Virus record (IMG/VR): IMGVR_UViG_3300044706_000051
Coordinates: 1,600-65,599 of that record
Reading direction: 5' to 3' (one strand)
DNA from: a virus
Taxonomy: Duplodnaviria; Caudoviricetes
Length of the DNA stretch: 64,000 bases
Part shown: piece after piece, positions 1 through 64,000 of the stretch
How the letters are laid out: the number at the start of each line of letters is the position of its first letter
Position numbering within the stretch: position 1 is the stretch's first letter
Made by a program: the position numbers and the translations under genes
The notes under the pieces: model-generated
Seen by the model: only the letters and a program-made list of their open reading frames with translations
Databases searched by the model: none
Told to the model about the DNA's origin: nothing

Positions 1-27
1 CGTCTGCGCCCAGTTCTGCGTCACGGC

Positions 28-393
28 CTACCCGCCGCGGCTGGCGTCCCAGAAGTTGCCGCCGCTCCAGGCGTCCTGCATCTTCGGATAGCTCTTGATG
101 ATGCGGCCATTGGCCTGGGTGGGTGCCGCCTCGGGCACCTGGGGCAGCCGCAGGGGCACCTCGATGCGCTGGCGGGCGCCCTGACGCTCGTAGACCTGCG
201 CCCGGTTGGCCTTCTGGCCCTCCAGCCCGCCACCCTTCGCGTTGCCCTTCCGGCGCAGCGTGCCGCGCTCGGGAGCTGCCGACGGCGAGCCGCCAACGAC
301 ACCCTGGGGCAGACCGGGGCCAAGGTTGGTCGGCGCCAGCGGGGACCGCTTATTGGCGGTGGTCCGTATTCCGCTCTTGTACGTCTTGCCCAT
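28..393 (-). CDS. small basic hypothetical protein (121 aa)
   Basis: Lys/Arg/Gly-rich ORF translationally coupled to upstream 393..650 (TGATG overlap); same orientation as operon. Confidence 0.7.
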   Translation of the reverse strand: MGKTYKSGIRTTANKRSPLAPTNLGPGLPQGVVGGSPSAAPERGTLRRKGNAKGGGLEGQKANRAQVYERQGARQRIEVPLRLPQVPEAAPTQANGRIIKSYPKMQDAWSGGNFWDASRGG

Positions 394-650
394 CAGTACG
401 CTCCTGTGGATCCGTCGCTGCCGACCGGGTCGTTGTGGACGTCGTGGCCGTAGTCCATGCCACAGATGCCGCAGGTACTCATGTCGTACGGCCAGTCCGG
501 CACGTAGGGGTGGGCGTCGGGGCTGGCGATCAGCCGCTTCATCACCGCCGCCTTCGGATAGAGCTGGTCGTGGTAGACCGACGTCCGACCGCCCTGCCGG
601 CGCCGGATGGCGTGACCGTGCTGGCGGTCATCGTTGGGGTGCATCGGCAT
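393..650 (-). CDS. hypothetical protein with CxxC...H motif
   Basis: ORF in operon orientation; contains CGICGMDYGHDVH; stop overlaps next start. Confidence 0.6.
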   Translation of the reverse strand: MPMHPNDDRQHGHAIRRRQGGRTSVYHDQLYPKAAVMKRLIASPDAHPYVPDWPYDMSTCGICGMDYGHDVHNDPVGSDGSTGAY

Positions 651-663
651 GGCTACCAGCCTT

Positions 664-960
664 TCACATGGGGATGACCAGCAACGTGATGGCCGAGATC
701 TCCCCCGTTTCTCCGGTGACGTTGGCGAAGCCGGGCCTCACGACGAGGTCTATACCCCGGCTGGCGACGTAGCTTCGAGCGATGACGCACGCCTTGATGG
801 CCTGATTTACGGCGCCTGCGCCGATGGCTCGCAGAATGGGCCGGTGGTTGTCGTAAATGGCGTGGGAAATAACAGCGGCCAATTCCTTGGGATTGGCCGC
901 ACTGGTCACCCTGAGGATGTTTTCCTCGCCGTTCTGGGGGATGACTTCTGCTGCTCCCAT
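664..960 (-). CDS. spoVS: SpoVS-family protein
   Basis: ILRVTSAANP...RAIGAGAVNQAIKACVIARSYVASRGIDLVVRPGF matches the SpoVS signature (AIGAGALNQAVKAIAIARG..APSGIDL..P.F). Confidence 0.9.
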   Translation of the reverse strand: MGAAEVIPQNGEENILRVTSAANPKELAAVISHAIYDNHRPILRAIGAGAVNQAIKACVIARSYVASRGIDLVVRPGFANVTGETGEISAITLLVIPM

Positions 961-1637
961 TCAGCGTGCACCTTTACTTTCGCCAGAACTGCTTTTTGGT
1001 ATTCGAAGCGTGCTCCCAGCTCCAAGCTAGCAGCCACCATGGCGATGACAAAGGCGTCGGCGAGGTTGTCATCTCGGAATTCGACGCCCCATTTTTTGTA
1101 CACGGTGAGCAGCATTTCCTGCTTTGAATTCCCGCAGCCGGCGAAGCTTTTCACCTGCATGGGCTCGATGATCGTGGGATAGGACAGCTCCTTCTCGGGG
1201 CTGTACCAGTCGAGCAGCGCCAATTTCACGGCCGCCCCGCACTCCCCCATCGCCTCCCGGCCGAATTTGGCGCCGTTGGCGTAGCCCTCCATGGCGACGT
1301 GGCGGATGGGCATGTCCCACTCCAGCTCCTTGAGCCAGTCGGTGAGCCCGTCCTGAATGGCCCGCAGCCGGCGTACGCCCTTGCTGGCCGGCTTGTAGAG
1401 GTACCGCTTGGGATCCTTGTCCTCAGTGCCGGCGACGGCGACGGCGGCGAAAGCGGTCAGGCTCTGGTCGATGCCGACGTACCAGCCGTCGGGCTCAGAT
1501 ATAGGAGCGGCAGGCTTTGAGGGCGTCGGCAGCCTTCGCCGCGAGATCTTCGAGGGTGCCGTCGTTGTGGATGATCTCGTCGTAGAGCCCGTCCTCATCT
1601 TGCAGCTCCGTTTCGCTGACGTGCTTCGCCGCCTCAC
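906..1637 (-). CDS. ruvC: RuvC-like Holliday junction resolvase (true start uncertain, domain begins near 1490)
   Basis: YVGIDQSL (catalytic D), AMEGY (E), DDNLADAF (D..D) RNase H-fold motifs. Confidence 0.85.
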   Translation of the reverse strand: MRRRSTSAKRSCKMRTGSTTRSSTTTAPSKISRRRLPTPSKPAAPISEPDGWYVGIDQSLTAFAAVAVAGTEDKDPKRYLYKPASKGVRRLRAIQDGLTDWLKELEWDMPIRHVAMEGYANGAKFGREAMGECGAAVKLALLDWYSPEKELSYPTIIEPMQVKSFAGCGNSKQEMLLTVYKKWGVEFRDDNLADAFVIAMVAASLELGARFEYQKAVLAKVKVHAEWEQQKSSPRTARKTSSG

Positions 1638-2097
1638 CCTCCAGGCCGGCGCCCGGCCGGATAACCCGCCACAGGAACCCGCCCCGGCGCCGGATGGCGT
1701 CGGCCTCGTTCAGGAACCGGACGTCGGAGATCACGACATCGCGGCCGCGCTGGTCGGCCATCAGCTCGAAGACGAGCTTGACCCACAGATCCTTGCTGAT
1801 CGTCTCCCGGCCCATCTCGGTGCCGATGCGCTGGTAGAGCCGGCGCACCTCGGGGTGCTTCTTGGCCTGCTCCCGGCCGACCCGCTTGATCAGCTCGGAG
1901 AGCCGGATCGGGCGTACCCGCACGCCCGTATCGAGCGCCACCGTCGTCATATCGAAGTCCACGATGGGATCGATAGCGAGGGCGCACTCCTTCATCTTCG
2001 TCGCCAGGGCGAAGCGCTTGAAATTGTGGCGCTCGGTCAGGGCCAGGGCCACGGCGTCCTTGCCGGCGCCGGCTGCGCCGCTCAGTCCGATCAGCAT
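1495..2097 (-). CDS. deoxynucleoside monophosphate kinase (T4 gp1-like)
   Basis: MLIGLSGAAGAGKD P-loop, RRLYQRIGTEMGR, VVISDVRFLNEA, H.SE; start set at ATG 2097 (TGATG overlap). Confidence 0.88.
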   Translation of the reverse strand: MLIGLSGAAGAGKDAVALALTERHNFKRFALATKMKECALAIDPIVDFDMTTVALDTGVRVRPIRLSELIKRVGREQAKKHPEVRRLYQRIGTEMGRETISKDLWVKLVFELMADQRGRDVVISDVRFLNEADAIRRRGGFLWRVIRPGAGLEGEAAKHVSETELQDEDGLYDEIIHNDGTLEDLAAKAADALKACRSYI

Positions 2098-2264
2098 CAG
2101 GATCTCCCACAGAGGTCGCAGACGTAGGCGTCGTGGTACTCGTCCCAGTGGATCGTGTCGCCGATCTCGATCAGCTCTCCGCACTCGGGGCAGGTCGAAT
2201 CGAACTGGGCCTTGGCCGGCGGCCGGCCCTTGTGCCAGCCGCTGCCCTTCACTGGATTCGTCAT
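2097..2264 (-). CDS. small Zn-ribbon protein (55 aa)
   Basis: MTNPVKG...AQFDSTCPECGELIEIGD...YVCDLC; coupled at both ends (ATGA and TGATG overlaps). Confidence 0.7.
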   Translation of the reverse strand: MTNPVKGSGWHKGRPPAKAQFDSTCPECGELIEIGDTIHWDEYHDAYVCDLCGRS

Positions 2265-2611
2265 CGTGGCTTCTCCTGCACCATGACCGGCATCGTGAGA
2301 ATGCCGATCAGCTTGTCCACTCGGTCCTGCTCTCGCTCCAGCGTCTTGGCGATGATGTCGAGCGCATCGGTGCGGACATGCTCGCTCGCCAGGATGGCCT
2401 TGGTGAAGGCATCCCACATCTGGAGGGTCATCTCGATAGCCGGTCGGAGGGAATCGGACAACCGCCCGTTCTCCTCCTGGCAGCGATACCACGACCAGCC
2501 GAATTCCTCGTATTCCAGCGGCCAGTAGAACACCCGCCCGCTGGGTGACTCCTCGTACAGGTAGACCTTGACGTTCTGGCCCAGGACGTTGCGCTCGATG
2601 TGGGCCTTCAT
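2261..2611 (-). CDS. hypothetical protein
   Basis: 116-aa ORF with overlapping start/stop at both ends. Confidence 0.7.
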   Translation of the reverse strand: MKAHIERNVLGQNVKVYLYEESPSGRVFYWPLEYEEFGWSWYRCQEENGRLSDSLRPAIEMTLQMWDAFTKAILASEHVRTDALDIIAKTLEREQDRVDKLIGILTMPVMVQEKPR

Positions 2612-3015
2612 GGCCGGCGCACCCGTAGCAGCAACCGGTACTCCCAGATTCCCAGCCGGGGCTCACCCCGACGGCGGTGGATCACCGAGTGCCGGCCGAA
2701 TTTCTCCTTCCGCAGGTCGCGCAGCCGGGCGCTGATCGACTGGGTGCGGTCCCCGGTGATGTCCTGTATCTCGTCCAGCGTGCGCCATTTCCGGTCGCGC
2801 ATGACCTCGATCACCCTCTTGAGCTGGTTGCCGAGCCGCTCCCAGTCAAGATCAGGAGCGTAGGTGTCACCGTCGAAGTCCGGCAGCCGGCCCGGAATTG
2901 CCAGGGCGCAGCCGCAGGGACAGTACGGCTCGTAGCGGAAGAGGTCAACGCAATTTTCATGGTCGCCCTCCCGGCACATGGGGCACGGCCGGGACCGCTC
3001 GGTGGGGAGCTTCAC
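2608..3015 (-). CDS. winged-helix DNA-binding protein with N-terminal Cys cluster
   Basis: CPMC..CVD..CPCGC, then VIEVMRDRKWRTLDEIQDITGDRTQSISARLRDLRK HTH pattern. Confidence 0.7.
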   Translation of the reverse strand: MKLPTERSRPCPMCREGDHENCVDLFRYEPYCPCGCALAIPGRLPDFDGDTYAPDLDWERLGNQLKRVIEVMRDRKWRTLDEIQDITGDRTQSISARLRDLRKEKFGRHSVIHRRRGEPRLGIWEYRLLLRVRRP

Positions 3016-3521
3016 GGCTGCCAGCGGCGCTCACGCCGTTCGTGATCCTCCCGCCGGCCGACCCGGCGGGTCAGCTCCCGGGAGACGACGGCGGCGTCGC
3101 GCTCGGTGGAGCTGAACAGGACCGTGACCATCTTGCGCTTGGCGTGGGCCGTGTCGTACAGCTCCTGGCGCTTCTCGACCTCGGGGTCGATGTCGCGCTG
3201 GGCCTTCGCCAGGGTGACCCGCTCGTCCCGGCCGCCGCCCCAGTCCCGCAGCAGCACCAGGGCCTGGGCCTTGTTGAGCACCGCCTCGGCCGCCCGCTCC
3301 TCGATCTCGGCCTCGGCCACGGCGCCGGCCAGGTAGTCGGTCCAGCGGGTCAAGGCCACGAACAGGCCCATGAGCTTGTCGTCGGTCAGGTCAGTGATTT
3401 TGAGCGGCAACCGCGGGATTTCGAAGCCCGGACGAGCCGGCAACGACAACCCGGCGCGCTCCACCGCTGCCCGAGCTGCCGTTGCTTTCTCGGCCATCTC
3501 CAGAGCGAGGTTCTTCGGCAT
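3012..3521 (-). CDS. coiled-coil hypothetical protein
   Basis: Helical ORF; ATG at 3521 preceded by GGAG. Confidence 0.7.
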   Translation of the reverse strand: MPKNLALEMAEKATAARAAVERAGLSLPARPGFEIPRLPLKITDLTDDKLMGLFVALTRWTDYLAGAVAEAEIEERAAEAVLNKAQALVLLRDWGGGRDERVTLAKAQRDIDPEVEKRQELYDTAHAKRKMVTVLFSSTERDAAVVSRELTRRVGRREDHERRERRWQP

Positions 3522-4458
3522 CGTTCTCCAATGTGGCGTCCCAGCAGCTCTCCCTGTAGACGCACTTAGCACAGGTGCTGTAGTCCTCGGCCGCCCAGTG
3601 CGGCCGTACCGGCGGCCGGTTCGACGCCAGGCCGTACTTGATGTCCAGGCAGGCGTCGAGGAGGTCGGCGATCAGTGCCTCGTTGTACCGTACCGTGAAT
3701 TCCTTGACCTGCTGGTTGAATTTGTTCTCGTAGATGAAGACGATTTCCCGCCGGCCGGAAATGGCGAGATAGATCATCCCCTGCTTGACGTGGGAGGGGA
3801 ACGGCCGCTTCAGGTCGCGCCACATCGCCTCCATGTCGAAGACGGTGTGCTCGTCGCCGTCGTCCTCCTTCACCTTGCGGGTGTACTTCGACAGGAGCTG
3901 AGGGGCGTCGTAGCGGATGGTCCCCATGCCGATGGACTTGACCTCCATCAGCGGGCAGAGCTGCTCGGTGTCGTTGTCATCGATGTCGCCGTCGGCGTGG
4001 CCGGCGATGAGGTAGCGCTCGGAGCGCAGCGGCACCTCGCAGTACTTGAGGCAGGTGCGCTCGGCGTTGCAGTGCGGGCAGGCGGCCGGCGCCGTGGCGT
4101 CCCAGATGGCCCCGCAGGCCATGCACGCCCACCGGCCCCGGAGGACGCCCATCTCCCACAGCCAGGTCTGCCACTTCGAATGGATGTCGTGGCCCTCGGC
4201 CCAGACGTTCTCCAGAGTGAAAGGCGTCAGCTCGGTGTCCTCGACGGCCGGCGCCCCCACGATGCGGAAGAAGGTCTGCCGGGGGCACCAGTCGTTCTTC
4301 GCCATCTCCGAGGGGTGGATGACGTCGGTGGGACGGTCCTCGGGCGGCCGGATCATGAGGTGGCGCTGGACGGCACCCAGGATGCGTGTCTCGGTCTTGG
4401 TCGTGTCAAGGAGCTGGCGCAGGGGAGACTTCTTCACCGTCCGCACGACCCGGGTCAT
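3391..4458 (-). CDS. Cas4-like PD-(D/E)XK exonuclease
   Basis: IHPSEM..WCPRQ, GHDIH, EVPL, GHADG, MEVKS, Q..IY, C-terminal CAKCVYRESC; internal ATG 4458 preceded by AGAAAGGTGA. Confidence 0.8.
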   Translation of the reverse strand: MTRVVRTVKKSPLRQLLDTTKTETRILGAVQRHLMIRPPEDRPTDVIHPSEMAKNDWCPRQTFFRIVGAPAVEDTELTPFTLENVWAEGHDIHSKWQTWLWEMGVLRGRWACMACGAIWDATAPAACPHCNAERTCLKYCEVPLRSERYLIAGHADGDIDDNDTEQLCPLMEVKSIGMGTIRYDAPQLLSKYTRKVKEDDGDEHTVFDMEAMWRDLKRPFPSHVKQGMIYLAISGRREIVFIYENKFNQQVKEFTVRYNEALIADLLDACLDIKYGLASNRPPVRPHWAAEDYSTCAKCVYRESCWDATLENDAEEPRSGDGRESNGSSGSGGARRVVVAGSSGLRNPAVAAQNH

Positions 4459-4737
4459 GCCGTTCACCTTTCTCCGCATCCGCTTGAGGGAATTTCGCTC
4501 CCTCTCCGTTCGCCCGCCCCAGATGCCGAACTTCTCATGGTTGGCGAGGGCGTACTCCAGGCACTCGTCCTTGACCGGACAGGCCGGTGAGCCGTCGAGC
4601 CCGTTGCAGACGGCCTTGGCCTGCGCCGCTACCGCTGTAGCGTCCTCACCTTCCTTCTCGGGGTAGAACAGGGCCGGCCGGGAGCCCCGACACTTTCCGA
4701 GCCCCTGCCACCCGGGCCTCTCCCACCAGTCGGTCAA
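4459..4737 (-). CDS. whiB: WhiB-family transcription factor domain, in frame (no stop) with the Cas4-like nuclease
   Basis: W...KCRG..PALFYP..AKAVC..CPVKDECLEYALANHEKFGIWGGRTERER: four Cys plus the GIWGG turn; TTG start 4737. Confidence 0.88.
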
Positions 4738-5023
4738 CGAAGTGCTCCAGAACGTCTTCCTTCGTGAACAGCACGTACTCCCTGCCACCCAGCTCAACCA
4801 CGAAAGCTGGAACTCTTCCCTCGGCCGTAGCCTGGTCGCAAAGAGTTGTCAGATCAAGGGCCTTCAGCGTTATCGAGTTGTTCCCTCGCCATTTGTTTTC
4901 GATCAGCAGCGTTGGGGTACGAACATCGCCCTTCGAATGCCAGGTATTGCCAGAGCCTGGGTTACGTCGGCCGCCGAAGTCCCTCGCCGTACGATCCTCC
5001 TGGCGCTGCCACCCCTTCTTCAC
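4646..5023 (-). CDS. PD-(D/E)XK nuclease, Hjc-type resolvase-like
   Basis: QRQEDRTA...PGSG...KGDV....LIENK pattern; GTG start overlapping upstream stop. Confidence 0.65.
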   Translation of the reverse strand: MKKGWQRQEDRTARDFGGRRNPGSGNTWHSKGDVRTPTLLIENKWRGNNSITLKALDLTTLCDQATAEGRVPAFVVELGGREYVLFTKEDVLEHFVDRLVGEARVAGARKVSGLPAGPVLPREGR

Positions 5024-5337
5024 GTCCGCTCCACGCCGTCGTGCGGGTCGAGCACCCGCCGGCCGTCGAAGTGGAGCCACTCCCGTACTTCGTGGCTCTC
5101 GATGCGATGGAGCCGCCAGACCAGCCACTCCAGCAGGTCGCGCTCATCGTTGATCAGTGGTGCCGGCAGCGGCGCCTCGATGTGGAGATCGGTGTAGCCG
5201 GTCGGGTCGTAGGCGTTGGTGACCATTGCGTCGATGTGGACCCACAACCCTTCGTAATTCACGGCCGGCGTGAATTTCCACCCGGGCTTGTACGTCACTC
5301 GGGACAGGGCGCCGGCCAGGGCTGTGTAGTCGATCAT
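5020..5337 (-). CDS. hypothetical protein
   Basis: MIDYTALAG... 105 aa, ATGA overlap with recA stop. Confidence 0.7.
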   Translation of the reverse strand: MIDYTALAGALSRVTYKPGWKFTPAVNYEGLWVHIDAMVTNAYDPTGYTDLHIEAPLPAPLINDERDLLEWLVWRLHRIESHEVREWLHFDGRRVLDPHDGVERT

Positions 5338-6386
5338 TTCTTGACCGACCGCTTCACCACCTTCGCCGCCGGGCGGGGGTAAAGCGTGGCGAAGATGTCG
5401 GCCTCCACGGCGGCCAGCAGCTCGGGCTGGGTACGGAGCGCTTCGAGGAGCCGCTCCTTGCCCTGCCATTTCTGGTCCCCGATGGAGTAGAAGGCGCCGG
5501 CCCGGTGGATCAGCTTGTGCAGCAGGCCGACGGAGACGATCTCCTTGGGCCGGTCGTAGTCGCCGGCCTTGAATTCGCCGCTGTCAGCGAAATAGAAATC
5601 GAAGATCGCCGTCCGCTGCGGCGGCGCCGTCTTGTTCTTCACGGTGTGAGCCTTGATCGTCTGGCCCACCCGGAATTCGCCCTCCTCCAGCCAGTCGTCC
5701 CTCTTGACCTCCAGCCGGACGACAAAGAAGAAGTTCTTGCCTCGTCCTCCTGGCGTCGTGCGAGGGTCGCCGTGAAGGACACCGATGCGCTCCCGCCACT
5801 GGTTGATCATGATCCCGAGAACAGGGCGCTCAGCGCTTACCAGGGACCGCCGGGTGGCCGGCTGCTGCTTGCGGAAGAACTGCCCGGTGAGAATGGCCCC
5901 CAGGCCCGGCGCCAGCTCTCCGACGTCACGGTCATCCTCCCGCTCGGGGACGAGAGCTGGCAGGGAGTCGATCACGACGCAGTCGATCTTCCGGCTGGCG
6001 ATGAAGTCGATGCAGGTCTGGTACACCGTCTCCATGCCGTTGTCGGTCATGACGATAACCCGGCTGTCGTCCACCCCGAGCTGACGCGCCCAGCGCCGGT
6101 CCCAGCTCCGCTCGGCGTCGAACCACACTGCCGTCCAGTTCGGATCCCGGGCCTGGTTGGCAGCCAGCGTCTTCATGGCGATGAGCGTCTTGCCGGCGCT
6201 CTCGTAGCCGATGATCTCGTTCCACTGGTTGAGCGGCCAGCCGCCACCCAGGGCGATATCGAGGGTCAGGCTGCCACTCGGGCAACGCGGCCGGACCTCG
6301 CACTCGATGTCCGAGCCGAGGATGATCGTCCCCTCGCCCAGCTTGTGGTTGACGCGCTGCATCAGCGCCTTGATCTCGGCGTCCAT
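5334..6386 (-). CDS. recA: RecA/UvsX recombinase
   Basis: SGSLTLDIALGGG, EIIGYESAGKT Walker A, DAE, VVIDSLPALVP, INQWRERIGV..GDP.TTPGG, GAFYS. Confidence 0.95.
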   Translation of the reverse strand: MDAEIKALMQRVNHKLGEGTIILGSDIECEVRPRCPSGSLTLDIALGGGWPLNQWNEIIGYESAGKTLIAMKTLAANQARDPNWTAVWFDAERSWDRRWARQLGVDDSRVIVMTDNGMETVYQTCIDFIASRKIDCVVIDSLPALVPEREDDRDVGELAPGLGAILTGQFFRKQQPATRRSLVSAERPVLGIMINQWRERIGVLHGDPRTTPGGRGKNFFFVVRLEVKRDDWLEEGEFRVGQTIKAHTVKNKTAPPQRTAIFDFYFADSGEFKAGDYDRPKEIVSVGLLHKLIHRAGAFYSIGDQKWQGKERLLEALRTQPELLAAVEADIFATLYPRPAAKVVKRSVKK

Positions 6387-6607
6387 CAGCTCCCCTTGGC
6401 GATCTTCTTGACGTGGTATCCCATCATCGCCGTCTTCGGGTCAGCGTTACCGGCCGCCGCCGCCTTCCAGGCCGCTTCCTCGTCCTCGTAGGTGGCGACA
6501 GGCACCGGCTTCTGGTGGAGCGGATGCATCGCCATGACGACGTGGAGGTATTCCTTGGCCGGCTCGGCCTTCTTCGCCGGCTGGCTACTTCTTCTTGTCG
6601 CTGCCAA
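6386..6607 (-). CDS. small hypothetical protein
   Basis: 73-aa ORF coupled to recA start. Confidence 0.55.
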   Translation of the reverse strand: MAATRRSSQPAKKAEPAKEYLHVVMAMHPLHQKPVPVATYEDEEAAWKAAAAGNADPKTAMMGYHVKKIAKGS

Positions 6608-6824
6608 TGGAGGGGAACTTCTTCTTGACGGCGGCGCGGACTCTGGCCTTCTCGGCCGGCGTGCCGTGCTGGGCGACCCGGGCCAGGGCGTTCCGGGCGT
6701 GCTTCTCGTCAGGGATCGGGTAATTCCCGCTCTCCTTCTTCTGCTCCGCGGTCTTGGCCTTCGACTTGATGGCGAAGTCGCTCTTCGAGAGCTTGGCTCT
6801 CTTCTTCGAAGTGAGGTCGGCCAT
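6585..6824 (-). CDS. small basic protein (DUF6582-like)
   Basis: LTSKKRAKLSKSDFA...YPIPDEKHARNALARV pattern, recognised from memory. Confidence 0.55.
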   Translation of the reverse strand: MADLTSKKRAKLSKSDFAIKSKAKTAEQKKESGNYPIPDEKHARNALARVAQHGTPAEKARVRAAVKKKFPSIGSDKKK

Positions 6825-6937
6825 CAGTCCCCACCGAACAGCTTGCTCACCAGAGCGATAAGCCCGATCACAGCCAGGACGACGATGACGATGATCCAGA
6901 CGATGGCCTTGCCGACGAAGGCGAGGGGCAGGAGCAT
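6824..6937 (-). CDS. 37-aa single-TM membrane protein
   Basis: MLLPLAFVGKAIVWIIVIVVLAVIGLIALVSKLFGGD; TGATG overlaps at both ends. Confidence 0.65.
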   Translation of the reverse strand: MLLPLAFVGKAIVWIIVIVVLAVIGLIALVSKLFGGD

Positions 6938-7137
6938 CACTTCTTCCCCTTCTTCGAGCTGGAGCCGCCGGCCCGGGTCTTCGGATCCTTGATCACGCCG
7001 TTGGCCGCCCGGATGGCTGCGCCCTCGGAGGCGCCGCGCTTCAGCTCGCCGTTGGCGACGTGGACCCACTGACGCTTCTGCTTGTCGGTCTTGGCCTTCT
7101 TCGTCTTCTCAGGGACGTCCTTGGTTGACCAGGGCAT
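6937..7137 (-). CDS. small basic protein, possibly ChaB-like
   Basis: MPW....P.....KQKRQWVHVAN....GA.EG.AIRAAN; ChaB resemblance is distant. Confidence 0.55.
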   Translation of the reverse strand: MPWSTKDVPEKTKKAKTDKQKRQWVHVANGELKRGASEGAAIRAANGVIKDPKTRAGGSSSKKGKK

Positions 7138-7506
7138 TCATCCGCCTCCAAAAATCTGGAACCTGCCGTTATAGGAGCACTCGAAGCACTGGGGCATGGG
7201 CGTCGCCATGCCGGCCTGCGTGACCATCGAATTCTGACGGCGGCTGAAGAAATTCGTGCTGCCGCAGTTCGGACAGGTGGCCGTCTCCTCCTTGGCCGCC
7301 TTGCTCGCCTGGAGGAATCCGGCCGACTGCCAATTGAGGCGTTTGCCCCCTGTGCTCGGATCGACCAGCACCATGGGCTCGATGTCCAGCTCCTGCGTGG
7401 CCGTAGAGGGGCCTGTAGGCCCCGTAGCCGGCCTGGAGGGGGCGGTCGGGTATTGCGGGCCGGCGGGGGCTCTACCGAGCTTCCTGGCCCACCAGGAGTC
7501 CGTCAT
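7138..7506 (-). CDS. Zn-ribbon protein
   Basis: CPNCGSTNFF...PQCFECSY. Confidence 0.7.
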   Translation of the reverse strand: MTDSWWARKLGRAPAGPQYPTAPSRPATGPTGPSTATQELDIEPMVLVDPSTGGKRLNWQSAGFLQASKAAKEETATCPNCGSTNFFSRRQNSMVTQAGMATPMPQCFECSYNGRFQIFGGG

Positions 7507-9509
7507 TTCTCGCTCCAGCGGTCACACACTTTGACGTCAGCCACCAAGGGTACGCGAAGCGGCGTCGGGAGGCTGACCCCCTCCATGCACCGCCGGACGA
7601 CATCGGCCGTCTCCTCGGCCAGCTCCTCGGGGGTCTGCACCACCAGCTCGTCGTGGACGGTCAGCATCAGCACCGAGGGCGTGTCGTGCAGTTCCCGGTA
7701 GAGGCCGACCATGGCGACCTTCTGAATGTCACCGGCCGAGCCCTGGATCTTGGTGTTGACCACCTGGCGCTCGGCGGCGCGCGCCCGGCCAAATTCGTAG
7801 GAGAACAGGTCGGGCAGGTGCCGGCGCCGGCCGAGGATCGTCGTGACGTACGGATCCTGGCGCCGGCAGCCGCGCTCCTTGGCCTCGACGGCCGAGATCC
7901 GGGTGGCCTTGCACTTCCTGATGAGCTGACGCCGCCAGGGAACGACCCGCTTGTAGGTGCCGAAGAAGGCGTCGATAAGATCCTCGGCCTCCGACAGGCT
8001 GGGAACGCCGTAGCGCTCCACCAGGGTGCTGGCCTGGGCGCCGTAGGCCATGCTGAAGTTGCAGTTCTTCGCCCGGCTGCGCTTCTCCTTCGGCACCGGC
8101 TGGTCATCAGGGATGTGGTAGGCGCGCCGGGCCGTCATCTCATGGAGGTCGAGCCCCTCCTGGTACGCCTGGATGAGCAGCGGATCGCGGCTGAAGTGGG
8201 CCAGCAGGCGCAGCTCGATCTGGCTGTAGTCGGCCACGATCAGCTTGTGGCCGGGCGGGGCGATGAACAGGCCCCGGATCTCGCTGTTGTTCCGCACCGG
8301 GATGTTCTGGAGGTTCGGCGTCCGGCAGGAAAACCGGCCCGTCCGGGCGCCGCGCTGGTCGAAGTCGGCGTGGATCCGGGTGCCGTTCAGCCGGCGCCGG
8401 ATGTTCAGGACGTAGGTGGCGTGGAGCTTGTGCAGCTCGGACCACTTCAGGATGTCCTTGACCACCGGGTCGTTCCGCAGGCTCCTGGTGGCCTGGAGGG
8501 CCGCCGCCGACACCTGAGGCTCGCGGCGCTTGTCGGTCATGTACTCGGGATGCGGATGATGGCCCCGGCCCCCCTTCCACTGGCCGGTAGCGTCCTGCTT
8601 GCCGAACAGCAGATAGATGACCTCGGCATTGGCGTTGAGGTTGATGTCCCAGCCGGCGGCGTCGGCGATGCGGTCGTAGACCTCGGCCAGCTCGGCCTCC
8701 AGCCGGACGCCTAGGGCGTCGAGGCCGGCGACGTCGATCTCGACCCCGGCCTCCTCCATCCAGACGACGCACTGGAGGACGTCCATTTCGAGCTGGAACA
8801 GCTCCTCTAGGCCGGCGAGGCGCTCGGCGTAGCGCCTGTAGAGCAGCCAGGTGTACTTCGAGTCGTGCCAGGAGTAATTGGCGGCCTCGGCGAATGGGTA
8901 GTTCTCCACGCCCTTGCGCCCCAGGCTCTTGTCGTAGATGTAGCTCAGCTCCCGGTTGACGCACTGGCCCAGGGAGTAGGGCGAGCCGCCGCGGTGCGTC
9001 TCGTTGATCAGGAAGGCGGCGATCATCGTGTCGAAGTACGACGGCGGTGGAACGGCCCCGTAGATCTTGGCCGCCACCTCCAGGTCGAATTTCAGGCCGT
9101 GCCCGATTTTCAGCGCCGGCCCGAAGAACAGCGGCTCCAGCTCGGAGAACACTGCCTGCGGTTCGAGTTGGTCCGGGGGTAGACCGAATATCGGGGTCGG
9201 CTTGCGGTTCTTGAGCGGCCGGCTCCCGTCCTTGGTCATCGGGACGTCCCACCGGACGATGTTGCCCAGGGGGTGGCCGAAGGGAATGACGTCGGCCCGC
9301 CCCGGGCCGGCCAGGCTCAGCCAGAAGGGGACGGCGTGACGGGGATCGTCGCGGCGCTCGCCCATCGTCTCGAAGTCGAAGGCGAAGGCGTCGAATTCAC
9401 AGTAGGTGGCGGCGATCTCCTTGAGCTGCGCCCGGGTCGTGACGATATTGAGCGAACGGTAACGCTGGCGGGAGGTCAGCGAAGCAGCCGTCGTCCCTGC
9501 CAGCGTCAC
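7503..9509 (-). CDS. polA: family A DNA polymerase with 3'-5' exonuclease domain
   Basis: ExoI AFDFET; RTGRFSCRTPNLQNIP; motif A ADYSQIELRLLAH; motif B RAKNCNFSMAYG; motif C LTVHDEL. Confidence 0.96.
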   Translation of the reverse strand: MTLAGTTAASLTSRQRYRSLNIVTTRAQLKEIAATYCEFDAFAFDFETMGERRDDPRHAVPFWLSLAGPGRADVIPFGHPLGNIVRWDVPMTKDGSRPLKNRKPTPIFGLPPDQLEPQAVFSELEPLFFGPALKIGHGLKFDLEVAAKIYGAVPPPSYFDTMIAAFLINETHRGGSPYSLGQCVNRELSYIYDKSLGRKGVENYPFAEAANYSWHDSKYTWLLYRRYAERLAGLEELFQLEMDVLQCVVWMEEAGVEIDVAGLDALGVRLEAELAEVYDRIADAAGWDINLNANAEVIYLLFGKQDATGQWKGGRGHHPHPEYMTDKRREPQVSAAALQATRSLRNDPVVKDILKWSELHKLHATYVLNIRRRLNGTRIHADFDQRGARTGRFSCRTPNLQNIPVRNNSEIRGLFIAPPGHKLIVADYSQIELRLLAHFSRDPLLIQAYQEGLDLHEMTARRAYHIPDDQPVPKEKRSRAKNCNFSMAYGAQASTLVERYGVPSLSEAEDLIDAFFGTYKRVVPWRRQLIRKCKATRISAVEAKERGCRRQDPYVTTILGRRRHLPDLFSYEFGRARAAERQVVNTKIQGSAGDIQKVAMVGLYRELHDTPSVLMLTVHDELVVQTPEELAEETADVVRRCMEGVSLPTPLRVPLVADVKVCDRWSEK

Positions 9510-9522
9510 CGCAGCTCCCTTT

Positions 9523-10233
9523 CTAGTCCTCGTCCTCGAAGTCTTCGTCCAACATCTCGGCAGCGATTTCCTTGAGCTGCTTCCGAGTCGGGATCTTGAT
9601 GACCGAGGAGTCCTTCACCTTCGTCTTGTACTTGGCGATGACGTCGTCGTCCAGCGGCTCCAGGTCCCAGTCCTCCTTGAGGTCCCGGGCCTTGACGGGG
9701 TCGATGGAGTACGACGTCTTCGACTTCTTGCCGGTGCGGCTCACGGCCCAGTAGATGTCGTTGCGGTCCAGGGGACCGGTCCGCTTGTCCCGGGCCTTGG
9801 CTTCGAGCTGCTCGGCCAGCCGGGGACCCACCTCCCACACCTTGTTGATCGGCTTCCCATCCGAGAGCAGCAGGACGTTGAAGGCGATGCGGAACCCCGG
9901 GTTGTCGCCGGCATCGCAGAGCGGGCAGTCGTCCTCGATGCACACCCAGCTCCGCTTGCCGGACTGGCGGTCGATCCAGTGCTGGCGGAAGGAGGCGAAC
10001 GGCTCGGGCTCCAAGAACCGCACCAGCATGGCTTCGCCGCTGTCATCGAATTTCAGGAAGTCGGCGCCGTAGCCGGACTTCGCCTTGGTTTCCCGATAGC
10101 CGCCCCAGCCGGACCTGACGTGGGATTCGGCCTCCTCGTCGTCTTCGGCCTCGTCCTCGTCCTGCTCCTCGACGTCGTCCTCGGGCTCCTCGTCCGGTTC
10201 CTCGACCCGGCTCTTCATCACTCGCCGCATCAA
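9523..10233 (-). CDS. T4 gp32-like single-stranded DNA-binding protein
   Basis: VRFL...FRQHW...C.EDDCPLC, acidic N- and C-termini, next to polA. Confidence 0.75.
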   Translation of the reverse strand: MMRRVMKSRVEEPDEEPEDDVEEQDEDEAEDDEEAESHVRSGWGGYRETKAKSGYGADFLKFDDSGEAMLVRFLEPEPFASFRQHWIDRQSGKRSWVCIEDDCPLCDAGDNPGFRIAFNVLLLSDGKPINKVWEVGPRLAEQLEAKARDKRTGPLDRNDIYWAVSRTGKKSKTSYSIDPVKARDLKEDWDLEPLDDDVIAKYKTKVKDSSVIKIPTRKQLKEIAAEMLDEDFEDED

Positions 10234-10520
10234 TTCCTCGCTTTCTTCGATATGCCGAATGCCTTGATCAAATACGATTTCTTGTTATCCGTCAGCGTGG
10301 TGGCATCCATGATTTCGTCGTGCAGTTGGTCGTTCAGCTCCTGCAAGACGAATTTCGTGAGCGTGTCCTTGGTCGTTGCGAATTCGTCGTCACCCATGTC
10401 TCGTAGATCGTCGTCACTGACACCGATGTCGTTGTTGCTCATCTCGACGTCGGCGCCGAACGAGTATGTCTCATAGTCGGCCATCTTCACGGTGTACCTA
10501 CGGCTGCGCCGGATGATCAC
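10230..10520 (-). CDS. hypothetical protein
   Basis: VIIRRSRRYTVKMADYETYSFGA...; GTGA overlap with upstream gene. Confidence 0.65.
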   Translation of the reverse strand: MIIRRSRRYTVKMADYETYSFGADVEMSNNDIGVSDDDLRDMGDDEFATTKDTLTKFVLQELNDQLHDEIMDATTLTDNKKSYLIKAFGISKKARN

Positions 10521-10951
10521 GACCCCGGCTCCAAATTCGAGAGCGCTGTCAGCGCTGCGCGGACGCGGTCGGTGAACTGCGTCTCGGAGATGCCCTTCTT
10601 CGGGTGGAGGATGCCGGCCTCGTCCACTGTCCCGTCCATCAGCCCCTCGTCGGCGGCGATGGAAACGATGATTTCGAGCTGCGCCCGGGAGTACAGCCGG
10701 CGGGCCTTCTGCCGGACCTGGCCGGGAGTGCGGAAGCTGGCGATGGGCAGGTGCCCGAGGCGCTCCCATTTACGGATCGTGACCGGCGAACGACGCAGAG
10801 CTGCGGCGAGCTGGCCGACCGTGTAGAACTCAGTGGTCGTGCCGTTGATGTTGAAGAGCTTCGGTTTTCCCCAGTCGGCCGGCGGCGGAGGTTCCGGCCG
10901 GTCCCCAATTTCCCGGTCCGTTCCCGGGTAGCGGTCAGCGGTCATTGTCAT
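10517..10951 (-). CDS. MerR-type HTH DNA-binding protein
   Basis: YTVGQLAAALRRSPVTIRKWERLG...RRLYS. Confidence 0.8.
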   Translation of the reverse strand: MTMTADRYPGTDREIGDRPEPPPPADWGKPKLFNINGTTTEFYTVGQLAAALRRSPVTIRKWERLGHLPIASFRTPGQVRQKARRLYSRAQLEIIVSIAADEGLMDGTVDEAGILHPKKGISETQFTDRVRAALTALSNLEPGS

Positions 10952-11507
10952 GCTCCGACTCCTGCACCAGTTGGTGGAACGCCTCCAGATCTTCGCGCCA
11001 TGGGCGCGTCAGTAACCGGTTCCGTAGCACGGCTGCGGGATGGTACGTCGGGAAGTACGTACGGTGCCCGCCAGTGACGAGCTGCCGGATCCAGCTCTGA
11101 CCTCTCTCCTCGCTGATCCTGGCACCGGGCCTCAAGCTCTGCAAGGCCACAGATCCCAGTACCAGCACGAAATCTGGCCTGACCAGGAGTAATTGCGAGA
11201 GGAAATTTTTCCCGCAGGCTCTGACTTCCTCAGGGCGAGGCGTCCGGGTCGGGTAGCAGCAGACAGTATTGAAGAAGACCAGCTCCGAGGGAGTTAATCC
11301 CACCCGCCGCAGGTACTTCCGCAGGAGCTGCCCTGACGGCCCCACGAACGGCTCGCCGGCCCGGTCCTCCATTTCCCCCGGAGCCTCGCCCAGGACGGCG
11401 ATACGGGCTTCCAGAGGGCCGCTCCAGGGGACCGGAGACGACGCAACCCGGTGCAGGTCGCACCGGGTGCATCGGAGGATCTGGCTGCGGACCTGCTCGG
11501 GGTTCAC
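10935..11507 (-). CDS. udg: uracil-DNA glycosylase, family 4
   Basis: CTRCDL, GEAPGEME, PFVGPSGQLL, N..CC.P, C, TYHPAAVLR. Confidence 0.92.
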   Translation of the reverse strand: MNPEQVRSQILRCTRCDLHRVASSPVPWSGPLEARIAVLGEAPGEMEDRAGEPFVGPSGQLLRKYLRRVGLTPSELVFFNTVCCYPTRTPRPEEVRACGKNFLSQLLLVRPDFVLVLGSVALQSLRPGARISEERGQSWIRQLVTGGHRTYFPTYHPAAVLRNRLLTRPWREDLEAFHQLVQESEHDNDR

Positions 11508-11968
11508 CGCATCCGGTGGAGCTGGACGGGAACGGTCGGGATGCCGAGCGCCAGCGCAGCGTTGACCCGATGGCTCCCACCTCGAAGAACGACGCCGCGC
11601 TCGTCAGCGTGCGTGGTGACCTCCAGAGGCTCCTGGATGCCGTTCTGCCGGATCGCCTCCAGCAGGTCAGGGTTCTTCCCCGAATTGATCTCGTCGTGCT
11701 GTACGTGGGGCGCCAGGGCGGCTGTGGATATCTGGTACGTCCCTGTGGGCAACGCCTGGAGGTCCGGGGGCTGCGGCCGGCGCACGGCCAGGGTCGCCTC
11801 GTACTGACGGGGGAACGGACCCATGTGGCCGTGGTCGGGATGGAAGGCAAACCACTGGCGGCCACGCTTCTCGACGCGGCCGATCCGCTGACCACCAGGC
11901 CCGCCGGCCAGAACGTCTCCAGCCCGGGTGGTATGGGTCCGACCATGGAATTCAGCAGACCGGCTCAT
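11504..11968 (-). CDS. ParB/sulfiredoxin-domain protein
   Basis: LLEAIRQNGIQEPLEV...LRGGSHRVNAALALGIPTVPV; start at ATG 11968. Confidence 0.7.
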   Translation of the reverse strand: MSRSAEFHGRTHTTRAGDVLAGGPGGQRIGRVEKRGRQWFAFHPDHGHMGPFPRQYEATLAVRRPQPPDLQALPTGTYQISTAALAPHVQHDEINSGKNPDLLEAIRQNGIQEPLEVTTHADERGVVLRGGSHRVNAALALGIPTVPVQLHRMR

Positions 11969-11969
11969 G

Positions 11970-12383
11970 TCAGCTCTTCCTCGGGATGAAGGCGTAATTG
12001 ATCTTGACCGTGAACATGGCGTCAATATCGTCCTGCGACAATTTCCCGTCGAACATCGCCGCCCGGACGGCGTCCTCGTCCACCACCGTGATCTGCCGAG
12101 TGCACAGAGCGGTCAGCTTCTTGGCGGCCAGCACCTCCAGGGCCTTGTCCTCGTCCAGCGTCTGGTACACCCGGCGCTCCCGCTTCAGGCCGGCGAAGCC
12201 CTCGATCTCCTCGGGGAAGTCGATGTACTCCGAGCCCTTGTCGTCGGTGTAGCCCTGCGTCTCCACGATGGACGAGAGCTGCTTCTTCAGCTCGCTCTCC
12301 CGGGACTCGATCATCTTGCGCTGCTTCGAGAGCCCGATGTACTCGGAGAAGATCGTGGAGATCTTCTTCATGCTGACCGCCAT
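11970..12383 (-). CDS. conserved-looking phage hypothetical protein
   Basis: 137-aa helical ORF with AAAAGGAG RBS. Confidence 0.7.
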   Translation of the reverse strand: MAVSMKKISTIFSEYIGLSKQRKMIESRESELKKQLSSIVETQGYTDDKGSEYIDFPEEIEGFAGLKRERRVYQTLDEDKALEVLAAKKLTALCTRQITVVDEDAVRAAMFDGKLSQDDIDAMFTVKINYAFIPRKS

Positions 12384-12410
12384 CTGAATTCTCCTTTTCG
12401 GGGACACGGT

Positions 12411-12441
12411 GGAGGGGCCGGCGGGTGAGGCCGGCCCCTCC
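12411..12441. terminator. intrinsic terminator-like hairpin after DUF932 gene
   Basis: 12-bp perfect inverted repeat GGAGGGGCCGGC/GCCGGCCCCTCC with 7-nt loop. Confidence 0.7.
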
Positions 12442-12449
12442 GGGGGACT

Positions 12450-13496
12450 TTAATTCGAGACGAGGGCCAGCGTCTTGATGACGTTGGCGTCGGCCTGGGC
12501 AGTGGTCCCGTCCACTGCCCGCAGCATGTTCACCTGGGCGCGGTGGGCGCCTCCCCGCCGGTTGGCGATGTGGTGCTCATAGGTGTTGAACGCCTGAAGG
12601 ACACCGAGGGCCGTGCCCTTCCAGGGGGTGACCCGCTCGTCGTTGTTGTAGAGCTTGGTCAGCTCCTCCCTCTTGTTCACCGCCAGCGTGTAGCCCCGGG
12701 TGGAGAGCTGGCCGGCGGGGATCTCGGGGACGGGGACGAGGGCGTCGAGGACGTTGTTCCAGGCCCGGGTCGTGACCTTCCAGGCGCTGAGCCGCTTGAC
12801 CTCGGCGGCGAATTCCTCGGCGACCTCGAAGATGATCGACAGCGCCGAGCGGGCCTCGGCCAGCTTGAGGGAGCTGCCGGCGGTGTGCTTGACCTTGAAC
12901 ACCTGGCCCTGCTCGGAGAGGCCGGCGGCCAGGGTGTTGTCGCACACCACGTTCTGGACGCAGCGCTTGTAGGTGGTGGCGATGGAACCGTCGAAGGACG
13001 TCGTCGCCAGGAGGTTGGGGCGGAACTCCACGCCCTCGGGGGTGACGATATTCTCGGGCACCTCGATGGACACCCAGGCCACCGCCCGGTTCTTCAGCAG
13101 GCCGGCCGAGCCGATGCCCAGCTCGCCCTTGCTCATGTCGATGAGGTTGGCCGGACCCTCCAGTAGCCACTCGCTGTAGTCGTGGCCGTGGTAGCCCTTG
13201 TTCGTGCCGGCGTCGCCCGAGAAGACACCCAGCACCTCGTTGGTGTCGGAGGTGACCATGGCCTTGCGCTTGGGGACAGGGGCGAACCCGCCGTGGCCGT
13301 CGGGGATGTAGAGGGGGGCCTCGACCACGGTGAAGTTGAAGAGGCGGCGGGTGACGTCGGCGACGGGGATGGCCTCGTCGTAGTGGTTGGACTCCTTGCC
13401 CTGGTGCTCCTGGCGGTAGTGCCACGCCTTGCCCCGCTTCAGCACGAAGCCGATCAGGGTCTTGGTGTTCAACCAGAGGGACGATTCCTGGCTCAT
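12450..13496 (-). CDS. DUF932 / phage-plasmid-like TIGR03299-family protein
   Basis: AGLLKNRAVAW, LLATTSFDGS, VVCDNTL, H.A, KGTALGVLQAF..Y..H. Confidence 0.85.
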   Translation of the reverse strand: MSQESSLWLNTKTLIGFVLKRGKAWHYRQEHQGKESNHYDEAIPVADVTRRLFNFTVVEAPLYIPDGHGGFAPVPKRKAMVTSDTNEVLGVFSGDAGTNKGYHGHDYSEWLLEGPANLIDMSKGELGIGSAGLLKNRAVAWVSIEVPENIVTPEGVEFRPNLLATTSFDGSIATTYKRCVQNVVCDNTLAAGLSEQGQVFKVKHTAGSSLKLAEARSALSIIFEVAEEFAAEVKRLSAWKVTTRAWNNVLDALVPVPEIPAGQLSTRGYTLAVNKREELTKLYNNDERVTPWKGTALGVLQAFNTYEHHIANRRGGAHRAQVNMLRAVDGTTAQADANVIKTLALVSN

Positions 13497-13535
13497 CGGT
13501 GTGTCTCCTTGCTCGATGTTCTGATGGTAAGGACG

Positions 13536-13551
13536 GGGTGTGACGGTTATC
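13536..13551 (+). repeat. 16-bp direct repeat copy 1 (GGGTGTGACGGTTATC)
   Basis: Identical to 16770-16785. Confidence 0.9.
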
Positions 13552-13834
13552 GGGTGAAGGGACGGAGGGCCGGCAGCTCGCGGCCCTCCCGGTGGCTGAG
13601 GAGCATGGACTTCAGCTCGAAGGCGACCATCTCCTGAGCGGAGTCCCGGGCGGCCTGGTAGGCGCCATTGGTGCCGGCGACGTCCTCCCGGCGGATCTGG
13701 ACGGCGAACTCGCCGGCCGGCGTGCGGAACACGACCTCGGCCACGACGTCGAGGCGGTGGGGCTTGGGGGCGGTACAGGTGCAGTATTCATGACGCCGCT
13801 CAGCGGCGGGGGTGCTGGCGCAGTAGTCGCACAT
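13547..13834 (-). CDS. small Cys-rich hypothetical protein (alternative leaderless start at 13927)
   Basis: MCDYCAS...EYCTC; AAGGAG RBS before ATG 13834. Confidence 0.6.
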   Translation of the reverse strand: MCDYCASTPAAERRHEYCTCTAPKPHRLDVVAEVVFRTPAGEFAVQIRREDVAGTNGAYQAARDSAQEMVAFELKSMLLSHREGRELPALRPFTR

Positions 13835-13934
13835 GGTGCTCTCCTTGCTGGGGGCGCCCGGACGGGCGGCCGAAACCTGAACCGCCGCCACCCGGCTGGG
13901 GGAGCTGAGAGCGGCGGCGGTTGTCATGTCTAAT

Positions 13935-13963
13935 ACTATAGCGCCTAGGCGTTGTAGATGGAA
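13935..13963 (-). promoter_or_regulatory. conserved phage promoter copy 1: TTCCAT-17-TATAGT
   Basis: Near-identical to copies at 14829-14857 and 16658-16686; 17-nt spacer; TANNNT -10. Confidence 0.75.
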
Positions 13964-13984
13964 CACCTAGCGGGCAGAATCTTG

Positions 13985-14785
13985 TTAAATACCGGCCTCG
14001 GCGATGATGTCGCTCATCGAGAGGTCGGCCCGGAAGGTGGAGCGCACCCGGATCTCGACGGCCTCGTACTCCCGGGCCAGCTCGGGGTTGTGCTTGGCGG
14101 CGATCAGGAGGTCCGACTTGCTGGCGAAGACGCAGAAGACGCAGCTCAGGCGGGTCATGCCGAAGTCGTACGCCTGGTGGTACGGGGCGCCGCTCTGGCG
14201 GATGTGCTCCCAGACCTCGGCCTCGGTCATGTCGAAGATCGGCAGCCAGCGGGTGACGGTGCGCTTGCCGTTGCTGGCGCTGTCGGGACCGAGGGCCACC
14301 TTCTTGGCCCGAGCCGGCGACTCCTGCGCCCGGATGCCCAGGCAGTTGAGCACCCGCACCGGAGCCGGGCCGTGCTCGGCCTGCCACTCGGCCACCAGCT
14401 TGGTGATCAGCTTGGTGACCTGCGACGTCTTCTGGTCCGAGGTGCAGAACCGGGCGTCGGAGCTGGGCCAGGCCGGCGTGTCGCACTTGCCCTTGGCGTC
14501 CAGGCTCTCCCGGCGGGCCTCGATCTGGTCGAGGAGGTCGCCCTGGGGCCGGCTCACGACCTCGAAGCGCTCGACCCCGTAGAAGCGGGCCTGGCGCTCG
14601 GCCAGCTCCCGGGTGCCGGCCCACTCGACGCGGCCCAGGTCGGCGTGAGCGGCCACGATCCAGCCGGTGAAGCCCTGGCGGGCCGCCTCGGCCATGACCA
14701 CCTCGATCATGACCTGGCTGTCCTTCCCGCCCGAGGTGTTGAGGATGATGATGTCCTGGGCGGTGAAGTCCGGGGTCTGCGCCAT
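13985..14785 (-). CDS. PAPS reductase/DndC-like PP-loop protein
   Basis: LNTSGGKDS, HADLG.VEW, RFCTSDQKT, GIRAQES..R, LPIFD..E.EVW, H.AY..G..RLSCVFC. Confidence 0.85.
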   Translation of the reverse strand: MAQTPDFTAQDIIILNTSGGKDSQVMIEVVMAEAARQGFTGWIVAAHADLGRVEWAGTRELAERQARFYGVERFEVVSRPQGDLLDQIEARRESLDAKGKCDTPAWPSSDARFCTSDQKTSQVTKLITKLVAEWQAEHGPAPVRVLNCLGIRAQESPARAKKVALGPDSASNGKRTVTRWLPIFDMTEAEVWEHIRQSGAPYHQAYDFGMTRLSCVFCVFASKSDLLIAAKHNPELAREYEAVEIRVRSTFRADLSMSDIIAEAGI

Positions 14786-14828
14786 TTCCCTGCTCCTGTT
14801 CTGAGTCCGAGTCAGTGCCACAACAAGA

Positions 14829-14857
14829 ACTATACGGCGTAGGCGCTGTAGATGGAA
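14829..14857 (-). promoter_or_regulatory. conserved phage promoter copy 2: TTCCAT-17-TATAGT
   Basis: Same -35/-10 and shared spacer CTACA.CGCCTA as copy 1. Confidence 0.75.
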
Positions 14858-14888
14858 CCGTTTACGGGCTACGTCTTGCAAAAAGATC

Positions 14889-14909
14889 CGGCCCCCTGGG
14901 TGGGGGCCG
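14889..14909 (-). terminator. intrinsic terminator
   Basis: 8-bp stem CGGCCCCC/GGGGGCCG followed on the minus strand by GATCTTTTTG. Confidence 0.75.
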
Positions 14910-14924
14910 AGAGCTTTGTCCGAT

Positions 14925-15170
14925 TTACTGGGTGGGCTCGAAGTTGAAGTACACCCGGGGGGAGTGGGTGAACTCCAGCGTCCCCTTCACGCCGTCGCTA
15001 CGGCGCCGTACGACCACGAAGGGGGCGGCGAAGCCGATCACCTCGAAGTCCCGGGTCAGCTCCTCTGTCGTCCACGTAGGGGCCTCTGCGGCCACTGCCT
15101 CGGCCAGGTCGTCGGCCGGGGCGCCCTCCGCGATCAGCTTCCTGCGGGTGGCCTCGGTCGGGTCGCTCAT
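14925..15170 (-). CDS. small conserved-looking hypothetical protein
   Basis: WTTEELTRDFEVIGFAAPFVVVRRRSDGVKGTLEFTHSPRVYF; ATGA overlap. Confidence 0.7.
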   Translation of the reverse strand: MSDPTEATRRKLIAEGAPADDLAEAVAAEAPTWTTEELTRDFEVIGFAAPFVVVRRRSDGVKGTLEFTHSPRVYFNFEPTQ

Positions 15171-15373
15171 GCCTCCACCCCCTCGACCGAGCGGAACATC
15201 TCGACGGCCTGGTGGGCCAGCTCCAAGATGCCCTCCAGGGTGTCGTCCTCGAACATGGCCCGGCCGCCGTCGGCGGGGCCGGCGATCCAGCGGTTGGTGG
15301 CAACCCGGGTGATGTGGATCCGGGCGACCCGGTAGTTGTTGGCGTCGATGCGGGTGAAGGTGACGGGGTCCAT
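15167..15373 (-). CDS. small hypothetical protein
   Basis: 68 aa with GAGAGGA RBS; in operon with QueF-like gene. Confidence 0.65.
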   Translation of the reverse strand: MDPVTFTRIDANNYRVARIHITRVATNRWIAGPADGGRAMFEDDTLEGILELAHQAVEMFRSVEGVEA

Positions 15374-15388
15374 TGGTCGTGTCCTCTC

Positions 15389-15703
15389 TCAGGCGGCGAC
15401 GGTGTAGCCGAGGCCGGCCGTCGTCCAGTGGGTCGTGACGGTGAGCTGCTCGGGGCGCAGCTCCAGGGCGATGGCGGCCTTGACGTAGGCCGTCAGTTCT
15501 TCGTGCGTGATCACCACGCCGTCGAAGCTGGCGAGGTAGCGGCGCAGGGCGTGCAGCTCCAGCAGGCGGGTCGCCGGCTTGTAGGTGATCTCCACCTTGC
15601 CGAAGTCCCGCTCCTTGACGACGGGGCAGACGTGGGTGAGGTCGGTGGTCACGGTCAGGGTCAGGCCGGCGGTGCCGGCGTAGGGGATGGTCAGGTCGTC
15701 CAT
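15389..15703 (-). CDS. queF: QueF/QueF-L-like T-fold enzyme
   Basis: THVCPV (catalytic Cys), RDFG (cf. PDF), ELHALRRYL (cf. ELKSLKLYL), HEEL. Confidence 0.8.
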   Translation of the reverse strand: MDDLTIPYAGTAGLTLTVTTDLTHVCPVVKERDFGKVEITYKPATRLLELHALRRYLASFDGVVITHEELTAYVKAAIALELRPEQLTVTTHWTTAGLGYTVAA

Positions 15704-15721
15704 CGGTTCAGCTCCTCGGGC

Positions 15722-16651
15722 TCAGGCCGCCGCCGGCTGGGCGTGCCAGCGGCGGATCTCGGCCTTGTTGGCGTGGCGCACCTGAATCCGGCGCTTGGCG
15801 CCCTTGGGGGCGTCCTTGCGGCGGTCGGCGACGAAGTGCGAGCAGTGGGCGCAGGCGACGCCCCGGGCCTCGGTCTGTGCCTTGATGACCTCCCAGTCCA
15901 TGAGCCGGGGGAGGTTCTTGGCCGGCCCCTTGCCGAGGAAGGTGCCGTCGGCGGTGTCGGCGCCGAGGGAGCTGACGTAGCTCAGCCGCTGCGAGCTGTT
16001 CACCCGGCCGACGTGCACCTTCTTGCCCCGGCGCTTGGCCTCGGCGATCACGATGCGGGCGCCCTCGCCGAGCTTGAACTCGTTGCTCCCGCCGATGAAG
16101 GCCACCTCGAAGAGATCCCAGGGGATCTCGTCCAGCATGTCCTCCATGCCGTCCTGCATGACCATGGCGGCCGGCAGGCCCAGCTCGGTGATCCGGGGCA
16201 GCCACTCCTTGGCCCAGGCAATCGTCGTCTCGGGGTAGCTGGTGACGTGGACGCCGCACACCTGCGAGCGCTTGGCGTGGCCGGGGTTCACAGCGTTCGG
16301 GCAGGTGTGGTCGCAGACGTCGATGGCGTCGGGGGCGGTGGCGTAGATGCAGCTCGCCATGGTCGGGTCGTTCAGGCGGGCGACCGTCCGGGTCAGCCAG
16401 GCCCACCAGGCGGCGTGGTCGAACTGGAACCAGAAGGCACCCTGGTGGTAGGCGCCGTTGTCGGCGGCCCAGAAGGGGTAGCGGCAGAGCTGGACGACGT
16501 AGTTCGTGGCCGGCGTCGTCAGGAGGCCCATGTTGAGATCCCAGGCCAGGCCGCTGTCCCACAGCGGGTTGTTGGCGCCGGTCAGGTAGCGGGTCGAGCG
16601 GGCGTCGAGCTGGGCGAGGGTCTGAGCGGCGGGGGCGGTCGTTGTTGTCAT
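15722..16651 (-). CDS. TGT/DpdA-like (guanine transglycosylase) TIM-barrel protein
   Basis: ADNGAY (cf. DSGAF/DSGGF), APD, MQDG, FIGGS, VHVGRVN, GADTADGT (cf. GVDMFDC) in TGT order; leaderless start 6 nt after the -10. Confidence 0.65.
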   Translation of the reverse strand: MTTTTAPAAQTLAQLDARSTRYLTGANNPLWDSGLAWDLNMGLLTTPATNYVVQLCRYPFWAADNGAYHQGAFWFQFDHAAWWAWLTRTVARLNDPTMASCIYATAPDAIDVCDHTCPNAVNPGHAKRSQVCGVHVTSYPETTIAWAKEWLPRITELGLPAAMVMQDGMEDMLDEIPWDLFEVAFIGGSNEFKLGEGARIVIAEAKRRGKKVHVGRVNSSQRLSYVSSLGADTADGTFLGKGPAKNLPRLMDWEVIKAQTEARGVACAHCSHFVADRRKDAPKGAKRRIQVRHANKAEIRRWHAQPAAA

Positions 16652-16657
16652 GTCACC

Positions 16658-16686
16658 ACTGTAGGGCCTAGGCGTAGTAGTTGGAA
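16658..16686 (-). promoter_or_regulatory. conserved phage promoter copy 3: TTCCAA-17-TACAGT
   Basis: Shared spacer CTAC.ACGCCTAGGC and downstream GACATGACAAC as in copy 1. Confidence 0.72.
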
Positions 16687-16769
16687 CCCCTAGCCGGCTA
16701 GATCTTGCAGAAATTTTCGTGGCGGATGAGGTACGTCCCTTTTGTCCCATGCCCCGGACCGTATGGAGA

Positions 16770-16785
16770 GGGTGTGACGGTTATC
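16770..16785 (+). repeat. 16-bp direct repeat copy 2
   Basis: Identical to 13536-13551. Confidence 0.9.
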
Positions 16786-16851
16786 CCTTGCCAATCAGCC
16801 GGCGGTCAGGCCGGCCTGCACATCCGGCGGGCCTCCTTGCACATGTAGGTG

Positions 16852-16880
16852 TTGACAAGACCCAGCCGGTCCCCCATGCT
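16852..16880 (+). promoter_or_regulatory. putative housekeeping-sigma promoter TTGACA-17-CATGCT
   Basis: Perfect -35, 17-nt spacer, imperfect -10, 66 nt upstream of the plus-strand TOPRIM gene. Confidence 0.45.
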
Positions 16881-16946
16881 CAGCTCCGACATAGACGTCG
16901 GTGCTGGCCCTCGGGAGCCAGGACCGCTTTCCGTAGAGGAGACGAC

Positions 16947-18026
16947 ATGGCTAAGCGCCGTGGTGTGTACCGCGTGTACACCCCCAAGAAATTCCGGGCC
17001 GAGGCCCAGGACATCATCCGTAAGGCCCGCACCATCTGCGACGACTACGCCGCCCAGGGCTACGACCTGACGCTGCGCCAGATCTATTATCAATTCGTCG
17101 CCCGGGGCTGGATCGCCAACCGACAGACCGAGTACAAGCGGCTGGGCTCGATCCTCAACGACGCCCGGCTGGCCGGCGAGCTGGACTGGACGTCGATGGT
17201 GGACCGGACCCGCAACCTGATGTCCCTGCCGCACTTCAACGACCCCGGCGACTTCATCCACCGGATGGTGAACCGGTTCAACCACGACCTGTGGAAGAAC
17301 CAGCCGACGAGGGTGGAGGTGTGGGTGGAAAAGGACGCCCTGGTCGGCATCCTGGCCTCGGTCTGTCCCAACGAGGACGTCGCCTACTTCTCCTGCCGGG
17401 GCTACACCAGCCAGACGGAGATCTGGGGCGCCGCCCAGCGGGTCGGCAAGTACATGGCCGCCGGCCAGGACGTCGTCATCCTCCACCTGGGCGACCACGA
17501 CCCCTCGGGGATGGACATGACCCGGGACATCGAGGACCGCATGCGGCTGTTCCTCCACAAGGACGAGACGCAGGCGCACATCGCCTGGGCCAAGAACGAG
17601 ATCGAGGAGGGCCGGTTCCGCTACTACGAGGAGAACGCCTCGGACGAGTGGAAGGCCGAGTGGCGCGACGACTACCGCAAGCTGATCGCTCCCCGGGAGT
17701 GGGCCGGCTTCGAGGTCCGGCGCATCGCCCTGAACTGGGACCAGATCGAGCAGTACAACCCGCCGCCCAACCCCGCCAAGCAGACCGACGCCCGCTGGCA
17801 GCAGTACGTCGCCGAGACGGGCCTGACGGAGAGCTGGGAGCTGGACGCCCTGGAGCCCAACGTCCTGGCGACCCTCATCAGGGACGAGATCGAGTCCGAG
17901 CGCGATGGTGTCCTCTGGGCCGAGGCCGTCGAGGCCGAGGAGGCCCACCAGGCGCTGCTCAAGCAAGTCGCCGAGCGCTGGGACGACGTCGTGGCCTTCC
18001 TCAACGGCGAAGGCGAGGCGGCGTGA
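16947..18026 (+). CDS. Topo VI-A/Spo11/JetD-like TOPRIM protein
   Basis: N-terminal winged helix LTLRQIYYQFV; VWVEKDAL, RGY.S, HLGDHDPSG, RRIAL, WELDAL; AGAGGAG RBS. Confidence 0.8.
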   Translation: MAKRRGVYRVYTPKKFRAEAQDIIRKARTICDDYAAQGYDLTLRQIYYQFVARGWIANRQTEYKRLGSILNDARLAGELDWTSMVDRTRNLMSLPHFNDPGDFIHRMVNRFNHDLWKNQPTRVEVWVEKDALVGILASVCPNEDVAYFSCRGYTSQTEIWGAAQRVGKYMAAGQDVVILHLGDHDPSGMDMTRDIEDRMRLFLHKDETQAHIAWAKNEIEEGRFRYYEENASDEWKAEWRDDYRKLIAPREWAGFEVRRIALNWDQIEQYNPPPNPAKQTDARWQQYVAETGLTESWELDALEPNVLATLIRDEIESERDGVLWAEAVEAEEAHQALLKQVAERWDDVVAFLNGEGEAA

Positions 18027-18229
18027 TGGAACCGACCGAGGCTGCCCGCCGGCAGGCGGTGGTAGATCTCCTCCGCGCCATCGGCGACCTCCTCCGCGAG
18101 GCCGGCCACTCCGATGACGAGGTCGATCTGATTCAGTTCATGCTGTTCGACGCCATCGAGAAGCGCCACCAGCGCCAGACCACGGCCGACATGATCGCCG
18201 AGATGCAGGGGTGGCTGCGGGAGAGCTAG
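18026..18229 (+). CDS. small helical hypothetical protein (67 aa)
   Basis: TGATG overlap with TOPRIM gene stop. Confidence 0.65.
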   Translation: MEPTEAARRQAVVDLLRAIGDLLREAGHSDDEVDLIQFMLFDAIEKRHQRQTTADMIAEMQGWLRES

Positions 18230-19782
18230 ACCGCCGAGTGAGTGAGGAAGTCGGTCAGGGTATCGACGTTGAGGACGAGCCTGCCCTTGGCGTCGATGCC
18301 CCGGCCGTCCACCACGGCGTCGGCCACCGCCCGCTTCGCCATGAGCATGTCGTACATGCGCTCCTCGATGGAGCCGGCCATGACCACGGTCACCAGCGTG
18401 ACCGACTCCCACTCCGAGCTGAGCCGGATGATGCGGGCCTGGCGCTGGTCGAACTTCCCCGCACTCCACGGCAGGTTGTAGTTGATGAGGTAGCTGGCCT
18501 GGGGCAGGTCGAGCCCGACGCCGCCGGCATCGGAGCTGAGGAAGAGCCGGCAGTGATCGTCGTGGGCGAACTTCTGGCGGGCCTTGTCGCGCTCGGCCGG
18601 CGTCTGGTCCCCGGTGAACAGGACGGGGCGCAGCTCTTCAAGGTCATGGCGCAGCAGGTGCAGGGACTCCTTGAAGAAGGAGAACAGTGCCGTCTTGTGC
18701 CCGGCGTCATCGATCTCCCGCAGCAGGGCCTTGGTGGCCTCGAACTTCGGCGCCGGCCCCAGGCCGTCCAGAAGGCCGTCTGCGGCCAGCTCGGCGGCGT
18801 AGGCACTGCCACTGCCCTGGGCCTTATCGAACTGCGTAGCGGACCACCTGAGTAGAGCTGGATGGTCACAGAGCATCCGCAGGCAGGTAAGCCGGGACAT
18901 GATCCGGCCCCGGGCGGCAGCCGACGCCGGATCGTCGTGCGCCGTCGGCGAGTAGTGGGCGAAGACGTTGAAGTTGCCGTACTGGCGAGCGGCGGTCAGC
19001 TCGGCCAGGAGATCCTTCACGATGTAGCGGTAGAGCTTGGCGCCGGCCGGGTCGAAGGGTACGGGGATGATCTCCTCGGTCACCTTGGGGAGCTGGTCGC
19101 GGACGTCGGGATCGTCGCGGCGCTTGCGGACCATGGCCGAGCTGAGCCGGCGGTGCAGCGTCGGCAGGTTGCGGTAGAACTTCACGCCGCCGAAGGAATT
19201 GCGGACGATGAACGTCTTGTCGAACACCTCGAAGCGGCCCAGGAGGTCGGGGTCGATCCACTGGAAGATCGAGTACACCTCCTCGGGCCGGTTCTCCAGG
19301 GGCTGACCGCTCAGGCCCCAGCGGTACGTCGAGCGCAGCCGCTTCACCCGCCGGCTGCGCTTGGACCGGAAGCTCTTAATGGCCTGCACCTCGTCGGCGA
19401 TGACGCAGTCCATGGGCAGGGCTTTCACATACTGGAAGTCATTTACCACCTGCTCGTAATTCAGGATGAGCCAGTCCGGTGGCTCGGCCATGGCGTGGGC
19501 GTACTGGAGCTGGCGCCGGGCCGGCGGCCCCTCCACCAATTTGATGGTGACGGCGCCGGACGTGAACGTCTCGATCATGCGCTTCCACTGGTACTTGAGG
19601 CTGGCCGGCGCCACCACCATGGCCGTGGCGATCTCGCCCCTGTCGAGCAGCTCCTCGGCGGCGGCAATGGTGATCACCGTTTTGCCGAGCCCCATTTCCA
19701 GCGCCAGCAGCGCCTGCCGGCGCTCCAAGAGGAATTTCAGCGCCTCGGCCTGGAAACCGTACAGCTCGCCCTTGAAGCTCAT
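18226..19782 (-). CDS. SNF2-family helicase
   Basis: LALEMGLGKT, VAPASL..QW, IADEVQAIK, GLSGQPLENRPEE, GGVGLDL, NLPWS....DQR.ARI.R. Confidence 0.93.
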   Translation of the reverse strand: MSFKGELYGFQAEALKFLLERRQALLALEMGLGKTVITIAAAEELLDRGEIATAMVVAPASLKYQWKRMIETFTSGAVTIKLVEGPPARRQLQYAHAMAEPPDWLILNYEQVVNDFQYVKALPMDCVIADEVQAIKSFRSKRSRRVKRLRSTYRWGLSGQPLENRPEEVYSIFQWIDPDLLGRFEVFDKTFIVRNSFGGVKFYRNLPTLHRRLSSAMVRKRRDDPDVRDQLPKVTEEIIPVPFDPAGAKLYRYIVKDLLAELTAARQYGNFNVFAHYSPTAHDDPASAAARGRIMSRLTCLRMLCDHPALLRWSATQFDKAQGSGSAYAAELAADGLLDGLGPAPKFEATKALLREIDDAGHKTALFSFFKESLHLLRHDLEELRPVLFTGDQTPAERDKARQKFAHDDHCRLFLSSDAGGVGLDLPQASYLINYNLPWSAGKFDQRQARIIRLSSEWESVTLVTVVMAGSIEERMYDMLMAKRAVADAVVDGRGIDAKGRLVLNVDTLTDFLTHSAV

Positions 19783-19818
19783 GTGTGGCCGCCCCGCCAC
19801 CCTGGGTAGTGGGCCGAC

Positions 19819-19932
19819 ATGTACAACCCGCCGCCCCGCCGCCGCTGGTATGGAGGCCCCATGTACGTCGGACCCGTTGGCCTCATCCTGTTAATTCTGC
19901 TCCTGCTGCTGTTATTTGGCTACTGGCGCTGA
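19819..19932 (+). CDS. 37-aa membrane microprotein (DUF3309-like), not in ORF track
   Basis: MYNPPPRRRWYGGPMYVGPVGLILLILLLLLLFGYWR fills the intergenic gap exactly; internal ATG 19861 has GGAGG RBS. Confidence 0.6.
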   Translation: MYNPPPRRRWYGGPMYVGPVGLILLILLLLLLFGYWR

Positions 19933-20379
19933 TCACCACAGCGAGGTGAAAGCGGCCAGGCCACCGGCCAGGTGGACGCCGCGCCCGCCGTAAGTGAACA
20001 CCCGCTCGGGGTCGGCGTCGTAGACGAAGCGGACGTCGGGCATGAACGCCAGCTTCCGCGCCAACAACGCCGGGGAGCTGGAGAACACCGAGCTGACGGG
20101 GACGTCCATCCCCAGGCGCTTCTCCAGCTCCCTGGCAAAGCCAGCCGGCCGGTAGGTCACGACGTCGAAGCGGTAGTTGTAGCGCCAGGCGACGTCCCAC
20201 AGCAGGGCGTGCGAGCGCGGCGGAATCATCCAGCAGTCCACCGCCGTCCTCCAGCGGTGGAACTTGACCGCCGTCCGCTCCCGGGCCTCGGCCGTCTTCG
20301 AGGGCAGCGTCCCGATGGTGTTCTCGAAGACGAAGAGCAGCCGGGGAGCCACCTCGTTGGAGAGATCCCCGCCCTGCAT
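19933..20379 (-). CDS. hypothetical protein, possibly HAD-like
   Basis: MQGGDLSNEVAPRLLFVFE; TGATG coupled to upstream small gene. Confidence 0.7.
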   Translation of the reverse strand: MQGGDLSNEVAPRLLFVFENTIGTLPSKTAEARERTAVKFHRWRTAVDCWMIPPRSHALLWDVAWRYNYRFDVVTYRPAGFARELEKRLGMDVPVSSVFSSSPALLARKLAFMPDVRFVYDADPERVFTYGGRGVHLAGGLAAFTSLW

Positions 20380-20543
20380 CAGCGGCTGTCCCGCAGGTTG
20401 TCGAGGCGCTGCTCCAGATGGTCAATCTTGGCGCTGTTGCGGTCGTTCTGGCCGCAGCTCCCGGCCGCCACCATCAGGGCGCAGATCGAAATGAGAACGG
20501 CCACCGCCGCCACCCCCCAAGCCCGGACCTCGTCGTTCTTCAA
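20379..20543 (-). CDS. 54-aa TM/lipoprotein-like microprotein, not in ORF track
   Basis: MKNDEVRAWGVAAVAVLISICALMVAAGSCGQNDRNSAKIDHLEQRLDNLRDSR; TTGA and TGATG overlaps at both ends. Confidence 0.7.
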   Translation of the reverse strand: MKNDEVRAWGVAAVAVLISICALMVAAGSCGQNDRNSAKIDHLEQRLDNLRDSR

Positions 20544-20779
20544 TCGGGGAGCTTCCTCTGCTCACTCCAGCTTTTAGCCGCCTGGTCGTGGAAGTAGTCG
20601 GCCACGCCCTGGAGCCGGCGCCGATCCTCGATGGCGAGGCAGCCCGACTCGATGACCACCGTGATGGCGTTGGCGTAGGCGTCCAGTGCCGGCGGGGCGA
20701 ACACGTCCTGGCGACGGATGACCACGGCGTCGGGCACCGGCTCGCCGGTCACCTTGTACACGATGTACTTCTGATCCAT
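20540..20779 (-). CDS. hypothetical protein
   Basis: 79 aa, AGGAG RBS. Confidence 0.7.
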   Translation of the reverse strand: MDQKYIVYKVTGEPVPDAVVIRRQDVFAPPALDAYANAITVVIESGCLAIEDRRRLQGVADYFHDQAAKSWSEQRKLPD

Positions 20780-20788
20780 GTCGTTCTC

Positions 20789-21097
20789 CTATTCGAGCAT
20801 CAGTACACGACCGTTGTCGTACAGCCACTGCCGGAAAGCGTTGGCGTCGTTCATCAGCTCCGGGGTGAGCTGAGCGTCCTCCCGCATGACGGCGGCGATG
20901 TAGCCACCGTGGGCCTCCACCTGATTGGTGACGTAGATGGTGTGCTTGCAGTAGTGCCGCAGCTCCCAGCCCTTGCAGGTGCAGGCCAGGCGGTCGGTGG
21001 GGACGTGGAGGTACACCTCGTAGACCTGGGCGCGGTCTGACGCCTTGCCCAGGAAGATCTGGAGCAGCCGGAACTCAGGATTGCCGCTGAGCTGCAA
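20789..21097 (-). CDS. SWIM zinc-finger protein
   Basis: ACTCKGWELRHYCKH = CxC...CxH. Confidence 0.8.
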   Translation of the reverse strand: MQLSGNPEFRLLQIFLGKASDRAQVYEVYLHVPTDRLACTCKGWELRHYCKHTIYVTNQVEAHGGYIAAVMREDAQLTPELMNDANAFRQWLYDNGRVLMLE

Positions 21098-22088
21098 GCC
21101 GGGCCTCCCTCCACGCTCGGAACCGGGCGCCCGGCTCCTGTTGCGGTCGTTCCCTCAATGGTGGCTCCGGTGGCCGCCACAGGATCGGATGGACACGGTG
21201 CCGGCGGATCTCGGCCGACGTCATCTCCCCGATGTCCTTGCCGGCGATGCCGGTGTAGTCCAGACAGCGAAACCGCCGGCCCTTCTTCCACTGGGCGTGC
21301 CAGATCTGGTTGCGCTGGGCGATGCCCGTTTCGTCGTTGTCGAGAGCCAAGACGACATCGTCGGCCCGGTCATGGATCAGGTCGAGCTGGTGGTTGGAGA
21401 CGTAGGCACCGAAGGTCGCCACCCCACCCTCGACGCCCTCGGAATACAGACGCACGACGTCGAGCGGCGACTCCACCACGACCGCCCAGCCGTTCTTCGG
21501 GAGCTGGGCCAGGCCGAAGACGCAGAGCTTCTTCTCCAGGCCCTTTGGCCGGTTGCAGAAGTAGCCGTCACCCTTGCGCTGAAAACCGACCAGCTCCCCG
21601 TATTCGTCGTGGATGGGAATGATCCAGTGATCAAGCTCGGGATCCCACCGGACGCCGTAGTGGACGACGGCGAACCGCTCCAGCGCTCGAGCCTGGAGCG
21701 CCCAGTCAGGCGGGTCACAGAAGCTCTCCAGACGCCTCTGTAGGCCCTTAGGAGGCGCCGCCTTGGGCTTCGGGGCTTCCCGTACCCGACCGGCCTCTCG
21801 GAGCTTCCTGACGGCCGTACGGCGGGTGTAGTCGGCCAGCCATTCCGACACCTCATCGGTGTCGCCCTCCATGCGGGCGATGAGCTGGCGCAAAGTCCCG
21901 CTGAAAGGGCAGCTCCAGCAGTGGTGGACGAGCAATTCCTTGTCCATCGACCAGCTCGGCTTGGAGTCCGGCCGGCCCTTGTACTCCTCATGCGCCGGGC
22001 AGAACCCGAACACCCGCCGGTCGTTTTCGCTCGACAGCTCCAGGCCGAGGTCGGAGAGGATCCCCCACAGGTCAAGGCTGGTCATCAT
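21075..22088 (-). CDS. dnaG: DNA primase (Zn finger + TOPRIM)
   Basis: CPAH...HCWSC Zn finger; VVESPLD; LALDNDETG; KDIGE. Confidence 0.9.
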   Translation of the reverse strand: MMTSLDLWGILSDLGLELSSENDRRVFGFCPAHEEYKGRPDSKPSWSMDKELLVHHCWSCPFSGTLRQLIARMEGDTDEVSEWLADYTRRTAVRKLREAGRVREAPKPKAAPPKGLQRRLESFCDPPDWALQARALERFAVVHYGVRWDPELDHWIIPIHDEYGELVGFQRKGDGYFCNRPKGLEKKLCVFGLAQLPKNGWAVVVESPLDVVRLYSEGVEGGVATFGAYVSNHQLDLIHDRADDVVLALDNDETGIAQRNQIWHAQWKKGRRFRCLDYTGIAGKDIGEMTSAEIRRHRVHPILWRPPEPPLRERPQQEPGARFRAWREARLAAQRQS

Positions 22089-23367
22089 CGTCCTCGTACG
22101 TTTCTTCGTCGTCGTCACTCTCAAGGACGTCCTGCTCGTCGCCGAAGGCACCCCGCGCCCAGTTCCACTCGATGACCACGGTGTGCGCCGCGCAATGCCG
22201 GGCCTTGACCACCCGCAGGATGCGCTCGGTCTTCTCCCGCTGCTCGTCTTTCTCCAGGGCGAACATGACGTCGGAGTCCTGGGCGAAGGAGCTGGAGTAG
22301 CCCGGCGAGTACATGTCCAGCTTCCGGTGACCCTTGCGGCTGCCCTTGCTGGTCTTCGACATCAGCGCCTGGGTGGTCATGATGATCGGGATCTCGCGGC
22401 GCTGAGCGAGCTGCTTCAAGCCCCGGGTGATGTTGGTCATGGCCTGCCAGTCGGTCCCCGGCATCTTCGTGACCTCGTCGTGCATGAGGTACACCCCGTC
22501 GATGAACACGACGTCGGGCCGGTCGCGCCGCAGGAGAGCTGACTCCAGGCCCGAGATGGTGGCGCCCCGGGTGATGTCGGTGCAGAGCGTGAAGATGCTC
22601 CGCTCCTCGATGACCTTCTTGGCGGCGAAATAGCGCTCCTTCTCGTCGTCCTTCAACCGCCAGGAGATCAACCGGTTGTACGGCACGCCGATCTCCATCG
22701 CCACGTAGCGGCCGAACTGCTCCTCGTCGCTCATCTCGAAAGACATGAAGTACGGGACGTAGCCGTTCTTCTGTGCCTCCCGGGCCATGAGCAGTCCGAG
22801 GGTGGACTTACCGGCGCCGGCCAGGCCGGCGATGGTAACGAGCTGAGTGGGCTGGAACCCGAGCGTGGCCCGATTGATGGTCGGGAAGCCAGTCGGAATA
22901 CCGATGAGCCCGTCCTTGGCGTCGGCCCTCGCCATCCAGATCGACTCGAAGCGGGTGAACAGGTCGGCGACGTTGGCCTCCTTCGCCTGGTCATTCAAGC
23001 TGCTGGTCATCCGCAGCGTCTCGGCCAGCGCCTCCCGGGCCGCCACCGGATCGTGCTGCCCGATGGCCGTCGCCCAGCGGTCGCCGCCCTCCTGATGTAG
23101 CCGGATCTCATAGCGCTGCTTGACCTGGGAGATCCAGTAGTCGAGCGGCTCGTCGGGCGTCTTGAGCTTGAAGCTGGGGAACTCGTTGCGGATCACGACC
23201 GCGGACGGCGAGCGCCCATACTCCTGCAAAAACTGCCGGGCGCGCCCGTATATCCGCCGTGGCTGCTCCTCGGTGAACATATCCTCGGTAACGCCGGCCG
23301 CCACCACCGACTCGAAGTCGATGTCGTAGGTCGCTCGGGCGATGAGGAGGGCTTCTGCCGTAGGCAT
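22072..23367 (-). CDS. dnaB: DnaB-like replicative helicase
   Basis: IPTGF, AGLAGAGKST, SFEMS, VFIDGVYLM, QDSDV, KARH. Confidence 0.92.
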   Translation of the reverse strand: MPTAEALLIARATYDIDFESVVAAGVTEDMFTEEQPRRIYGRARQFLQEYGRSPSAVVIRNEFPSFKLKTPDEPLDYWISQVKQRYEIRLHQEGGDRWATAIGQHDPVAAREALAETLRMTSSLNDQAKEANVADLFTRFESIWMARADAKDGLIGIPTGFPTINRATLGFQPTQLVTIAGLAGAGKSTLGLLMAREAQKNGYVPYFMSFEMSDEEQFGRYVAMEIGVPYNRLISWRLKDDEKERYFAAKKVIEERSIFTLCTDITRGATISGLESALLRRDRPDVVFIDGVYLMHDEVTKMPGTDWQAMTNITRGLKQLAQRREIPIIMTTQALMSKTSKGSRKGHRKLDMYSPGYSSSFAQDSDVMFALEKDEQREKTERILRVVKARHCAAHTVVIEWNWARGAFGDEQDVLESDDDEETYEDDDDQP

Positions 23368-23372
23368 TGATC

Positions 23373-24356
23373 TCAGGCGTAGGCCACGGCGTATTTCGGC
23401 TCGCGCTTCCAGTGCTGCCACAGCGCCGCCTTCATGGCGCTGCGTTCCTCGGTCGTCGCCTCGGGGTGGTCGGCGACCCAGGCGTCGAGGTCGGCATAGA
23501 CCCGCTCCCACATCTCGACGTTGATCTCCTGAATCTTCGGCAGCTCCTCGGCGTAGATGTCGTCGCGAGCGGCGGCGATCCACTGCTCGGCCTGCTTGAT
23601 GAAGAGCTTGCCGGCCGGTGCCTGGATGTCCGGTGACCAGGCGTCCCTGAAGAGCTGGATGGCCCTCTCGATGGTGCGGTAGTCCACCCCCTGATCGTGC
23701 CAGCGCCGGAAGGCGCCCCGCATCTGGACGTGGGTGGCCGGTGTCGGGTGACCGAACTGGAGTGTCCGGGCCATGTTCACGAAGTCGGCCGCCAGGGTGA
23801 CGGCGTTCATCCTTTTAGTCCCGCATTTCTTCGGGGTCTTCCCCCCGGTGGGAACGAGGCCGTCGTTGCAGGGGTCGGCCGGGTTATTCATTTCTGCCAC
23901 CTCCCCGCCGGCTCGGCCGGCTGTAGTTCCTCCTTCAAGTACTCGTTCTTTATGGGGGTGGTCAGCCTCAACCACCCCGGGGGTGGTCAGCCCTGACCAC
24001 CCTCCCAACACCAGTTCGTATGTGTTCTCACGCTGCCCACCGTGCGCCCGAAATTGGGGGGTTGTTCGGACGTAGCCGAACCCTTCCAGCCGGCGCAGAT
24101 ATCGCTTCACGTTGCGTGGATCGGTAGCGAGAATCGCCGCCAGGGTGGCGATCTTGACGTGGCACTGGCCGTTCTTGTCGGTGAATAGGCCCAGGGCCTC
24201 CAGGGTGCGCCGCAGGACCGGCGTCAGCCTGGGGTCGAAGACGGCGGCGGCCGGGACGCAAGAGAAGCGTTTCACCGCGACAATCCGCTGGTTGAAAATG
24301 ACGAGCCTGTGGTATGTTCCCCCATGCGTGGTTCCTTTTCTCGGTGAGGCGGGCAA
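23373..24356 (-). CDS. replication initiator (lambda O-like, N-terminal winged helix); start may be GTG 24275
   Basis: KIATLAAILATDPRNVKRYLRRLEGFGYV...GGQRENTYEL HTH; directly upstream of dnaB; contains iteron-like repeats. Confidence 0.7.
   Translation of the reverse strand: MPASPRKGTTHGGTYHRLVIFNQRIVAVKRFSCVPAAAVFDPRLTPVLRRTLEALGLFTDKNGQCHVKIATLAAILATDPRNVKRYLRRLEGFGYVRTTPQFRAHGGQRENTYELVLGGWSGLTTPGVVEADHPHKERVLEGGTTAGRAGGEVAEMNNPADPCNDGLVPTGGKTPKKCGTKRMNAVTLAADFVNMARTLQFGHPTPATHVQMRGAFRRWHDQGVDYRTIERAIQLFRDAWSPDIQAPAGKLFIKQAEQWIAAARDDIYAEELPKIQEINVEMWERVYADLDAWVADHPEATTEERSAMKAALWQHWKREPKYAVAYA
23954..24002. repeat. iteron-like repeats, candidate replication origin
   Basis: GGGGGTGGTCAGCC at 23954 and 23979, interleaved with inverted copies CAACCACCCC (23969) and TGACCACCC (23994). 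Confidence 0.6.
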
Positions 24357-24365
24357 AGGACTAGG

Positions 24366-24403
24366 AGAGCCCCTGGAGTAGCGGCCAGGGGCTCTTCGCT
24401 TTT
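24366..24403 (+). terminator. terminator-like hairpin
   Basis: 11-bp stem AGAGCCCCTGG/CCAGGGGCTCT followed by TCGCTTTT. Confidence 0.65.
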
Positions 24404-24689
24404 CTCGGACTCAGGTCACCGTTGACCCGTCACCGGGACGCGAAACGGGGAGCACCCCGTAGAGCTGCTCCCCGTTCATGTGCCACCCCCCGTCTCGGTG
24501 AACCGGAGGCGACCATACCGCACCTACCGGACCAACGGGAGGACGTATCAACTGGAGGACAATCCGCGACCAGCGTCGTATCTAACTGGCGTCCGCGCGA
24601 CGTACTCTGCGAGACACCCAAGAAAAAGTGCAGCTCCCCGGCGTGACCCAGGGAGCTGCCGACCGGTACCTGCAAGGAGGACACCGATC

Positions 24690-25349
24690 ATGCCAGCGAA
24701 AACTACGCGCTCGGCGCCGGCAGCGCCAGCTCCCGAGCCGACCTCGACTGTGACCCTGGTGGCCGAGGGCGACGCCGCCCTGGTGCTGCACAACGAGCGC
24801 CTGGCCGACCCTCTCGACCCCGTCACCCGGGCCATCGCCGCCATTTCCAAGAAGCGCTCCAAGACCGAGGCCGACCATCTGGAGATCGCCCGACTCGAAT
24901 TCCTGGGCGGCCTGTACCTGAACGGGCCGGCGGAATTCGATGACGGCCACTTCATCATGGGCAAGGATGTCAAGCCGGCCATCCCGGCCTGGAACGTCCT
25001 GCGCTGCCTTCAGGACGGCGCCACCCGGCACAAGCGGGGCAAGGACGTCCTGCGGGGCTGCCACCCCCTGACGGAGTTCGCCGAGCTGCACTATGACGGC
25101 CCGACGGACCCGGACCTGATGTGGAAGTCCGGCGACTTCTCGCTGCGGAAGACCGTCGGCGTCCAGCGCGCCCGCACTGTCCGCACCCGGCCGTTCTTCT
25201 CGCCCTGGAGCGTCACGCTGCGGATCGAGGTGGACCCCGTCGTCTTCGACCTCGACACCCTGGCCGTGATGTGGCGGGAGGCCGGCCGGTACGCCGGGCT
25301 CGGCGAGATGCGCCCCGTCTACGGTCGCTTCATCGGGCGGATCCAGTGA
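24690..25349 (+). CDS. standalone Cas7/RAMP-like protein (Vipr-like), 219 aa
   Basis: beta1 VTLVAEGDAALVLHN; PAIPAWNVLRCL (cf. P.IP.SS.KG); thumb-like VGVQRARTVRTRP; C-terminal Gly-rich loop AGRYAGLGEMRPVYGRF; AAGGAGG RBS; abuts the pentamer array. Confidence 0.75.
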   Translation: MPAKTTRSAPAAPAPEPTSTVTLVAEGDAALVLHNERLADPLDPVTRAIAAISKKRSKTEADHLEIARLEFLGGLYLNGPAEFDDGHFIMGKDVKPAIPAWNVLRCLQDGATRHKRGKDVLRGCHPLTEFAELHYDGPTDPDLMWKSGDFSLRKTVGVQRARTVRTRPFFSPWSVTLRIEVDPVVFDLDTLAVMWREAGRYAGLGEMRPVYGRFIGRIQ

Positions 25350-25555
25350 GGGGGCCGGCCAGCTCCGAGCCGGCCCACCGCCTCGGGGTGGCCCTGCGCC
25401 GCCTCGGGACGATCATGGGCATCAAGAGCGTCCGGGCCGAGGAGGAGATCCGCCAGGAGAATCACGGCGGTGACCCTGTCGGATTGACAGCGAAGATGGA
25501 AGCTCGGACGGCCGAAATCGAGAAAATCGTCAAGCTCTCGGAGGAAGGGCTGTAA
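25346..25555 (+). CDS. 69-aa hypothetical protein between RAMP-like gene and array
   Basis: GTGA overlap with RAMP stop; ends TAA 25553-25555 just before the array. Confidence 0.55.
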   Translation: MRGPASSEPAHRLGVALRRLGTIMGIKSVRAEEEIRQENHGGDPVGLTAKMEARTAEIEKIVKLSEEGL

Positions 25556-25561
25556 CTCCCC

Positions 25562-26586
25562 ATGGCCGGCCGCGGCTTCGCAGCGTTCGGCATGGCGGGG
25601 CTACACCCGTCCCGGCTGGGCTTGGTTCGGCTCCCCTCGGCACGGTGTGGCGCGTCGCGGCACGTCAAAGGGCGCGTCGTGGCGAGGCTCGGCCATTCGA
25701 ATCACCGGCGAGTCCCGGCTCGGCAAGGCCCGGCAGGGCCAGGCACGGCTCCCCAGCGGCATGGCGCGGCGATACGTTGTCTCGGCAAGTCAAGGCTCGG
25801 CCAAGCAGTTCGCGGCGGGTCTTGGCGCGGCATGGCTCCCCTGAGTCTCGTCTGGCCCCTGGTGCCAGGGCTGGGCGAGGCAGGGAGCGGCTCCCCGCGG
25901 CGCTGCTGGTCCGGGTGAGGCATGGCTCGGTAGGGCTCTGGCTCGACCCGGCATGGCTCAGCTCGGCCAGGCGTGGCTCCCCTCATGACCAGGCACGGCA
26001 GGACACGGCCAGGCGAGGCAAGGTGTGGCTCCCCTCTGGCTGGACCGGTCCTGGCTAGGCGAGTGTGTCCGGGCCAGGCTTGGCAGGGCACGGTACGGCT
26101 CCCCTGCGGCTGGGCCTGGCGAGGCTGTGCGGTGTCGTGACCGGGCATGACAGGTCAGTACCCGGCAAGACGGGGTTAGGCAGGGTGCGGCACGGCGTGG
26201 CTCCCCTTCACTCGGCGAGAGGAGGTATGGCTGATCTAGGCGAGGCGGGACGTGACTCCCCGCGGGTGAGGCATGGTGCGGCGTGGCAGGCAGTGGCGGG
26301 GCAGGACGGGACAAGGCTCGGCTCCCCAAGTCCCGGCATGGCGCAGCAAGGCATGGCAAGACGCGACCCGGCAAGTGTTGGCGAAGGCGAGTCGAAGGCC
26401 CGGCGTGGCTCCCCGGGGTTCGGCTGGGCCATTCCCGGCGCCGCTGGGCCAGGCAGGACAGGGGCGTGGCAGAGCTGGGCACGGCTTGTCGGGGCTCCCT
26501 ATGGCACGGCAAGGTGCGGCCAGGTGCGGCCAGGCCGGACATGGCATGGCGAGGTGAGGCTAGGCCGGTCCCGGCCGGGCTCCCCC
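25562..26586 (+). ncRNA. GGY-NN pentamer guide-like array, about 13 units delimited by GGCTCCCC
   Basis: 5-nt periodicity of GGC/GGT (variants GAC, GTC, AGC) separated by variable dinucleotides; delimiter at 25629, 25747, 25834, 25889, 25975, 26027, 26097, 26199, 26254 (variant), 26320, 26407, 26493 (variant), 26578. Confidence 0.85.
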
Positions 26587-26600
26587 TCATAAAGGCAGAA

Positions 26601-26628
26601 CGGCGGCTCTCACGGGAGCCGCCGCTTT
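26601..26628 (+). terminator. intrinsic terminator closing the array
   Basis: CGGCGGCTC/GAGCCGCCG stem followed by CTTT, between array and convergent gene. Confidence 0.75.
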
Positions 26629-26643
26629 GCTATGACCTGAAGG

Positions 26644-27837
26644 TCAGGCCAAACCGAGAATCCGCCTCGCCTCAGTAACCTCAGACGGCGGCCGACCGCG
26701 CCTCGGCCTGTACTGATCGATGACCCGCTGTGCCTCAGCCCGGCTCATGGTCCCGCCGCCGTTCGTCTCGGCCGGGGCTGGTGTGGCCTTCTTGGCCGGC
26801 GCCGCCCGCTTGGCCGGGGTGGCCTTCTTGGCCGGCGGGGCGGTCTTCTTGACCGGCGGTGCCACCTTCTTGGCGGCCGGCGCCCTCTTCGGTGCGGTGG
26901 CCTTGGCCGCCGCCGGCTTCGACTCGACGGCCATGGCCGCCTTGGGCGCCGGCTGGGCCTCGGCCATGATGGCCTCGACGGCGGCGACGAACGCTTCGGA
27001 TGCCTTCTCCAGTACGGCCAGGAGGCGGCGCTGGAATTCCGACATGCCCGTCACCTGCCTGACCTCCTCCACGATGTCTTGCTCCATATCCAGTACGGCC
27101 ACGTCGGTGTCATCCTCCTCGGGAAGCGAGAATTCCTCGTCCTCGGGCAGCTCCCCGTCCTCGTCGGCCTCGTCCTCGTCCTCGTCAGAATCGAGATCGT
27201 CCTCGGCCTCGGGCTCAGGGAAGTCTGAGGACTCGTCGTCCTCGTCCCCATTTTCTTCCTCTTCCGCAGGAATTTCATCCTCGGGAGCCGGTTGACCTGC
27301 ATTTTCAGCCTCGTTCAGGTCATTTTCGGCCACGATTTCGGCCTCGGGGATCTCGTCCGACACCGGCTCGTCGGCCTCCTCGTCTCCGGTCACCAGCTCG
27401 ATGCGGTCGAGCCCCCGGGTCAGCTCCAGCAGGGCGATGCCCTTGGCGTCAGCCTCCCGCACGGCGTCGAGGCCGGCCTCGTCCTCGTCGTCCCAGAGGA
27501 CGATCAGCTTGCCGTTGCGGGCCTCTTCCAGGAGGCTGGCAAGTTTGTGGGCCACGGCGGTGGACTGGTGCTGCCGGCGGGCGCCGCCCAGGAGTGCCTT
27601 CAGCTCCTTAACCTTCGCCGTTGAATCATCAACAACAGCCTCGACAGGGACCCCGTTGTCCACGGCGAAGGAGCTGACCACCTCCAGGGCGGGGTTCCAG
27701 AACGCCTTGGTCATGGGGAGGATGAACTTGGCGTTGCCTCCCTCGGCGTCGATCAGGTCACGCAGCAGGGCGTACGCATTGCGTTTCTCGACCTTGCCTG
27801 TCCCGACGAACCCCAGCGTCAATTCCGAGCGCGCCAT
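26644..27837 (-). CDS. multidomain protein: Rossmann/SLOG-like N-domain, acidic linker, histone-H1-like PAKK repeats, C-terminal AT-hook
   Basis: LGFVGTG...IVLWD; D/E-rich tract; PAKKA/PAKRA repeats; YRPRRGRPP. Confidence 0.75.
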   Translation of the reverse strand: MARSELTLGFVGTGKVEKRNAYALLRDLIDAEGGNAKFILPMTKAFWNPALEVVSSFAVDNGVPVEAVVDDSTAKVKELKALLGGARRQHQSTAVAHKLASLLEEARNGKLIVLWDDEDEAGLDAVREADAKGIALLELTRGLDRIELVTGDEEADEPVSDEIPEAEIVAENDLNEAENAGQPAPEDEIPAEEEENGDEDDESSDFPEPEAEDDLDSDEDEDEADEDGELPEDEEFSLPEEDDTDVAVLDMEQDIVEEVRQVTGMSEFQRRLLAVLEKASEAFVAAVEAIMAEAQPAPKAAMAVESKPAAAKATAPKRAPAAKKVAPPVKKTAPPAKKATPAKRAAPAKKATPAPAETNGGGTMSRAEAQRVIDQYRPRRGRPPSEVTEARRILGLA

Positions 27838-27883
27838 CTAGTGCCCCTTTCTGTTTTCCGAGGGTGCCCGCTGAATTCGCAGA

Positions 27884-28162
27884 TTACCGGACTGGCCGGC
27901 GACCGGCCGTGGACCGGAAGAAAATCTGCTGCTTTTTATCGTCGGAAATCATGGAGAGGCAAGCCCGAATTTCGTGAGCTACCGAGGCGAGGCCCCACGC
28001 ACCCACGATGACCAGCCACTCTGTTCCTGCAAGGGTTCCGAAAATTCCTACCAGGCCGAGGGAGATAGCCGACTTCGTCCATGCCCGGGTCGGCCAAGGG
28101 ATTAACTCCTTGACGAATTCGGTGCCCTTCATCGCCGCCAGTGCCACAAGGATTAACTCCAT
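27884..28162 (-). CDS. holin-like membrane protein
   Basis: 92 aa, 2-3 hydrophobic segments, charged C-terminus, last gene of the structural operon. Confidence 0.5.
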   Translation of the reverse strand: MELILVALAAMKGTEFVKELIPWPTRAWTKSAISLGLVGIFGTLAGTEWLVIVGAWGLASVAHEIRACLSMISDDKKQQIFFRSTAGRRPVR

Positions 28163-28196
28163 TGAATCCCCGATTCGTCGTCCGAATTCGGGAAAT

Positions 28197-29669
28197 CTAC
28201 AGCGGCTGGGCGTAGTGCAGGGTGTAAGTGATCCCCATCGGCAGGAAATCGGTGATGCGGGTCACCAGGCGTGAATTCCTGACCGCCCGGCGGTGGTAGT
28301 AGTGCGAGCGCGACAGGTTGACCGTGGACTCCCAGAGGTAGTCGGCCACCGAGGTGCCGTCCATCGGGGTCGAGCCGTCGAAGTAGGGCTGGACGACGGG
28401 GCTGGCCTCGAAGAGGACGGCGTCGTAGTACTGGACGGCCGCGGCGTCAGCCGACAGGACGGTCAGCACCACCGCCGCCCAGGCGGCGCCGGCCGGGGCA
28501 ACGGCGGTCACCGACACCTGGCTCCAGCTCCCGATGACCTGGGTCACTGGCGTGCCCTGAGAGGTGCTCAGAAGGCCGCCAGAGGCGTTGTACCACCGGA
28601 TGTCGGCCCGGAGGCTCTTGGCCGTCCCCGACGCCTTGTAGACCGACAGGGAGCCGGTGTAGAACGACCCGGCCGTGACCGGCATGCCGGCGGTGCCGGC
28701 CGGCGTGGCCGCCGTGACGTCGCCGTTGGCCGTGACGGTGAGGGCGAAGCTGGCCGACCCATAGAGTCGCTGGGCCGTGGAGCGGGCCAGGGCGGCGTTG
28801 GTTGTCGTCCAGGAACTGACGTCCGTCTCGGCCGAGGAATTGACGACAAGGTTGACCCGCTCGGCCAGGAGGGTGACGTCCACCGTGCCAGCCGAGGCCG
28901 AGGTGACTTCAGCCGACCAGCCGGTGAGCACCTCGACGGCCTTCTCCAGGCCGAGCGCCGTCCCCTTCAGCTTGTAGATGTAGACGGCGTTGAGGAGCTG
29001 GCGGCGGATGAGGGCGCCGCCCAGCTCGGCCTCCAGGGGAAAGCCCAGCTCGTCGGCCAGGTAGGCCAGGAGCCCGTAGGACATCAGGTCGGGGTCCATG
29101 ACCCACAGCAGGGACTCCATCTCCGAGCGCAGCGTGTTGCACTCGTAGCCGATCAGGCTGAGGTAGGTCTGGAGCATGGGGAGCCCCAGGTAGGACGAGA
29201 TGTAGATGTCGTCGTCCCGGTAGACCCCCGGCGTCAGCTCGTAGAGCCGGTCGGCGTAGCCGTAGTCCTTGGGCAGGAGGCAGACGGTGTTGCCGGCCCG
29301 GATCCAGTCGCCGGCCGGCGTCGTGCGGACGAAGATCGAGTAGTAGTGGAACCGCAGGGGGGCGACCCGGGTGTCCTCGTAGGTCTGGGGGTCGGGCGGC
29401 AGGCCGGCGATGAGGACGTTGCCGCTGCCGTCGGTATTGCTGGCCTCGACCAGCAGCGTTCCCTCGGTCTGATCCATGGGGAAGCCGGTCATGCCCCGGA
29501 CGAGGCGCAGCTTGTCCCAGCTCCCGCTCGGGTGGCCCCAGTTGACCTTGATCCGGTCGTAGAGGTCGGGCAGGGCTTCGAAAATGCCGAGATCGAAGGC
29601 GTAGCGCGGCGGTGTGCCGTACCGGGCGGTGCCGTAGAAATGGACTCCGTAAATTGCGTAGTCGGGCAT
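28197..29669 (-). CDS. baseplate/tail protein (P2 gpI-like region + CBM-like domain)
   Basis: RLYEL.PGVYR, LAYLADELGF, R...LN.V.IYKLKGT..GLE..V..LTGW; then NLVVNSSAETDVSSW carbohydrate-binding-like fold. Confidence 0.75.
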   Translation of the reverse strand: MPDYAIYGVHFYGTARYGTPPRYAFDLGIFEALPDLYDRIKVNWGHPSGSWDKLRLVRGMTGFPMDQTEGTLLVEASNTDGSGNVLIAGLPPDPQTYEDTRVAPLRFHYYSIFVRTTPAGDWIRAGNTVCLLPKDYGYADRLYELTPGVYRDDDIYISSYLGLPMLQTYLSLIGYECNTLRSEMESLLWVMDPDLMSYGLLAYLADELGFPLEAELGGALIRRQLLNAVYIYKLKGTALGLEKAVEVLTGWSAEVTSASAGTVDVTLLAERVNLVVNSSAETDVSSWTTTNAALARSTAQRLYGSASFALTVTANGDVTAATPAGTAGMPVTAGSFYTGSLSVYKASGTAKSLRADIRWYNASGGLLSTSQGTPVTQVIGSWSQVSVTAVAPAGAAWAAVVLTVLSADAAAVQYYDAVLFEASPVVQPYFDGSTPMDGTSVADYLWESTVNLSRSHYYHRRAVRNSRLVTRITDFLPMGITYTLHYAQPL

Positions 29670-29679
29670 GGCCCAGCTC

Positions 29680-30783
29680 CTACAGCTTGATCAGGAAATT
29701 GACCACCACGTAGGGCGGGAGATTGGCGTCGGTGGCACTGACGCCGGCATTGTTGTTGGTCAGGGCGTGGCCGTGGTTCGCCCCGTTGTTCGCCAGGTCG
29801 GTGTACTGGCGCTCGATCATCCAGCCGGTGTTGCCGTGATTGTGGTCGGGAGCGGCGGCCAGGAGCGTGTCACCACGGGTGAAGGTAACCATCCACCCCG
29901 AACCGGTGTCGCTGGCCCGGAACGGCAGGGTGTTGGCCCGGATGGCGATGATGTCGGGGAAGGCCGGGTAGCCGCTCATACCGGGGTCGGTCGGGTGCTT
30001 GTGGTTGCCCGACCAGCCGGTCGTATGGGTGTGGTCGGTGTAGTGCTGGTGGTCGGCATTGGCATTCGCCAGAGTGTTGGGGTGGCTGTGCTGAGGCACG
30101 ACCATGTCCTTCGAGCCGCCCGTCGCCCCGAGCGTCGAGCCCGTCCCGCTGGCCGCCTTTCCGAGCGGCATGCGCTGGCGGAAGTCAGGGACGTTGAAGT
30201 GCGTGCTGTCAGCCGTCCCGTAGGCCGTCCCGATGGCCTGGTACAGGTTGTAGTACGTGTCCGAGCTGGTGGTGCCCCGGGGGTAGCTGGCGCCATCGCA
30301 GAGTGCCCAGCCAGCCGGCGCCGTCCCGCCGCCGAACATGATGATGGTCCCGGGCGGGATGACGGAAGCGGCCAGGGAGAGAGCGGAGGGCATCGGGTGG
30401 ATGTGGTCTTCCTTGGCCGGGTGCACCCCTGAACCGGCCGAGCCGGCCGCCCCGACCACGATGGCCGAAGGCGTGACGGGATTCCCGAGAGCTGCGCCGA
30501 AGGTGTGCCGGGTGTCGATGTCGTGGCCCGGAATCGTGAGCCCCACCCAGGCGGCCCCGGTGTCGTGGGTGTGGGTGGTCGCCGACTTCCCTGTCTCCAG
30601 GGCGGCGGCGCGGTCACTGACCGTCGTGCTCGTCGTCGCCCCGATGTGAGGGTTGGTCCCCAACGTGGACTGGATGGCCGTGATCTCGGACTGCACGTCA
30701 TTCATGTGCAGGGCGAAGACCGTGTCGGTGAGGTCGATCTTGGTGGAGAAGCTGCGGATAGACCCCGGGTAGATGGCGGGCAT
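29680..30783 (-). CDS. tail fibre with tail-collar domain
   Basis: PPGTIIMFGG.TAPAGWALCDG...FNVPDFRQRMPLG; HxH repeats; NLPPYVVVNFLIK. Confidence 0.85.
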   Translation of the reverse strand: MPAIYPGSIRSFSTKIDLTDTVFALHMNDVQSEITAIQSTLGTNPHIGATTSTTVSDRAAALETGKSATTHTHDTGAAWVGLTIPGHDIDTRHTFGAALGNPVTPSAIVVGAAGSAGSGVHPAKEDHIHPMPSALSLAASVIPPGTIIMFGGGTAPAGWALCDGASYPRGTTSSDTYYNLYQAIGTAYGTADSTHFNVPDFRQRMPLGKAASGTGSTLGATGGSKDMVVPQHSHPNTLANANADHQHYTDHTHTTGWSGNHKHPTDPGMSGYPAFPDIIAIRANTLPFRASDTGSGWMVTFTRGDTLLAAAPDHNHGNTGWMIERQYTDLANNGANHGHALTNNNAGVSATDANLPPYVVVNFLIKL

Positions 30784-32243
30784 CAGACGATCCCTCCTGT
30801 TGCATTCACGGTCACGGTCCCGGCGATTGGGATCTCGTTGGCGGCCATGACGACGTCGGCGGCGGTCCCGGGCGTCCCAGGCGTGCGGCCCAGCATCGAC
30901 GTCGTGCCGTAATCCACGCCCTCGGTGGTGTTGATGGCGTGGTAGACGTCGCTGAGCGACACCTGCTTGCCGAAGTCCACGGCGCTGTAGGCGAACAGGG
31001 CGTTGATGGCGTTGGTCACCGCCGTCTGCACCGTGGCCCGCTTGTAAGTCGGCAGGACGTTGATGGTGACCGTGACGTCCACCCCTACGTAGGTGGGGTC
31101 GGCCACTGTCAGGGTCGTGCCGATCAGCATGCGGGGCGTGATGTAGTTGGTCACCGCCGTCTTGACCGCCGCCGAGGCGGCCGAGCCCGGGTTGTTGACC
31201 GGTGCCACCCGTACCGTGACCGCCGTGGGACCGGTGGCCGTAGCCTTCGCGTGGCCGACGCCGGTTACCCGCCGGGCCAGGGCGGCGAAGTCGTCCACGG
31301 TCACGGCCCGGTTGATGGCGGTCAGCGAGCGCGGGGCGTTCTTGCGGATGGACTCCAGCGTCTCGGGGTCGGCGCCGCCCGTCGCCGCCGAGGTGTTGCT
31401 GACGCTCTGGACCGGCTGGGACACGCCGCTGACCACCACCGGGTTGGTGAGCTGGGTCAGGGTATTGGCCCCGACGTTGCCGGCCGAGCCGTCAGCGATC
31501 CGGTAGGTGGCCTGGATCTGGGCGCCGGTCAGCGGGACGCGCCCGTTGACGTCGTCGCCGAACTCGATCCAGGTGATACCGCCCTCGTCAATCGACGTCG
31601 TGTAGGCCGGGTCGTAGGGACCGACGTCGATCAGGTGGTCGTGATAGCTCCACTGGAGAGCTGCGCCCGACGATTCCACCACCGTGACTGACACCGAGCC
31701 ATCCACCACCGGGGAGCGGAACAGGGCGTAGCGCTGGTACAGGGCGCCGGTAGACGTCGCCACGACCTCGCTGGTGATCGTCTGCCCCTGGGTGGCGGTG
31801 ACGGTGGCCGTGGCCCCGCCGGAAGCCAGCGTGAGATCGACGTCAGTCTCAAAGATGAGCGGTGTCTGGCCGATGTCGGGGATCGTCTGCACCTGGGTGC
31901 CGGCGGGGATGGTCACAGTCCCCGCCGACGGCGGCGTCGTGAACTGGAGGGTGGTCGAGGCCGCCGTCATCCCGGTCGGCTTGTAGTCGAGCATCTTGGC
32001 GATGGACAGCACCGAGCTGCGGAGGATGGCGCTGTCGAGGTACGCCTCGTTCGCCACCCGGTCGGCGTAGAACGAGAGCATGTCCCCGACGTAGGCGAAC
32101 AGCTCGATGAGCACGATGCCGAAGTCGTTGGGCGACTCGCTCGTCCACTCGGGCATCCGCTGGCGCTTGGCGTTGATCAGGTCGGCGCGCAGCGAGGCCC
32201 AGTCCCTCGACGAATAGTCAATCGGCGGCAGCGGCTCAGGCAT
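30783..32243 (-). CDS. baseplate J/gp47-like wedge protein
   Basis: DYSSRDW, WT.ESPNDFG..LIELFAY, GGADPETLE, RAVTVDDF. Confidence 0.9.
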   Translation of the reverse strand: MPEPLPPIDYSSRDWASLRADLINAKRQRMPEWTSESPNDFGIVLIELFAYVGDMLSFYADRVANEAYLDSAILRSSVLSIAKMLDYKPTGMTAASTTLQFTTPPSAGTVTIPAGTQVQTIPDIGQTPLIFETDVDLTLASGGATATVTATQGQTITSEVVATSTGALYQRYALFRSPVVDGSVSVTVVESSGAALQWSYHDHLIDVGPYDPAYTTSIDEGGITWIEFGDDVNGRVPLTGAQIQATYRIADGSAGNVGANTLTQLTNPVVVSGVSQPVQSVSNTSAATGGADPETLESIRKNAPRSLTAINRAVTVDDFAALARRVTGVGHAKATATGPTAVTVRVAPVNNPGSAASAAVKTAVTNYITPRMLIGTTLTVADPTYVGVDVTVTINVLPTYKRATVQTAVTNAINALFAYSAVDFGKQVSLSDVYHAINTTEGVDYGTTSMLGRTPGTPGTAADVVMAANEIPIAGTVTVNATGGIV

Positions 32244-32252
32244 TTATCCTCC

Positions 32253-32654
32253 TCAGCTCGGCCACCCGGCCGTGGCTGTGGGCGTGACGGAAATGACAGC
32301 GACCTTGACCTCGCCGGTCGTGACGAGGTGGTACTCGACCCGGATCTTGAGAACACCGGCCGCCAGGTCGATTTGGTCGATGCTGACGTTGTCCACGGTC
32401 ACCGCCGGCTCCCACTGCTGGATCCCGGTCTTGATGGCGTTGACCAGCATGGCGGCGTGGAGGTTGTCGTTGGCCTCGAACACCGCCAGGCCGGCGCCGC
32501 TCCCGTAGTTCGGCCGCATGACCCGCTCACCGGGGTTGGTTCCGATGATCGAGCGCAGCCGTAGGGCGATCTCCCGGGTCAGGTCATAGGTCGCCATGAT
32601 CTTGCCGGCGCCGTCGGGCCTGAACGGGATGTCGAGAGCTGCGGAGCGCGGCAT
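32253..32654 (-). CDS. baseplate wedge gp25/GPW-like
   Basis: IIGTNPGERVMRPNYGS, QWEPAV. Confidence 0.9.
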   Translation of the reverse strand: MPRSAALDIPFRPDGAGKIMATYDLTREIALRLRSIIGTNPGERVMRPNYGSGAGLAVFEANDNLHAAMLVNAIKTGIQQWEPAVTVDNVSIDQIDLAAGVLKIRVEYHLVTTGEVKVAVISVTPTATAGWPS

Positions 32655-32839
32655 CAGGGTGCGGGCGCCGGCTCAGGTGCCGGCTCCTGGGCATTGGCCC
32701 ACGACGCCATGCAGTTCACCGTGTCGAAGTAGTGCGTCTGACCCTGCGGCGGGTTGACCGTGTACCAGCCCGCGGGTGTACCAACGCCGGGCTCGGTGGA
32801 CTTGCCGCAGTAATCGCAGATCCACACGTATTTCATCAT
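32654..32839 (-). CDS. small Cys-containing hypothetical protein
   Basis: ICDYCGK...HYFDTVNC; coupled to gp25. Confidence 0.65.
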   Translation of the reverse strand: MMKYVWICDYCGKSTEPGVGTPAGWYTVNPPQGQTHYFDTVNCMASWANAQEPAPEPAPAP

Positions 32840-32849
32840 CGAGCTGCTC

Positions 32850-33722
32850 CTAGTACTTGATGAGGTAGGTCATGACCATGTAGGGCTGGAGGTTGCCGCT
32901 AACGGCAGCGGCAGAGCTGGGGCCGGACGTGTTGATGTTCGGGCCATCGGAACCTCCGCTCGGCCCAAGAGTGTTCGGGGTACTCGGGCCACCGGTAGTG
33001 GTGGTGTGGAAGTGATTTTTCATGCCGTGGTTGTGCTGCTCCAGCCCATGCTGGTGCTGGCCGCTCATCCACCCTGAGGCGCCGTCTCCGTTCGGCGCAC
33101 CTCTGGCGGTGCCGTCGATGTTGAGAGGGATCGAGGCGCCCGGAGCGCGCTCGTCTTCCCACGGTGCTTCGGAGGCGAAGCCCGGCCGGTCATGGTGGGC
33201 GTGCGCCGTGGCGTAGTTGTAGCCGGTGTTACCGATATTTCCTGTGTGCCAGTGGTTGATGCCGTGCCAGTGGTCGGCGTTGGCGTTCTGCCAGCCCTGC
33301 GGGTTGGCATACCAGTCCGATGTGTTATCGCTCGGCCCGCCGCTGTTCCCTGTGTGCGTATGGCTATTCAGGCTGTGGGTGTGGCCTCCCAGGGTGTGGG
33401 CGTGGCTCGCCAGGTCGTGGGTGTGCGGGGCTGTCGAGATCTTCGAACCGCCGATCTTGCCCAGGGCGTTGAAGTCAGCGTCGCCACCGTCGATGTGGAC
33501 GATGGCCTTGCCCTTGAGGTTCGGCAGGAGGAAGTTGTTCGTCGGATCGACCGGGTTCCCGTACATGTGCGTCTGACCGAACGCCGCCCAGAGAGCTGGG
33601 TACTGAAGCTTGGCGACCTCCTGGCCGTTGCAGGCCAGCCAGCCGTCAGGGACGGCCGAGCCGGCGTAGGGCATGACCAGGCCGGCGGGGATGATGGCGG
33701 CGGGGAAGACGGAGACACCCAT
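32850..33722 (-). CDS. tail-collar domain fibre protein
   Basis: PAGLVMPYAGSAVPDGWLACNG...FLLPNLKGK; HTH-type metal repeats; NLQPYMVMTYLIK. Confidence 0.85.
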   Translation of the reverse strand: MGVSVFPAAIIPAGLVMPYAGSAVPDGWLACNGQEVAKLQYPALWAAFGQTHMYGNPVDPTNNFLLPNLKGKAIVHIDGGDADFNALGKIGGSKISTAPHTHDLASHAHTLGGHTHSLNSHTHTGNSGGPSDNTSDWYANPQGWQNANADHWHGINHWHTGNIGNTGYNYATAHAHHDRPGFASEAPWEDERAPGASIPLNIDGTARGAPNGDGASGWMSGQHQHGLEQHNHGMKNHFHTTTTGGPSTPNTLGPSGGSDGPNINTSGPSSAAAVSGNLQPYMVMTYLIKY

Positions 33723-35473
33723 CAGGCCACCGCTTCGTACATGAATTGGATATCGACGTCGTGGCCGTTCGCCCACGTCCAGGGGTGCGTGGCGTCCACC
33801 GGCTGCTCCGTGCCGGCGGGCCATGTGGCGTGGTACCAGAGTGACAGGTTATTGGGGGCATTCCCGTCGAGCCGGACTAGGACGTTCTGACTGGCGCCGC
33901 CGCCCCACAGCTTGGCCGAGCCGACGATGGCCCAGATGCTGATGGCGGTCTGAGCTGGGAACGGCAACGAGAGACACCACTTGTTGCCGGCCGTCCCGAA
34001 CGTCGTCGTAGAGCCAGGCAGCAGGCGCATCGTTCCAATGACGGTGCGTCCGATCTTCGTGTACCGACAGGCGAGTGTCCCGTTGCCGATGGCCGGGGCG
34101 GTGCCCCCGCTCGGCGTGCTCCAGACCGGCGTGAAGGTGTTCCACGCCTCGGAGGCGACCGTGGCAAGGGGCATGGAGCCCACCGAATAGGTCGGTACCG
34201 CAGCGCCGGTGATGTCTTCGACGGTAATGAACGCAGGCTCCCCCGCACCAGCCTGCATCGACATGGTGCTCGTCGCCGTCTGAGCGTAAAGCTGATAGGT
34301 GTGCGTGCCTGCGCTGGGACTCAGGACGTATGACACCTCGACGCCGAAGTCATTGACAGTGTTGCCGATCCAGAAAGGCGTAACGCTCAATTGCGTGGCA
34401 CCCTCCTGAATCCAGAGGTTGCCCGCCATTCCGGCGGTGGCTCCTCGGAAGCAGGCGTGGCCGTTGATACGCAGCGTACGGCCCGCTCCCACCGTGACGG
34501 TGACGAGAAGGTTGGTCAAAGCCGTGTTCGTCGTACCGATGCCGATGCCGAGCCCGGTGCCCTGGCTGACGGTAGAAACTACTTGGCCGAGCAACGCCGA
34601 GGGAGCCGTGTTGGCTGGGGCCGGCGTTGACGTAATGTCCGCGATTTCAAGGGTGGCCGGGTAGTTCGTAGCGGCGTTGCTGGTCAACGTGCCGGTGCCT
34701 TGCTGTCGCCACATGTTGACCTGGAAGGTGTGTGTACCGGCCGACGGCGAGATGATCGTGCTGCCCACCATGCGTTCGCCACGGCCAGCAGTAGGAAGAT
34801 CGGCAGCAACCTCATCAATGGATGCGCCGTCCATGAAAAGCTGCGAGATGGCGTGGTCGGCAGAAACCGTGCTAGTCGGGTAGACCGTCCACTGCGCCCG
34901 CAATACCCGGCCCGCAGGAACGGTGATTGTCGCGCTCAGCCCAGTAATGTTCGTCGCCGTATTAACGATGCTGCCCTGGTTGGTGGTGACGATAGCCTGC
35001 GCCAGCAGTCCGACCGGGATCGCCTGCCCACCATAAGGGTTCTGGAAGCCGGTGATGTCCTCGACCAACAGCAGTCCGGGGATGGTGCTGTACCCGCCGA
35101 ACGTCAGCGTCCCCGCTGAAGTTCGCGCCGCCAGTCTGAACGTATGTGTCCCGGCGGTCGGACTGACGACGCCAAGGGCGGTGATCTCAGTAGCGCCCGT
35201 TGTCTGAATGTCGGCACCACTGTCGCAGATGTAGTTGCTGTTCTCGTCCAGAATCGTTAAGCGAGCGGCAGCGGCCACGGTACAAGACACGAAGCCGAAC
35301 CCGGTGATCAGAAGAGTCCGCCCCGCAGGAACGGTGACAGTCACTGCCAGGCCGGTGAGGTTGTCACCGGGAGCGACGGTGTTTGTCGTCGTCTGCGTCG
35401 TCGTCGTCTGAGCCCGTCCGAGCAGTGAGCCCTGGCTCTGCTGGATCTGCTGGGGGTAGGTCGTGATCGGCAT
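33722..35473 (-). CDS. tail-associated protein with three ~140-aa beta-sandwich repeats and a C-terminal receptor-binding-like domain
   Basis: Repeats TVTVPAGR...SP.AGTHT...EDIT; C-terminal WNTFTPVWS...IGNGTL.CRYTKIGRTV. Confidence 0.75.
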   Translation of the reverse strand: MPITTYPQQIQQSQGSLLGRAQTTTTQTTTNTVAPGDNLTGLAVTVTVPAGRTLLITGFGFVSCTVAAAARLTILDENSNYICDSGADIQTTGATEITALGVVSPTAGTHTFRLAARTSAGTLTFGGYSTIPGLLLVEDITGFQNPYGGQAIPVGLLAQAIVTTNQGSIVNTATNITGLSATITVPAGRVLRAQWTVYPTSTVSADHAISQLFMDGASIDEVAADLPTAGRGERMVGSTIISPSAGTHTFQVNMWRQQGTGTLTSNAATNYPATLEIADITSTPAPANTAPSALLGQVVSTVSQGTGLGIGIGTTNTALTNLLVTVTVGAGRTLRINGHACFRGATAGMAGNLWIQEGATQLSVTPFWIGNTVNDFGVEVSYVLSPSAGTHTYQLYAQTATSTMSMQAGAGEPAFITVEDITGAAVPTYSVGSMPLATVASEAWNTFTPVWSTPSGGTAPAIGNGTLACRYTKIGRTVIGTMRLLPGSTTTFGTAGNKWCLSLPFPAQTAISIWAIVGSAKLWGGGASQNVLVRLDGNAPNNLSLWYHATWPAGTEQPVDATHPWTWANGHDVDIQFMYEAVA

Positions 35474-38400
35474 CAGTTATCCGCAATGAAGGTGATGCCG
35501 TTAAGGCTGCACCATGCGTTCGATGCGCCAGCGGCGTTGATTACTTGGCCGTCGGTCTGCACATCCACTCGGTTCAGGACGTTGTTATCTCCCATCGTGG
35601 TGAAAAGCGCCTTGAGCCCCGGCCGGTATCCTGCCGGCAACGTCATCATGCTCGTCCCCAATGTGCCCGAGCGGACCAGCCCTCGCAGATACACGATGCC
35701 GGCGACCTTGCGGAGTAGCGGCGCTGTAGCAAGACCCGAGTACCCGTTCGGGCCGTAGAGGTTGTCGTAGACCACCCAGCCATTGGTGAGGGTGACATTG
35801 ATCCACCCTGAGTCGCCGGGGATGATCGGACGCCACGCTGTCCCATCCCAGACCGACATCTTGCCGGTGTCAGTCTCGAAAATCGTCATGCCGACCCACG
35901 GCGAGCTGGGCCGAGCTGTGGAGTTGGCTGGCGTCACACCGTTAGCCGTCAAGACTGGCGACACACTCTGCGGAGAGATGTCTTCGATCAGGAAGTAGTT
36001 GGTGTCGGTGCCTGCCGTGTTGTAGACGCCCACCGTCCCTGTTCCGGCGTCCCGCCCGTACCAGACGGTATAGGTGTGTGAGCCAGAGCTGGGTGTGACG
36101 ATGGTTGAGACGAAGAGATCATCCCCGTTGTTGGCCGCCGTCATGTGGAGGTAGGCAGCGTTTAGGACGGTGCCCGTTTCATCCTTCAGTTGGAGTACAA
36201 CCCGGTCGCCCGCCACGGTGGAGGTCATGTGCGCCTTGGCCGAAAGCCGCAGCGTGCGACCGGCCGCGACCGAGATAGTCGAAGTCAACGTCGAAGCGAC
36301 GACGCCGGTCGTGCTCGGCTGCGAGAGGTTACCGAGGTAGGCCAACGTCGAGGACGGGGCCGTGTTCGCCGCTGCGGGGGTTGGGGTGATGTCCTCGACT
36401 TGGAGGATTGTCGGGTAGCCAGCTCCAGCGATCAGGGTAATGTTCCCGCCACCGCCGTTGTCCAGTGTGGCCGAGAACGTATGTGATCCCGCCGTTGGGC
36501 TGACGATGGCCTCGCAGGTGAATTTCTCGGGGACGTTCGCAGCCGTCAGACGCAGGTCGGACTGCTGGATCTGACCCGTCTGCCCGATGCCCGTTGCCGC
36601 AGCGTTGTCCTGATAGAGCCCAACACGCCCGCCAGCCGCTACGTTCACCTGCGAGTTCTGAAGGTACGTCTCGAACTTGACCCGAAGCGTTCGACCGTCA
36701 GGGACGGTGACGTTGACCGACATGTAGTTGTTGAGGTTCGTCGCCGCTGCGCTGTTGGCCGTTACTCTGGCTTGACCGAGCAGACCTACCGGCACCGAAG
36801 TCGAAGCAGTCGGCCAAGGTTGCCCGGTCACGTCCTCGACATAGATCGCTCCGGGCCGGTCAGAGGCATTGTCGGTAGCCAACGAACCGGTACCGCCATA
36901 TCGCTGGGCGGTGAGCTTATAGGTGTGGGTGCCAGCAGACGGAGAAATCACCGTCACCCCGTCGAAGATCATGTAGCCGCCAGCCTGCTGGGCATCCTCC
37001 TGCCCGTAACGGCCGAGGTAGGTACTCCCCTCCTTGATATAGCCCACGATCCGGTCGCCAGCAGCTCCCGCTTGGAAGCCAGAATGTCCGGTGATCTTGA
37101 GCGTGCGGCCGGCGGGAACTGTGACTGTAACGGCCAGGCCGGCCACGTCAGTCTCCGTTGCTGTAGCTCCAATGGTCTGAATGGTGGTGACCTGGGCCTG
37201 TGCCAGCATGATCGCTGACGGGCTTGCAGCCGGCGTCGAGATGCTGACCCCGGTGATGTCCTCCACGAGCAGGAAAGCCGGGAAGGTCGCACCGCATGTG
37301 AGCGTGCCGCTCCCCGTACCGTTCAAACGCAGCAAGGTGAGTTTGTAGACGTGCGTTCCGGCGGTCGGCGTGATGATGGTGTCGCCCGCAAACGTCACGT
37401 CTTGAGCGGCAACACGCAGCACCTCATCGACGGTGTTGAGGAGCGTCGCCCCCTCTTTGATCCGTAGGCTGAAACGATCATCGGCCACTGTGCTCTGGAT
37501 GTTCGCCCTGGCGCTGAGCCGAAGCATTCGACCTGCCGGGACGGTTACCGTCACAGTGAGGCCGGTCAGGTCCGTTTCGGTCGTGATCCCGCTCTGGTTC
37601 GTCGTTACCTGAGCGGAGCCCAGTTGCGCTGACGGCGAACCAGCCGCAGGAGCAGGCGTCGAGGTTATGTCTTCGATGTAGAACTGGCTGACGCCCTGGT
37701 TGGTCGCCGTTCCCGTCCCAGTCTCTCGGGTGAACGCCAACCGGAAGGTGTGCTGCCCAGCGGGTGGTGAGTACAGCAGGTCAATGTTGATCCACGTCTG
37801 TCCCCATGAACCGCCAGGGAACGTCTGGCTTATGCGGTCACCGATGTTTGCGCCATCCATCTGGACGGCGAGCCCATACACATCCGTGGCGTTACCAGCT
37901 TGGATTCTGACCCAGGCGCAAATCCTCAGACTCCGCCCCGCTGGGACGGCGACGGTCAGCGACACCCCTAGGTCGGTGTAAACAAAGTTTGTCCCGGAGG
38001 TAGTAACCGCACTACTGCTACCGCCGTATTGGGCCAGCAGTCCGACCGGCACCGACTGCGGCAGCACCGGGAGCTGCGAGCCGGTGATGTCCTCCACCAT
38101 GATGAAGGCCGGCTGCGTCGTGCTGGCCGTCATCTGCATGGTGCCAGAACCAGCAGATGCCCGCAGCTTGTAGGTATGTGTCCCCGCGGCAGGAGTGCGG
38201 ATCACCTCGATGGGAATGTACTGATTCGAGTTCGCTACTACGACCTGCTTGTCCGAGTACTGGACGGTCGTACCGTCCTCGGAGATCTGAAGATCCATGA
38301 AGCTGTTCGCCACGCTGAGCTGGAATGCCCCGGCGCCGCTGATCCGCAGCGTTCTTCCAGCCGGCACCGTCACAGTGACGCTGAGCCCCGTCAGATCCAC

Positions 38401-38499
38401 CAGCGTTGTGATACCGGTCTGGTTCGTCGTCGCCGGGGCGTAACCGAGCAGCGGCGTCTGGGCCGTAACGTTCTGTGCAGGCAGGGTATCGATGGGCAT
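35473..38499 (-). CDS. 1008-aa tail-associated protein with six beta-sandwich repeats and C-terminal fibre-tip domain
   Basis: Same repeat as 33722..35473; C-terminal DSGWINVTLTNGW...LRKVAGIVYLRGLV. Confidence 0.75.
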   Translation of the reverse strand: MPIDTLPAQNVTAQTPLLGYAPATTNQTGITTLVDLTGLSVTVTVPAGRTLRISGAGAFQLSVANSFMDLQISEDGTTVQYSDKQVVVANSNQYIPIEVIRTPAAGTHTYKLRASAGSGTMQMTASTTQPAFIMVEDITGSQLPVLPQSVPVGLLAQYGGSSSAVTTSGTNFVYTDLGVSLTVAVPAGRSLRICAWVRIQAGNATDVYGLAVQMDGANIGDRISQTFPGGSWGQTWINIDLLYSPPAGQHTFRLAFTRETGTGTATNQGVSQFYIEDITSTPAPAAGSPSAQLGSAQVTTNQSGITTETDLTGLTVTVTVPAGRMLRLSARANIQSTVADDRFSLRIKEGATLLNTVDEVLRVAAQDVTFAGDTIITPTAGTHVYKLTLLRLNGTGSGTLTCGATFPAFLLVEDITGVSISTPAASPSAIMLAQAQVTTIQTIGATATETDVAGLAVTVTVPAGRTLKITGHSGFQAGAAGDRIVGYIKEGSTYLGRYGQEDAQQAGGYMIFDGVTVISPSAGTHTYKLTAQRYGGTGSLATDNASDRPGAIYVEDVTGQPWPTASTSVPVGLLGQARVTANSAAATNLNNYMSVNVTVPDGRTLRVKFETYLQNSQVNVAAGGRVGLYQDNAAATGIGQTGQIQQSDLRLTAANVPEKFTCEAIVSPTAGSHTFSATLDNGGGGNITLIAGAGYPTILQVEDITPTPAAANTAPSSTLAYLGNLSQPSTTGVVASTLTSTISVAAGRTLRLSAKAHMTSTVAGDRVVLQLKDETGTVLNAAYLHMTAANNGDDLFVSTIVTPSSGSHTYTVWYGRDAGTGTVGVYNTAGTDTNYFLIEDISPQSVSPVLTANGVTPANSTARPSSPWVGMTIFETDTGKMSVWDGTAWRPIIPGDSGWINVTLTNGWVVYDNLYGPNGYSGLATAPLLRKVAGIVYLRGLVRSGTLGTSMMTLPAGYRPGLKALFTTMGDNNVLNRVDVQTDGQVINAAGASNAWCSLNGITFIADN

Positions 38500-38834
38500 T
38501 AGACGACGGTCACTCCTGAGGCGGTAACGGTCAGAGCTGAGCCGGCGCTGGCGCGAGCCTGGAGCGACGCCCCGGTCGGAAGCACCGAGCTGAAGGAGAA
38601 GGCCACAGTCGAGTAGGCGCCGATCTGCTCCTGGGAGAGGATGTTGTTCGCCACGCCGGCCGTTCCGCCCGAGGGGACATAGGAGATGTCAAGTACCACC
38701 GCTGAGCCCGTCGTGTTGCAGACGATGATCTCCTTGACGATGACCGTCGTTGCGCCCGGTACGGGGCCGTAGACGGTGCTGTAGCTCGTCGTGAGCTGCG
38801 CCTGGCCGAGCTGGACGGGAGTGAAGGTCGCCAC
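38499..38834 (-). CDS. 111-aa structural/adaptor protein, paralog of 40583..40915
   Basis: VIVKEIIVCNTT...VPSGGTAGVANN versus VIVTNIIVANVT...VPAGGTAGGANR. Confidence 0.7.
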   Translation of the reverse strand: MATFTPVQLGQAQLTTSYSTVYGPVPGATTVIVKEIIVCNTTGSAVVLDISYVPSGGTAGVANNILSQEQIGAYSTVAFSFSSVLPTGASLQARASAGSALTVTASGVTVV

Positions 38835-39098
38835 CTAGAAGCCGCCCATCCAGAAGAGTGCCTCGGGGTTGAAAGCCCCACCGCCGCCGCCGGACACTGC
38901 CGCCCAGGTGCCCGGCGTGCCGGCGGCGGTGCAGATGTAAATCGAGCCGTTCTGCGTGACGATGAAGTCGCCCACGGCGAAAGTACCGGTGGTCGGGGCG
39001 CCCGACGTCGTGCCACCGACGTGCCGCGTCGCGGCGGTTGCCCCGGTCAGGCCGGTGGCGGCGAAGGCGGGAGCGGTGCGAACGGCGAGATCTTTCAT
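38835..39098 (-). CDS. 87-aa fibre-associated protein
   Basis: GGTTSGAPTTGTFAVGD...CTAAGTPGTW motif shared with 41244..42206. Confidence 0.7.
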   Translation of the reverse strand: MKDLAVRTAPAFAATGLTGATAATRHVGGTTSGAPTTGTFAVGDFIVTQNGSIYICTAAGTPGTWAAVSGGGGGAFNPEALFWMGGF

Positions 39099-39103
39099 GG
39101 CGC

Positions 39104-40192
39104 CTACCCGAAGACAATTGCGCGGTACTGGTTGGAGGTCGGGGCCACGGTGAAGACGAGGGTCACCGTGTTCGTGGAGGTCGCCTGGAAGTCGGCCTCC
39201 ATGATGGCGAAGGGCGAAGAGTTGTCCCGCAGCATGACCATGACGTCCTGGGTGCCGAGGTTGTGGGTCACGACGATGGACGTCGAGCTGCCGTCGCCGA
39301 TGCTGGTGGCGTATTTCCGTACGGCTACTGTCGTGTCGAGGGCGAAGGTGGTACCGGTCAGCGTCAGGCCGGCGCCGGCCAGGTACGTCCCAGCTCCCGA
39401 GAACTGGGTGAAGGTCAGGGAGGTGGTGCCGACCGTGATGGGGTTGTCGGTGGTCAGCACCCAGCCGGTGTCGGCATTGACTGTCCCCTGCTCCACGAAA
39501 GTGAACAGGCCGGCCGTGACCTCGGCGTTCTGGTCGGCGTCGGTGGCCCGGGTCCATGAGCCGTTAGCTCCGGTGCCGAGGGTCGTGACGACATAGATGC
39601 CGTTTTGCGAGGCCGTCGTCTGGTTCTTGACCAGCACCCGGTCGTTGGCCGCCAGGGAGATGCCGTCGAGGGTGTTCGGGGCCGCCGCCAGGTTGATGTT
39701 GCCGATGGCCGGCGTGGTGGCGACCCGGACGCTGGCCTTGATGTCGAGGCCGGTGGCGACGCCGTCCACGTAGTTCTTCGTGGCGGCGTCCTGGGCTGAC
39801 GTCGGGTCGGCCAGGTTGATGATCCTGAAGCTGGTGCCCCAGGAGACGTTGGCTGTCGGCGGCGAGAGAGCTGACAGGGCCACGGCGGCGTGCGCCGTGT
39901 TGTCGTGCGTCGGGTTGCCGTGGGTGTGGTCGGAACGGGCTGCCGTCGAGGCCGCTCCGTTGGCGCTGGCCGCCCCGAAGGTCTGCTCAGCGGTAACCGC
40001 ACCGAAGGGAACCGACGTCCCGTCGGCAGCGATCCAGCCCGAGCCGTTGTAGTAGTACAGCTTGAGGGCGACGGTGTCGAAATAGACCTGGCCGGCGACC
40101 GGCGAGCTGGGAGCGGCGGCGAGGTTCTGGACCCGGGCGTTTTGCAGCTCGTTCTTGCTCAGGTCGATGGGGGTCAGGAACTTGCGGGCCAT
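39104..40192 (-). CDS. tail-fibre-like structural protein
   Basis: ARVQNLAAAP, DAATKNYVD, KASVRVAT, RVLVKNQT.ASQNGIY, W.RATDAD. Confidence 0.75.
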   Translation of the reverse strand: MARKFLTPIDLSKNELQNARVQNLAAAPSSPVAGQVYFDTVALKLYYYNGSGWIAADGTSVPFGAVTAEQTFGAASANGAASTAARSDHTHGNPTHDNTAHAAVALSALSPPTANVSWGTSFRIINLADPTSAQDAATKNYVDGVATGLDIKASVRVATTPAIGNINLAAAPNTLDGISLAANDRVLVKNQTTASQNGIYVVTTLGTGANGSWTRATDADQNAEVTAGLFTFVEQGTVNADTGWVLTTDNPITVGTTSLTFTQFSGAGTYLAGAGLTLTGTTFALDTTVAVRKYATSIGDGSSTSIVVTHNLGTQDVMVMLRDNSSPFAIMEADFQATSTNTVTLVFTVAPTSNQYRAIVFG

Positions 40193-40202
40193 GGCTGCTC
40201 CC

Positions 40203-40583
40203 TCAGCTCAGGTACGCCGTGCCCGAGAAGGCCCCGGAGAACGAGATCTGCATCTGGTTGACGGACGGGTAGGAGATGTCGCCCTCGACGTTGGAGCCGC
40301 CGCTGTCCACCACGGTGACGTTGGGATAGAACCCGAGGTTGTGGTTGATGACCCAGGGGTTGGCCGGCGTCCCTTGGGTGAAGACGTAAGAGGCCGGAAC
40401 GGCGGTGTAGGTGACGTTCACCTCACCGACGCCGGCATCGTCGGTCACACTCAGGGTCGTGTTGGTGCCCGTACGGAAGTCCACCCGGGGCCGTGTCCCG
40501 ACGAGTGCCCCGTCCTTCGCTACAGCGACCCCTGTAGAGGCCGCTGCGCCCGTCGTAATGGGAGAGAGGATGGAGATGCCCAT
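40203..40583 (-). CDS. structural protein
   Basis: YVFTQGTPANPWVINHNLGFYPNVTVVDS...FSGTAYLS. Confidence 0.7.
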   Translation of the reverse strand: MGISILSPITTGAAASTGVAVAKDGALVGTRPRVDFRTGTNTTLSVTDDAGVGEVNVTYTAVPASYVFTQGTPANPWVINHNLGFYPNVTVVDSGGSNVEGDISYPSVNQMQISFSGAFSGTAYLS

Positions 40584-40915
40584 CAGGTCTGCACCACCCC
40601 GGAGATCGTCACTGTGAGGCTGCTGGCGGCTCCTGCAATGGCCGAGATGAAGTCCCCGGGGTTCATGACCGTGGACAGGTCGAAGGGAACCACCGTGTTG
40701 GCCGGAATGGTGGTGCCAGGGATCAGCCGATTGGCACCGCCGGCCGTACCGCCGGCCGGGACGATGGAAAGACTGAGCGCCACGCCAGTCGTAGTGACGT
40801 TCGCCACGATGATGTTGGTCACGATGACCCGTAGAGCTGTCCCGGGGACGGTGTAGACCGTCGCCTCGGTCACACCGGGCTGCCACTGCGCCAGGCGGGT
40901 CGGGGTGACGGCCAT
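40583..40915 (-). CDS. structural/adaptor protein, paralog of 38499..38834
   Basis: See paralog; TGATG overlaps. Confidence 0.7.
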   Translation of the reverse strand: MAVTPTRLAQWQPGVTEATVYTVPGTALRVIVTNIIVANVTTTGVALSLSIVPAGGTAGGANRLIPGTTIPANTVVPFDLSTVMNPGDFISAIAGAASSLTVTISGVVQT

Positions 40916-41244
40916 CAGCTCGTCACCCTGGTCATCCAATGGGTAATGTTCTCGTCCTCCAGCTCGGCCTCGACGTCAGGCAGCGGCGGGAGAGCTGTGC
41001 CGACCTTCATCCAGGTGCCGAGCCAGACCGGGTAGTGAGGGTCGCCGCCCTCGAAGATGACCCATACCGGATCGCCGGGATCGAGCGGGGTGATGCCAGC
41101 GATATTCGGCTGCGCCGGCCACGCCCAGTCCGATTCCGACTGCCCGAGCACCTGGGGGATCTGGGCTTTGATCCGCCCAAGGTTCTCCGGGTCATCGACC
41201 TGGGTCACGACGCCCTTGTAGATGCCGAAGAAGTTGATCGGCAT
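40915..41244 (-). CDS. baseplate spike (gp5/gpV/VgrG OB-fold)
   Basis: GIYKGVVT..DDPENLGRIKAQIP...WAWP...GDPVWVIFEGGDPHYPVWLG. Confidence 0.88.
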   Translation of the reverse strand: MPINFFGIYKGVVTQVDDPENLGRIKAQIPQVLGQSESDWAWPAQPNIAGITPLDPGDPVWVIFEGGDPHYPVWLGTWMKVGTALPPLPDVEAELEDENITHWMTRVTS

Positions 41245-42206
41245 CAGCTCACCCCCACCTGCCAGCCGATGCCGGCGGTCGTGGCGATGGTGATGGCTGT
41301 ACCGTTGGCCGGCGGGGTGGTCAGGGCCGTCCCGATGTTGCCGAAGGCCGGGTTGCTGACGCCGCCTGGAATGGTCGCCGCATTCCCCCGTAGGAATTGG
41401 ACGGGCGTGGTGGCGAAGGCCCCGTTCTGAAGGATCAGGACGTAGTACAGGCCGCTGGCCGAGTCCGTCGTGTTCGTGGTGTAGGTGGAGCTGAGGGCGA
41501 ACTGCTTGGTCCCTGTGGACGTCAGCAGGGCGCTGGCGTTGAGGTTGGCCGACTGGGCCACGATCTTGGCTGCCGTCGCCAGGCCGACGTAGAAGCCCGT
41601 CGGAGCCGTCCCAGCTCCCGCTGTGGTGACGGTCAGGCAGACGTTGGTGATGACCGTGCTGTGAGGCAGCCAGAGGGCCACGACGTCGCCGCGCTGGGAG
41701 GTGGTGGCGCTGCCGCCCTGGGCCATGGACGGCCCGAAGTTCCAGTTGATGTACCCGAGGGCCTTCGCCAGGGGCTCGACCGGCTTGACCAGGGACCACG
41801 TTCCCGGCGTCCCGCCAGCCGTACAGACCCAGATGTTGCCCGTCTGGGCGATGACGTAGTCGCCGGTTGCGAACGTTCCCGTAGTTGGCGGGCCGCCGGT
41901 CGTGCCCCCGGCGTAGCGCGACGCCGACGTCGCGCCTGTCAGCGTCGAGCTGAGCCCTCCGGTGAAGGTCTTGGCCCCGCTGATCGTCTCGGTGCCGGCC
42001 AGGTGGACGACGAGGGTGTCGATGGCCCTCAGCCCGATGGCCGTCGTGTTGGCGGCGATGTTGGCCGTGTTCGTTGAAATCGAGACGGCATTCCCCCGAA
42101 TAGCCGTGTCGATCAGATCGAAATTGGCCGACAGGTCGGTGGTGACGTTGACCGTGTCGGTCGGATCAGGCTTGCGGAGGCCGTAATTCGCCGTCGTCGT
42201 CGCCAT
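41244..42206 (-). CDS. fibre-like structural protein
   Basis: MATTTANYGLRKPD, coiled stretch, VVHLAGTETISGAKTF. Confidence 0.7.
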   Translation of the reverse strand: MATTTANYGLRKPDPTDTVNVTTDLSANFDLIDTAIRGNAVSISTNTANIAANTTAIGLRAIDTLVVHLAGTETISGAKTFTGGLSSTLTGATSASRYAGGTTGGPPTTGTFATGDYVIAQTGNIWVCTAGGTPGTWSLVKPVEPLAKALGYINWNFGPSMAQGGSATTSQRGDVVALWLPHSTVITNVCLTVTTAGAGTAPTGFYVGLATAAKIVAQSANLNASALLTSTGTKQFALSSTYTTNTTDSASGLYYVLILQNGAFATTPVQFLRGNAATIPGGVSNPAFGNIGTALTTPPANGTAITIATTAGIGWQVGVS

Positions 42207-43369
42207 CAGTGCGTCCACCCTCCGAAGCCGGCCCAGCTCACATGCGAGGCGTCGTCCCATGTCCAGGGAGCTGCTACTGCCGCCGGCACCGGTACCGACC
42301 GCCTGGCCCAGCCTGAGCGCCACCGGCCGCCGGTCAGCACCGTCGGCGGTGGTGCACCGGTCAGCTCGCCGAAGGGGTCGGTGCGGAGCTGGGTCGGCTG
42401 GCCCGGTCGAGTGAATGAGGGCCAGGCGCCGCGGGTCGCCCGGCCAGTCCGCAGGTACATCACGTAGGAGCCGTCAATCTGGGCGATGTCGTGCTCCACC
42501 TGATGGACGAACCACTGCCCGATGTAGTCGTCGGCCACGTCCTGGATGTAGACCATCGAGCCCTGGGCGACGGCGGCGTCGCCGTCGGCCTCGACGTCGG
42601 CCTGGATCGGGAACCGGCTACGACGCTCGATGCCGGCGTGCTGGGCAAGGGCGGCGCCGGGCGAGTCGGCCACAACATCTGTCTGGATCGCCAGCGGGCT
42701 GGCGCTGTAGCCCGACACGGTCGTGAACAGCTTGCCGGTGCGGGTGTCCATGCCGTGGCTCAGCCGCCGCCGTCGTGTCTCGTCCACGGTCAGGCCAGCG
42801 ATGGGCCGGAACACCTGCACGGTGAGCAGCGGGGCGGTGGTCATGCCCCGGCTGACCAGAGCGGCCGGTGAGAGGAACCGGATCTCGGTCCCATTCACCG
42901 CCAGGACGTAGCCGATCTGATCCGCCAGCCCGAGCATGAAGTCCCAGGCACTGCCGTTGGCGACGGTGTAGGGCCAGACGACATTGTGCGCCTCGACGTC
43001 GGCCGATAGCAGGCTGGAGGTGGCGATGTCCGTCACGATGGTGTCGTAGCTCTGGTAATTCCATGTGTGCTGGATCGCCTGCTGGAGGAACATCGAGGCG
43101 CCGATGCACACCACCTTCATGGTCTGCGTGCCCTCGACGTAGAGCGGCTCGACGTGGTGGACGTAGCCGTAGAAATCCTGCGACACCTCCGTCCGGTAGC
43201 CCCACTGGATGTGAACCGGGGTCATTTCCCGCAGCTTGTCCGGCAACGACGCAGGAGACGCCACGAACGTGGCGACGTCGTGGGCGTTCTCCGTCTGCAC
43301 GATCAGCACGCTGGTCGGGCGCAGCTCTCCCTGATCAGGGATCGTGACGTCAGCGAATACTGGCGGCAT
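42206..43369 (-). CDS. baseplate hub (gp27/late-control D-like)
   Basis: Position between tail-X-like gene and spike; HIQWGY, FYGYVHHVEP, GQWFVHQVEH. Confidence 0.7.
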   Translation of the reverse strand: MPPVFADVTIPDQGELRPTSVLIVQTENAHDVATFVASPASLPDKLREMTPVHIQWGYRTEVSQDFYGYVHHVEPLYVEGTQTMKVVCIGASMFLQQAIQHTWNYQSYDTIVTDIATSSLLSADVEAHNVVWPYTVANGSAWDFMLGLADQIGYVLAVNGTEIRFLSPAALVSRGMTTAPLLTVQVFRPIAGLTVDETRRRRLSHGMDTRTGKLFTTVSGYSASPLAIQTDVVADSPGAALAQHAGIERRSRFPIQADVEADGDAAVAQGSMVYIQDVADDYIGQWFVHQVEHDIAQIDGSYVMYLRTGRATRGAWPSFTRPGQPTQLRTDPFGELTGAPPPTVLTGGRWRSGWARRSVPVPAAVAAPWTWDDASHVSWAGFGGWTH

Positions 43370-43640
43370 CGGGAATCCTCAGCGCTACGCCGGCTTGGAT
43401 GTCGTCAGGAAAGAACACCTGGGGGTTGGCGCGGGCCAGTAGCCACCACAGCCCGGGGTCGCCGTACTCCTGGGCGGCCAGGATGTCGAAGCGGTCACCC
43501 ATCGCAGCAGTGCGGTACTTGTAGGTGACGTTGCGGTTGTCGGACGCACGCTCGAAGAGGACGGCCCACTTGAAGCTGCCATCGGCCAACGTGGCCCGGA
43601 CGCGAACAGCGTTTGTGTACCGAGACGACTGAAGGATCAT
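43350..43640 (-). CDS. LysM-like/tail X baseplate protein
   Basis: GDRFDILAAQEYGDPGLWWLLARANP...IQAGVALRIP. Confidence 0.85.
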   Translation of the reverse strand: MILQSSRYTNAVRVRATLADGSFKWAVLFERASDNRNVTYKYRTAAMGDRFDILAAQEYGDPGLWWLLARANPQVFFPDDIQAGVALRIPDAASIR

Positions 43641-44938
43641 GGCAAGGTCATCGTTCCGAGATCCCCGCTAATCGTTGGATCGTCAGGGAGAATTCCAGTG
43701 AAGTTGTTGTCACTGCTGGAGCTGGAGCTGGAGGAATTCTTCGCCGCCTTCGTTTGCCAGTCATCACCGCTGTAGGTCTTGACGTCGTCCTTGCTGGCGA
43801 AGATGTTCGAGGAAATCCGGTTCATGTTCACCGACACGGTGCAGCGCATCGGAACCATGTCATGGCTGAAGTGGGTGTAGTCCACCGAGAAGCTCTGGAT
43901 GATGCCGTTGAACTGGAAGGCGTTCGGTGTGCCGAGCAGGACGGTCACCGGGCTGAGGATCATGACCGGCCGGTCCTCGCTGATCCCGCAGATCTGCTCC
44001 AGGCAACGGATGTCGGTGAGCACACCGATGTCGCTGCCGTTGATGACCTCGTAGGTCCGGTCGAAGAACAGGTCGAAGGAAATGATCGTGTTCGAGTCAG
44101 CCATTGGGATCTGCGGGTTCGTCTGGGACTCGTCCAGTGAACCGATGGGCAGGATGTTCGGGTTCCCCGAATACTGGAAGGTGATCTCGGCGGGGTTGAA
44201 TTGGAAGAACAGCGAGAAGGGAGACACCCGAGACACGTCACCGCGCAGCGATCCCTCCCGCACGGTGCCGGTGTAGATGTAGGGCGTGTTCTTAGTCGGC
44301 GAGGACACCGAGAACCCGCCGCCGAGGTCGGTCTGGATGGGGACGATGGCGCCCCAGAACGTCGGGCCGGCGAAGATGTCCATCAGCGCCGAGCGCGTCC
44401 CAACCCGGCGATGGCGAGGATCGAACTGGGCCTGCTGCCGGCTTTCCACGAATTCCCGGCTGTACCGGTAGTCGGACTGAGCGAGCTGGGAGGTATCCGT
44501 CGTCGCCGTGGCGGCGATGGGCTGTGTCGCCAGGTTGAGGCCCAGGACATTCGCGACCGTGGTCCGAGCGTCGTTGATGTAGTTCTTGGCCGGGCCGGTG
44601 CCGGCCTTGGCCTGGGAGAAGTCTGGGCTCCACGTAGACCAGGGCGTGAAGTTCTTGCCGCCGCCCGAGATGTCCATCATCGCCTTAGCGTTGTAGGCCG
44701 CGTCGGATAGCAGCCGGTCGAAGTCGTACTGCGAGGAGTGCGCCGGCCGATTGATCTGCCAGATGCCGTAGTCGTTCGACAGGGAGATGGCGTTTTGGCC
44801 GATGCCGCCGCTGGTCCCGCTCTCAGCTCGCGCCACTGCTACGGCAATGGTCAGGTTGCTGGGATCCTTGAGCCCGGCCTGGTAGGCATAGCGGGCGACG
44901 GCCTCGGCCGAGAGAAAGATCGTGGCGTTCTGAGCCAT
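43637..44938 (-). CDS. lysozyme/transglycosylase domain fused to tail-tube initiator
   Basis: AVAVARAESG...DYGIWQIN; C-terminal FFQFNPAEIT...SFDLFFDRT...VDYTHFS.DMVPMRC. Confidence 0.75.
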   Translation of the reverse strand: MAQNATIFLSAEAVARYAYQAGLKDPSNLTIAVAVARAESGTSGGIGQNAISLSNDYGIWQINRPAHSSQYDFDRLLSDAAYNAKAMMDISGGGKNFTPWSTWSPDFSQAKAGTGPAKNYINDARTTVANVLGLNLATQPIAATATTDTSQLAQSDYRYSREFVESRQQAQFDPRHRRVGTRSALMDIFAGPTFWGAIVPIQTDLGGGFSVSSPTKNTPYIYTGTVREGSLRGDVSRVSPFSLFFQFNPAEITFQYSGNPNILPIGSLDESQTNPQIPMADSNTIISFDLFFDRTYEVINGSDIGVLTDIRCLEQICGISEDRPVMILSPVTVLLGTPNAFQFNGIIQSFSVDYTHFSHDMVPMRCTVSVNMNRISSNIFASKDDVKTYSGDDWQTKAAKNSSSSSSSSDNNFTGILPDDPTISGDLGTMTLP

Positions 44939-47493
44939 CAGCCCCCTCCTCCCTTCGCCAGGGCGAGCAGGCGGCTCCGGTCTTGCAAGATCGTCCCGAG
45001 GTAGCGGGCTGTCCGCTCGGCCTCCTCGGGCGTCGCCCTGGCGATCTGGAGGTTGATCTCGATGCGGTGGATGACGATGCTGTTGGCCGCCTGGCGAGAA
45101 CTGAGCGGCTGGCGGCCGGCCGGCATCGGCTGCGGCAACGACTCGGCGCTCCAGGCGTCACCGATCTGCGTACCGCCGGTCGTGCCGGCGATGGCCGTCG
45201 CCTCCTGGTATGCCTGGGCGCCGCCGCGCACGACGGTAGGCGCCCGGACGTCGGGGCTGACGGCCTTGGCCTTGGCGGCCGGTGCCGGGGTGGCCGGGGT
45301 CGTGGCCGGTGCCGTATTGGTCGTGGTCGGGGCCTTGGACACGGCGCCGACGGGCTCGTAGTGCCACGCCTCTCCGAACTGGGCGCCAACGTTAGCGACG
45401 CCGTATTCCTGGGCGTGCTTGTCCAGCCAGGCGTATTCGCTGGGCGGCCCGATGTCAGCGGCCAGGCCCGTCTCATGCCGGCTTTGGCCGACCGGTGCCA
45501 CCGCTGCCGTCCGCTTGCCGGTGAGGAGCTGCCAGCGCAGGTACGCCTGCTCTTCGTGCGAGCGCCAGCCGGAATTGATCCGCAGCCGAGGGTTGGCGGC
45601 GAACATGGCCTGGAGCCGCTTCACGAAGTCGGGGTTGAGGTTGGCGCTGTTGCCGGCGCCCGGTAGCGGACCACCGCCCGGCGTGCTGTAAGGCTTGGGG
45701 GGATGGGCCAGGAGGTCGGCGTCCGAGGGGACGGCATCCCCCTTCGGCCAGGGGTCGCCGAACAGCCCGGAGATCCCACCGATAAGCCCGCCGACTATGG
45801 CACCGCCCGTAGAGGTGATCGGGGCGAAGGGACCGCCCAGCGCGCCGAGCGCCAAGCCGGTAGCTGCACCGCCGGCAGCTCCACCGAGAACCGATCCGAT
45901 CTTGCCGCCGGTTCCCTTCCCACCAATATGACGGCCAAGCCAGCTTCCGCCTATGCCACCGGCCAGCATCAGTCCGCTTGACAGCAGCGTGGCACCTAGA
46001 CCGAGCCCAGCCGTTCCTTCGGCTGCACCGCGAGTCAGAGCGCCGCCAACCGTAGAAAACATTCCCCCGATACCTGCACCGAGACTCTGGGTCAGGCCGC
46101 CGGTACCGGCCTCCTCTGCACCGGCAAAGCCACCAGCCATACCTTTGCCGCCGAAGAACGCCTGGAACTTGAGTTTGGCCTGGGCTGCGAGAAGCGCCAG
46201 GATTAGACCTGACAGAGCCGCCTGAAAGCCCGGAAGTTTTTGTGCTGCGTATTGCAGTCCATTAGCAAGTGGCTTCAGGATGGAGGTCACAGCCTTGATC
46301 ACCGGTACCAGTGACGTCGTGAGTACGTCTACCAGCGCCGAGATCGACTGCCTGAAGTTGTCGATCTGCCGGCCGGTATCGTCGTAGCGCTTCGCCAGAT
46401 CCTTCTGCACCTCAGCCGGACTCTTGCCCTCGGCGCGGGCGATGCCGTACTGCGAAATCAGCGTCATTTGGTCTTCGGTCATGCCTGAAGCGGCCAACGA
46501 CTGGTACAGCGGCGAGCCGGGACGCAGGCCGTTACGGAAGAAGGCTTCGCTGCCCACACCCCGGTCGGCGTAGGCCCCGTAGATCTGCTCCAGCAGGCCG
46601 TTCTGGCCGTACGCCTGGAACCGGCCGCCGGGGGAGGCGTTGATCGACCGACCGCCGATCATGCCCTGGCGCAGAGCGTTGACCGTCTGCGGTGACATGA
46701 AGCCGGCCACCATCTGGGCGGCGCCCTGGAAGTTGGTACCACCCATGACCGCCATCTGGCCGGTCTGGCGCATGACCTGTGCGGCCTGGGCGCCGAGCTG
46801 GCCTTGTGTGCTGCCAAGAAGCCCAAGCTGGGCGAGTGTCGCTGCACCGCCGTACAAGTCCCCGGTACTAGTGAACCCAGGTGTCGGATTGCCGGGTGTG
46901 CCTCGCAAAAACCGCTGCCATGTCTGAGCCTGAGCCTGGCCGCCGTACGTTCCGGTCTGGGCCATAGCGAGACGGGTCGTGACCCGCTCTCGGTTGATGA
47001 CGTTGCCAACCTCGCCACCGATTATGCGAGCGATTTGCGGCAACACCACCGCCAGCTCGATTGCACTGACACGCGGATCCCTGGCGCCTCCACCGCCACC
47101 TCTACCGCCGCCGCCGCCTCCACCGCCGCCTGGTGGTTCCCTGTCCCCAGGCGGGGTAAGGAGAACGCCGCCAGCCCGGGTCGCTGCTGCCTCGCCGGGC
47201 CGCATCACCTGGGGGAAGTTCGCCGGCCGTGAGCCCGTCTTGAACTGCCCCATCGATGTGCCGGCGACGCCGCTCATGGCGCGGGCGTAACGCTCGGCCT
47301 CGTTCGCCAGCGTCTTCATCTGCGTGGTCAGCTCGGCGATACGAGCTTTCACGGTTTGAAGGTCAGACAGCACCTTCGTATCGACCGAGATCATCGGCCG
47401 GTTCCTGGCACCGAACATGTCGCGCAGCCGGCGGCCTGGACCGCCCGGCCCCATGCCGAAGGCAGGCTGCTCAGGAGTGGGCGGTTGAACCAC
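44938..47493 (-). CDS. tape measure protein with M15-type D-Ala-D-Ala peptidase domain
   Basis: Long Gly/Ala-rich helical ORF after chaperones; INSGWRSHEEQ, APVGQSRHETGLAADI, EAWHYE. Confidence 0.85.
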   Translation of the reverse strand: MVQPPTPEQPAFGMGPGGPGRRLRDMFGARNRPMISVDTKVLSDLQTVKARIAELTTQMKTLANEAERYARAMSGVAGTSMGQFKTGSRPANFPQVMRPGEAAATRAGGVLLTPPGDREPPGGGGGGGGGRGGGGGARDPRVSAIELAVVLPQIARIIGGEVGNVINRERVTTRLAMAQTGTYGGQAQAQTWQRFLRGTPGNPTPGFTSTGDLYGGAATLAQLGLLGSTQGQLGAQAAQVMRQTGQMAVMGGTNFQGAAQMVAGFMSPQTVNALRQGMIGGRSINASPGGRFQAYGQNGLLEQIYGAYADRGVGSEAFFRNGLRPGSPLYQSLAASGMTEDQMTLISQYGIARAEGKSPAEVQKDLAKRYDDTGRQIDNFRQSISALVDVLTTSLVPVIKAVTSILKPLANGLQYAAQKLPGFQAALSGLILALLAAQAKLKFQAFFGGKGMAGGFAGAEEAGTGGLTQSLGAGIGGMFSTVGGALTRGAAEGTAGLGLGATLLSSGLMLAGGIGGSWLGRHIGGKGTGGKIGSVLGGAAGGAATGLALGALGGPFAPITSTGGAIVGGLIGGISGLFGDPWPKGDAVPSDADLLAHPPKPYSTPGGGPLPGAGNSANLNPDFVKRLQAMFAANPRLRINSGWRSHEEQAYLRWQLLTGKRTAAVAPVGQSRHETGLAADIGPPSEYAWLDKHAQEYGVANVGAQFGEAWHYEPVGAVSKAPTTTNTAPATTPATPAPAAKAKAVSPDVRAPTVVRGGAQAYQEATAIAGTTGGTQIGDAWSAESLPQPMPAGRQPLSSRQAANSIVIHRIEINLQIARATPEEAERTARYLGTILQDRSRLLALAKGGGG

Positions 47494-47649
47494 TCGAACG
47501 CCTCTCAGCCAGCCGGCACCAGTACCGGCGCTCGCGAACGGTCAGTGCTGCTGAGTCCGAGTGGCTCCAATTCCATGCGCTAGCTAGTAGTCCGTATTGA
47601 AAGTGCCGCAGTTGGTACCAGGCTTCGTGGTGCGTGTTAACGAAAAAGG
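47471..47649 (-). CDS. tail assembly chaperone C-terminal extension, probably made by -1 frameshift
   Basis: WNWSHSDSAALTVRERRYW motif in the -1 frame; CCTTTTTC run at the end of the upstream chaperone. Confidence 0.55.
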
Positions 47650-48485
47650 TCGAAGAGCGTGAGGGCCAGGGGGAATTGCTTTCCGCACACCGGGCAGTCG
47701 ATGTCCATGGTCTGATACTTCGGACCGGGCTGGCCCTCACTGACGAGCTTTAGCAGCTCACGCCGGTCGTGGATGCCCATCTCCCGCACGCCTTCAATGC
47801 CGACCGGAACGCCAGCCTTGTCCTTGACGCAGCGCGAGAGGAGCAGGGAGTTCAGCTCGGGGACGGTCTTGTTAGTAGCGCCGAGCACTGCTTCCTGATC
47901 AGTGCCGATTGCCAGATGGGCCACCAGCTCCCGGCCGTCCTTGGTGGTGTAGGGGAAGGAGCGCTCGAAGCGGTTTTCCAACTCCTTCACCGGGATGTCC
48001 TTGGATAGGTCGTACTGGAGATCAAGCTGTTCGTCACAGGCCGGGCAGTTGACCGTCATTTCCAGCTCGTTGCCGTAGGTGGCCTGGCGGATAGCGATCA
48101 GCAGCATTTCCCGGTCGCCGATCAGCAGCGAGCCCAGCATGTTGTTGTTCGGGTTCTCAAACGGCCCGAGTCTTGTCACGCCCCGCTGGAGCAGAAGCTG
48201 AGTGAAGCGGGCCAGGCTCTTCACCACTTCGGGTTTCGCCAGCGCCTCTTCGTCCACGCCGGTCAGCTCGCGAACGTCGGCCTCGGTGTAGATCTTGCCG
48301 TCAGCCGGATGGATGTATCCGCCCGGCAGGTACACCGAGCAGTCCGGCGGCGGGTCGATCAGCGCCTCGGCGGTGGATGGCGACAGGGCCTTGCGAATTA
48401 CCTCGTTGGCCGCGCCGGGGTCGGTACGGGCGTCGATGGTGGTCCGATCCTGATCGGCCGAGATGATGCTCGAAGTTTGCTCCAT
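47637..48485 (-). CDS. tail assembly chaperone / T4 gp26-like
   Basis: VRELTGVDEE, LLIGDRE.LLIAIRQATYG, CPAC, GPKY, CPVC; between tube and tape measure. Confidence 0.75.
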   Translation of the reverse strand: MEQTSSIISADQDRTTIDARTDPGAANEVIRKALSPSTAEALIDPPPDCSVYLPGGYIHPADGKIYTEADVRELTGVDEEALAKPEVVKSLARFTQLLLQRGVTRLGPFENPNNNMLGSLLIGDREMLLIAIRQATYGNELEMTVNCPACDEQLDLQYDLSKDIPVKELENRFERSFPYTTKDGRELVAHLAIGTDQEAVLGATNKTVPELNSLLLSRCVKDKAGVPVGIEGVREMGIHDRRELLKLVSEGQPGPKYQTMDIDCPVCGKQFPLALTLFDLFR

Positions 48486-48506
48486 GTGGTTCTCCTGTGT
48501 CGTGGA

Positions 48507-49046
48507 TTAGAGCGAGACGGCCCCGGTGCCCGAGGCGACGTCGATGACGAAGCCTTCGTGCTCGATGGTCATGGACTGCATGAGCAGGGCGTTGCCGCCG
48601 GCATCGAAGTCCGAGAACTGGATGCCCGAGGGCCAGCCGTTGAAGATCTGGAAGCGGGCCTTGATCGGCGTCACTCCCATGGTCACCGGGTGATCGAGGA
48701 CGTCGAGCACCATGTCAGCCCGGAAGTCGTTGCCGGCAAAGCCCCGGCCGCCTCCCTGGACGACGTGGAAGATCTCGATGTACCAGGCCCACAGGGCACC
48801 GTCACCGACGGCCACACCGCGCTGGCAGGTCAGGGCGGGGAATTCCGTCTGGCCCGGCATCTTCCGGGTGGTGGTGTTGTTGCCGCCCTCCCGGTAGTTG
48901 ATGGCCGGCGTGTTGGCCGACAGGCCGGTGACGGCCATGAAGCCGAGCTGGAGCATGCCCGAGATCTGGGGCTTGGTGATCGTGAAGCGGAACTTGAAAT
49001 TCCGCAGCGGGTCGGTTGCGAGCGGGTGGACGACGACACCAGCCAT
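48507..49046 (-). CDS. tail tube protein (T4 gp19-like)
   Basis: DPLRNFKF, GF..VTGL, YREGG, KMPG, QRG, GWP, DFDA. Confidence 0.92.
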   Translation of the reverse strand: MAGVVVHPLATDPLRNFKFRFTITKPQISGMLQLGFMAVTGLSANTPAINYREGGNNTTTRKMPGQTEFPALTCQRGVAVGDGALWAWYIEIFHVVQGGGRGFAGNDFRADMVLDVLDHPVTMGVTPIKARFQIFNGWPSGIQFSDFDAGGNALLMQSMTIEHEGFVIDVASGTGAVSL

Positions 49047-49056
49047 CAATTCCTCC

Positions 49057-50544
49057 TTACGCCTGGACGGTCACGGTGGCGCCGACCTCACGCTGGCTCA
49101 GCGTGAAGATGACGAACTCGGCTGGGAACTGGAGCGCCACACCGATCTGGACGTGCACCTCGCCGGCCGCCACTGCCTGGTCGGTGTTCAGCTCGGCGTC
49201 GCACTTGACGAAGAACGCCTCGTCGGCCGTCGTCCCTCGCAGCCCGCCCTGCTGCCACAGGTCGAGCAGGAACCGGGAGATCATCGACTGGAGCACCAGC
49301 CAGAGGCGCTCGTCGTTGGGCTCGAAGATGGCGAACCGGGTCGAGTTGATCAGCGAGCTGCGGATGTAGATCAGCGTCCGGCGCACCGAAACGTACTTGT
49401 CCGAGCCGCTCAGCTTGAGCGTCCGGCCGCCCATGATCACCACGCCGGCCCCCGGGATCTGCCGGATGGCATTGACGTTGGCGGCGTTCAGGGTGTCGAG
49501 GTCGGAGCTGATGAGCTTGCGCTCGACGCCCAACGCCCCAGCGATACGCGTGTTGACGCCGGCCGGCGTCTTGAAGACGCCCCGGGTGGCGTCGGTCTGG
49601 GCGTACTGGCCGACCACTGCCCCGCCGGGCGGGATCGTGACCATGGCCCCCGGCGATGTACTGGCCGGGTCGGCCACTTGGATCCAGGGGTAGTACACGG
49701 CGCCGTAGGAGCTGGCCCCGAGCGAGCTGGCATAAGCCGTGGCGCCGGGGACGTCGGTCCCCTGGGGCGGCGAGGTCACCACGAAGACGTCGCCGCGGTT
49801 GGCGGCGTAGGTGATGGCGGCACCGACCGCCGTCGTGTTGCCCGGAAGGTTGAGCGTCAACGGCACCTCGACGCTGTCGAAGACCGTGAGCGCTCCAGCG
49901 ATGTCGGCCGTACCGCCGTCGTTGCCACCGGTCATGACGGTGCCGGTCTGGACCGCCGGCCGGTTGGCCGGCGCCGCCGTAGCCGTGTGCTGGTCGGTCA
50001 CGGTGATGTACGGCGAGCCACCGGTCGGGCTGTTGATGAGGTTGACGACGTACCGGCCGTCGGTGGGGTCCATCGACAGGTCGAGCCAGCGTTCCACGAC
50101 ATAGGCGTCGGTGGACCCGCCGAGCTTCACCACCAGGGTGAACCGGTCGGTGCCGACGTCCACGACGTCGATGTAGAGCTGCTGGCCCCACAGCCCGGGG
50201 TTGTCGGCGCTGACGAGGAGGGTGTTGATCCCCGGCGCCGTCGAGCGGTCCTTCAGCATGACGCTGGCCGGCAGGGCGCCGGTCCCGACAGCTCTCGCCA
50301 CCCACGCCTCGCGCCCGCCATTGGAGAAAAACTCGTAGAGGGCGTAGGGCAGCAGGTTGGTGGGGCCGGTGAAGCCCCCGAAGTTGGTCAGGTACTGGGT
50401 CCACGACGTGATCCGGGTGGCCGTAACCGGCCCCCGGGGGTTGGCAGCCAGAAATGCGCCGGCTGAGAGGGTGGTCGAAGTTACCGCTTCAGCCGGGCTG
50501 ATCGTCTCTTGGAAGTAGACCCCGGGCCGCTGGTAGCTGGGCAT
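49057..50544 (-). CDS. contractile tail sheath protein
   Basis: RPGVYFQE, GPV...ITSW.QY..FGG, AVYYPWI, GVFKTPAG, YVSVRR, FEPNDE.LW, PAEFV. Confidence 0.95.
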   Translation of the reverse strand: MPSYQRPGVYFQETISPAEAVTSTTLSAGAFLAANPRGPVTATRITSWTQYLTNFGGFTGPTNLLPYALYEFFSNGGREAWVARAVGTGALPASVMLKDRSTAPGINTLLVSADNPGLWGQQLYIDVVDVGTDRFTLVVKLGGSTDAYVVERWLDLSMDPTDGRYVVNLINSPTGGSPYITVTDQHTATAAPANRPAVQTGTVMTGGNDGGTADIAGALTVFDSVEVPLTLNLPGNTTAVGAAITYAANRGDVFVVTSPPQGTDVPGATAYASSLGASSYGAVYYPWIQVADPASTSPGAMVTIPPGGAVVGQYAQTDATRGVFKTPAGVNTRIAGALGVERKLISSDLDTLNAANVNAIRQIPGAGVVIMGGRTLKLSGSDKYVSVRRTLIYIRSSLINSTRFAIFEPNDERLWLVLQSMISRFLLDLWQQGGLRGTTADEAFFVKCDAELNTDQAVAAGEVHVQIGVALQFPAEFVIFTLSQREVGATVTVQA

Positions 50545-50622
50545 CCGTAGCTCTCCTTGTCGATGGAATACAAGGGAGTCCGAATGGGTGCGCCAGTTGG
50601 TTTTCCAAAACCCGAAGGGGCT

Positions 50623-51264
50623 CTATTCGTGGCAGTTGATCTCTGAGAACCAATCCCCAAGTCCGACGTCGATGGGGAAGACGAAGTCGATGGTTTCGAG
50701 CTGGTGGACGTCCCTGATGGGCGCCGCCCACAGCTCCGAGAACACCCGGAGCTGGAAGATCTTGCGGAACTGCCGCTTGCCGAATTCGTCCAGGCGGTCG
50801 CCCGGGGTCATCTGGAGGAGCTGAGCGCTGAAAGGACGGATGTAGGGCGACGCCTGCCCACCGAGGCTGCCGTAGCGGCCGGGGAACGTCGCCCAGAACT
50901 GCCGCATGATCTGGCGGTCGTGCTGGTTGTTCCGGGCGTAGCTGGTCACCTGATAGGTGAGGTTCATGGCGACCGGCCACTCGGTGATGAGGATGCGCCC
51001 GGGAGCGGCATCGGCGGCCATGTCCGGCGGCCGGTAGCCCTGGACGGTCGGGCGCATCTGGCCGCCGCGCTGGGCACGGTCGAGCGCCTCGCCCACCCCG
51101 ATCAGGTCGATGACCATGAAGGGGTACTCCTGATCCCGCAGTTCCATCTCGGGGTGGCGGTACCAGACCCTGACCGGTTGGCCGGCGGGGTGCTTGGCAT
51201 CGGTGACGACGAACCCGCTCAGCTTGGACTTGAGAAGGTCATCCTCCTCATCGATCCACGGCAC
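50623..51264 (-). CDS. tail terminator/neck protein
   Basis: Position before sheath; YQVTSYAR...HDRQ. Confidence 0.55.
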   Translation of the reverse strand: MPWIDEEDDLLKSKLSGFVVTDAKHPAGQPVRVWYRHPEMELRDQEYPFMVIDLIGVGEALDRAQRGGQMRPTVQGYRPPDMAADAAPGRILITEWPVAMNLTYQVTSYARNNQHDRQIMRQFWATFPGRYGSLGGQASPYIRPFSAQLLQMTPGDRLDEFGKRQFRKIFQLRVFSELWAAPIRDVHQLETIDFVFPIDVGLGDWFSEINCHE

Positions 51265-51620
51265 TAGCCCTGCACCACCCGATCCACCAGGCGGTGGCTT
51301 AGATCGCCTTCCAGGCGCCTCTGGTGGCTGTTGAGGACCGTCCTGAGAAGAGGAGCCGGCGGTCGGCGGTCGGTGCCGTACTCGGTGTCGAAGGCGGCCT
51401 CCTCGTCCTCGTCCCCGGGCGGGAGGCCCATGTACGTCTCGCCCTGGTCGGCGAACACCCCGAGCTTGTTGGCATAGCGCTCCCAGGCGCCATGCGCTGC
51501 CTGGCGGGCCTCGTCGGCCAGCTCGGCAAGAACAGCCTCAGACTCCTCCCGAGCGATCTGCGTCAGCTCCTGGGTGGTTGGAGGCTGCCAGCCCTCGAAG
51601 GGGTTGTTCACGCGAAACAT
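51264..51620 (-). CDS. hypothetical neck-region protein
   Basis: 118 aa; EYGT...PP.P.LR motif as in head-tail completion proteins. Confidence 0.55.
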   Translation of the reverse strand: MFRVNNPFEGWQPPTTQELTQIAREESEAVLAELADEARQAAHGAWERYANKLGVFADQGETYMGLPPGDEDEEAAFDTEYGTDRRPPAPLLRTVLNSHQRRLEGDLSHRLVDRVVQG

Positions 51621-51683
51621 CGAGGGGCGGCCTCCGTCTGGGCAGTTGTGAGGCCGTCCAGCGTGGGCGGCCTGCTGCCGACC

Positions 51684-52115
51684 TTACTTCACCCAGAGGT
51701 CGAGATCAGTGCGAGGCCCTTGGCGGGTGGAACGCGGCCGGCGCTGAATTCCGCAGGCGAGGACGATATAAACCGCCACCACAACAAGGCTGGCGATGAC
51801 GAAGGCCGGTGTCCAGTGGCTCGCCGGCTTTTCACTAAGGCAGACGTCGTCCCCGAAGCAGCCGTGGGTCAGGAGCCCAAGAAGAGCGATCCAGCCGGCA
51901 TACAGCACGGTTGTGAAGGCAGCCACGACGAGAGCGGCCTTCTTCCCCCAGCGGTGCTTCCCGAGGAAATAGACGCCGAGGACCGGCGAGAAGATGATCG
52001 CCGGAATGACGAGGAGGCAGAACAGGAAGGCTGCGCCGCCGATGAAGAAATTCCCGACACCATCGATGGCTCGGTCCAGCCCTGTGTCCACTTTGAGCGG
52101 CTGCTGGGGGTACAT
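51684..52115 (-). CDS. multi-pass membrane protein (3-4 TM)
   Basis: Hydrophobic segments GAAFLFCLLVIPAIIF, AALVVAAFTTVLYAGWIALLGLL, AFVIASLVVVAVYIVL. Confidence 0.65.
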   Translation of the reverse strand: MYPQQPLKVDTGLDRAIDGVGNFFIGGAAFLFCLLVIPAIIFSPVLGVYFLGKHRWGKKAALVVAAFTTVLYAGWIALLGLLTHGCFGDDVCLSEKPASHWTPAFVIASLVVVAVYIVLACGIQRRPRSTRQGPRTDLDLWVK

Positions 52116-52372
52116 CGCATCGTCACTTCCATCTATGTCAAGCCCTTACCGGCTACTACTTGCATCTTACGCCTGCCGGCGCCGCCCCGGTAGCAGGACA
52201 AACAGGACGAATGTCCGATTTCGGCCACCGCTCAAGGACGAGCCGCCCGATGCCGACAACCTCGGGCATGGAGCACGATTCGGACTCAGGCTGGGTGACC
52301 TTCTACCGCACCTGGCACAAGGAGCTGGGCGCCTACGTCCTGACCCAGAAGAAGGACGGGAGCACCCGGACG

Positions 52373-52843
52373 CTACTGGAGGGCCGGCGGGAAGTGGGGC
52401 TGGTTGACCAGCTCTTCGTCGCCCAGCGCCGTCCCGTCCACACCCACCACGACCTCGAAGCGCTTCAAGCGGCCTGAGATCTGGAACCGCCGGACCTCGA
52501 AGTACCGGTCATCCCAGAGGAACCGGTCCTTCAGGTGGAGACGGGCGTCGTGAGGATCGGTCATGCCGGCGTCGGCGGCCATCTTGGTCCCGAACGTCAG
52601 ATGCGCCGTGCTGATGGCGTAGAAGCCCTCCTCCCGCGGCACCCGTCGGTCCTCGTCCCTGATGACCACCATGACCGGCAGGACGATGGGCGGCTTCCAG
52701 AGGGCCTCAGGGGACTCGTCGTAGATCGGGTGCTTGTAGCTGTTCTCGTAGTCGAATTCCCACCAGAGAATCGTGGTGCCGATGTAGCGCTGCCACCACT
52801 TGTACCCCTTCTCGATCTGGTGGATGTAGTCCTTGACCCGCAT
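52373..52843 (-). CDS. head-to-tail stopper/neck protein
   Basis: Position in neck cluster; HLKDRFLWDDRYFEV. Confidence 0.6.
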   Translation of the reverse strand: MRVKDYIHQIEKGYKWWQRYIGTTILWWEFDYENSYKHPIYDESPEALWKPPIVLPVMVVIRDEDRRVPREEGFYAISTAHLTFGTKMAADAGMTDPHDARLHLKDRFLWDDRYFEVRRFQISGRLKRFEVVVGVDGTALGDEELVNQPHFPPALQ

Positions 52844-53580
52844 CAGACACCCGGGTCAATCGGAGGATAAATCCGAACGGGCGTCGAGTAGTCGTCAAAC
52901 TCCTGCGGGAGATACAGCGGGACCAGCTTGTTGGTCGTGCGCGACACCCGGCGCAGGTCGAACATCTCGATGCGGAACGGCCCGATGTTGAGCGCCTGGG
53001 ACAGCTCCCGGTATTTCGAGTCCACCGAATTCAGCATGGACATGAGCTGGTTGAACTGCTGGCCGCCGGGGATGTGAATTCCCTCGGGCGTCGTGATATC
53101 GACCTGATGGGCGTGCTCGGCAATTTCCGCCCACAGGGCCTCCCGCACCGCCAGAAGGGCGATGGCGTACTCCTCCGAAGGCGAGAGGTTGTCAATGTCG
53201 AGCGCCGGGACCCGGCCCTTGGCATGTAGGTCGAAGGCGATCTCCACGAACTGGGCAATGTCGGCGGGGATGGCCCAGAGGCTCCCGACGCCGTCCACCA
53301 TGAGCGTGAGCCCGACCGTGACCGGGGCGCCCAGGGTGATGACGCCCTCCCGGGGCTCGATGACGTACTGACCGGGAGCGGCGGGCGGTGTCGGCGCCGG
53401 CACCAGGGTCGTGAGCGTGGTGCCGTCTGTCGTCCACACCGTGAGCGACCCCGGATCGACGTTGTCAGAGGGCAGGTCGAAGCGCTCCGACACACCATCG
53501 CCCGGCACCCGGGCCTCGAAGCTCTCGCCGAAATCCCGGGTGATCAAATTGGTCTTGGCGATGATGCTGTCAAGTGACAT
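52843..53580 (-). CDS. head-tail adaptor-like protein
   Basis: Position; DITTPEGIHIP..QQF, LRRVSRTTNKLVP.Y.PQE.DD. Confidence 0.6.
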   Translation of the reverse strand: MSLDSIIAKTNLITRDFGESFEARVPGDGVSERFDLPSDNVDPGSLTVWTTDGTTLTTLVPAPTPPAAPGQYVIEPREGVITLGAPVTVGLTLMVDGVGSLWAIPADIAQFVEIAFDLHAKGRVPALDIDNLSPSEEYAIALLAVREALWAEIAEHAHQVDITTPEGIHIPGGQQFNQLMSMLNSVDSKYRELSQALNIGPFRIEMFDLRRVSRTTNKLVPLYLPQEFDDYSTPVRIYPPIDPGV

Positions 53581-56305
53581 CGCGCAGCTCCTCCGTCCTC
53601 CTCATGCTACGGCCTTCATCGAGGGTCATTTCCTGAGCTGGCGTGACTGACGCCCGCCGAGCGGTGTCGGTCATCGTCGTGGCGCCGACGGCAGCGAGCT
53701 GGCGGTTCTGGGCGACCATTTCTTCGAGGGGTGTAACCGTGGCCCGGCGGGTCGTGTCGGAAATGGGGACGGCCCCGACCGTGGTCGGTGTCGGCCCCAG
53801 CGGCCGGTAGTAGCGCCCGAGGTAGACGACGAACACCAGGCCGTAGCCCTCGACGGAAACGGCGATCCCGAAGTAGCCCTGGTACCGGTAATCGGCCCGG
53901 CCGACGGCCACGGCGGCCAGGAGCCGGGCGAGCTGGAGCTGACGGTTGACGTCGGCCACCCCGGTCCCAGTGACAGCGACCCACCGGCCCGGGGTCAAGG
54001 TCCGGTTCACCTGGCCGACACCCGTCGTCTGCACCCAGAGGTGGAAGTAGATAGCCGGGGCAACGGTGACCTGGCCGACACCGACCGCCGCAGCCCGCCT
54101 GCTGGCCGACACGACCCGCCCCATCTGAGGGTGGCCTGTCGCTACCGTTGCCACCTGGCGCATGCCGGTCAGGCTCCGCGCGATGGCGGCTATGCCGGTT
54201 GCCCAGGCCGCTACCGCCTGGGTCACCGTCTTGCGTTCGACCATGGCCGCCTGGCCGACGGCGGCCACGGCCTGGCTGAGCGAGAACCGCCGGGTAATGG
54301 CCGCCGTCCCCGTCCCGCTCGCCGTCAGGCTGCGGTAACGGGTTACGGACCGGGAGGCGGCGACCGAGCCCGTTCCTACCACGGCGACCGAGCGCAGTTG
54401 TGTTACGGAACGGGCCAGGGTGGCGGTGCCGGTCCCAGTAGCAGTGTAGGACCGCCGCAGGGAACGGTGAGCGGACACGGCGACAGAACTGGCTCCCACC
54501 ACGGCAGCCACGACGCCGTGCCAGCGCGCCTGGCTGTCGGCCACAACACCGACGCCCAGGGTGGCAATGGAGCGACGGTAGGAGGCGAGGCGCGACGAAG
54601 CGGCGGTGCCGGTACCTATGACCGCCTCGGAGTGACCGATGAGGATCTGACGGCTGACGACGAGAATGCCTGTGGCCGCGGCGATGACGGCTATCGTCAG
54701 AACGCTCTGGACCGCCACCGCCCCCACACCGGTCACGGCCACCGTGCGGCCGGCGGTCACGCTAGGGACAACGTCGGTCGAGCCCACCCCGGTGACGGCG
54801 ACGCTACGGCCGAAGAACGACTGCCAGTTCGCCGCCGTACTGCCTGTCCCCGCTACTGCGAACGCTCGCATTATGGACAAGGTCTGGGTGGCAGCCACCG
54901 CCCCCACACCGGTCACGGAGCCGGCCCGGAGGAAGAAGCGAATCTGGATGCTCACCGCTTGGCCGGTACCGGTAGCGGCCACCAGCCGCAGGAAGAGCCG
55001 GCCCTGTGTACTTGTAGGCACGCCGACCCCGGTCACCGCCAAGGAGCGGTAGAAGGCGAGCTGCTGGCTGATGGCCGGGACACCGAGTCCACTGACCGCC
55101 GCAGCCCGCACGAAGGAGCGGAGCTGGGCTACAGCAACGACGCCGACGCCGGACACCGCCTGGGACCGGAGTCGCGTCGTCACTGTGCTGGCGGCCAGAA
55201 CGCCCAGGCCCGTCACGGCGACCGCCCGGCCGGCGGTGACCTTGCGGGAGGCACCTGCTGTGCCGACGCCACTCACGGCATAGGCCCTGTACCGAGTGCT
55301 CTTGGTCGAACTGGCCGGCGTCCCGGTACCGATCACGGCATAGGCCCTGGAGTAGGCCACCGTCCGGGTGGTGCTGGCCGAGCCCGTTCCGGTTACAGCC
55401 GCCCCCCGGAGGAAGAACTTGACGGCCGTCGCTCCAGCGACCCCTGTACCGCTCACAGCGGCCTGGCGGCTGTAGAGCGCCTGTCGGGCCACGGCCGGCG
55501 ATCCGACCCCGGAGACAGCCACAGAGCGGGCTCTGGAGACGATCCGCGAGTAGGCGGGGGAGCCGGCCCCGGTAACGGCGAACGGCCGGCCGAGGAAGAG
55601 CTGGCGGGCCAGAGCCGGGCTACCGACACCGCTCACGGCGAAGGACCGCAGGAGAATCTTGTTCTGAACGGCGGTGACCTGGCCGACCCCGGAAACAGCT
55701 CCAGTTCGAGCGGCTGTGACTTGCCGGGCCGCCACCGCCTGCCCGATTCCGCTGACCGAAGCCGACCGGCTGAAAACTAGTTTTCTGCTCGTTGCCGCCG
55801 AACTGGTCCCGGTGACCGCCTGGGACCGCAACAGCAGGAGTTGACGGCTCATCGCTGACGACCCGACGGACGTCACCGCCACCGTTCGGCCGTAAACCTT
55901 GGCCGAGGTCTGAGCGACCGACCCGATGCCGGTCACGGCAGCGGCCCGGCTGTACAGGGTGATCCGACTCGCTGCGACGGTACCGACACCTGAAGTAGCC
56001 GTCGCTCGACCGAAGGACTTCACCGCCGCTTGAGCGGCCACGCCGACACCGATCACGGCAAATGACCGGCTGTAGCCGACGAGCCGGCTGGAAGCGGCAG
56101 TTCCGACACCTGAGACGCTCGCCGAGCGACCATAGACTTTGGCTTCGGTCGAGGCGACCGAGCTGACAGCGGTCGCGTTGTAACTCCGGGCAAGCGTCTG
56201 CTTAGCCGTGATCGCTACCGAGCCGACACCTGTGACAGCAACGCTCTGGGAATAGTGCTGGGCGCCGCCCCACCCCATCTCGAAGCGGGTGAGAGCCGCT
56301 CCCAT
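53570..56305 (-). CDS. 911-aa repetitive Ala/Val/Gly/Ser/Thr-rich virion protein
   Basis: Dozens of ~23-aa repeats R(S/A).AV(T/S)G(V/T)G. Confidence 0.75.
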   Translation of the reverse strand: MGAALTRFEMGWGGAQHYSQSVAVTGVGSVAITAKQTLARSYNATAVSSVASTEAKVYGRSASVSGVGTAASSRLVGYSRSFAVIGVGVAAQAAVKSFGRATATSGVGTVAASRITLYSRAAAVTGIGSVAQTSAKVYGRTVAVTSVGSSAMSRQLLLLRSQAVTGTSSAATSRKLVFSRSASVSGIGQAVAARQVTAARTGAVSGVGQVTAVQNKILLRSFAVSGVGSPALARQLFLGRPFAVTGAGSPAYSRIVSRARSVAVSGVGSPAVARQALYSRQAAVSGTGVAGATAVKFFLRGAAVTGTGSASTTRTVAYSRAYAVIGTGTPASSTKSTRYRAYAVSGVGTAGASRKVTAGRAVAVTGLGVLAASTVTTRLRSQAVSGVGVVAVAQLRSFVRAAAVSGLGVPAISQQLAFYRSLAVTGVGVPTSTQGRLFLRLVAATGTGQAVSIQIRFFLRAGSVTGVGAVAATQTLSIMRAFAVAGTGSTAANWQSFFGRSVAVTGVGSTDVVPSVTAGRTVAVTGVGAVAVQSVLTIAVIAAATGILVVSRQILIGHSEAVIGTGTAASSRLASYRRSIATLGVGVVADSQARWHGVVAAVVGASSVAVSAHRSLRRSYTATGTGTATLARSVTQLRSVAVVGTGSVAASRSVTRYRSLTASGTGTAAITRRFSLSQAVAAVGQAAMVERKTVTQAVAAWATGIAAIARSLTGMRQVATVATGHPQMGRVVSASRRAAAVGVGQVTVAPAIYFHLWVQTTGVGQVNRTLTPGRWVAVTGTGVADVNRQLQLARLLAAVAVGRADYRYQGYFGIAVSVEGYGLVFVVYLGRYYRPLGPTPTTVGAVPISDTTRRATVTPLEEMVAQNRQLAAVGATTMTDTARRASVTPAQEMTLDEGRSMRRTEELRDVT

Positions 56306-57424
56306 TTACGGCGTTTCCTCAGTCCACTCCGCCGCGATTGTCCACGTCGCCGTGGGTGAAGTTCCGCCAAGCGTCTGGATGAAGGCGAGGTGGATCTCCT
56401 CGCCCGTTCCCCGAATCGTCGGGCATTTCGCCGGATGTCCTGACCAGTCCCATGACCACGAGAACGTGCCTACTGCAATAGCAGCCCGGAACAGGCGAAT
56501 CACGGCTGTCGAGACACCACCACCAGACGGCGCCGCCGTGTAGTGGACGGGCGCGCCCGTCGCCGCCGGATCGTTGGTGTCGAGCGGGCCACTCGATAGT
56601 GGCGTCCCCGTCGTTCCGCCTGTCGAAGCTGACGCCTTCCGTAGTACGACAGGGAAGAACCCGGTCGGAGCCGTGCCGCCGATTACCACAGCGACATCAA
56701 GGTGAGTGAGCTTGACTACTTTCGACGCCGAGCCGAGGAGGCGCCAGACAGCGACGCCGCCGGTCAGCGCTGAGGCGAAACCGCCACCGGAGATATGGCC
56801 GGCGCCATAGGTCGCCTTGATGCCATCCACTGGCATGGTCAGCGCGATGGGGTTTGGCTCAATGAGGAATGGCCCCGGCGTGATGCGGATGGCCGCCGTG
56901 CCCGAGGTGAAGGCCGAGCAGCGCACCCGGAAGTGCGTGACGCCGGCCAGGCCGACGATCCAGATGCGCTGGTACAGGGCGGTGATCGTGTAGACGACCT
57001 GATAATCCTGGCCGGTACCGTCCTCGCGACCTGCCGCCACGGTGTAGTAGGTCGTTCCCCCGTCGTCTGATGCCTCGAAGACGAGTGTTCCGACAAAGGC
57101 CGCCGTGTTGATCGTGACCGTGGCGTTACCTGCTGACGCCACCGCCGCCACACACATGGCGGTGGTGCTCGCGGTCCCCGACACGTTGGTGGCCGACGCC
57201 GAGATCGTCTGGGCGGCCGTTGTGAAGGCGGCGCCCGAGCCGGCGATGTTGACATCGAGGCCGTTCTTCGAGCCGAGGACTGTTGCCGTTGTGACGTTGC
57301 CTTCAGCGCCGGCCACAGACCCGACTTCTTGGTGTACCGAGGCGGGCATCGACGCCCCGCCGGTCTGTGTCCGAAGGGCCTTTCCTGTCCCGTCAGCCGG
57401 GAGAACGATGGTCCCTTCAGCCAC
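56306..57424 (-). CDS. virion structural protein
   Basis: Beta-rich 372-aa ORF in head-accessory cluster; GTLVFEAS.DG.TYY, G...FRVR. Confidence 0.65.
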   Translation of the reverse strand: MAEGTIVLPADGTGKALRTQTGGASMPASVHQEVGSVAGAEGNVTTATVLGSKNGLDVNIAGSGAAFTTAAQTISASATNVSGTASTTAMCVAAVASAGNATVTINTAAFVGTLVFEASDDGGTTYYTVAAGREDGTGQDYQVVYTITALYQRIWIVGLAGVTHFRVRCSAFTSGTAAIRITPGPFLIEPNPIALTMPVDGIKATYGAGHISGGGFASALTGGVAVWRLLGSASKVVKLTHLDVAVVIGGTAPTGFFPVVLRKASASTGGTTGTPLSSGPLDTNDPAATGAPVHYTAAPSGGGVSTAVIRLFRAAIAVGTFSWSWDWSGHPAKCPTIRGTGEEIHLAFIQTLGGTSPTATWTIAAEWTEETP

Positions 57425-57427
57425 GGC

Positions 57428-57592
57428 TTAGGGTGACTCAGTCCTCAGGGTAAGTGTCGCCGCCCAGTCAGCGTGGGTCTGCCAGTCGCCGTTGGGCACA
57501 ACGCAGGCGCACGCCGCACAAGTGGTGATCTCCCACGTCTCGCCGTTAGCAAGTTGTAGGACGTAGCGCGTTCCGGGTTCGTGCTCGCTCAT
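57428..57592 (-). CDS. 54-aa hypothetical protein (CxxC...H..W), not in ORF track
   Basis: MSEHEPGTRYVLQLANGETWEITTCAACACVVPNGDWQTHADWAATLTLRTESP fills the gap. Confidence 0.6.
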   Translation of the reverse strand: MSEHEPGTRYVLQLANGETWEITTCAACACVVPNGDWQTHADWAATLTLRTESP

Positions 57593-57597
57593 AAGCC

Positions 57598-57990
57598 TCA
57601 CGTCTGGGTGAAGTCGATGGTGAATTGAATTTGGTCGCCTGACTGAAGAGCGATGCCGGTGAAGACAGCCCGGATCAGCATGGTCCCACCGGCAGCAAGC
57701 TGGTCGAAGAGGCCGACCTCGGCGATGGTCTGGCCGCTAGCCGAGGTCAGGGTGCCGATGACGCGGTGCAGCGCCGCCGAGGGTGACGTGATAGCTCCCG
57801 CCACCCGGGCCTCGGCCGAAGGCGTGATGAGCGCCGTCTGCGCCGCCGATTCCGCCGTGGTCCCCGTCCCCCAGGCGATGTACTTCATCTGATCGTTAGG
57901 CGATGCCTGAGCGGTACCGGCGGCAGCGCCGCCGGTCGCTCTCATCTTGTCAACGATCCACTGCTTCCCTGTGGTGGTAAGCACCGCCAT
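57598..57990 (-). CDS. virion structural protein
   Basis: LTTTGK, YIAWGTGTTA, TIAEVGLF, GDQIQFT. Confidence 0.7.
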   Translation of the reverse strand: MAVLTTTGKQWIVDKMRATGGAAAGTAQASPNDQMKYIAWGTGTTAESAAQTALITPSAEARVAGAITSPSAALHRVIGTLTSASGQTIAEVGLFDQLAAGGTMLIRAVFTGIALQSGDQIQFTIDFTQT

Positions 57991-57993
57991 CGG

Positions 57994-58269
57994 TTATCCC
58001 TCGGTGTCCTTGGTGGCAGCCTCGGCCGTCGCCCGGTCGTTCTCCTCCGACCGCTGGGCGTGGAGGGCGTTGACCTCTTCCAACGACATGGGGCCGCCGA
58101 CCGCCGCTTCAGGATGTGCGTCCCGCAGCTCCTTGATGAGCTTCTCCATCTGAGCGGCCTGCGTCTTGGTGGCCGAGATCACACCCAGGCTCTCCTCGGT
58201 CCCATCGGCCCGGATGACCTTGGCCGAGATGGTGGCGTGCAGCTCGCCCCTGGCCGAATGCTCAGCCAT
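57994..58269 (-). CDS. hypothetical protein
   Basis: 91 aa, GGAGG RBS. Confidence 0.65.
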   Translation of the reverse strand: MAEHSARGELHATISAKVIRADGTEESLGVISATKTQAAQMEKLIKELRDAHPEAAVGGPMSLEEVNALHAQRSEENDRATAEAATKDTEG

Positions 58270-58280
58270 ACCTCCCCTTC

Positions 58281-58640
58281 CTAGTGCCAGACGTACCCCA
58301 GTTCCTCAAGGTGGTCGGCGACCAGCGCCGGCACCCGGTACTGCTTTCCCTCCTCGAACGTGTAGTTGTTCCCGGCGCCGAACGTCATATTCTCGATGGT
58401 CGTGTTGATGCGGATGACCCGGGCCGGCGCCTCGACGTAGACCACCTCGCCCTGCTCGTTCAGCTCGGTGGCCTGACGGTTCCCTGCGACGTCGTGAACG
58501 CTGTCGTCCAGTTCGGCCTGGGCCGCCTGTGACATGGCGATCTGGTCTTCCCGGGCACGTACGACCTCGGCGTGTTGCTCGGCCAGCTTCTGTCTCTGGC
58601 GACCGGTGTAATCCGCCGGCCGCACTCGCTGATTCGCCAA
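58281..58640 (-). CDS. hypothetical protein downstream of capsid
   Basis: 119 aa; MTFGAGNNYTFEEGKQYRVP...HLEELGY. Confidence 0.7.
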   Translation of the reverse strand: MANQRVRPADYTGRQRQKLAEQHAEVVRAREDQIAMSQAAQAELDDSVHDVAGNRQATELNEQGEVVYVEAPARVIRINTTIENMTFGAGNNYTFEEGKQYRVPALVADHLEELGYVWH

Positions 58641-58673
58641 TTTATTCTCCTATTTCAGGCTCGAGGATTTTAG

Positions 58674-59720
58674 CTAGTTCGTCTCGATCCGAACGACGGC
58701 GTTATCGGTAATAAGCCCGAATCCCCATATTGCGTACCAAGCCAACGCATGTTCCCGACCGAAGTCGAGGATGCCGCCGTCACGCAGCTCCACCGGCAGG
58801 GAGATGGCATGCCCGAAAGCGTTATCCCCAATGACGATGGCGGTGTAACGGTTGGCCGCGCCGTTGCCGGTCGGCGGCGTGCCGGTGTCGGCGGTGTAGC
58901 CGGTACCAGCACCACCGGTCACCGTCTGCACCTGGGTGGTTTCGATGAATACGACGTCGAAAAGACGGCCGATTTCACCGAGCATAAAATTGCCAGGGGC
59001 CGCGTACTTACTGACCTCAATGAACTCGGGGTTATCCCGAAGACGACGGCTCTGGTGCGGGTGAATAAAGGCAACATACGTCTCGCCGAGACGAGGCACA
59101 TTCTTGGTCGCCAGTGTCTCGACGGCGTCCTTGATGGCCGCCATCGTCAGGTAGAACCCGCCGGTCATGGTGGCCCGGCTCGTCGCCACCGTGCCCTGGT
59201 CGTACGGGCTCATGTTGCTGATCGTGCCGGCGGCGTTCGTCCCGATGCCGGGGATTGCGTAGCCGAAGAGCACCGACGTCCCCGTCATCAGCGTGTTGCG
59301 GGCTGAGGCGTCGAGGTACAGGGCCATGTTGCGGCCCAGCAGCCGGCTGGCCGAGGCCATCACGTCATCGAACGAGGCGTTCAGCAGCAGCTCGGTGACG
59401 GCGACGGCGTAGCCGTGCTCGGCCACCGTGATCTGGAATTGGCTGGCCGAGAGCGCCCGCGTTTCCATGCGGACACCTTCAACGAGCTGTGACGCATCGC
59501 CAAGGTTGTTGTACCGCATGAAGTTCACGGTGAGCCCCGGCATAACCCCGAGTTCCGTCTTCTTCACGGCGAATTGCTCGAACCGCAGGATCGGCATGGC
59601 CTGGAACAGGATTTCCTTGCTCCAGATCGTCTGGATCGCCTGCGTGAGCTGAGTGTTCGTCCCGGCATACCCGGTGGGGCTGCCGCTCAGGACGCCGGTT
59701 CCGGTAATGCCGGACGCCAT
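58674..59720 (-). CDS. major capsid protein (N4-gp56 family)
   Basis: LRFEQFAVKKTEL...PG.TVNFMRY, L.EG, EHG, YVAFIHP, GEIGRLFDVVFIET, D.GR...AWY. Confidence 0.92.
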   Translation of the reverse strand: MASGITGTGVLSGSPTGYAGTNTQLTQAIQTIWSKEILFQAMPILRFEQFAVKKTELGVMPGLTVNFMRYNNLGDASQLVEGVRMETRALSASQFQITVAEHGYAVAVTELLLNASFDDVMASASRLLGRNMALYLDASARNTLMTGTSVLFGYAIPGIGTNAAGTISNMSPYDQGTVATSRATMTGGFYLTMAAIKDAVETLATKNVPRLGETYVAFIHPHQSRRLRDNPEFIEVSKYAAPGNFMLGEIGRLFDVVFIETTQVQTVTGGAGTGYTADTGTPPTGNGAANRYTAIVIGDNAFGHAISLPVELRDGGILDFGREHALAWYAIWGFGLITDNAVVRIETN

Positions 59721-59856
59721 TTATTCCCTCCTCATCGAGAACAACGAATTTGACGACGACGTGCTCCTGCAATGCCACCGAGTCGTCTACCGAATTACGT
59801 TCCCGAAGAGTGCGCCGACTGATTTACCGGTTAACCGCGCATATTAGTCAGGCCAG

Positions 59857-60678
59857 CTAGCCCCCGTAGGGACCGCGCTCCCTGACCCGCTGGGAAACGG
59901 CCGTCATCAGCCGGTCCCGGTTTTTCGCATAGGTCGAGATGTCCATGTTCTTCAGGTCATCGACGGAGAGCTGCTGGAATTCCGGCTGGCTCTCCAGGGG
60001 ACCGACCGGCGGGGCGGTCGGGGTGGTGCCGCGCTGCTGCTGGCGGGCCACCTGCTGGCTGGCGGTGATCTGCTCCAGGATGCGCTGGGTACGGTCCTGG
60101 AGGGCCTGGATCGACGCCTCGATTTCCTGCTCGGAATTCCCGAGCACGACCATGTCCCGCAGCTCGGGCATGATCGAGTCGGCCTCTTCCTCCAGCCGGC
60201 GCTGACGGTACGACACCAGCTCGTTGTACCGCCGCTCCTTCGCCAGCAGCTCCTGGTCGCGCTGGCGCTCCTCCTCGATGGAGCGGAAGCGGGACTCCCA
60301 CTCCTGCTCCTTCTGCTCCAGGAGCTGGCGCAGCTCCATCTCCTGCTCGGCCTTGCGCCGGGCCTCCTCCTCGGCCTTGGCCGCCTCGGCCTCCTGGCGC
60401 TTGCGGACCTCCTCCTCGGCCTTGGCCCGCTTCTCCCGCTCGGCCCGCATGGCCTTCAGTTCTTCCTCCATGGTCTGGAGGCGGCCGTACAGCTTGTCCT
60501 TCTCCTCCCGCCGGGCCTTCTCGATGTCTTCGGTAGTGAAGGTCTTGCCGGCGCTGTCGCCGTTCTGAGAGCCCTCTGGGGCCTTCTCAGCCGGCTTCTC
60601 CAGCTTCCCCTCGATGACCAGCGTGTCGCCGGCCGGGGGATCCTGCGGCTGCTGTGCGTCGTCCTTTTCAGGCGGCAT
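59857..60678 (-). CDS. capsid scaffolding protein
   Basis: Charged coiled coil between portal and capsid; FTTEDIEKARREEKDKLY. Confidence 0.85.
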   Translation of the reverse strand: MPPEKDDAQQPQDPPAGDTLVIEGKLEKPAEKAPEGSQNGDSAGKTFTTEDIEKARREEKDKLYGRLQTMEEELKAMRAEREKRAKAEEEVRKRQEAEAAKAEEEARRKAEQEMELRQLLEQKEQEWESRFRSIEEERQRDQELLAKERRYNELVSYRQRRLEEEADSIMPELRDMVVLGNSEQEIEASIQALQDRTQRILEQITASQQVARQQQRGTTPTAPPVGPLESQPEFQQLSVDDLKNMDISTYAKNRDRLMTAVSQRVRERGPYGG

Positions 60679-60711
60679 GGCTCTCCTTGTAGACCGTCAA
60701 AGTTCTCCGAG

Positions 60712-62451
60712 TTAATCGCCCTGGTCAGACTCAGGTGATCTGCGTTGGGCCAGCTTGGTGCCGAATGCCTTCGTCATCAGCTCGGTCAGGAGCTTCTGAC
60801 TGTCGGCTCCTATCGGCGAACCGCCGAACGGGAGCCCCGCCGGACCAGCCGTGGTGGCACCAGGCCCCGGCTGACCGGCTGACGTTACCTCGCCGCCGCC
60901 GGCCGAGTTCACTGCCGGGCCGCCGGCTTCCTCGCCGGGCGGGGCCATCGGCCCCATCCCGGTGGCCTGCATAACCATGGTGGCGATCTGGGACTTGAGC
61001 ATCTCCAGAGCGCCCTGGTCGATGGCGTCCTCGATCAGCTCCTGGAAGATCTCGGCCATCTTCTCGTCCACGAAGTCGTAGCCGAGGTCGCGCAGGGCGC
61101 CCCGCTTGGACTCCAGGCCCAGGCCCATCTTGAGCTGGATCTCGTTGAGGGCGACGAGCTGATCGACCGGCAGTGGCGCCGGCCAGTGGCACGTCGTCTG
61201 GTAGGTGATGGGGTCCAGGGGATCGAGAACGGAGAGCTGGCCCTCCTTCAGTTCCTCGTCCTCCTCCGGGTTCCACTGGAGCAGCTCGGGCTCCTTGAGC
61301 GCCAGCGTGAGCATGATCAGCTCGTTCACCCGCTGGAACGCCTTCCCGTACTGGATCTTCTTGAGCTGGTAGCGCTGCATCATGGGCTGGTACTGGATCG
61401 CCAGCGCCACGCCCGACGTGTTGCTGATCGGCACCATCTGGCCGAGGGCGTTCTCAGGCACCCCCGTCATTTCGTGCATCGCCGTCTTCAGCATGTTCAG
61501 GTACTCGATGGGGGCGGCCAGGTTGGCGCCCAGTTCGAGGTTGAAGACGTTGGCGTCCTTGGGCAGCCCGCCCCAGACCTTCTTCGGCCCCTTCTCCAAT
61601 TGCGACGCCTTGGCGCCGGTAATCACGGTCACCGGAGCGGCGTGGTAATTGATGATGTCGGAGATATCGGTGGCCTTTTCGTTGTACTCCCGGTTCAGCG
61701 TCGTGATGTCGGACAGATCGGAAAGTCCCCACGGCGACCCCGAGATCGGCAGATTCGGAACGTGGACGATGGGGATCACGCCGAGCGGGTTTGGCCGCTG
61801 GTCGATGATCTCGTCGTTGACGTACTCCTCGATGAACCCCTCGGTGATCAGCTCGGTGTAGGTGAACACCTGCCGGGTCCCCTCGGCGCTGGTCCCCCAG
61901 AACCGGTACTTGAGCTTGAACCGGATCATGCGGCTGCGGTCGTGGGGGTGGAATTCGGGGAAGCAGTGCGCCGGGTTCAGCGGGATGATGCGGACCCGCC
62001 CGGGGTGCGGCCGGCCGATGGGATCGACCCAGGGCTCCTCGTAGGCGACCTTGATGAAGACGTCGCCGCTGACCGAGCCGAGCTGGCCGATCTCCCAGAG
62101 CAGCGCCTCCTTGTCGTTGTCCAGCTCCCAGATGCGCCGTAGCCGCGCCGGGACGATGCCCTCCGTCTCGTCCGGCGTGCGGAAGGTGACACCCCGGCCG
62201 AAGGTGAAGTTGGTCGTGAAGTCCGACAGCGCCCGGCAGTAGTTGAAGGTGAGCTGCGGCTCGCCGACCTCACGCCGGTAGCCCCAGTGGTGGCCGAGGT
62301 ACCAGGCCCAGTTCGATGCGTAGCGGTTCAGCCTTGGGCCGTGTACCTCGAATTCCTCGTCGGCCAGTTCGACCAGGCCCAGCGGCGAAATAGCGACCGT
62401 GAGGTCGCTCTGGGCAGCCCGAAATGACGCTGAATTGAAGTCGATTGCCAC
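60712..62451 (-). CDS. portal protein (SPP1 gp6-like)
   Basis: NYCRA..D...F.FGRG, GSVSGD, NPLGVIPIVHVPN, GLSDL, SNTSGVAL. Confidence 0.92.
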   Translation of the reverse strand: MAIDFNSASFRAAQSDLTVAISPLGLVELADEEFEVHGPRLNRYASNWAWYLGHHWGYRREVGEPQLTFNYCRALSDFTTNFTFGRGVTFRTPDETEGIVPARLRRIWELDNDKEALLWEIGQLGSVSGDVFIKVAYEEPWVDPIGRPHPGRVRIIPLNPAHCFPEFHPHDRSRMIRFKLKYRFWGTSAEGTRQVFTYTELITEGFIEEYVNDEIIDQRPNPLGVIPIVHVPNLPISGSPWGLSDLSDITTLNREYNEKATDISDIINYHAAPVTVITGAKASQLEKGPKKVWGGLPKDANVFNLELGANLAAPIEYLNMLKTAMHEMTGVPENALGQMVPISNTSGVALAIQYQPMMQRYQLKKIQYGKAFQRVNELIMLTLALKEPELLQWNPEEDEELKEGQLSVLDPLDPITYQTTCHWPAPLPVDQLVALNEIQLKMGLGLESKRGALRDLGYDFVDEKMAEIFQELIEDAIDQGALEMLKSQIATMVMQATGMGPMAPPGEEAGGPAVNSAGGGEVTSAGQPGPGATTAGPAGLPFGGSPIGADSQKLLTELMTKAFGTKLAQRRSPESDQGD

Positions 62452-62454
62452 CGG

Positions 62455-62592
62455 TTACTTCTTGACCTCACCCGACTTCTTGTAGCGGGTCATCTTCTCC
62501 AGGCCGGCGCGTTCCTTCTTGCCGGACGGCTTCTCCCGCTTCACGCCGGCCACGTCGTGGGCGAATTTCTGGTTGCGCTTCGGAGCCGCCAC
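62455..62592 (-). CDS. 45-aa basic microprotein, not in ORF track
   Basis: MAAPKRNQKFAHDVAGVKREKPSGKKERAGLEKMTRYKKSGEVKK; GAGGTGG RBS-like; fills the gap before portal. Confidence 0.6.
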   Translation of the reverse strand: MAAPKRNQKFAHDVAGVKREKPSGKKERAGLEKMTRYKKSGEVKK

Positions 62593-62593
62593 G

Positions 62594-62833
62594 TCACCAC
62601 CTCAGAGCCGGGTGGAGCTTGCCCCGGTTACCGGAGCGCAGGATCTCCACGAATTCCTTGGCCTCGGCCACCTTCTGCTCCCAGTGGGCCTTGTTCTTCA
62701 CTCCGAGGCAGGCCGGGTGCCGCCAGCCGACGTATGTGCCATAGCCCTTCACCACCCGGGCGTCCTGGTTGATGCCGATGGCCCGGCCGCAGTAGCAGCA
62801 GTCCGGTCCCGACAGGCCGGGGGATTTTGACAT
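62594..62833 (-). CDS. small Zn-binding protein
   Basis: DCCYCG...WRHPAC. Confidence 0.65.
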   Translation of the reverse strand: MSKSPGLSGPDCCYCGRAIGINQDARVVKGYGTYVGWRHPACLGVKNKAHWEQKVAEAKEFVEILRSGNRGKLHPALRW

Positions 62834-63255
62834 CAGCTCTCCTCCTGCCGCTTCCGGGTGCCCTTCGGCTGGAGGCTTGACTTCCACACCGACATCTGGT
62901 TGCCCTCGCGGTCCTGGATCCAGTGGAAGGCCATACGGCCTGAGCCCACCTGGGCGATCCGCTTGACCGGCGTCCCCGGTGCGATTGGCTGGGAGCCCGG
63001 GTGCACCTTGGGATCCCAGGCGTCGAGGCCCGCCGGCTGGAAGACGTGCGTCGCCCGGAAGGGCTTGCGGCGCTCCTTGGGAGGCTCGGGTTCGGGCTGC
63101 GGCCGGCGGTCGTTGACCATCGACCGGATGCGGGCCAGGGCGTCGAGGTCTTCGGACGCCCGGCTCATGGCTCCCGGCGAGAGCGGCGACTGGGCGATGC
63201 GCGCCGCCATCTCGTCGTCGTAGGAGCCGGGCTGAATAGGCGGTCGCCGGGCCAT
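62833..63255 (-). CDS. hypothetical protein
   Basis: 140 aa, coupled at both ends. Confidence 0.7.
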   Translation of the reverse strand: MARRPPIQPGSYDDEMAARIAQSPLSPGAMSRASEDLDALARIRSMVNDRRPQPEPEPPKERRKPFRATHVFQPAGLDAWDPKVHPGSQPIAPGTPVKRIAQVGSGRMAFHWIQDREGNQMSVWKSSLQPKGTRKRQEES

Positions 63256-63656
63256 TAGTCGTCCACGACGGACGGGCTCATCCGCTGCGTGCGGGCACCC
63301 GAGCGGATCACTTCCTCGTACTCGATGGTGGCGTAGTCGGCGAAGGAACCGTGGGCGAATTCCGCCAGGAACGTCGGCGCCTCGATCCAGGCCGCCGACC
63401 CGACGTGGGCGCGCTCCTGCATCGTCTGCTGGGCGTACTTGTACTGCACCTGGGGGTTGTTGTGGTTCGGCCGGCCGGGCGCCGGGACGTAGCCGTCAGC
63501 GATTCCCTGCTGGAAATCGTTCGGGACGTCGGTGTCGGTGGCGACGCCTTCCTCGAAGCGCAGCGGACCGCGCCCGCCGGGGACGTTGGGCGCCATCTTG
63601 CGCTCGTACTGGTACGTCGGCTTCTCGGGAAATCCCGGGGTCGGGGCGATGGGCAT
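63255..63656 (-). CDS. conserved-looking hypothetical protein
   Basis: RGPLRFEEGVATDTDVPNDF...ERAHVGSAAWIEAP; AGGAGG RBS. Confidence 0.75.
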   Translation of the reverse strand: MPIAPTPGFPEKPTYQYERKMAPNVPGGRGPLRFEEGVATDTDVPNDFQQGIADGYVPAPGRPNHNNPQVQYKYAQQTMQERAHVGSAAWIEAPTFLAEFAHGSFADYATIEYEEVIRSGARTQRMSPSVVDD

Positions 63657-63684
63657 CGATGACCTCCTAGTTCGCGCGCCGATA

Positions 63685-63984
63685 CTAATTCCTGCGGTTC
63701 ATGATGGTGCGGTACCGACCCTCCCGAGGGCTCGGTGAAACCATGCTGCGAGGGTTGGGCCGACCGACGGTGCCGTGCGGCGTTTCGATGTCCTTTTCTC
63801 CGACCCGGTGATGGATTTCGTGGCCGTAGCGGTCGGCCACAGGGTCGCCGCCGGGATACGGCACCCGCATCGTCTCGTAGCCGGTCGGGACGTCGATGCG
63901 GCCCTCTCTGGCCGCAGCGGCGGCCCCGAACGCGTCCTGTACCCGGCCCACGATGTCGCCGGCCGGCCGGCTGCGCTCCTGCAT
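63685..63984 (-). CDS. hypothetical protein
   Basis: 99 aa; GGAGGAGGG RBS at window end. Confidence 0.6.
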   Translation of the reverse strand: MQERSRPAGDIVGRVQDAFGAAAAAREGRIDVPTGYETMRVPYPGGDPVADRYGHEIHHRVGEKDIETPHGTVGRPNPRSMVSPSPREGRYRTIMNRRN

Positions 63985-64000
63985 GGCCGGCCCCTCCTCC

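What the first reader, a model, noticed from the sequence alone, without database searches (positions are those of the whole stretch)
24690..26628. Minimal RNA-guided system: standalone Cas7/RAMP-like gene plus GGY-NN pentamer array
Seen: a plus-strand island in a minus-strand genome. It holds a 219-aa protein with RAMP hallmarks (N-terminal beta strand with Gly, PAIPAWNV, thumb-like hairpin, terminal Gly-rich loop GLGEMRPVYGRF), a 69-aa ORF, about 1 kb of strictly 5-nt periodic GGC/GGT-NN sequence, and a terminator. No cas1, cas2, cas3, cas5, cas6 or CRISPR repeat-spacer array is present. Established: Cas7/RAMP proteins polymerise along guide RNA with fixed periodicity. Inference: each protomer binds a constant GGY triplet and displays the variable NN for target reading. 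From memory, this matches the recently reported phage VIPR (Viral Interference Programmable Repeat) architecture. I cannot verify that literature here, and this instance and its guides appear uncharacterised.
Basis: partly seen in the sequence, partly recalled or inferred. Interest (0 to 1): 0.96.

Follow-up and report, generated by a model that had tools for sequence, protein, structure and literature searches.

The report
Phage VIPR guide-RNA system
This is a genuine new example of the VIPR systems described in 2026 (a lone Cas7-like protein plus guide RNAs built from GGY-NN five-letter repeats), carried by an uncultured Streptomyces-like phage; the kind is known, but one guide spells a rival version of the gene next door.

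Summary

- **Array.** The 1-kb array is not strictly periodic. It holds 13 units of 52-118 nt, each a run of GGYNN pentamers ending in GGCTCCCC. 81% of it lies in in-phase chains.
- **Conservation.** 38 of 39 related loci with enough downstream sequence carry the same kind of array.
- **Accessory gene.** 32 of 37 loci carry a 56-78-aa ORF coupled to vipr by an RTGA overlap. It is predicted to be a helical hairpin and is not similar to the type II accessory.
- **Novelty.** VIPR was published in 2026, and this scan has logged it 263 times on other DNA, so this is a new member of a known kind.
- **Targets.** No external target was found. One integrase hit fell to a control.
- **Guide 13.** Read by the published 1-nt-skip rule, it decodes to the C-terminal motif of the adjacent gene (z 8.8). 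It fits foreign alleles better (up to 28/30) than the phage's own copy (22/30).
- **Tentative.** Own copies in this and sister loci differ at six-fold codons (11 of 17 sites, P 0.003).

The parts
24630..24659 (-). Hairpin in the divergent intergenic region just upstream of vipr. It is terminator-like on the minus strand and contains GCTCCCC. It may insulate the island from antisense read-through.
   Evidence: 12-bp stem followed by a T-run on the minus strand; fold; the element is not conserved in clade loci.
24674..24680 (+). Shine-Dalgarno sequence AAGGAGG, 9 nt before the vipr ATG.
   Evidence: Read directly from the sequence.
24690..25349 (+). vipr: a 219-aa single-RRM RAMP (Cas7-like) protein with the G-loop GLGEMRPVYGRF.
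25346..25555 (+). Accessory ORF of 69 aa, translationally coupled to vipr through a GTGA overlap. Predicted to be a two-helix hairpin.
   Evidence: An ORF of 56-78 aa starts at -1 of the vipr stop in 32 of 37 clade loci. Alignment A3. AlphaFold2 pLDDT 88, helices 9-40 and 44-68. No Pfam, PHROG, PADLOC or ESM Atlas match. Not similar to wV8 gp95 or MakoManhole gp77.
25556..26585 (+). vrRNA array of 13 head-to-tail units: 25556-25636, 25637-25754, 25755-25841, 25842-25896, 25897-25982, 25983-26034, 26035-26104, 26105-26206, 26207-26261, 26262-26327, 26328-26414, 26415-26499 and 26500-26585. Each unit is a run of GGYNN pentamers ending in GGCTCCC(C).
   Evidence: There is no codon periodicity and no Rfam family.
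26503..26577 (+). Guide 13: 15 in-phase pentamers, the longest clean guide. Its NN dinucleotides, read as codon positions 1-2, spell T-K/N-A-H/Q-A-H/Q-R-I/M-I/M-D/E-D/E-Y-R-P-R.
26601..26624 (+). Intrinsic-terminator-like hairpin that closes the operon. It is shared with the convergent gene.
   Evidence: 10-bp stem, 8 G-C pairs, then CTTTGCT.
26701..26745 (-). Near-self site: codons 365-379 (SRAEAQRVIDQYRPR) of the adjacent convergent gene 26644-27837. It is in frame with guide 13 under the 1-nt-skip rule and matches 22 of 30 bases.

Best explanation
The stretch 24690-26624 is a VIPR (Viral Interference Programmable Repeat) operon of an uncultured, Streptomyces-phage-like tailed phage.

One transcript probably runs from a promoter in 24400-24670 to the terminator at 26601-26624. 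It would encode Vipr, a coupled 69-aa helical accessory protein, and 13 vrRNA units.

By homology with SUSP1 Vipr, the protein would polymerise along each vrRNA at one protomer per pentamer. H34, R167, E206 and R208 would hold the GGY bases, and each NN dinucleotide would be presented for pairing. The filament would then bind double-stranded DNA whose sequence matches NN-x-NN-x (1-nt skip) and block transcription.

The GGCUCCCC(U) element ends each guide and probably marks the processing or filament-stop site.

The targets are most likely genes of competing, related phages. Guide 13 reads the conserved C-terminal motif of the family of the adjacent gene. It fits foreign alleles well and the phage's own allele poorly.

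Shown here: homology, fold, array architecture, clade-wide conservation and the guide-13 decode. Inferred: transcription, processing, filament formation, DNA silencing and the identity of the rivals.
For: - Sequence homology to the solved SUSP1 Vipr: E 4.7e-17 over residues 27-216.
- GGY-contact residues named in 10.64898/2026.04.26.720927 align to H34, R167 and R208. These are 90-100% conserved in 82 family members.
- Pentamer statistics. In the window's in-phase tracts, G1 is 95%, G2 77% and Y3 97%, while NN is near-uniform in a 72% GC region. Across the clade, NN carries 0.01-0.10 bits against 0.7-1.7 bits for GGC.
- 13 tails in the window. GGCTCCCC is the top non-periodic 8-mer in clade arrays: 101 copies in 31 of 39 loci.
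- 38 of 39 clade loci with at least 400 nt downstream have a + strand array.
- Phage context: DNA polymerase, primase, DnaB, portal, tape measure and an IMG/VR record.
- No self-target beyond the wrong-skip controls.
- Guide 13 decode against the phage's own proteome: BLOSUM 62 against a null of 35.5 +/- 3.0, z 8.8. The hit is in frame in the adjacent gene.
- Homologues P0284 and P0277 allow 28/30 and 27/30 NN matches, against the own copy's actual 22/30.
- Sister-locus guides decode to the large terminase and the major head protein.
Against: - No expression, processing or binding data exist for this locus.
- No external target was found. Four exact 20-base scans of IMG/VR gave 0 hits. The one 18-base guide with hits (4, of which 3 are in integrases) was beaten by its reversed-order control, which got 8.
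- Many units have frame slips or degenerate pentamers. Tail-registered runs are as short as 2-4 pentamers in units 3, 4 and 11, so some units may be inactive.
- W178 of SUSP1 Vipr, which stacks on G2, is Met here.
- The tail is only 8-9 nt and has no predicted pseudoknot.
- The fit of foreign alleles to guide 13 is a maximum inferred from peptides, not from DNA.
Confidence: 0.93

Rival explanations
1. Guide 13, and similar guides in sister loci, act in cis on the phage's own flanking gene. The partly matched filament would bind the 3' end of the convergent gene, either to tune its expression or to stop convergent transcription from entering the array. On this reading the system is partly self-regulatory, not purely anti-rival.
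For: The near-self sites lie right beside the VIPR locus: 119 nt away in the window, 188 nt in L045, 342 nt in L022 and 597 nt in L050. Fisher combined P is 0.005. In the window and in L045 the site is at the 3' end of the convergent downstream gene.
Against: NN matches to own genes are only 63-82%. The discovery paper found no self-targets at 80% or more, and reports that perturbing NN pairing abolished silencing. The mismatches are enriched at synonymous codon-family switches, which looks like avoidance, not tuning. Foreign alleles fit guide 13 better.
Confidence: 0.12
2. The locus is a decaying relic. Vipr may still fold, but most of the array is degenerate and no longer yields working guides.
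For: There are frame slips between about 15 chains. About 23% of in-register pentamers lack a canonical GGY. Tail-registered runs of only 2-8 pentamers occur in 10 of the 13 units, against the published 9-16.
Against: vipr and the coupled ORF are intact, with a strong ribosome-binding site. The same architecture, tails and degree of internal degeneracy recur across about 40 loci. The discovery paper itself notes frequent internal degeneracy of vrRNAs. NN entropy is maximal while GGY is kept. Guide 13 is clean and carries meaningful information.
Confidence: 0.05
3. The 1-kb repeat is not RNA-guide DNA at all. It would instead be a coding low-complexity gene or a DNA-level element such as an origin or a packaging site.
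For: ORFs of 118-210 aa can be drawn across it on both strands. A comparable array in phage Donkeykong is annotated as a CDS.
Against: Period-3 power is 0.2-0.6 inside the array, against 5-17 in flanking genes. A 5-nt period cannot keep a reading frame. The motif is strand-specific and always lies beside a Vipr homologue. In the homologous SUSP1 system the RNAs are expressed and co-purify with Vipr.
Confidence: 0.01

Closest known systems
Type II VIPR of Escherichia phage SUSP1 and the Pseudomonas fulva prophage (bioRxiv 10.64898/2026.04.26.720920; structures in .720927, PDB 36pp)
   Same: A homologous Vipr protein over its full length. Conserved H/R/R contacts to GGY. GGY/NN pentamer guides of under about 120 nt, each capped by an invariant 3' element. 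The operon order is vipr, then accessory gene, then downstream array. Phage-borne. The decode is wobble-aligned.
   Different: Only about 29.5% identity to the Felixounavirus (SUSP1-group) Vipr. The G-loop is E-M where SUSP1 has D-W. The tail is 8-9 nt (GGCUCCCCU), with no pseudoknot evident. There are 13 contiguous units, not 3-4. The accessory protein is a roughly 65-aa helical hairpin with no similarity to the 146-aa ORF that follows vipr in wV8. The host range is actinomycete-like.
[quoted passage not shown] S18 legend)
   Same: Units abut with no spacer. The pentamer register often runs through the tail (GGCTC + CCCNN) into the next unit.
   Different: The figure and the type tables are not available here. 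Whether this clade is the one described, and which of types I-VII it belongs to, could not be determined.
Class 1 CRISPR backbone subunits (Cas7: Csm3, Cmr4, type VII Cas7, Cas7-11 domains)
   Different: No repeat-spacer array. No cas1, cas2, cas5, cas6 or cas10. 5-nt guide periodicity, not 6-nt. Gapped reading with a 1-nt skip. Sequence identity is 8-14%.
Solo (orphan) vrRNA arrays of VIPR-null phages (bioRxiv 10.64898/2026.10.15.759431)
   Same: The same pentamer code. Guides are aimed at close relatives and are wobble-aligned.
   Different: The window's array has its own vipr. The orphan case applies to the Donkeykong array noticed in passing.

Membership tests
VIPR system | A Vipr protein homologous to the characterised Vipr family | tested here: met
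   phmmer against PDB 36pp_D 'SUSP1 Vipr protein': E 4.7e-17, query residues 27-216 against chain residues 10-187 of 202. tblastn finds the Felixounavirus homologues at 29.5% identity.
VIPR system | Residues that hold GGY in SUSP1 Vipr (H17, R138, D177, W178, R179) | tested here: inconclusive
   They align to H34, R167, E206, M207 and R208. Three are identical and 90-100% conserved. D to E is conservative. W to M is a change that is fixed in this clade. The position aligned to W178 is variable family-wide.
VIPR system | vrRNAs made of alternating GGY/NN pentamers with hypervariable NN (published range 9-16 repeats) | tested here: met
   In-phase GGYNN chains cover 81% of 1035 nt. NN is near-uniform, and GGY is 77-97% conserved. 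Clean tail-registered runs range from 2 to 15 pentamers, and only units 8, 10 and 13 reach 11-15.
VIPR system | An invariant 3' tail that caps each variable tract | tested here: met
   GGCTCCC(C) ends all 13 units. The consensus GGCTCCCCT is conserved in 31 of 39 clade loci. It is much shorter than the SUSP1 pseudoknot tail, and no structure was predicted.
VIPR system | An accessory vap gene in the operon | tested here: inconclusive
   A coupled ORF of 56-78 aa is present in 32 of 37 loci. It has no similarity to the ORF after vipr in wV8 or MakoManhole: hhalign probability 0.2% or less. Sequences of vap2-6 are not available.
VIPR system | Non-CRISPR, mostly viral genomic context | tested here: met
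   An IMG/VR virus record with phage replication and structural genes. No CRISPR array or cas operon.
VIPR system | Target recognition by the 1-nt-skip rule, wobble-aligned, with no self-target at 80% or more | tested here: inconclusive
   Guide 13 decodes in frame to the adjacent gene family, z 8.8. Foreign alleles allow 27-28 of 30. Own-genome matches for long guides are 73% or less and no better than the wrong skip rules. No external DNA target was recovered.
VIPR system | vrRNAs are expressed, processed and co-purify with Vipr | not testable with these tools
   This needs sRNA-seq and pull-down.
CRISPR-Cas class 1 | A repeat-spacer array plus cas adaptation and processing genes | tested here: not met
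   No CRISPR-DR Rfam family, no repeat-spacer tandem array and no cas1, cas2, cas5 or cas6 in 64 kb. Vipr does not hit the PADLOC Cas models.

The most novel reading that the evidence does not exclude
In this clade, VIPR cassettes aim guides at rival alleles of the genes that flank the cassette. Examples are the K/A/P-rich RGRP protein in this window, and the large terminase and the major head protein in sister phages.

The carrier's own alleles would be shielded partly by synonymous switches between the two codon families of Arg, Ser and Leu. That is the one synonymous escape route from a guide that ignores wobble positions, and a loophole in the published argument that escape requires amino-acid change. 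The arrangement would resemble the marker exclusion and self-immunity seen with homing endonucleases.

A clade-specific helical-hairpin protein of about 65 aa, coupled to vipr, would be a new accessory component.
Probability: 0.3. Interest if true: 0.7.

Novelty: new member of a known kind. Interest (0 to 1): 0.4.

Why it matters
As a VIPR locus it is ordinary. The class, its code and its structures were published in 2026, and this scan alone has flagged it in more than 200 genomes. Its value lies in the details.

- It extends the system to a well-populated soil, actinophage-like clade. That clade has a minimal 8-9-nt guide terminator and a tiny coupled accessory protein that the main text of the published work does not describe.
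- It offers an internal, sequence-only confirmation of the 1-nt-skip code, because guide 13 spells the neighbouring gene family.
- If the codon-family-switch and flanking-gene patterns hold up, they would show how a phage avoids silencing itself, and they would show that synonymous escape from VIPR is possible at Arg, Ser and Leu codons. That bears on guide design and on the arms-race argument in the October 2026 preprint.

Tried and rejected
1. **Integrase target.** Guide 26330 (18 specified bases) hit 4 IMG/VR contigs. Three hits were at NPMAxIKAPKPD of tyrosine integrases, in frame and wobble-aligned. A reversed-order, composition-matched control gave 8 hits, so I rejected the match as chance.

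2. **Exact IMG/VR scans.** Both halves of guide 13, guide 26134 and guide 26265 (20 specified bases each) gave 0 hits. Exact-only scans cannot see matches of 80-95%.

3. **Nucleotide-level cross-targeting.** I tested 137 clade guides against 0.4 Mb of related contigs. None reached 90%. At 80% or more, the 1-nt rule scored 22 guides against 10-13 for the wrong rules, which is only a marginal excess.

5. **Donkeykong gp47 as a divergent Vipr.** hhalign probability was 0.15%.

6. **The 69-aa ORF as vap1-like or as the Gordonia 'DNA binding protein'.** No similarity. Pfam, PHROGs, PADLOC and the ESM Atlas gave nothing.

7. **The tail-like 5' UTR hairpin as a conserved operator.** It is not conserved in the clade.

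8. **Ribozymes between the units.** No Rfam hit down to E = 1.

9. **VIPR type assignment (I-VII).** Not possible, because the type tree and tables are in figures and supplements that are not held.

10. **The neighbouring gene's family.** No Pfam, PHROG or PDB match, and no homologue in cultured phages.
Full report
**What is there.** The window is an IMG/VR virus record of 65.6 kb, 66% GC, estimated 67% complete. It encodes a DNA polymerase, primase, DnaB helicase, portal, tape measure and minor tail protein on the minus strand. Its portal is 56-61% identical to those of Streptomyces phages such as BRock and Alone3.

Between the replication and structural modules lies a plus-strand island:
- a ribosome-binding site, AAGGAGG, at 24674-24680
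- a 219-aa ORF at 24690-25349
- a 69-aa ORF at 25346-25555, whose GTG start overlaps the upstream TGA stop
- 1,030 nt of pentamer repeats at 25556-26585
- a G+C-rich hairpin with a T-tract at 26601-26624

**The array is real and non-coding.** Period-5 Fourier power is 5.8, while all other periods tested are below 1.1 and period 3 is 0.25. Flanking genes show period-3 power of 5-17. GGY-NN-GGY occurs 76 times, against 7.2 +/- 2.7 in dinucleotide-preserving shuffles. The other 63 kb of the window has only isolated chains of 5-6 pentamers.

The array is not strictly periodic. About 15 in-phase chains cover 835 of 1,035 nt, with frame slips between them. It is punctuated 13 times by GGCTCCC(C). 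The exact 8-mer GGCTCCCC occurs 11 times in the array and once elsewhere on the + strand. This gives 13 units of 52-118 nt, each ending in a run of GGYNN pentamers in register with its tail.

Within these runs, position 1 is G in 95%, position 2 is G in 77%, and position 3 is C or T in 97%. Positions 4 and 5 are close to equiprobable, even though the region is 72% GC. No Rfam family, ribozymes included, matches the region.

**The protein is a Vipr.** A plain phmmer search of PDB sequences hits chain 36pp_D, 'SUSP1 Vipr protein', at E 4.7e-17 over residues 27-216. Pfam and PADLOC have nothing for it. PHROGs places it in phrog_4652, a family of unknown function.

The cryo-EM preprint names the residues that hold GGY in SUSP1 Vipr: H17, R138, D177, W178 and R179. 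In the alignment they correspond to H34, R167, E206, M207 and R208. H34, R167 and R208 are 90-100% conserved across the family. The E-M pair is fixed in the close clade.

The family is large, with 2,029 clusters at 50% identity. The nearest cultured-phage homologues are only about 41% identical (Gordonia phages). The SUSP1 group is 29.5% identical.

**Conservation of the whole locus.** I retrieved 49 further clade loci from metagenome and IMG/VR contigs.
- Of the 39 with at least 400 nt downstream of vipr, 38 have a + strand pentamer array that typically starts about 200-290 nt after vipr. The exception has its array upstream, and several loci have arrays on both sides.
- A de novo k-mer count shows that GGCTCCCC(T) is the most enriched non-periodic word in these arrays, with 101 copies in 31 of 39 loci.
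- The logo upstream of the tail alternates GGC (0.7-1.7 bits) with NN (0.01-0.10 bits, or 0.34 bits at the pentamer next to the tail). The median unit is 84 nt.

**The small ORF is a real gene.** In 32 of the 37 loci examined, an ORF of 56-78 aa starts one base before the vipr stop (an RTGA overlap). Most of these share the consensus L..R.A..TS..R.R..D..R.E..GG....L..R......RLE..A..LE.

It is predicted with pLDDT 88 to be a two-helix hairpin, with the conserved GG at the turn. It has no detectable similarity to the 146-aa ORF that follows vipr in the SUSP1-like phage wV8, or to the 179-aa 'DNA binding protein' that follows vipr in Gordonia phage MakoManhole. More distant Vipr loci lack it. Whether it corresponds to any of the published vap1-6 could not be checked. 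Its function is unknown.

**Comparison with the literature.** VIPR is described in three 2026 preprints.
- 10.64898/2026.04.26.720920 defines Vipr, vrRNAs of 9-16 YNNGG repeats with an invariant 3' tail, vap genes, the 1-nt-skip rule, transcriptional silencing of competing elements and seven types.
- 10.64898/2026.04.26.720927 gives the filament and triplex structures.
- 10.64898/2026.10.15.759431 shows competition between a phage and its satellite, wobble-aligned targeting of essential genes, and orphan vrRNAs.

This scan has already recorded VIPR-type loci 263 times in at least 216 genomes. The finding is therefore a new member of a known kind.

**Targets: what failed.**
- Under the published rule, none of the guides matches the phage's own genome better than under wrong skip rules.
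- Four exact 20-base scans of IMG/VR found nothing.
- An 18-base guide hit three homologous tyrosine integrases in frame at NPMAxIKAPKPD. A reversed-order control pattern got twice as many hits, so I do not count this match.
- Nucleotide-level cross-tests of 137 clade guides against 0.4 Mb of related contigs were not significant.

**Targets: what held.**
- Guide 13 (15 clean pentamers, 26503-26577), read as codon positions 1-2, decodes to T-K/N-A-H/Q-A-H/Q-R-I/M-I/M-D/E-D/E-Y-R-P-R.
- Its best match in all six frames of the window is SRAEAQRVIDQYRPR: codons 365-379 of the convergent gene 119 nt away, in frame.
- The BLOSUM score is 62, against 35.5 +/- 3.0 for permuted guides (maximum 44), giving z 8.8.
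- At the nucleotide level the match is 22 of 30.
- A 3-nt codon cannot turn into a 5-nt pentamer by simple duplication, so the resemblance lies in the coded information.
- The gene has about 13 homologues with the C-terminal motif M-S/T-K-A-A/Q-A-Q-K/R-I-I/M-D-x-Y-R-P-R-R-G-R-P-P.
- Every decoded residue occurs at its position somewhere in that family. P0284 and P0277 would allow 28/30 and 27/30 matches, more than the phage's own copy.
- The own copy uses AGG at both Arg codons where the guide reads CG. AGG is 6.3% of Arg codons in 13 long genes of this phage, although it is 5 of 22 in this gene.

The most economical reading is that guide 13 targets rival alleles of this gene and that the carrier's own allele escapes. 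The gene's function is unknown. It has an acidic tract, a K/A/P-rich tract and an RRGRPP ending, and it has no Pfam, PHROG or PDB match.

**The same pattern in sister loci (tentative).** The peptide-level decode of all 137 long clade guides gave seven outliers, with excesses of +16 to +26 against a background of 0.9 +/- 4.4.
- Five are to the guide's own contig and to genes beside the VIPR locus. These include a large terminase (L050) and a major head protein (L045).
- The proximity to the locus is itself non-random (Fisher combined P 0.005).
- At six-fold codons where guide and gene agree on the amino acid, the gene uses the other codon family at 11 of 17 sites, against 5.25 expected (P 0.003). 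Self pairs give 10 of 13. Cross-contig pairs give 1 of 4.

This fits self-avoidance through the only synonymous changes that a wobble-blind guide can see. The October preprint argues that escape needs non-synonymous change, and it does not mention six-fold codons. The sample is small and the test was post hoc, so I give this reading about 30%.

**Limits.** There are no expression or binding data. 

Noticed in passing
L009:2450-2836 (Mycobacterium phage Donkeykong NC_051648.1, 36870-37256): The annotated CDS 'gene 48, hypothetical protein' is a GGCNN pentamer array of about 380 nt (period-5 power 3.7-5.5, period-3 power 0.2-0.4). It lies in the immunity region. Donkeykong has no Vipr homologue by tblastn, and the upstream gp47 is not a Vipr (hhalign 0.15%). 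It looks like an orphan 'solo' vrRNA array in a cluster-A-type mycobacteriophage that has been mis-annotated as a protein gene. Such arrays have so far been reported for Enterobacteriaceae phages.
   Followed up: partly
window:26644-27837 (-): A 397-aa protein with an N-terminal globular part, a very acidic tract, K/A/P-rich repeats and a conserved C-terminus ...YRPRRGRPPSEVTEARRILGLA. It has about 13 metagenomic homologues, no Pfam, PHROG or PDB match, and no homologue in cultured phages. It is the apparent cognate of guide 13.
   Followed up: partly
L050:8404-8473 -> L050:6772-6813; L045:4480-4534 -> L045:4722-4754: Guides in two sister VIPR loci decode in frame to the large terminase (phrog_2; 23/28 nt) and the major head protein (phrog_2522; 15/22 nt) encoded next to the cassette.
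   Followed up: partly
window:24630-24659: A 12-bp hairpin, GCAGCTCCC...GGGAGCTGC, just upstream of the vipr ribosome-binding site. It contains the tail-like GCTCCCC and looks like a minus-strand terminator. It is not conserved in the clade loci.
   Followed up: yes
window:25544-25561 and clade loci: A tail-like element often sits right after the small ORF's stop: GGCTGTAA|CTCCCC here, and about 15 of 31 loci under a loose pattern. This could give the first vrRNA a defined 5' boundary.
   Followed up: partly
window array and clade logo: The second G of GGY is the least conserved of the three fixed positions. It is G in 77% of the window's pentamers (A 13%, T 9%) and 66-90% in the clade. In the same clade, the residue aligned to SUSP1 W178, which stacks on G2, is a fixed Met. 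This may be a relaxed G2 pocket, but that is speculative.
   Followed up: no
L047:9100-9720 (=L002:3200-3720), L024, L033, L049, L051: Several clade loci carry a second GGYNN array upstream of vipr, on the same strand and with the same tails. The window has only the downstream array.
   Followed up: partly
window:3394-4797 (-): A 468-aa ORF with a weak Cas4-like PD-(D/E)XK nuclease match in PADLOC (E 1e-5). It is 20 kb from the VIPR locus and is not linked to it.
   Followed up: no

Follow-up and report, generated by a model that had tools for sequence, protein, structure and literature searches.

The 64-kb window, by which the whole stretch of phage DNA analysed here is meant, carries what on sequence grounds is a VIPR (Viral Interference Programmable Repeat) system, and the last guide of this cassette probably targets the alleles of a SLOG-domain gene in sibling phages, with the carrier's own allele of the same gene probably being spared. 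The VIPR mechanism, including its '1-nt skip' code and the rationale of skipping wobble positions, is already in print in three 2026 preprints (10.64898/2026.04.26.720920, 10.64898/2026.04.26.720927, 10.64898/2026.10.15.759431), and what is new here is the natural guide-target pair. According to the published descriptions, Vipr protomers coat a vrRNA of 9–16 GGY/NN repeats, bury GGY and present NN, which pairs with DNA so that every third target base, usually the codon wobble position, is skipped; either strand can be targeted, no PAM is used, and in nature the systems are directed against rival phages, satellites and further VIPR systems. Targets were called there at an NN identity of at least 0.8, which is a bioinformatic convention and not a measured binding threshold; no self match was that high, and self matches were as a rule below the non-self ones. 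The published worked examples come from Enterobacteria and Pseudomonas phages.

The phage, a 65.6-kb IMG/VR record with 66% GC, was found in soil and rhizosphere metagenomes, no RNA run being among the sequencing runs listed for its DNA, and its genes in the window include baseplate J, tail collar, DnaB, primase and SNF2 helicase; a 911-aa ORF fills positions 53650–56306. The vipr gene (24750–25349, plus strand, GTG start) encodes a RAMP/Cas7-like product of 199 aa, which falls into PHROG 4652 and is identical to P0001. Its full-length phmmer match to PDB 36pp_D, 'SUSP1 Vipr protein' (E 3.9e-17, residues 7–196 against 10–187), places the G-loop GLGEMRPVYGRF in alignment with GVGDWRPRFGRF of the SUSP1 Vipr. 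The residues H17, R39, R138, R179, G87 and K88, named in the cryo-EM work on Vipr, are retained, and the SUSP1 contact residues W178, D177, K33 and K82 are altered to M, E, A and T, respectively. The AF2 model of the protein reached a pLDDT of 97, with Csm3/Cas7, gRAMP and Cas6 as the best Foldseek matches. A sigma-70-like promoter for vipr was not found. Several earlier readings of the locus, namely a TRAP-like ring-binding RNA, a CsrA-type sponge, a G-quadruplex array, iterons or a centromere and a protein-coding pentapeptide repeat, were dropped on the PDB Vipr match.

A 69-aa ORF (25346–25555, plus strand), the candidate accessory (vap-like) gene, overlaps the vipr stop by 4 nt (GTGA); the 46-aa version of it starting with ATG (25415–25555) had no Pfam or PHROG match. 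This coupled small ORF is conserved in three cassettes: two further loci, L031:1892–3320 and L033:6001–7354, encode Viprs with 77–81% identity, followed in the same position and with the same 4-nt overlap by ORFs of 65–71 aa sharing the motif P-A-x-R-L-G-x-A-x-R-R-L-G, and by arrays punctuated with GGYTCCCY. The backbones of these phages are unrelated, and one of the two is temperate, with an integrase. Viprs of such identity, together with the same small ORF and tail motif in unrelated backbones, indicate that the cassette is mobile. In all five IMG/VR loci carrying a vipr homologue, 5-nt-periodic stretches adjoin it, and such stretches are also present in Escherichia phage wV8, Mycobacterium phage LittleE, Gordonia phage Trine and Pseudomonas phage LESphi2. 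In wV8 (L006, 2650–2850 and 4050–4250) the vrRNA arrays are annotated as 'repeat_region DR_4', and in LittleE (L007, 2650–3050 and 4250–4550) and Trine (L008, 3500–3750) they lie under hypothetical-protein ORFs; these array-covering ORF calls (LittleE gene 35 and the start of Trine gene 40) are probably spurious.

The array itself (25562–26585) occupies ~1 kb on the vipr strand and is built of NN-GGC/GGT pentamers. Within the window the 5-nt periodicity was restricted to this region, where identity at lag 5 was 0.41–0.49 as against ~0.27 for control lags over the same intervals. Eleven exact GGCTCCCC motifs and their one-base variants cut it into ~13 units, each a pentamer run of 52–171 nt ending in this 8-nt punctuation and free of palindromic repeats; many units have degenerated, showing slips of phase and triplets other than GGY. 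The only recurrent tail is the short GGCTCCCC motif, also found in the relatives L001, L031 and L033. No Rfam family was detected at E ≤ 1 in 24500–28500 besides two chance-level rows, and a hammerhead ribozyme is therefore absent from the array; a blastn search of phage genomes with the array gave a weak low-complexity match only. In contigs of the same phage from soil and rhizosphere (runs X3, X9 and X10, positions 25754–26407 of the window), the array flanks were kept with internal units replaced or skipped: 25754 passed to 25862 with 21 other letters, and 26016 to 26407 by skipping. An NN letter of the last guide was also changed in strain contigs (26521 C>A), and the guide content is therefore strain-dependent. 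The first guide (25562–25631, 14 units) matched the antisense of the phage's own small ORF (25457–25497, minus strand) in wobble register at 21 of 28 bases (0.75) and the homologous site L033:6726–6766 also at 21 of 28, with only 14–16 at the L031, L001 and L002 sites; these matches are borderline because the shuffle maximum was 21, and the first guide may be aimed at rival VIPR cassettes.

The last guide region (26501–26580, plus strand) exceeds all other units of the array in length and regularity and, with 16 tandem GGY/NN pentamers beside vipr, falls within the published range for vrRNAs. Its NN letters are AT AC AA GC CA GC CA CG AT AT GA GA TA CG CC CG. The initial annotation had described 16 perfectly phased NN-GGY pentamers; the number, the single register and the NN letters held, but the triplet was exact in 14 of 16 pentamers only, unit 8 being CGGAC (GAC) and unit 14 CGGTC (GTC). 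The unit is followed by an extended hairpin with an intrinsic terminator (26587–26635, plus strand; stem 26601–26624, then CTTTGC), which has an MFE of -32.4 kcal/mol (z -2.5) and marks the 3' end of the predicted array transcript. Together, the GGCTCCCC tails and this hairpin after the last unit may match the published 'staggered array' architecture.

The degeneration of many units might suggest that the cassette, or its last guide, is an inactive relic whose match merely records a past target. Consistent with this, the other 12 guides matched neither the window nor a sibling genome better than their shuffled nulls did. One of the short guides, with 8 units, reached 13/16 (0.81) in the window, inside its own shuffled null, and the guides of L001, L002, L031 and L033 had no match above shuffled nulls in all sequences compared. 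But the vipr gene is intact and has the near-invariant family residues, the last unit is the best-formed one of the array and is followed by a strong terminator, and the variation of internal units between strains with constant flanks suggests a live locus, which leaves a relic improbable.

The predicted target family is represented in the window by the gene at 26644–27837 (minus strand), which is convergent with the array. Its 397-aa product has 20 clear orthologues (P0272–P0291, E 1.9e-58 or better) and consists of an N-terminal domain, an acidic disordered linker, a Lys/Ala/Pro-rich tract and the C-terminal YRPRRGRPP motif, this motif, MSKAAAQKIIDAYRPRRGRPP, being conserved in all 20 orthologues. 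Residues 4–150 (AF2 model, VIA-align) aligned with YpsA at Z 11.6, ShosA at 10.3 and DprA at 9.9, by which the modelled N-domain is a SLOG domain of the YpsA/DprA-like type. The segment read by the guide corresponds to the conserved C-terminal helix with the RGRP hook.

Compared to the sibling phages, the locus differs by an insertion. In blastn alignments with four sibling loci, homology extended up to 26642–26668 depending on the sibling and resumed at ~24519 (L021) or 24320 (L022), the L021 counterpart of the interval being ~57 nt long. Since homology ends at the target-gene stop codon and resumes at ~24519, the ~2.1 kb in between (24520–26643), consisting of vipr, the 69-aa coupled ORF, the array and the terminator, are an insertion placed directly after this stop codon. 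Otherwise the gene order is the same in the sibling loci: tail fibre genes, a small ORF, the target gene, the replication initiator, DnaB and primase. Neither vipr nor a periodic array was found in the sibling loci, nor in a whole 109.7-kb sibling contig with ~75% identity to 33 kb of the window. The target site lies 57–104 bp upstream of the target-gene stop codon, and the sibling site is therefore equally close to the insertion point. Upstream of vipr, two terminator-like hairpins were observed: one at 24630–24659 (minus strand), inside the insert and facing the replication genes, and another at 24364–24397 (plus strand), in intergenic DNA common to the siblings.

The match of the last guide was assessed on the DNA of six orthologue sites and on 54 kb of sibling loci; a search for related loci with the product of the neighbouring target-family gene, or its alignment, as query found two loci in metagenomes and none among viral contigs. 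With one base skipped after each NN, all six siblings matched in frame at the orthologous C-terminal site: L018 (1537–1584) at 27 of 32 bases, L019 at 25, L020 (2335–2382) at 29, L021 at 28, L022 (7132–7179) at 28 and L023 (7096–7143) at 25. This corresponds to NN identities of 0.78–0.91, with four siblings at 0.84–0.91, i.e. above the cut-off used for VIPR targets, and two at only 0.78. From the protein sequence alone, the orthologue P0285 could reach up to 30 of 32. The guide resembles a mosaic of natural variants, its T2, Q5, R8 and E12 each being present in some sibling. The match was specific for the 1-nt skip, since skips of 0, 2 and 3 gave at most 20 of 32, and these skips together with the reversed guide stayed at or below 22. 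Thus, the gapped reading proposed in the initial annotation matches at skip 1 only and coincides with the published VIPR '1 nt skip rule' (10.64898/2026.04.26.720920), and its prediction that the target is the orthologous gene of related phages is borne out by the siblings. Over the six sibling sites, 10 of the 32 read positions varied as against 10 of the 16 skipped ones, as would be expected if robustness is gained by skipping the wobble base; the protection from synonymous escape, which the annotation had also proposed, is an idea stated in the VIPR preprints.

Chance resemblance of a biased dinucleotide string to GC-rich codons was considered with these numbers. Both strings are compositionally biased and the mapping was chosen after the fact. 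The exact gapped-pattern scans yielded no perfect target: the full 16-NN pattern had no match in viral contigs, a version with any letters allowed at unit 8 and Arg given as MGN none in viral and metagenome contigs, and the 10-NN 3' half of the guide none in viral contigs and one in genome contigs, from Lysinibacillus. The latter site matched at 25 of 32 bases, of which 20 were fixed by the pattern; with its 49% GC, in-frame stops and absence of homology it is unrelated and hence a chance match. Against these points, none of 10,000 shuffled guides exceeded 24 (the maximum) over the 54-kb sibling loci, and in the window a value of 24 was reached by a single one of 2000 guides with shuffled NN order, while the observed values were 25–29 at the orthologous site in 6 of 6 siblings, in frame and specific for the 1-nt skip. 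Chance is rejected by these shuffles and deserves practically no credence.

The phage's own copy of the site (26701–26748, minus strand) reads ATG AGC CGG GCT GAG GCA CAG CGG GTC ATC GAT CAG TAC AGG CCG AGG and encodes MSRAEAQRVIDQYRPR, residues 364–379 of the product. Recomputing confirmed the self match claimed initially, with 24 of 32 bases (0.75) and 9 of 16 dinucleotides of the guide agreeing with codon positions 1–2. When the window was scanned on both strands in 3-nt steps, a single match at 24 was obtained, the next best being 19. The sole match at this level, together with the shuffle frequency given above, which was the null proposed in the annotation, indicates that the self match is real and chance unlikely. 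It is nevertheless the lowest of the seven sites: every sibling was better by at least one base, four of them by 3–5, and no self target of the last guide reached 0.8. In this respect, the numbers agree with the suggestion of the initial annotation that the mismatches would spare self. Part of the lower self match is due to two rare AGG codons (2 of the 8 mismatches), R377 and R379 being AGG in the self site and CGN at each position in five of the six siblings. AGR makes up 8.6% of the Arg codons in the genes of this phage and 5 of 22 in the target gene; the self AGG codons give hints of recoding for avoidance of self-targeting. The margin is thin: in a strain variant from two soil runs, CGT at R379 and an altered guide letter raised the self match to 25 of 32, and two siblings are also at only 0.78.

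These observations also bear on the possibility that the guide serves the phage's own gene, with pairing at 0.75 giving a weak roadblock that tunes 26644–27837 or stops antisense run-through into the array. Guide and self site are convergent and 120 nt apart, the self site is the only match above background in the window, the strain variant improves it, and the available text of the 2026 VIPR preprints gives no figure for a measured mismatch tolerance. The better match of all six siblings, the rare AGG at both Arg positions lowering the self match, and the rule of the preprints that self stays below 0.8 and below non-self all argue in the opposite direction, and self-regulation has accordingly a small probability, about the same as that of a relic.

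For targeting of the sibling alleles, the favored explanation, the following scheme can be proposed. We infer that the array is transcribed and processed into vrRNAs, which form RNPs with Vipr. By analogy with SUSP1, the protomers would coat each vrRNA, one per pentamer, burying GGY and exposing NN, and the filament would pair with double-stranded DNA, skipping every third target base and thereby blocking transcription. The last vrRNA would be addressed to codons 364–379 of the SLOG-domain gene, the skipped base being the wobble position, and its real targets would be the alleles of close relatives lacking the cassette. As the sibling site is at the 3' end of the target gene, a roadblock there would come shortly before the replication genes, while the allele of the carrier, differing at 8 of 32 informative positions, would probably be spared from silencing.

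The locus adds an example of VIPR from a high-GC soil phage with an exactly writable guide-target pair, in which one guide faces six predicted sensitive alleles (0.78–0.91) and a single allele that is linked to it and apparently immune (0.75); such a graded allele series could be used for measuring how many NN mismatches VIPR tolerates. The cassette appears to be directed at near-identical relatives, and not at satellites or prophages, and is inserted beside its own predicted target, so that one may ask if the linkage of guide and target is of importance. A doubtful and rather improbable idea is that the cassette and a resistant target allele make up a single linked unit of 'weapon plus immunity', similar to free-standing homing endonuclease genes. 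This analogy draws on the insertion exactly at the target-gene stop codon and on the changes in the linked self allele, including the two AGG codons. If true, sibling genomes in mixed infections would be disabled by the guide at a point immediately before their replication module, recombinants gaining the cassette would gain the immune allele as well, and the tight linkage would be selected, not accidental.

Free-standing phage homing endonuclease genes, such as seg and mob of T4, are selfish cassettes located next to a conserved gene, whose linked self allele is protected. The likeness of the present locus to them is a functional analogy only, in that the cassette would recognize the allele of its adjacent gene in cassette-free relatives. 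Unlike these genes, the cassette has no nuclease domain, and the published type II VIPR silences without cleavage; a homing endonuclease cassette was rejected, the cassette consisting of vipr, the 69-aa ORF and the array only, with no encoded nuclease. With the backbone of Class 1 CRISPR-Cas effectors (the Cas7/Csm3 filament on crRNA), Vipr shares the RAMP fold, the G-loop and the thumb, as well as one protomer per fixed RNA step and periodic base flipping. In contrast to these effectors, the VIPR step is 5 nt, with 3 buried and 2 read, instead of 6 nt with 5 read, and the guide is not collinear with its target, 5 RNA bases corresponding to 3 DNA bases; furthermore, CRISPR repeats, cas1/cas2 and other cas genes are absent from the locus. 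CRISPR-Cas was rejected as an identity, as there are no constant palindromic repeats and no Rfam CRISPR repeat family, and the neighbours are tail and replication genes.

The closest known counterpart is the type II VIPR of Escherichia phage SUSP1 (Vipr, vap1 and vrRNAs; PDB 36pp), which has a homologous Vipr and GGY/NN vrRNAs beside vipr on the same strand, and with which the present locus shares a target (here a predicted one) that is read in codon register by skipping 1 nt, a rival mobile element as the target, and a self match below the non-self one. The differences are the 66% GC soil-phage backbone, the ~13 head-to-tail units, the short GGCTCCCC punctuation in place of a pseudoknot tail, the 69-aa candidate accessory ORF in place of vap1 and a predicted target that is a core gene of sibling phages instead of a satellite. 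Similarly to the VIPR clade of Pseudomonas fulva prophages, the vrRNAs would be directed against other phages of the same hosts, and the last guide, like the guides of that clade, gave no match of at least 0.8 when checked against its own sequence; while the targets of that clade are mainly lysis-lysogeny regulators of resident prophages, the one predicted here is the 3' end of the SLOG-domain gene by the replication module of near relatives.
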